From the IMG/VR virus record IMGVR_UViG_2872158770_000004: 34,669 bases of DNA; one strand, written 5' to 3'. The stretch comes from a virus (lineage: Duplodnaviria; Heunggongvirae; Uroviricota; Caudoviricetes). Of this stretch, positions 1 to 34,669 are shown in pieces. How positions within the stretch are numbered: the stretch's first letter is position 1; every line of letters starts with the position of its first letter. The notes beneath the pieces are model-generated. The model was not told the DNA's origin, did no database searches, and saw only the letters and a program-made list of their open reading frames with translations. Both the position numbers and the translations under genes were made by a program.

Positions 1-491
1 CTACGATAACCGCGCATTCAACATGGCTATCTGTTCGTCGTTCATGTCATCAATCCACATACCGTAAATTTCATACACCATTTGCGCAGTTTCATGCCCC
101 ATCTGGCTGGCTATAAATGCCGGGTTCGCTCCTGCCGTCAACAGCCAGCAGGCAAAAGTATGTCGCGTATGGTACGGATTACGGCGGCGAATACCAGCAC
201 GTTTTACTGCTGCATTCCATCTTGCACCCAAACTGCTTACCGAGTAATAAGGTTTCTGTTTTTCGTTACACACCCTGGGCATGAAAACAAAATGCAGTTT
301 TTGCTTTTCAGTTCTGCCGTACTCCCGATGATAAAAAGTGATTTCGCTTTTGCGATGATGCCCGGTCAGTTTGTATTGCTCCTTCAGTGCTTCAAGAGCC
401 GGCTGCAGTAATGTTACCGTCCGGATCCCGGCATTTGTTTTTGGGGGACCGAACATATCAAGTATCGTCAGGTTTCTTCTGACATTCACAA
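1..491 (-). pseudogene. int: Phage tyrosine integrase, C-terminal segment (catalytic region: HTRHTFACWLL...GHETAQMVYEIY); gene split by IS600 copy A
   Basis: ORF track 1..507(-); first 16 nt of that ORF are IS600 terminus, so host sequence ends at 491. Stop codon TAG at 1-3. Frame is continuous with 1756..2503 once IS600 plus one TSD copy is removed. Confidence 0.8.
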
Positions 492-534
492 TGAGGTGTA
501 CTGGCAATAGCGGACACTACCATTTGTTCTTTTT

Positions 535-1353
535 TTAAGCAGCCATCTGATGATATTTTTCCCTGAAGGCTGCCGGGGAGATATTCCCCAGACGAGAGTG
601 ACGACGCTGACGATTGTAGAAAATCTCAATGTATTCCCGTATTACTGAGATGGCTTCATCCCGGTTATTAAAACGATAGTGGCTCAGGCTCTCATTTTTC
701 AGCGTTCCCCAGAAGCTTTCCATCGGAGCGTTGTCGTAACAGTTACCTTTACGCGACATTGATGTTTTCAGACCAGACTGCTCCTGTATGACCCGGTAAT
801 CGTATGCGCAGTACTGTGAACCTCGATCAGAGTGGTGGATTAGCCCGGCAGGTGGGCGCTGGCTCCTGAGCGCCATAAACAGGGCTTTACCTGTCAGCTC
901 TTTTGTCATGCGCTCTCCCATGGCGTAGCCGACAATTTCGCACGTATAAACATCTTTGATGCCAGCGAGGTACAACCATCCCTCCTGTGTGGCAACATAC
1001 GTCAGGTCCGCCACCCAGACCTGATTTGGTGCTGTAGGAGTGAACGTCTGGTTCAGCAGATTTGGCGCAACTGGCAGATTGTGGTTCGAGTTCGTAGTCG
1101 CTCTGAACTTGCGTTTCTGCTTACAGCGTAGCCTTAGCTCCTTACGAAGACGTGCCAGTCGGTCACGACCAACGATGATGCCATTCTCTGCCAGCTCCGT
1201 CTGGAGCCGCCGGGTTCCATATGTTTCGCGAGTGCGGATATGTGCCACCTTAATCTCCAGTTTTAGCCGCTCATCACTTTGTTTTCTGTCTGAGGGTTCA
1301 TGCTGTACCCAGTTGTAATAACCGCTCCTGGATACACCAAATACCTGACACAT
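535..1353 (-). CDS. IS600 transposase OrfB (DDE integrase-core domain)
   Basis: 272-aa ORF identical or near-identical in six copies in this window; recalled IS600 OrfB sequence. Confidence 0.93.
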   Translation of the reverse strand: MCQVFGVSRSGYYNWVQHEPSDRKQSDERLKLEIKVAHIRTRETYGTRRLQTELAENGIIVGRDRLARLRKELRLRCKQKRKFRATTNSNHNLPVAPNLLNQTFTPTAPNQVWVADLTYVATQEGWLYLAGIKDVYTCEIVGYAMGERMTKELTGKALFMALRSQRPPAGLIHHSDRGSQYCAYDYRVIQEQSGLKTSMSRKGNCYDNAPMESFWGTLKNESLSHYRFNNRDEAISVIREYIEIFYNRQRRHSRLGNISPAAFREKYHQMAA

Positions 1354-1388
1354 CGCTTCAATGGGAAATTGTTGTCGCCATTGTTCGA

Positions 1389-1691
1389 TTAACGCGTATT
1401 TTTCAGCGACTCCTGTGCAAAATACGCTGTTGCTTTTTTTAATATATCTCGCTCAAGGCGAGCTTCATTTAACGCCTTACGCAGTTGCAGAATTTCAGAT
1501 TCCAGTTCAGCCACCGTGCGGGAACCAGGAGTACCGAGCCCTTTTCTGGCGGCGGTAACCCATTGTCCTAAAGTGCCTTCAGGAAGAGATAATCGGGAAG
1601 CGCCTTCACTGATCGAAAGTTGATTTTCAAGAACCGTTCTGACAGCTTCGGCTTTGAACTCTTTAGAGTAACGTTGGGTTTTTCTGCTCAT
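1389..1691 (-). CDS. IS600 OrfA (HTH transposase subunit)
   Basis: 100-aa ORF MSRKTQRYSKEFKAEAVR..., upstream of OrfB in the 0/-1 frame arrangement typical of IS3-family elements. Confidence 0.93.
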   Translation of the reverse strand: MSRKTQRYSKEFKAEAVRTVLENQLSISEGASRLSLPEGTLGQWVTAARKGLGTPGSRTVAELESEILQLRKALNEARLERDILKKATAYFAQESLKNTR

Positions 1692-1755
1692 TATTAGCTC
1701 CTTCTGATGCCATTCTATTTCAGGAAGGAGTGTCCGTTAAACTCAGGCTACCTCA

Positions 1756-2503
1756 CAATTCCCTTCTCGAAATCCACATCCTCCCACGCCAGAGCTGCCA
1801 GTTCCCCGTGACGAAGCCCGGAGTAAACGGCAAATTTCCACAAGTTTTGGCTCTGTCCTTTTTCACTTTCCATTAATGCATTGAATTCTGTTTTAGATAA
1901 CGGGTCAGGCTTTATTCTGTTTCGCTGTAATTTTTTTACTCCTTCAAATGGTTTGGTTGATATAAATCCCGACTGATACGCAAAACGTAACAACGAACAG
2001 AGCAGGGCGATATAGTTATCAACTGTGCGCACGGTTCTTCCTTTTTTGTTGGATCTTGGATTATCTAGGTAAAGCGTTTCTCCATGCAGCAGTTCATTCC
2101 GGTAGTTTAAGATATCGCTATAACGAATATGCGATATCGGGGTACTCTCACAAATTATTATCCTGAGTGTTTTTAATTGTGATTTCGTTTTCTTCATTGT
2201 GTTTGTTGTTAACTCTGTCTCTTTAATTTTTGTCCAGATATCACAAAGCTCCCCGAATGTTTTTATGACCCTCGTTGTCACCATTTTTGCCCCAGTGCTG
2301 GACTGGGGAAAACGTCTTAAATACTCAAATTCACCGGAACTGATTTCATGAACTATCAACGCTCTTAAATTCCCGGCCTTTTTAATGTTACTGTTAGTAA
2401 TCTCCCAGCCTTTCAATGTTTCCCGACATCGTTTTCCTCGAAACATGAACCAGATGCGAATGTATTTACCTCGAATCTCGACACCTGTTGGTAATTTAGA
2501 CAT
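1756..2503 (-). pseudogene. int: Phage tyrosine integrase, N-terminal segment
   Basis: ORF 1748..2503(-); last codons are read from the IS600 end. Together with 1..491 gives about 411 aa, a typical lambdoid integrase length. Confidence 0.8.
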
Positions 2504-2504
2504 A

Positions 2505-2720
2505 TCATGAGTCTTTGATAAACTGATTTATCTTCGGATAGTTGTACCAGATAATCCCTCGCTTACTGTCTGGCTTCCCTAAAGGAGATACTCGTTTGAA
2601 GTGGAAGCCTTCCACCCAACAGTTCTGGCGGTATGCTTCAATTTGTCTGGCACCCAGACCAGTGCGAAGCATCAGGCCGTATTCAACCATCCACTCTTCA
2701 TTAAAGATTACTTGTGCCAT
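2505..2720 (-). CDS. xis: Excisionase-like protein (Xis) of a lambdoid prophage
   Basis: About 71 aa starting [16 protein letters not shown]...; lies directly upstream of int with a 1-nt gap; start ATG at 2720 chosen inside track ORF 2505..2744. Confidence 0.65.
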
Positions 2721-2895
2721 CGCATCACCTCTGGCAGGCGCCAATGTTAGGCTGAAATTGACGCCCGATGTTGATTATTAATAATCAGCTATGAAGTTTT
2801 AATTTAGACTGGCCCCCTGAATCTCCAGACAACCAGTATCACTTAAATAAGTGATAGTCTTAATACTAGTTTTTAGACTAGTCATTGGAGTACAG

Positions 2896-3261
2896 ATGAT
2901 TGATGTCTTAGGGCCGGAGAAACGCAGACGGCGTACCACACAGGAAAAGATCGCAATTGTTCAGCAGAGCTTTGAACCGGGGATGACGGTCTCCCTCGTT
3001 GCCCGGCAACATGGTGTAGCAGCCAGCCAGTTATTTCTCTGGCGTAAGCAATACCAGGAAGGAAGTCTTACTGCTGTCGCCGCCGGAGAACAGGTTGTTC
3101 CTGCCTCTGAACTTGCTGCCGCCATGAAGCAGATTAAAGAACTCCAGCGCCTGCTCGGCAAGAAAACGATGGAAAATGAACTCCTCAAAGAAGCCGTTGA
3201 ATATGGACGGGCAAAAAAGTGGATAGCGCACGCGCCCTTATTGCCCGGGGATGGGGAGTAA
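2896..3261 (+). CDS. insC: IS2 InsC (OrfA)
   Basis: [29 protein letters not shown]...; start ATG at 2896 with GGAG upstream, inside track ORF 2851..3261. Confidence 0.9.
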
Positions 3262-4124
3262 GCTTAGTCAGCCGTTGTCTCCGGGTGTCGCGTGCGCAGT
3301 TGCACGTCATTCTCAGACGAACCGATGACTGGATGGATGGCCGCCGCAGTCGTCACACTGATGATACGGATGTGCTTCTCCGTATACACCATGTTATCGG
3401 AGAGCTGCCCACGTATGGTTATCGTCGGGTATGGGCGCTGCTTCGCAGACAGGCAGAACTTGATGGTATGCCTGCGATCAATGCCAAACGTGTTTACCGG
3501 ATCATGCGCCAGAATGCGCTGTTGCTTGAGCGAAAACCTGCTGTACCGCCATCGAAACGGGCACATACAGGCAGAGTGGCCGTGAAAGAAAGCAATCAGC
3601 GATGGTGCTCTGACGGGTTCGAGTTCTGCTGTGATAACGGAGAGAGACTGCGTGTCACGTTCGCGCTGGACTGCTGTGATCGTGAGGCACTGCACTGGGC
3701 GGTGACTACCGGCGGCTTCAACAGTGAAACAGTACAGGACGTCATGCTGGGAGCGGTGGAACGCCGCTTCGGCAACGATCTTCCGTCGTCTCCAGTGGAG
3801 TGGCTGACGGATAATGGTTCATGCTACCGGGCTAATGAAACACGCCAGTTCGCCCGGATGTTGGGACTTGAACCGAAGAACACGGCGGTGCGGAGTCCGG
3901 AGAGTAACGGAATAGCAGAGAGCTTCGTGAAAACGATAAAGCGTGACTACATCAGTATCATGCCCAAACCAGACGGGTTAACGGCAGCAAAGAACCTTGC
4001 AGAGGCGTTCGAGCATTATAACGAATGGCATCCGCATAGTGCGCTGGGTTATCGCTCGCCACGGGAATATCTGCGGCAGCGGGCTTGTAATGGGTTAAGT
4101 GATAACAGATGTCTGGAAATATAG
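3219..4124 (+). CDS. insD: IS2 InsD (OrfB, DDE transposase; normally made as an InsCD frameshift fusion)
   Basis: 301-aa ORF from the track, overlapping insC in the -1 frame. Confidence 0.9.
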
Positions 4125-4155
4125 GGGCAAATCCATAATTTGAATACAATGCAAT

Positions 4156-4344
4156 TCACGAGGACTGAAGTTTCTCGCAATTAAAATTTATCAGTTTTAC
4201 TTTCTGCTCTCTGGAAACGCCTGCTTCTTTTTCCCCTGAGAGCATTTTTTCGCATTCTGATTTCGTTAGTTTTGTCTTTGAGTATCTTGTCCAGCTGGCA
4301 GGAGAACCACCTTCCTTTTCAATAGTGGCTGTAATTTTATACAT
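4156..4344 (-). CDS. Hypothetical small phage protein (62 aa)
   Basis: ATG at 4344 preceded by GGAGG with a 5-nt spacer; MYKITATIEKEGG...; inside track ORF 4156..4368. Confidence 0.5.
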   Translation of the reverse strand: MYKITATIEKEGGSPASWTRYSKTKLTKSECEKMLSGEKEAGVSREQKVKLINFNCEKLQSS

Positions 4345-4394
4345 GAACACCTCCATTAATATTTTCAAAAACCGTGTCCAAAATGCACTTGGTT

Positions 4395-5492
4395 TTACAC
4401 CGGAATATTCTCATCGTATCCTGCTTGTTGCGTTTCGTTTTGTGTTTGTGGATCCGGGAATGCATATTCAACGCCTTCCAGTTCAATCCATAGTGCATTA
4501 CGACCAGCTTTGATTGTCGGCCAGTCCATACCTTTGATTCTTTCCCATGAGCGGGAGGTGAATGTTTTTTCCAGCAAATCAGCTTTTGCGCGTTTGGCGT
4601 CGTTACTGGTGCCCCCATGGTGCTTGTTGAACAACTCGATAATTTCATCAAGTGCGATTTCTTTTGCACGCTTTTCTTTTAGCCATGTCGGTGTACCGTC
4701 GTTGGCAAATAATTCACTGTTATCCCGTGAGGTATCGATGCCGAGGTGTTCACCTCCCAGGTTAAGAAACTCGATATGAGGAAGAAAGTTTTTAAATGTT
4801 GGGTTTGAAAATACCTGTCCATCAATACGGGTGGAGCGATCTTTTAGTATTCTGGCGGTGCGCCACACCTGACCGGTTTCTATGTTCATTTGCTTCTCCA
4901 TCTGGATCAGGATGGAGGGTTCATAACCGGTTTCTGTTTCTGCTTTCATTTTTATACCGGTTTTTGCCAACTGGCGTTTGCCATCATCACCTTCGAAAAA
5001 GTCATACTCATATCCTGCACGCCCGCACATAATAATGTGCGCCTGACTGTTAACAAATCGATCGGTAAAGCGTCGCCACTCCTGTTTGAGCCACGCCCAG
5101 TCTGAAAATTCCAGTCCTCGTTTACGGTTTCGGCGTCTGGCATACTCGTCGCATAATCCGGTCCAGAAGTGACTGATGGAGTCGATGATCATTACGGAAC
5201 CGCTGCTTTCCGCTTCATTAATGGCTTCAAGCAGATCAACAAACGAGCGGGTTTTTGCCGTAAATAATTCGATATTTTCCGCATCAAAGCGGGGTTTAAC
5301 CCAGTCAGAGCCTGTTTCTGTGTCCAGAAACATTACCGGGCGGTTACCAGCTTCAATTCCCCGTTGCCGCATAAGCATTACCAGACCAATAGCCAGTTCG
5401 CTTGCTGTGTAGGTTTTGCCGTCGCCAGCAAACCCCATAATTCCTGCTTTTAGATAGGCCTGTGTGTTTATTGCTCGTTGAAAAAGCGCCAT
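4395..5492 (-). CDS. RecA-superfamily P-loop ATPase (possibly Sak4/AAA_24-like) with a C-terminal extension of about 190 aa
   Basis: 365 aa; Walker A GFAGDGKT near the N-terminus, Walker B-like VMIIDSISHF; GGAGG 10 nt upstream of the ATG. Family assignment is from motifs only. Confidence 0.6.
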   Translation of the reverse strand: MALFQRAINTQAYLKAGIMGFAGDGKTYTASELAIGLVMLMRQRGIEAGNRPVMFLDTETGSDWVKPRFDAENIELFTAKTRSFVDLLEAINEAESSGSVMIIDSISHFWTGLCDEYARRRNRKRGLEFSDWAWLKQEWRRFTDRFVNSQAHIIMCGRAGYEYDFFEGDDGKRQLAKTGIKMKAETETGYEPSILIQMEKQMNIETGQVWRTARILKDRSTRIDGQVFSNPTFKNFLPHIEFLNLGGEHLGIDTSRDNSELFANDGTPTWLKEKRAKEIALDEIIELFNKHHGGTSNDAKRAKADLLEKTFTSRSWERIKGMDWPTIKAGRNALWIELEGVEYAFPDPQTQNETQQAGYDENIPV

Positions 5493-5497
5493 AGATT

Positions 5498-5794
5498 TTA
5501 GTCCTCCAAATCAATATCAACCTGGTGGTGGGCAATGGTTTCAGCCATGTACCGGATGTGTTCTGCCATGCGCTCCTGAAACTCAACATCATCATCAAAT
5601 GCGTGGCTGATTGCCTGTTTATTGGCACCGTGGCGTTGCAAATGGTCGATGCAGAGCGATTCAAACAGGTGCTGAGGCAGACCTTTTTCCAGGTCGTCCG
5701 CCAGTTCCGTTTCTTTTTCTTCACGAACGATCTGCTGGTAGTGGCGAGCCCATGCCATTTCTTCAATACGATCAAAAATCGGGTAAGCGCTCAT
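5498..5794 (-). CDS. Hypothetical acidic phage protein (about 98 aa)
   Basis: Track ORF 5498..5797; ends 5 nt upstream of the ATPase start, same strand. Confidence 0.5.
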
Positions 5795-5956
5795 CACTGG
5801 TCACTCCAAAATTTTCAAGCTTGTTGGCAATCATCATTGCGATGTCAGGGATTGCAGGCGCATAGGCTATGCACGCAGGATTCGCACATAAACCGTAAAC
5901 CGCCGCAATCAACACCTGTTTTTTCCAGTTGAGTTCATCTTCGCCAGTTTCATTAT
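5772..5956 (-). pseudogene. 3' fragment of an unknown gene; its 5' part is lost at the IS600 copy B junction
   Basis: Track ORF 5772..6005(-) begins inside the IS600 terminus ([16 protein letters not shown] is IS-encoded); only about 61 codons are host sequence. Confidence 0.45.
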
Positions 5957-6020
5957 TGAGGTAGCCTGAGTTTAACGGACACTCCTTCCTGAAATAGAAT
6001 GGCATCAGAAGGAGCTAATA

Positions 6021-6323
6021 ATGAGCAGAAAAACCCAACGTTACTCTAAAGAGTTCAAAGCCGAAGCTGTCAGAACGGTTCCTGAAAATCAACTTTCGAT
6101 CAGTGAAGGCGCTTCCCGATTATCTCTTCCTGAAGGCACTTTAGGACAATGGGTTACCGCCGCCAGAAAAGGGCTCGGTACTCCTGGTTCCCGCACGGTG
6201 GCTGAACTGGAATCTGAAATTCTGCAACTGCGTAAGGCGTTAAATGAAGCTCGCCTTGAGCGAGATATATTAAAAAAAGCAACAGCGTATTTTGCACAGG
6301 AGTCGCTGAAAAATACGCGTTAA
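6021..6323 (+). CDS. IS600 OrfA
   Basis: Identical 100-aa product (TVPENQ variant). Confidence 0.93.
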   Translation: MSRKTQRYSKEFKAEAVRTVPENQLSISEGASRLSLPEGTLGQWVTAARKGLGTPGSRTVAELESEILQLRKALNEARLERDILKKATAYFAQESLKNTR

Positions 6324-6358
6324 TCGAACAATGGCGACAACAATTTCCCATTGAAGCG

Positions 6359-7177
6359 ATGTGTCAGGTATTTGGTGTATCCAGGAGCGGTTATTACAAC
6401 TGGGTACAGCATGAACCCTCAGACAGAAAACAAAGTGATGAGCGGCTAAAACTGGAGATTAAGGTGGCACATATCCGCACTCGCGAAACATATGGAACCC
6501 GGCGGCTCCAGACGGAGCTGGCAGAGAATGGCATCATCGTTGGTCGTGACCGACTGGCACGTCTTCGTAAGGAGCTAAGGCTACGCTGTAAGCAGAAACG
6601 CAAGTTCAGAGCGACTACGAACTCGAACCACAATCTGCCAGTTGCGCCAAATCTGCTGAACCAGACGTTCGCTCCTACAGCACCAAATCAGGTCTGGGTG
6701 GCGGACCTGACGTATGTTGCCACACAGGAGGGATGGTTGTACCTCGCTGGCATCAAAGATGTTTATACGTGCGAAATTGTCGGCTACGCCATGGGAGAGC
6801 GCATGACAAAAGAGCTGACAGGTAAAGCCCTGTTTATGGCGCTCAGGAGCCAGCGCCCACCTGCCGGGCTAATCCACCACTCTGATCGAGGTTCACAGTA
6901 CTGCGCATACGATTACCGGGTCATACAGGAGCAGTCTGGTCTGAAAACATCAATGTCGCGTAAAGGTAACTGTTACGACAACGCTCCGATGGAAAGCTTC
7001 TGGGGAACGCTGAAAAATGAGAGCCTGAGCCACTATCGTTTTAATAACCGGGATGAAGCCATCTCAGTAATACGGGAATACATTGAGATTTTCTACAATC
7101 GTCAGCGTCGTCACTCTCGTCTGGGGAATATATCCCCGGCAGCCTTCAGGGAAAAATATCATCAGATGGCTGCTTAA
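6359..7177 (+). CDS. IS600 transposase OrfB
   Basis: 272-aa ORF in the -1 frame relative to orfA. Confidence 0.93.
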   Translation: MCQVFGVSRSGYYNWVQHEPSDRKQSDERLKLEIKVAHIRTRETYGTRRLQTELAENGIIVGRDRLARLRKELRLRCKQKRKFRATTNSNHNLPVAPNLLNQTFAPTAPNQVWVADLTYVATQEGWLYLAGIKDVYTCEIVGYAMGERMTKELTGKALFMALRSQRPPAGLIHHSDRGSQYCAYDYRVIQEQSGLKTSMSRKGNCYDNAPMESFWGTLKNESLSHYRFNNRDEAISVIREYIEIFYNRQRRHSRLGNISPAAFREKYHQMAA

Positions 7178-7220
7178 AAAAAGAACAAATGGTAGTGTCC
7201 GCTATTGCCAGTACACCTCA

Positions 7221-8762
7221 GTTCGCTCCTCCGGTTCGCTGTTCTGGTGCTGTTTATCTTCAGTCTGTCGCACTTTATTTTCCGTTTTTTTGACTTCATT
7301 TGAGGAGATATGATGACCGGGAATCCATTTCGAATCATTCGGGTCGCTAATCCCTTCAACAAATTCTCCGCGAGAGGCAGCCAGTAATTTGTCTGCATCG
7401 ACAGGATTTTTGGGCGGAATGTTTTTCCGGGCTTCATGGAGTTCTGTCCGCAGTTTCTGATATTTCGCATCAACAGCATTTACCTGTGACTGAGCATCCA
7501 GCGGCTGCGTGTCCTGATGATGTTCAGTTGCATCCGGTTCCACTGTTTCAGCCGTTGCCTGTTCATCTGCCATTGCGCAAGATGGTTGCGGTTTTTCTTC
7601 ATCATCCTGTTTTCCTTCTTCTGTTACACGCTGCGGCATCGGGGCAGAGGAGCGACCGCAGGCAATATCCACGATTTCCGGATCAGGGTTGGCATGATCG
7701 GTTTCAGTCAGTACCTTGTTCAGATATTCAGTGACGTGCGCGGGGATGACCTCGATCCCAATTGGTGCTTCTTTTACGGACGCAACCACGATGGCGCGGG
7801 AATAATCCAGCCCGCCAGGCATGGTGATGAATTTGTCGCGGAAAACAGAAAAGGGCGGTTTATTTTCAGCGATAATTTCCTCAATGCGTTTAGCGTGTGC
7901 CGGATGAAGGTTATAGATGTCCAGATCCATTGAACGGGCCAGTACGCCAGTGGCTACGTCGCGCGCCAGTGACGTCAGATCGTGTACGAAACCTTCGCCG
8001 CGATCGGTGAGGTTTCCGCCGCCAGCATTAGCACCGGAAGCCGTGCGAGTGATGTGTGAAACACGATTACCCTTCATCCACTCTTTTGTCAGCAGTCCTC
8101 GATCGGTGTAGTCAGCGTTCAGGTATGCTTCGAAAAAAGCAGTTATCAGTCCCAGGCTTGAATTACCAGGATTAGGGAAAACTTTGTCAGTGTCACGAAC
8201 CAGTTTGTGGAGATCGCGAATTTCCAGCGGGTCGAGCAGGCTGGTTTTGTGGGAAACAGCCAGGGCAGTAACAGCCGGTAGTTCTTCAGCCCGAGCAATG
8301 TGTAATGCCTGGAGTCCGTCGCGTGAAACGTGCGTTACCGGTTTTTCGCTGCCGTGTTGAGCAAGCCAGCGAATGGGCAGTTCCTGACCGGAAACTGGCA
8401 GGAGCATGTTCTCCTCAATTTCTGTCATGTCTTCGCCGTTGACGTTGGTATTGTCAGTGCTGGCTGGTTTGTCCTGAACAGAGGGAGAAGATGCGATAAA
8501 TACCATTGTGATGCCATCTTCCCCGCCTTTTTCGTAACGGTTGCAGAATTCCGTATCAAACACGCCTTCTGGTGGGAGGTCACCAACAACGGGCAAATTG
8601 ACGCGAACAGGTTTTTTAAAGTCATCTTCATCGTAGCCAGCATCGTCAATCGCAACAGCACCACGGGAGATGGCAATGGATAATTTTTTCGCTTCAGCCC
8701 AGTAAAAACCGCCTTTAATACCGAGGCGTTTTCTTACTTTGTCATTTTTTGCTTCGTAATAC
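7221..8762 (-). pseudogene. Large phage protein fragment in the recE position of Rac-like prophages; N-terminus interrupted by IS600 C, C-terminus lost at IS600 B
   Basis: Track ORF 7202..8794(-), 530 aa, both ends read from IS termini. After removing IS600 C plus one TAC, the frame continues upstream to an ATG at about 10058 ([21 protein letters not shown]...) with a GAGG RBS. Long acidic low-complexity region. The RecE-like label is from synteny and composition only. Confidence 0.5.
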
Positions 8763-8805
8763 TGAGGTGTACTGGCAATAGCGGACACTACCATTTGTTC
8801 TTTTT

Positions 8806-9624
8806 TTAAGCAGCCATCTGATGATATTTTTCCCTGAAGGCTGCCGGGGAGATATTCCCCAGACGAGAGTGACGACGCTGACGATTGTAGAAAATCTCAA
8901 TGTATTCCCGTATTACTGAGATGGCTTCATCCCGGTTATTAAAACGATAGTGGCTCAGGCTCTCATTTTTCAGCGTTCCCCAGAAGCTTTCCATCGGAGC
9001 GTTGTCGTAACAGTTACCTTTACGCGACATTGATGTTTTCAGACCAGACTGCTCCTGTATGACCCGGTAATCGTATGCGCAGTACTGTGAACCTCGATCA
9101 GAGTGGTGGATTAGCCCGGCAGGTGGGCGCTGGCTCCTGAGCGCCATAAACAGGGCTTTACCTGTCAGCTCTTTTGTCATGCGCTCTCCCATGGCGTAGC
9201 CGACAATTTCGCACGTATAAACATCTTTGATGCCAGCGAGGTACAACCATCCCTCCTGTGTGGCAACATACGTCAGGTCCGCCACCCAGACCTGATTTGG
9301 TGCTGTAGGAGCGAACGTCTGGTTCAGCAGATTTGGCGCAACTGGCAGATTGTGGTTCGAGTTCGTAGTCGCTCTGAACTTGCGTTTCTGCTTACAGCGT
9401 AGCCTTAGCTCCTTACGAAGACGTGCCAGTCGGTCACGACCAACGATGATGCCATTCTCTGCCAGCTCCGTCTGGAGCCGCCGGGTTCCATATGTTTCGC
9501 GAGTGCGGATATGTGCCACCTTAATCTCCAGTTTTAGCCGCTCATCACTTTGTTTTCTGTCTGAGGGTTCATGCTGTACCCAGTTGTAATAACCGCTCCT
9601 GGATACACCAAATACCTGACACAT
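8806..9624 (-). CDS. IS600 transposase OrfB
   Basis: 272-aa ORF, identical family. Confidence 0.93.
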
Positions 9625-9659
9625 CGCTTCAATGGGAAATTGTTGTCGCCATTGTTCGA

Positions 9660-9962
9660 TTAACGCGTATTTTTCAGCGACTCCTGTGCAAAATACGCTG
9701 TTGCTTTTTTTAATATATCTCGCTCAAGGCGAGCTTCATTTAACGCCTTACGCAGTTGCAGAATTTCAGATTCCAGTTCAGCCACCGTGCGGGAACCAGG
9801 AGTACCGAGCCCTTTTCTGGCGGCGGTAACCCATTGTCCTAAAGTGCCTTCAGGAAGAGATAATCGGGAAGCGCCTTCACTGATCGAAAGTTGATTTTCA
9901 GGAACCGTTCTGACAGCTTCGGCTTTGAACTCTTTAGAGTAACGTTGGGTTTTTCTGCTCAT
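9660..9962 (-). CDS. IS600 OrfA
   Basis: 100-aa ORF. Confidence 0.93.
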   Translation of the reverse strand: MSRKTQRYSKEFKAEAVRTVPENQLSISEGASRLSLPEGTLGQWVTAARKGLGTPGSRTVAELESEILQLRKALNEARLERDILKKATAYFAQESLKNTR

Positions 9963-10128
9963 TATTAGCTCCTTCTGATGCCATTCTATTTCAGGAAGGA
10001 GTGTCCGTTAAACTCAGGCTACCTCATACAGTGGGTAAACTTGTTTATCGGTGCTCATTGTTTTTTAACCTCAACTCAGATTAAAATTACTGCGAGTGAT
10101 GAATAAATGTCCCAGGTTCTTCACTCAG

Positions 10129-10158
10129 GCCTGCACAGTGTGCAGGCTTTCTTTTTTT
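10129..10158 (+). terminator. GC-rich hairpin (GCCTGCAC-AGT-GTGCAGGC) followed by a T-run; terminator-like on the plus strand
   Basis: Perfect 8-bp stem, 3-nt loop, then TTTCTTTTTTT. Sits between the stop of gene 10158..10433(-) and the upstream end of the recE-position gene; which transcript it serves is unclear. Confidence 0.4.

Positions 10159-34669: not shown

What the first reader, a model, noticed from the sequence alone, without database searches (positions are those of the whole stretch)
4156..5794. RecA-like ATPase with a 190-aa C-terminal extension, plus two small partner genes, in the recombination-module position
Between xis and the recE-position gene, where lambdoid phages usually carry bet/exo or recT, there is a 365-aa protein with Walker A (GFAGDGKT) and a RecA-type Walker B (MIIDSISHF) in its first ~170 aa, and an uncharacterised C-terminal half. 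It is flanked by a 62-aa and a ~98-aa acidic ORF, all co-oriented with short gaps and good RBSs. A Sak4-like core fused to an extra domain is not something I can assign a function to; it could be a recombination protein or an accessory (for example anti-host or defence) module.
Basis: partly seen in the sequence, partly recalled or inferred. Interest (0 to 1): 0.6.

Follow-up and report, generated by a model that had tools for sequence, protein, structure and literature searches.

The report
Long RecA-like phage recombinase beside Gam
In this decayed Rac-like prophage, the usual recombination genes have been replaced by lambda Gam and a 365-residue RecA/Sak4-like ATPase with its own C-terminal helical domain; the ATPase belongs to a large, highly conserved, untested family and is probably the phage's recombinase.

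Summary
The three ORFs are real, and two of them are already known. The "98-aa acidic ORF" (5498-5794, -) is lambda Gam (Pfam E=8e-56). The "62-aa ORF" (4156-4344, -) is RcbA/YdaC of the Rac backbone, 92% identical to K-12, with the RalA antitoxin sRNA on the opposite strand.

The protein sits where Stx phage 75/02 has bet-exo and where K-12 Rac has recT, ralR and the recE nuclease half. In the complete phage phiES15, gam plus this gene is the only recombinase candidate. The family is large (2047 hits) and 60-75% identical from enterobacteria to Burkholderiales. It lies between repressor and integrase, sometimes directly followed by ssb.

Best reading: a Sak4-like, ATP-dependent recombinase in a long form. 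It is a new variant of a known kind, biochemically untested, and of moderate interest.

The parts
4395..5492 (-). 365-aa RecA-fold ATPase: AAA_24 / Sak4-like core plus a family-specific C-terminal domain. It is the candidate phage recombinase.
5412..5435 (-). Walker A, GFAGDGKT (residues 20-27).
   Evidence: G20, F21, A22, G23, G25, K26 and T27 are invariant in 30 homologues. G.{4}GK[ST] is present in 88 of 92 diverse representatives.
5316..5324 (-). D57-T58-E59, the putative catalytic glutamate after strand 2. By my recollection of those sequences it corresponds to RecA IDAEH and Rad51 IDTEG.
   Evidence: All three residues are invariant. D[TSA]E is present in 80 of 88 diverse representatives. 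The assignment rests on motif analogy with RecA/Rad51 from general knowledge.
5178..5195 (-). RecA-type Walker B, VMIIDS (residues 100-105).
   Evidence: D104 and S105 are invariant. The pattern hhhD[ST] is present in 72 of 88 diverse representatives.
4923..4964 (-). Residues 177-190, KTGIKMKAETETGY. The segment is nearly invariant but predicted disordered; it is the candidate L2-like DNA-binding loop.
   Evidence: pLDDT is below 50 for residues 177-188, yet T178, G179, K181, M182, E185, E187 and T188 are invariant. Assigning it as a DNA loop is an inference.
5472..5483 (-). N-terminal F4-Q-R-A7, a possible Rad51-type FxxA polymerisation motif.
   Evidence: F4 is invariant and A7 is at least 90% conserved in A1. 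In diverse representatives the pattern is [FL]-x-x-A, with a strict FxxA in 44 of 88. The function is inferred only.
4458..4688 (-). C-terminal four-helix domain, residues 269-345, specific to this family.
4398..4457 (-). Acidic, disordered C-terminal tail (residues 346-365) ending in YDENIPV, which resembles an SSB tail.
   Evidence: pLDDT is below 50 for residues 350-365. The motif [DE][DE][IVLM]P occurs in the last 20 residues of 34 of 209 family members, against 8 of 3842 internal windows. Some members end in DADIPF, DPIPF or GGIPF. The SSB next to the Achromobacter homologue ends in DDDIPF.
5498..5794 (-). Lambda-type Gam, the host-nuclease (RecBCD) inhibitor, 98 aa. It lies immediately upstream of the ATPase gene and is probably co-translated with it.
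   Evidence: PF06064 E=8e-56 over profile positions 1-97 of 98. phrog_259 E=5.5e-54. PGAP names it 'host-nuclease inhibitor Gam family protein'. The same gam-to-ATPase order is found in phiES15, where the two genes overlap.
4156..4344 (-). rcbA/ydaC (DUF1187), 62 aa. It is a Rac backbone gene, not part of the swapped module.
   Evidence: PF06688 E=2e-36. 92% identical to K-12 RcbA. Nucleotide homology to K-12 Rac covers window 4136-4367.
4160..4338 (+). RalA antitoxin sRNA, antisense to rcbA. It is an orphan because ralR is absent.
   Evidence: Rfam RF02694 scores 207 bits against a gathering score of 170, full length. tblastn with RalR finds nothing in the window.
5772..6005 (-). 3' piece of the recE-N-terminal-like gene. 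It ends at about position 622 of the 883-position phrog_607 profile, and the tblastn match to K-12 RecE stops at residue 498, so no RecE nuclease domain is encoded.
   Evidence: phrog_607 profile positions 562-622 of 883. In the uninterrupted 646-aa copy (L031), phrog_607 positions 1-622 of 883 are covered. PGAP marks the gene 'missing C-terminus'.
7202..8794 (-). 5' piece of the same recE-N-terminal-like gene. An IS600-like insertion (ORFs at 6021-7177) separates it from the 3' piece.
   Evidence: NF007259 exodeoxyribonuclease VIII, profile positions 8-524 of 877, scoring below the cut-off. tblastn with K-12 RecE matches residues 50-498 only. The IS transposase ORFs are listed.

Best explanation
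The 365-aa protein is the recombinase of this lambdoid/Rac-like phage. It is a long-form relative of the Sak4 class of RecA-fold, ATP-dependent single-strand annealing proteins.

Proposed mechanism:
1. It is transcribed in the early-left operon directly after gam. This is inferred from co-orientation, the 5-nt gap here, and the overlapping stop/start in phiES15.
2. Gam blocks RecBCD, so linear phage DNA ends survive. This is established for lambda Gam; the family assignment is shown here.
3. The ATPase binds ATP through Walker A, the DTE glutamate and Walker B. It oligomerises on ssDNA, using an N-terminal [F/L]xxA peptide and basic or invariant loops, and pairs complementary strands. This step is inferred.
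4. The family-specific C-terminal helical domain and the acidic, SSB-like tail either regulate DNA binding or dock partners such as SSB or the host proteins that bind SSB. They may stand in for the dedicated SSB and exonuclease partners found in classical modules. This step is speculative.
5. No phage exonuclease is encoded nearby, so resection would be left to host nucleases or to replication-fork ssDNA. This step is inferred.
For: Family and fold:
- PF13479 (the Pfam family used in the literature for Sak4; PMC8093625) scores 52.5 bits. That is higher than the type protein HK620 Sak4, which scores 30 bits.
- phrog_124 'Sak4-like ssDNA annealing protein' gives E=9e-9.
- The catalytic motifs are invariant.

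Position:
- It sits immediately after gam, where Stx phage 75/02 has bet and exo. Together with gam, it replaces recT, ralR and the recE nuclease half of K-12 Rac.
- The window contains no Bet, Exo, RecT, RecE nuclease domain or HK620-type Sak4 or SSB.
- The complete, inducible phage phiES15 has kil-gam-ATPase and no other annotated recombinase among its 52 CDS.

Wider context:
- In Achromobacter prophages the gene is followed directly by a canonical ssb. This is the pairing reported for Sak4 (PMC5928155).
- In 45 non-redundant loci the neighbours are repressors, integrases, Gam, SSB, NinB/Orf, RusA and endonuclease VII, and no other recombinase recurs.
- A nuclease-inhibitor gene upstream of sak4 has a precedent: Mu-gam-like genes in Firmicutes phages (PMC8093625).
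- Conservation is 60-75% identity between enterobacterial and Burkholderiales or Pseudomonas copies, which implies strong functional constraint.
Against: - No biochemical or genetic data exist for any member, and no paper in the searched library addresses the protein.
- The direct profile-to-sequence comparison with HK620 Sak4 is not significant (hhalign probability 0.4%). A profile search of PDB sequences finds nothing, not even Sak4 of phage 52A.
- The protein breaks the 'core-only, under 290 aa' criterion used to define Sak4 (PMC2896510).
- Only 3 of 45 non-redundant loci have an adjacent SSB, against about 80% reported for Sak4.
- No exonuclease partner is evident.
- The prophage in the window is riddled with IS elements, so the gene may not be in use here.
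Confidence: 0.6

Rival explanations
1. It is a true strand-exchange recombinase, analogous to RecA, UvsX or Rad51, rather than a mere annealase. [quoted passage not shown]
For: - There is a conserved appended domain with invariant basic residues K300, R314, R318 and R331.
- An acidic C-terminal tail is also present in E. coli RecA (general knowledge).
- An N-terminal F4-x-x-A7 motif is conserved.
- Lopes et al. attribute Sak4's limitations to the missing secondary DNA-binding domain (PMC2896510).
- Sequence conservation is at a level comparable to RecA.
Against: - There is no Pfam RecA or Rad51 hit.
- HK620 Sak4, the closest tested relative, does not perform strand exchange (PMC5928155).
- The FxxA reading rests on four residues.
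Confidence: 0.2
2. It is a replication or repair motor, such as a DnaB/RepA/RadA-like helicase or a fork-remodelling ATPase. It would then have no recombinase function, and its position next to gam would be incidental mosaicism.
For: - There is a weak AAA_25 hit (E=0.024).
- Distant homologues are annotated 'DNA helicase' in Pseudomonas phage Persinger and Xanthomonas phage FoX3.
- A mycobacteriophage AAA_24 protein is reported as a DNA-dependent ATPase whose role is only putative (PMC10194130).
Against: - It has no DnaB N-terminal domain, primase or Lon-like domain.
- phiES15 has an O/P-type replication module that, from general knowledge of lambda O/P, recruits host DnaB.
- The gene lies in the leftward recombination/integration operon rather than with the replication genes.
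Confidence: 0.12
3. It is an accessory 'moron': an anti-defence or superinfection-exclusion ATPase carried in the variable region near int.
For: - It is rare in E. coli, at 10 of 5426 complete genomes.
- It sits in a mosaic, swapped segment.
- Many of its neighbours are ORFans.
- One distant N-terminal match is annotated 'DarB-like antirestriction protein'.
Against: - There are no PADLOC hits.
- It is very highly conserved across bacterial classes, unlike typical fast-evolving accessory genes.
- Its position after gam or before ssb is fixed.
- All its catalytic RecA motifs are intact.
Confidence: 0.06

Closest known systems
Sak4 (HK620 HkaL, lactococcal phi31 ORF245, staphylococcal phage 52A Sak4; Pfam AAA_24)
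   Same: - Same Pfam family, above threshold.
- Walker A, catalytic Glu and Walker B are present.
- It sits in a temperate-phage recombination module.
- Some members are directly followed by ssb.
- A nuclease inhibitor lies upstream, which has a precedent in PMC8093625.
   Different: - 365 aa against about 220-245 aa. It carries a conserved 77-residue helical domain and an acidic tail that Sak4 lacks, whereas Sak4 was defined as core-only and under 290 aa (PMC2896510).
- The direct sequence match to HK620 Sak4 is not significant.
- An adjacent SSB is found in only about 7% of loci.
- It falls in a separate PHROG (1366, unknown function) rather than phrog_124.
Lambda Red module (Gam-Bet-Exo)
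   Same: Same operon position and the same Gam protein. The gene order recE-N-like, gam, X is shared with Stx phage 75/02, where X is bet-exo.
   Different: Bet (Rad52-like) and Exo are both absent. A single RecA-fold ATPase takes their place, and no exonuclease is encoded.
Rac RecET module
   Same: Same prophage backbone and the same attachment site next to ttcA in the intact E. coli copy. The int, xis, rcbA and recE N-terminal sequences are 93-97% identical to K-12.
   Different: recT, ralR and the RecE nuclease domain are missing.
RecA / UvsX / Rad51
   Same: Same core fold and catalytic motifs. All have a domain appended to the core and an acidic C-terminus. A [F/L]xxA peptide precedes the core here, as in Rad51/RadA.
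Redbeta C-terminal domain-like modules reported on some bacterial Sak4, RecT and Erf proteins (PMC8093625)
   Same: The idea is the same: an extra C-terminal helical domain on an annealase that could bind SSB or an exonuclease.

Membership tests
Sak4 (core-only RecA-like SSAP) | Match to Pfam AAA_24 (PF13479) above the gathering score | tested here: met
   52.5 bits against a cut-off of 27, E=7.5e-14, residues 14-187. HK620 Sak4 itself scores 30 bits.
Sak4 (core-only RecA-like SSAP) | RecA/Rad51 fold with Walker A, catalytic Glu and Walker B | tested here: met
Sak4 (core-only RecA-like SSAP) | Minimal size: no domain beyond the ATPase core, under 290 aa (criterion of Lopes et al. 2010, PMC2896510) | tested here: not met
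   The protein is 365 aa. A conserved helical domain (269-345) and a tail follow the core.
Sak4 (core-only RecA-like SSAP) | Cognate ssb gene adjacent (about 80% of sak4 genes, PMC5928155) | tested here: not met
   There is no SSB in the window. Pfam SSB is found within two genes downstream in 3 of 45 non-redundant loci. It is present in Achromobacter prophages.
Sak4 (core-only RecA-like SSAP) | Detectable sequence homology to a tested Sak4 | tested here: inconclusive
   phrog_124 gives E=9e-9. However, hhalign of the family profile against HK620 Sak4 gives probability 0.4%, and no PDB Sak4 hit is found by hmmsearch.
Sak4 (core-only RecA-like SSAP) | ATP-dependent ssDNA binding and annealing; recombineering activity | not testable with these tools
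   Requires experiments.
RecA/UvsX/Rad51 strand-exchange recombinases | Family HMM match (Pfam RecA or Rad51) | tested here: not met
   Only AAA_24 and a weak AAA_25 hit are returned at E<=0.1.
RecA/UvsX/Rad51 strand-exchange recombinases | Secondary DNA-binding domain homologous to the RecA C-terminal domain or the Rad51 N-terminal domain | tested here: not met
RecA/UvsX/Rad51 strand-exchange recombinases | Polymerisation motif (FxxA) preceding the core | tested here: inconclusive
   F4-x-x-A7 is conserved. In diverse representatives the pattern is [FL]xxA, with a strict FxxA in 44 of 88. Its function is untested.
DnaB-type replicative helicases | DnaB N-terminal domain plus DnaB_C family match | tested here: not met
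Lambda Red module | Gam, Bet and Exo all present | tested here: not met
   Gam is present. Bet and Exo are absent from the window by tblastn.
Known anti-phage defence systems (PADLOC-DB 2.0) | Match to any defence protein model | tested here: not met
   Zero hits for the ATPase, Gam and RcbA at E<=0.01.

The most novel reading that the evidence does not exclude
The family is a self-contained, single-polypeptide recombination function. A RecA-core pairing engine would carry its own partner-docking module: the novel C-terminal helical domain plus an SSB-C-terminus-like acidic tail (…D-E/D-I-P-x). That module would plug into the host SSB interactome (nucleases, helicases, SSB itself). With Gam alone, the protein would then replace both Bet and Exo, and it might perform genuine strand invasion. 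It could be a portable recombineering tool across Proteobacteria.
Probability: 0.15. Interest if true: 0.7.

Novelty: new variant of a known kind. Interest (0 to 1): 0.42.

Why it matters
Phage recombinases drive genome mosaicism, are the working parts of recombineering tools, and are frequent triggers or targets of anti-phage defence (PMC11846896, PMC8093625).

This long form was excluded by design from the original Sak4 census, which accepted only proteins under 290 aa. It is named only 'AAA family ATPase' or 'unknown function' in the current annotation resources checked here. Yet it is abundant: 2047 hits, and 656 representative clusters that carry the C-domain. It is conserved at a level comparable to RecA across Gamma- and Betaproteobacteria.

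If it is a recombinase that needs neither a dedicated exonuclease nor a cognate SSB, it would extend the known architectures of RecA-fold annealases. It would also offer a compact gam-plus-one-gene system to test for recombineering in Pseudomonas, Achromobacter and the Burkholderiales.

If it turns out to be only a Sak4 with a decorative tail, the finding is a routine annotation improvement.

Tried and rejected
1. Identifying the C-terminal domain. All of these were negative, so the domain stays unassigned:
- Pfam on residues 228-365 gave nothing.
- hmmsearch of the C-domain profile against all PDB sequences gave nothing at E<=10.
- Foldseek against BFVD gave a best E of 0.66.

3. 'Rosetta-stone' fusions. 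Ten longer family members (500-812 aa) showed no extra Pfam domain.

4. An obligate partner gene. A census of 45 non-redundant loci at positions +/-1-2 (Pfam and PHROGs) and +/-3-6 (PHROGs) found no invariant neighbour. Gam occurred in 4 and SSB in 3.

5. A defence role. PADLOC was negative.

6. A direct sequence link to solved RecA, Rad51 or Sak4 structures. hmmsearch of the full-length profile against PDB sequences gave 0 hits at E<=1.

7. The two small ORFs as novel partners. Rejected: they are Gam and RcbA.

8. Promoter and terminator scan of 4000-6100. Counts were at the shuffle expectation and uninformative.

Full report
**1. What is in the sequence**

Coordinates 4156-5794 hold three co-oriented minus-strand genes:
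- a 62-aa ORF (4156-4344; ATG preceded by GGAGG);
- a 365-aa ORF (4395-5492; ATG 8 nt after GGAGGA);
- a 98-aa ORF (5498-5794).

Only 5 nt separate the stop of the 98-aa gene from the start of the 365-aa gene. Their key residues are invariant in a 30-sequence alignment (A1).

**2. The two small ORFs are known genes**

The 98-aa acidic protein is lambda-type Gam. It matches PF06064 at E=8e-56 over profile positions 1-97 of 98 and phrog_259 at E=5.5e-54. PGAP calls it 'host-nuclease inhibitor Gam family protein'.

The 62-aa protein is DUF1187 (PF06688, E=2e-36) and is 92% identical to K-12 Rac RcbA/YdaC. Rfam finds the complete RalA antitoxin sRNA on its opposite strand (4160-4338, 207 bits), just as in K-12 Rac.

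Nucleotide homology to K-12 Rac covers int/xis (1753-2805), rcbA (4136-4367) and recE codons of about 102-478 (7325-8453). rcbA is therefore backbone. The segment swapped relative to Rac lies between about 4368 and 7324. It has replaced ralR, recT and the nuclease half of recE with the ATPase gene, gam, and a variant recE-N tail similar to that of Stx phage 75/02.

The recE-like gene encodes only the N-terminal part. In the uninterrupted 646-aa copy it covers phrog_607 positions 1-622 of 883, and PGAP marks it 'missing C-terminus'. In the window it is additionally split by an IS600-like element (ORFs at 6021-7177).

**3. The 365-aa protein**

Family matches:
- Pfam AAA_24: 52.5 bits against a cut-off of 27, residues 14-187.
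- phrog_1366 (unknown function): E=1e-79, residues 2-304; phrog_124 'Sak4-like ssDNA annealing protein': E=9e-9.
- No NCBIfam model matches, and PGAP names it 'AAA family ATPase'.

The AF2 model has mean pLDDT 82. It shows a RecA-like alpha/beta core extending to about residue 240, a linker, four helices (269-292, 297-311, 316-320, 324-339) and a disordered tail.

Sequence motifs fit the RecA/Rad51 catalytic pattern (analogy from general knowledge):
- LDTETG, with invariant D57-T58-E59, corresponds to RecA IDAEH and Rad51 IDTEG.
- IIDS, with invariant D104-S105, is the RecA-type Walker B.
- Residues 177-190 are nearly invariant yet have pLDDT below 50. This is the behaviour expected of an L2-type DNA-binding loop.
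- An N-terminal [F/L]-x-x-A peptide is conserved even in the 50%-identity cluster representatives. It recalls the Rad51 polymerisation motif, but that reading is speculative.

**4. The extension**

The true extension is about 120 residues, not 190. The helical domain (269-345) has no match by any method tried:
- no Pfam match;
- no PDB sequence match at E<=10;

A profile of residues 228-365, searched against 1.84 billion representatives, found 656 clusters at E<=1e-3. Among the listed hits, the proteins of roughly 350-570 aa carry the domain at about residues 220-370, downstream of the ATPase core; shorter hits look like gene fragments. Nine of ten longer members tested retain at least a weak AAA_24 core match, and none shows a meaningful additional Pfam domain. 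The domain is therefore specific to this family.

The tail is acidic and ends in …YDENIPV. The motif [DE][DE][IVLM]P occurs in the last 20 residues of 34 of 209 family members, against 8 of 3842 internal windows. Several distant members end in DADIPF, DPIPF or GGIPF, like the canonical SSB tip. The Achromobacter phage SSB next to a homologue ends in DDDIPF. The motif is enriched but patchy: 30 of 117 close relatives have it, against 4 of 92 diverse representatives.

A published remark says that some bacterial Sak4 proteins carry a Redbeta-CTD-like C-terminal domain (PMC8093625). This could not be confirmed for the present domain.

**5. Distribution and context**

The family has 2047 hits at E<=1e-5. 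Full-length relatives are 60-75% identical in Pseudomonas, Achromobacter, Pelomonas/Roseateles, Candidimonas and Aquabacterium. More distant full-length copies occur in Planctomycetota, Chloroflexota and Bacteroidota contigs.

Only 10 of 5426 complete E. coli genomes carry the module. The intact E. coli copy is a Rac-type prophage next to ttcA.

The only cultured phage with a close homologue (84%) is the UV-induced Cronobacter phage phiES15. Its order there is kil-gam-ATPase-DUF7740-dam-xis-int, with gam and the ATPase gene overlapping. None of its 52 annotated CDS is another recombinase or exonuclease.

Stx phage 75/02 shows recE-N-like, gam, bet, exo, so the ATPase occupies the bet-exo slot. 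In Achromobacter prophages the gene is followed immediately by a canonical ssb.

A census of 45 non-redundant loci gave these neighbours: CI-like repressors, integrases and excisionases, HNH endonucleases, Gam (4), SSB (3), NinB/Orf (3), endonuclease VII (2), RusA (1) and many ORFans. No recurrent Rad52-like, RecT or Erf recombinase and no recurrent exonuclease was found.

In the window, tblastn finds no RecT, Bet, Exo, RecE nuclease domain, RalR, or HK620-type Sak4 or SSB. PADLOC gives no defence-system hit.

**6. Interpretation**

The best-supported reading (confidence about 0.6) is that this is the phage's recombinase, a long-form Sak4-like, ATP-dependent ssDNA pairing protein co-expressed with Gam.

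- Shown: family, fold, intact catalytic motifs, slot equivalence with bet-exo and recT, sole-candidate status in phiES15, and occasional ssb adjacency.
- Inferred: ssDNA binding through the invariant disordered loop, oligomerisation through the N-terminal peptide, and reliance on host nucleases.
- Speculative: the C-domain and SSB-like tail acting as a docking or autoregulatory module.

Rivals:
- A genuine strand-exchange enzyme (0.2). This is compatible with the appended domain and the FxxA-like motif, but no homology to the RecA or Rad51 accessory domains was found.
- A helicase-like motor (0.12).
- An accessory or anti-defence ATPase (0.06).

**7. Comparison with known families**

The protein meets the Pfam and fold criteria for Sak4. 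It fails the 'core-only, under 290 aa' criterion with which Sak4 was defined (PMC2896510), and it lacks the typical adjacent SSB in most loci. Direct similarity to HK620 Sak4 is not significant.

I therefore describe it as working like a Sak4/RecA-family recombinase, and as a distinct long subfamily (phrog_1366) rather than a bona fide Sak4.

The two library searches turned up no paper on this subfamily or on phiES15 gp07.

**8. Verdict**

The feature is real. The two 'partner genes' are ordinary: Gam, and RcbA with RalA on the opposite strand. The central gene is an uncharacterised but widespread variant of a known kind of phage recombinase, carrying a novel C-terminal domain. Interest is moderate (0.42). 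The more novel reading, a self-contained recombinase with a built-in SSB-tail mimic, is not excluded, and I put it at about 0.15.

Noticed in passing
window 4160-4338 (+): A complete RalA antitoxin sRNA (Rfam RF02694, 207 bits) lies antisense to rcbA. Its toxin gene ralR is absent from the window, having been replaced by the ATPase/gam segment, so this is an orphan type I antitoxin.
   Followed up: partly
window 5772-6005 and 7202-8794 (-); L031 1781-3718; L003 3537-5585: A 'RecE' gene that encodes only the N-terminal ~590-680 residues, with no nuclease domain, recurs upstream of gam in this prophage, in intact E. coli copies and in Stx phage 75/02. It may be an independent gene of unknown function rather than a pseudogene, although PGAP flags it as truncated.
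   Followed up: partly
window 535-1691, 6021-7177, 8806-9962, 17810-18966, 31448-32604; also 2851-4124: At least five copies of the same IS3-family element (identical 272-aa and 100-aa ORF pairs, IS600-like) and an IS2-like element between xis and rcbA. They truncate int and split the recE-like gene, so the prophage is heavily decayed in a Shigella-like manner.
   Followed up: no
window 22269-22443 (+), 11511-11598 (-), 11623-11699 (-), 25419-25726 (+): Other Rfam hits above gathering score: the sok antitoxin RNA, the C4 antisense RNA, the isrK sRNA, and a cluster of four tRNA genes.
   Followed up: no
family-wide (P0014, P0015, P0023 and others): Identity of 60-75% between enterobacterial and Burkholderiales or Pseudomonas prophage copies is unusually high for a phage early protein, roughly comparable to RecA.
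   Followed up: partly
L002 7098-7406 (phiES15 gp06); L004 2649-3017: The gene just downstream of the ATPase varies. In phiES15 it is a DUF7740 protein, and in a Pseudomonas prophage it is a SutA-RBD/HTH protein. DNA methyltransferases often follow.
   Followed up: no
P0122, P0137, P0146, P0246, P0247, P0259: Some family members are 500-812 aa long, with further N- or C-terminal sequence that has no meaningful Pfam match (one marginal RBR hit in P0247).
   Followed up: partly

Follow-up and report, generated by a model that had tools for sequence, protein, structure and literature searches.

An IS600 copy without a target-site duplication and the 185 bp missing beside it in a prophage remnant of Shigella sonnei

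The 34.7-kb window, by which we mean the whole stretch of 34,669 nucleotides analysed here (IMG/VR record IMGVR_UViG_2872158770_000004), contains six IS600 copies, three IS1, one IS2, one IS630 and one IS911-like element. One of the IS600 copies, copy B (5957..7220, + strand), is intact and 1264 bp long but has no target-site duplication, being flanked by TAT on one side and GTT on the other. The question raised by this locus is what happened at copy B and how much of the neighbouring recombination region was lost with the duplication. The original prediction was an IS-mediated rearrangement that had removed sequence, probably with the nuclease domain and a recT-like gene.

Judged by sequence comparison, the window is a decayed Rac-site (ttcA/intR) prophage remnant of Shigella sonnei. 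It is 100% identical to S. sonnei CP026802.1 over 8234 nt, and S. sonnei 53G (HE616528.1), which has the same ttcA-adjacent locus, differs from it only by the IS2 at 2805-4135. The Rac-type site with intR and xisR is present, and positions 1-2805, once IS600 copy A is removed, are 100% identical to the ttcA-adjacent intR/xisR region of CFSAN029787 and VL40. The IS2 (1331 bp, 5-bp duplication TAATT) lies between xis and the DUF1187 gene and is recent and strain-variable, since it is present in CP026802.1 and absent from S. sonnei 53G. Six copies of the module without IS600 at the position of B, all from E. coli or enteroinvasive E. coli (EIEC) genomes, made up the comparison set. These are the ttcA prophage of EIEC CFSAN029787 (L004/L006) and the yfaA prophage of the same strain (L005), the yebY prophages of FDAARGOS_943 (L002) and RMDEC465 (L003), the ttcA prophage of VL40 (L007), and the ttcA prophage of FDAARGOS_944 (L001), which has an unrelated ISEc60 at the B position. 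The EIEC genomes have two or three prophages each with the same module.

Copy B among the IS600 copies of the window

All six copies of the 1264-bp element have the ends TGAGGTAGCCTG...CAGTACACCTCA. The termini of copy B are imperfect inverted repeats (left end TGAGGTAGCCTGAG..., reverse complement of the right end TGAGGTGTACTGGC...) and show the TG...CA ends. Two reading frames are found within it, orfA (6021..6323, +; 100 aa, with an HTH_Tnp_1 domain assigned by Pfam on the identical gene of S. sonnei 53G) and orfB (6359..7177, +; 272 aa, with an rve integrase-core DDE domain, recorded as rve/rve_3 on the identical 53G gene). Copy B differs from the other full-length IS600 copies of the window at 1-3 positions and is 99.7% identical over 1264 nt to an element of E. 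coli VL40 annotated by PGAP as 'IS3-like element IS600 family transposase'. From its size, termini, orfA/orfB and near identity to annotated IS600, copy B is assigned to IS600 of the IS3 family. The missing duplication is no argument against this identity because it is accounted for by the 185-bp deletion described below. Only six positions vary among the copies, one of them a change at 1176 that is private to B, and these are too few to read a mosaic structure from the element itself.

The listing of the flanks of all copies bears out what had been claimed for the duplications. Copies A (492-1755, -), C (8763..10026, -), D (17767-19030, -) and E (25912-28427, -) have perfect 3-bp duplications, which read TTG/TTG, GTA/GTA, TAG/TAG and CAC/CAC in the orientation of the element, or CAA, TAC, CTA and GTG on the + strand. 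At copy F (31384-32647, +), which is flanked by GAA and GCC, the duplication is absent as it is at B. Since a 3-bp match is expected by chance only once in 64 for each copy, the four duplications are real, and B and F, where none is present, truly depart from the pattern. The flanks of B and F match neither each other nor any other IS600 junction in the window. Copies B and F were also considered as recombination partners and rejected, as TAT/GTT and GAA/GCC share nothing; moreover, as direct repeats, B and F would lose one of the two copies on recombining and would not exchange flanks.

The left flank of copy F (28428-31383) ends in a terminase large-subunit gene (L019 22858). The right flank (32648-32986) is part of a tail-fibre gene and corresponds, in collinear orientation, to 4676986-4677324 of CFSAN029787, within its ttcA prophage. 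From these two flanking genes, ~20 kb of head and tail morphogenesis genes is missing at F. Copy E is interrupted by an IS3-family element at 26729-27977 (1249 bp, ends TGAAGTGGCACACTG...TTGTTGACCACTTCA, 3-bp duplication TAC) with 94% identity to an element of FDAARGOS_944 annotated as ISEc52 family; its ends resemble those of IS911. An IS630-type element (12583-13735, 1153 bp) has TA/TA flanks and encodes a 343-aa DDE_3 transposase. The IS1 copies at 19170-19937 and 32990-33757 have 9-10-bp duplications. At the IS1 at 22686-23453 no clear 9-bp duplication is seen, ~135 bp of the VL40 prophage (L007 20694-20828) are absent, and identity to VL40 falls from 99.3% to 93.6%; either a deletion or a mosaic boundary could account for this.

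The sequence missing beside copy B

Relatives of the prophage that have no IS600 here were used to size the loss. In four IS-free copies at three sites (ttcA, yebY and yfaA; L002, L003, L004 and L005) the flanks of B are separated by 185 bp, in VL40 by 186 bp, and in FDAARGOS_944 by 185 bp plus ISEc60; their order and orientation are identical in all six. At the deletion point (5956..7221), 185 bp of the relatives (L004 7866-8050, L002 5816-6000) are absent from the window. In none of the relatives are the flanks contiguous, so the reading that sequence was lost here survives. Decay of the duplication by point mutation was ruled out as an explanation, as the 185 bp are gone.

The gene affected is the one in the recE position, which we call the RecE-N-like ORF. 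In the ttcA prophage of CFSAN029787 it is a single ORF of 646 aa (L004 7681-9621, -) within a module that spans L004 6304-9621 and corresponds to 4395-5956 and 7221-10058 of the window. In the window it is found in three pieces, all on the - strand: the 5' end (10027..10058, MSTDKQVYPL), the central part between IS600 B and C (7221..8762, codons ~10-524), and a 3' remnant (5772..5956) of the last 61 codons and the stop. Copy C is a simple insertion after codon 10; once it and one TAC are taken out, MSTDKQVYPLYYEAK... reads in frame into the 7221-8762 segment, and the ORF so joined differs from that of L004 by 15 amino acids over 523 residues. It had been claimed that B lies between the 3' fragment of one gene and the truncated end of the recE-position gene. 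Both are indeed gene fragments, but the reconstruction assigns them to the same 646-aa ORF, from which ~62 codons (a peptide ending in SDQHNDSN) have been lost with a shift of frame. The central part now belongs to a 530-aa hybrid ORF (7202-8794, -) that starts in IS600 C and ends in B, and the 3' remnant to a 77-aa hybrid ORF (5772-6005) that starts inside IS600 and runs out of the left end of B. The 530-aa ORF is found exactly in 53G and many S. sonnei assemblies, and the 77-aa ORF likewise in 53G and other complete and draft assemblies. All S. sonnei assemblies read in which the junction ORFs occur share the deletion at B.

Residues 48-591 of the 646-aa ORF align to residues 40-585 of K-12 RecE with 77% identity and are followed by an unrelated 55-aa tail. 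The 3' remnant in the window therefore holds the last six RecE-homologous codons and this tail, which overlaps the start of gam. The N-terminal Exonuc_VIII region (PF06630) is present in the RecE-N-like ORF (E = 1e-37). By Pfam, the DUF3799/PD-(D/E)XK nuclease domain is absent from both the IS-free 646-aa ORF and the window fragment, while K-12 RecE, which has 866 aa and carries DUF3799 at residues ~615-850, matches both regions. Likewise, recT, and with it a recE-recT pair, is missing both from the window and from the IS-free relatives of the module. The idea that the event at B removed a nuclease domain and recT has to be given up, since the six IS-free relatives are already without both and have a gap of just 185-186 bp here. 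The architecture without nuclease domain and recT is thus native to the module, older than the IS600 event and unrelated to it.

Downstream of the RecE-N-like ORF are gam, an AAA_24 ATPase gene, the DUF1187 gene, xis and int. The gam gene (5498..5797, -) encodes a protein identical to that of an IS-free relative. It matches PF06064 over residues 2-98 (profile positions 1-97 of 98, E = 8e-56) and phrog_259, and is predicted to be a full-length member of the lambda Gam (RecBCD inhibitor) family. The ATPase gene (4395..5492, -; 365 aa) occupies the position of recT in Rac. Its product matches AAA_24 (E = 7.5e-14), and its best PHROG is phrog_1366 of unknown function (1e-79); a match to the Sak4-like phrog_124 is weak (9e-9) and covers residues 9-167 only, the AAA_24 core of Sak4 being ~230 aa. 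Only 10 among 5,426 complete E. coli genomes contain the segment that joins RecE-N to Gam and AAA_24, but a genome may have it in as many as three prophages, which occupy different att sites, and the module is spread over several prophages per genome within a small EIEC/Shigella group. The RecE N-terminal region is dispensable for the nuclease activity of RecE. As a free-standing 646-aa protein, translationally coupled to Gam and AAA_24, it might conceivably belong to an uncharacterised recombination or anti-RecBCD module, although we consider this doubtful.

The deletion at B has little functional consequence. IS600 C breaks the gene as well, and IS2 and IS600 A cut the early-left operon.

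Local deletion and its rivals

The 185-bp loss is very probably explained by the history of a normal, intact IS600 that lost its duplication after insertion, through a deletion beside one of its ends. Such a deletion would have removed the 185 bp of target DNA together with one copy of the original duplication. Two routes could have led to it. IS600 may have inserted with a normal 3-bp duplication, after which its transposase would have driven an adjacent deletion of the IS3-family kind from one IS end. Alternatively, a second IS600 may have inserted 185 bp away in the same orientation, and homologous recombination between the two copies would have removed the DNA between them. Either route would leave one IS flanked by one side of each original site. 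Both are well documented for IS3-family elements (PMC11708052, PMC4173774). Adjacent deletion or recombination between nearby direct IS600 copies is the most likely mechanism; we infer the route itself. With 100-nt probes across both junctions, neither B junction was found in any of the 5,426 complete E. coli genomes, and so no intermediate came to light there, which would have IS600 at the TAT site (TAT-IS600-TATTGCTATC) or at the GTT site (GGGTGTT-IS600-GTTC) with an intact duplication. Exact-pattern scans returned 0 matches, both for the real B junctions (the left one in viral_contigs and genome_contigs, the right one in metagenome_contigs) and for two hypothetical ancestral junctions in viral_contigs. 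The junction scans are uninformative and the collections without S. sonnei, as the real B junctions, which serve as positive controls, were also unmatched.

The larger event that had been expected, a deletion of kilobases of the recombination module with the RecE nuclease domain and a recT-like gene, draws on the comparison with K-12 Rac, where the recE nuclease domain and then recT lie between the RecE N-terminal region and xis/int, and both are missing from the window. It is extremely unlikely in view of the relatives without IS600 at this position, all six of which have only the short gap between the flanks. They are already without the nuclease domain and recT, their RecE homology ends at residue 585, and their ORF continues into the 55-aa tail, gam and the AAA_24 gene, a pair that is also found in phage phiES15. 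A one-step event is a different matter, in that its product would be identical in sequence to that of the two-step deletion. In such an event the IS600 ends would have attacked sites 185 bp apart, or the element would have entered a pre-existing break, and the duplication would never have existed. Duplication-free insertion at deletions or duplications has been proposed by Ngan et al. for IS5 and IS481, but all 14 IS150 deletion cases in the same work were traced to an earlier simple insertion (PMC11708052), and four of the six IS600 copies in the window have the canonical 3-bp duplication. We therefore regard a one-step origin as unlikely.

Copy B could also be a hybrid formed by IS600 recombination between two co-resident prophages, through inversion or translocation, in which case the 185 bp would survive at a reciprocal junction elsewhere. 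The module is present in two or three prophages per EIEC genome, and an IS600-mediated inversion is seen at this locus in S. sonnei strains. The identities of the flanks point the same way at first sight. On the left, a single mismatch over 1821 nt separates the window from the ttcA prophage of CFSAN029787 (99.95% identity), while the whole 1.5-kb right flank is closer to the yfaA prophage of that strain (99.4%) than to its ttcA prophage (96.3%). The difference, however, is not anchored at the IS. The first 410 nt to the right of B have 2 mismatches to the ttcA prophage, and the divergence is concentrated in a patch at 7631-8423, with ~55 mismatches to the ttcA prophage and near identity to the yfaA prophage. 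This patch looks like gene conversion or mosaicism between co-resident prophages, and since it begins ~400 nt from B, B is no mosaic breakpoint. High identity to ttcA-site prophages resumes at 13736-22685, and there is no partner junction within the window. From intR through to the tail-fibre gene, the window follows one ttcA prophage collinearly and in one orientation, which leaves no large inversion with an end at B. An origin from two prophages is accordingly very unlikely, and from this collinear structure the event at B is best described as a local deletion.

By these comparisons the deletion at B is local, collinear and confined to a single gene that was already without a nuclease domain. 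Of the rearrangement originally proposed, the IS-mediated event and a loss of sequence still stand, but in all six relatives its extent comes to an adjacent deletion of 185 bp and not to kilobases. That the module has neither the RecE nuclease domain nor recT is an older difference, shared with the IS-free EIEC prophages, and not damage by IS600. A missing IS duplication need not mean a large rearrangement; here it means a 185-bp loss in a gene that was inactivated anyway, and its significance lies mainly in correct annotation.

IS600 activity at the locus and comparison with known systems

In another S. sonnei lineage, CP060117.1 (2928465-2936698; this entry stands for two further similar places), the left junction of D is joined to the right junction of B, and the right junction of C to the left junction of B. 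Compared with window 5957-19170, this place has 7221-8762 in inverted orientation and is without 10027-17766. The segment 7221-8762 also has a 157-bp internal deletion (8186-8342) in this genome. The arrangement fits an inversion by recombination between B and D, which would have been followed by deletion of 10027-17766 between direct copies. These hybrid junctions among B, C and D show that recombination between IS600 copies occurs at the locus, which adds to the IS-driven prophage decay known in S. sonnei. The stretch from B to C was also considered as a transposed composite element and rejected, given that the outer flanks are TAT and TAC and that the 1542-bp segment is collinear with the relatives.

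In draft S. sonnei contigs (L009, L024-L029), IS600 is joined to other neighbours, for example a DnaB-like helicase gene beside copy C, and some of these contigs repeat the gam/IS600 junction several times. Artefacts of assembly could explain them, or else the module may exist in further copies with gam cut by IS600 after 40 codons. They were set aside as structural evidence for their odd repeated concatenations around IS600.

Among known systems, the Rac prophage of K-12 is like the window in its ttcA integration site, intR and xisR, and in RecE residues 40-585, with 77% identity. The two differ in that Rac has the RecE nuclease domain, recT, ralR and rcbA, whereas the window has the gam, AAA_24 ATPase and DUF1187 genes instead; this difference in gene content is already present in the IS-free relatives. 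The inducible Cronobacter phage phiES15 also has gam and an AAA_24 ATPase gene next to each other upstream of xis/int, and its ATPase is 84% identical to that of the window. The gam-AAA_24 pair is thus a genuine phage module. In phiES15 it is kil that precedes gam, whereas in the window gam is preceded by the RecE-N-like ORF. An origin of the 55-aa tail from Kil was considered and rejected, as the tail has no similarity to the Kil of phiES15.

The closest parallel to copy B itself is IS150, another IS3-family element. Of 68 IS150 events in three populations of the E. coli long-term evolution experiment, 14 were accompanied by deletions of 14 bp-48.9 kb; all 14 were without a duplication, and in each case a simple insertion had come first at that position (PMC11708052). 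The rbs deletions have been credited to recombination between two IS150 copies (PMC4173774). As at B, the IS ends in the IS150 adjacent deletions are intact, the duplication is missing and the IS lies exactly at the edge of the deletion, and 185 bp falls within their range. The cases differ in that the element at B is IS600, and that B records an ancient event, now fixed in a natural lineage, where an insertion-first intermediate is unobservable. Five IS types, IS600 among them, have expanded in every Shigella species (Hawkey et al. 2020, PMC7373316), in which IS elements interrupt genes and deletions arise between homologous copies (PMC7373316). The case of copy B is a textbook outcome of this expansion, of an already known kind and present in public annotated genomes. 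Compared with the IS-driven pseudogenisation and prophage decay of Shigella, it is one specific instance with no substantive difference.
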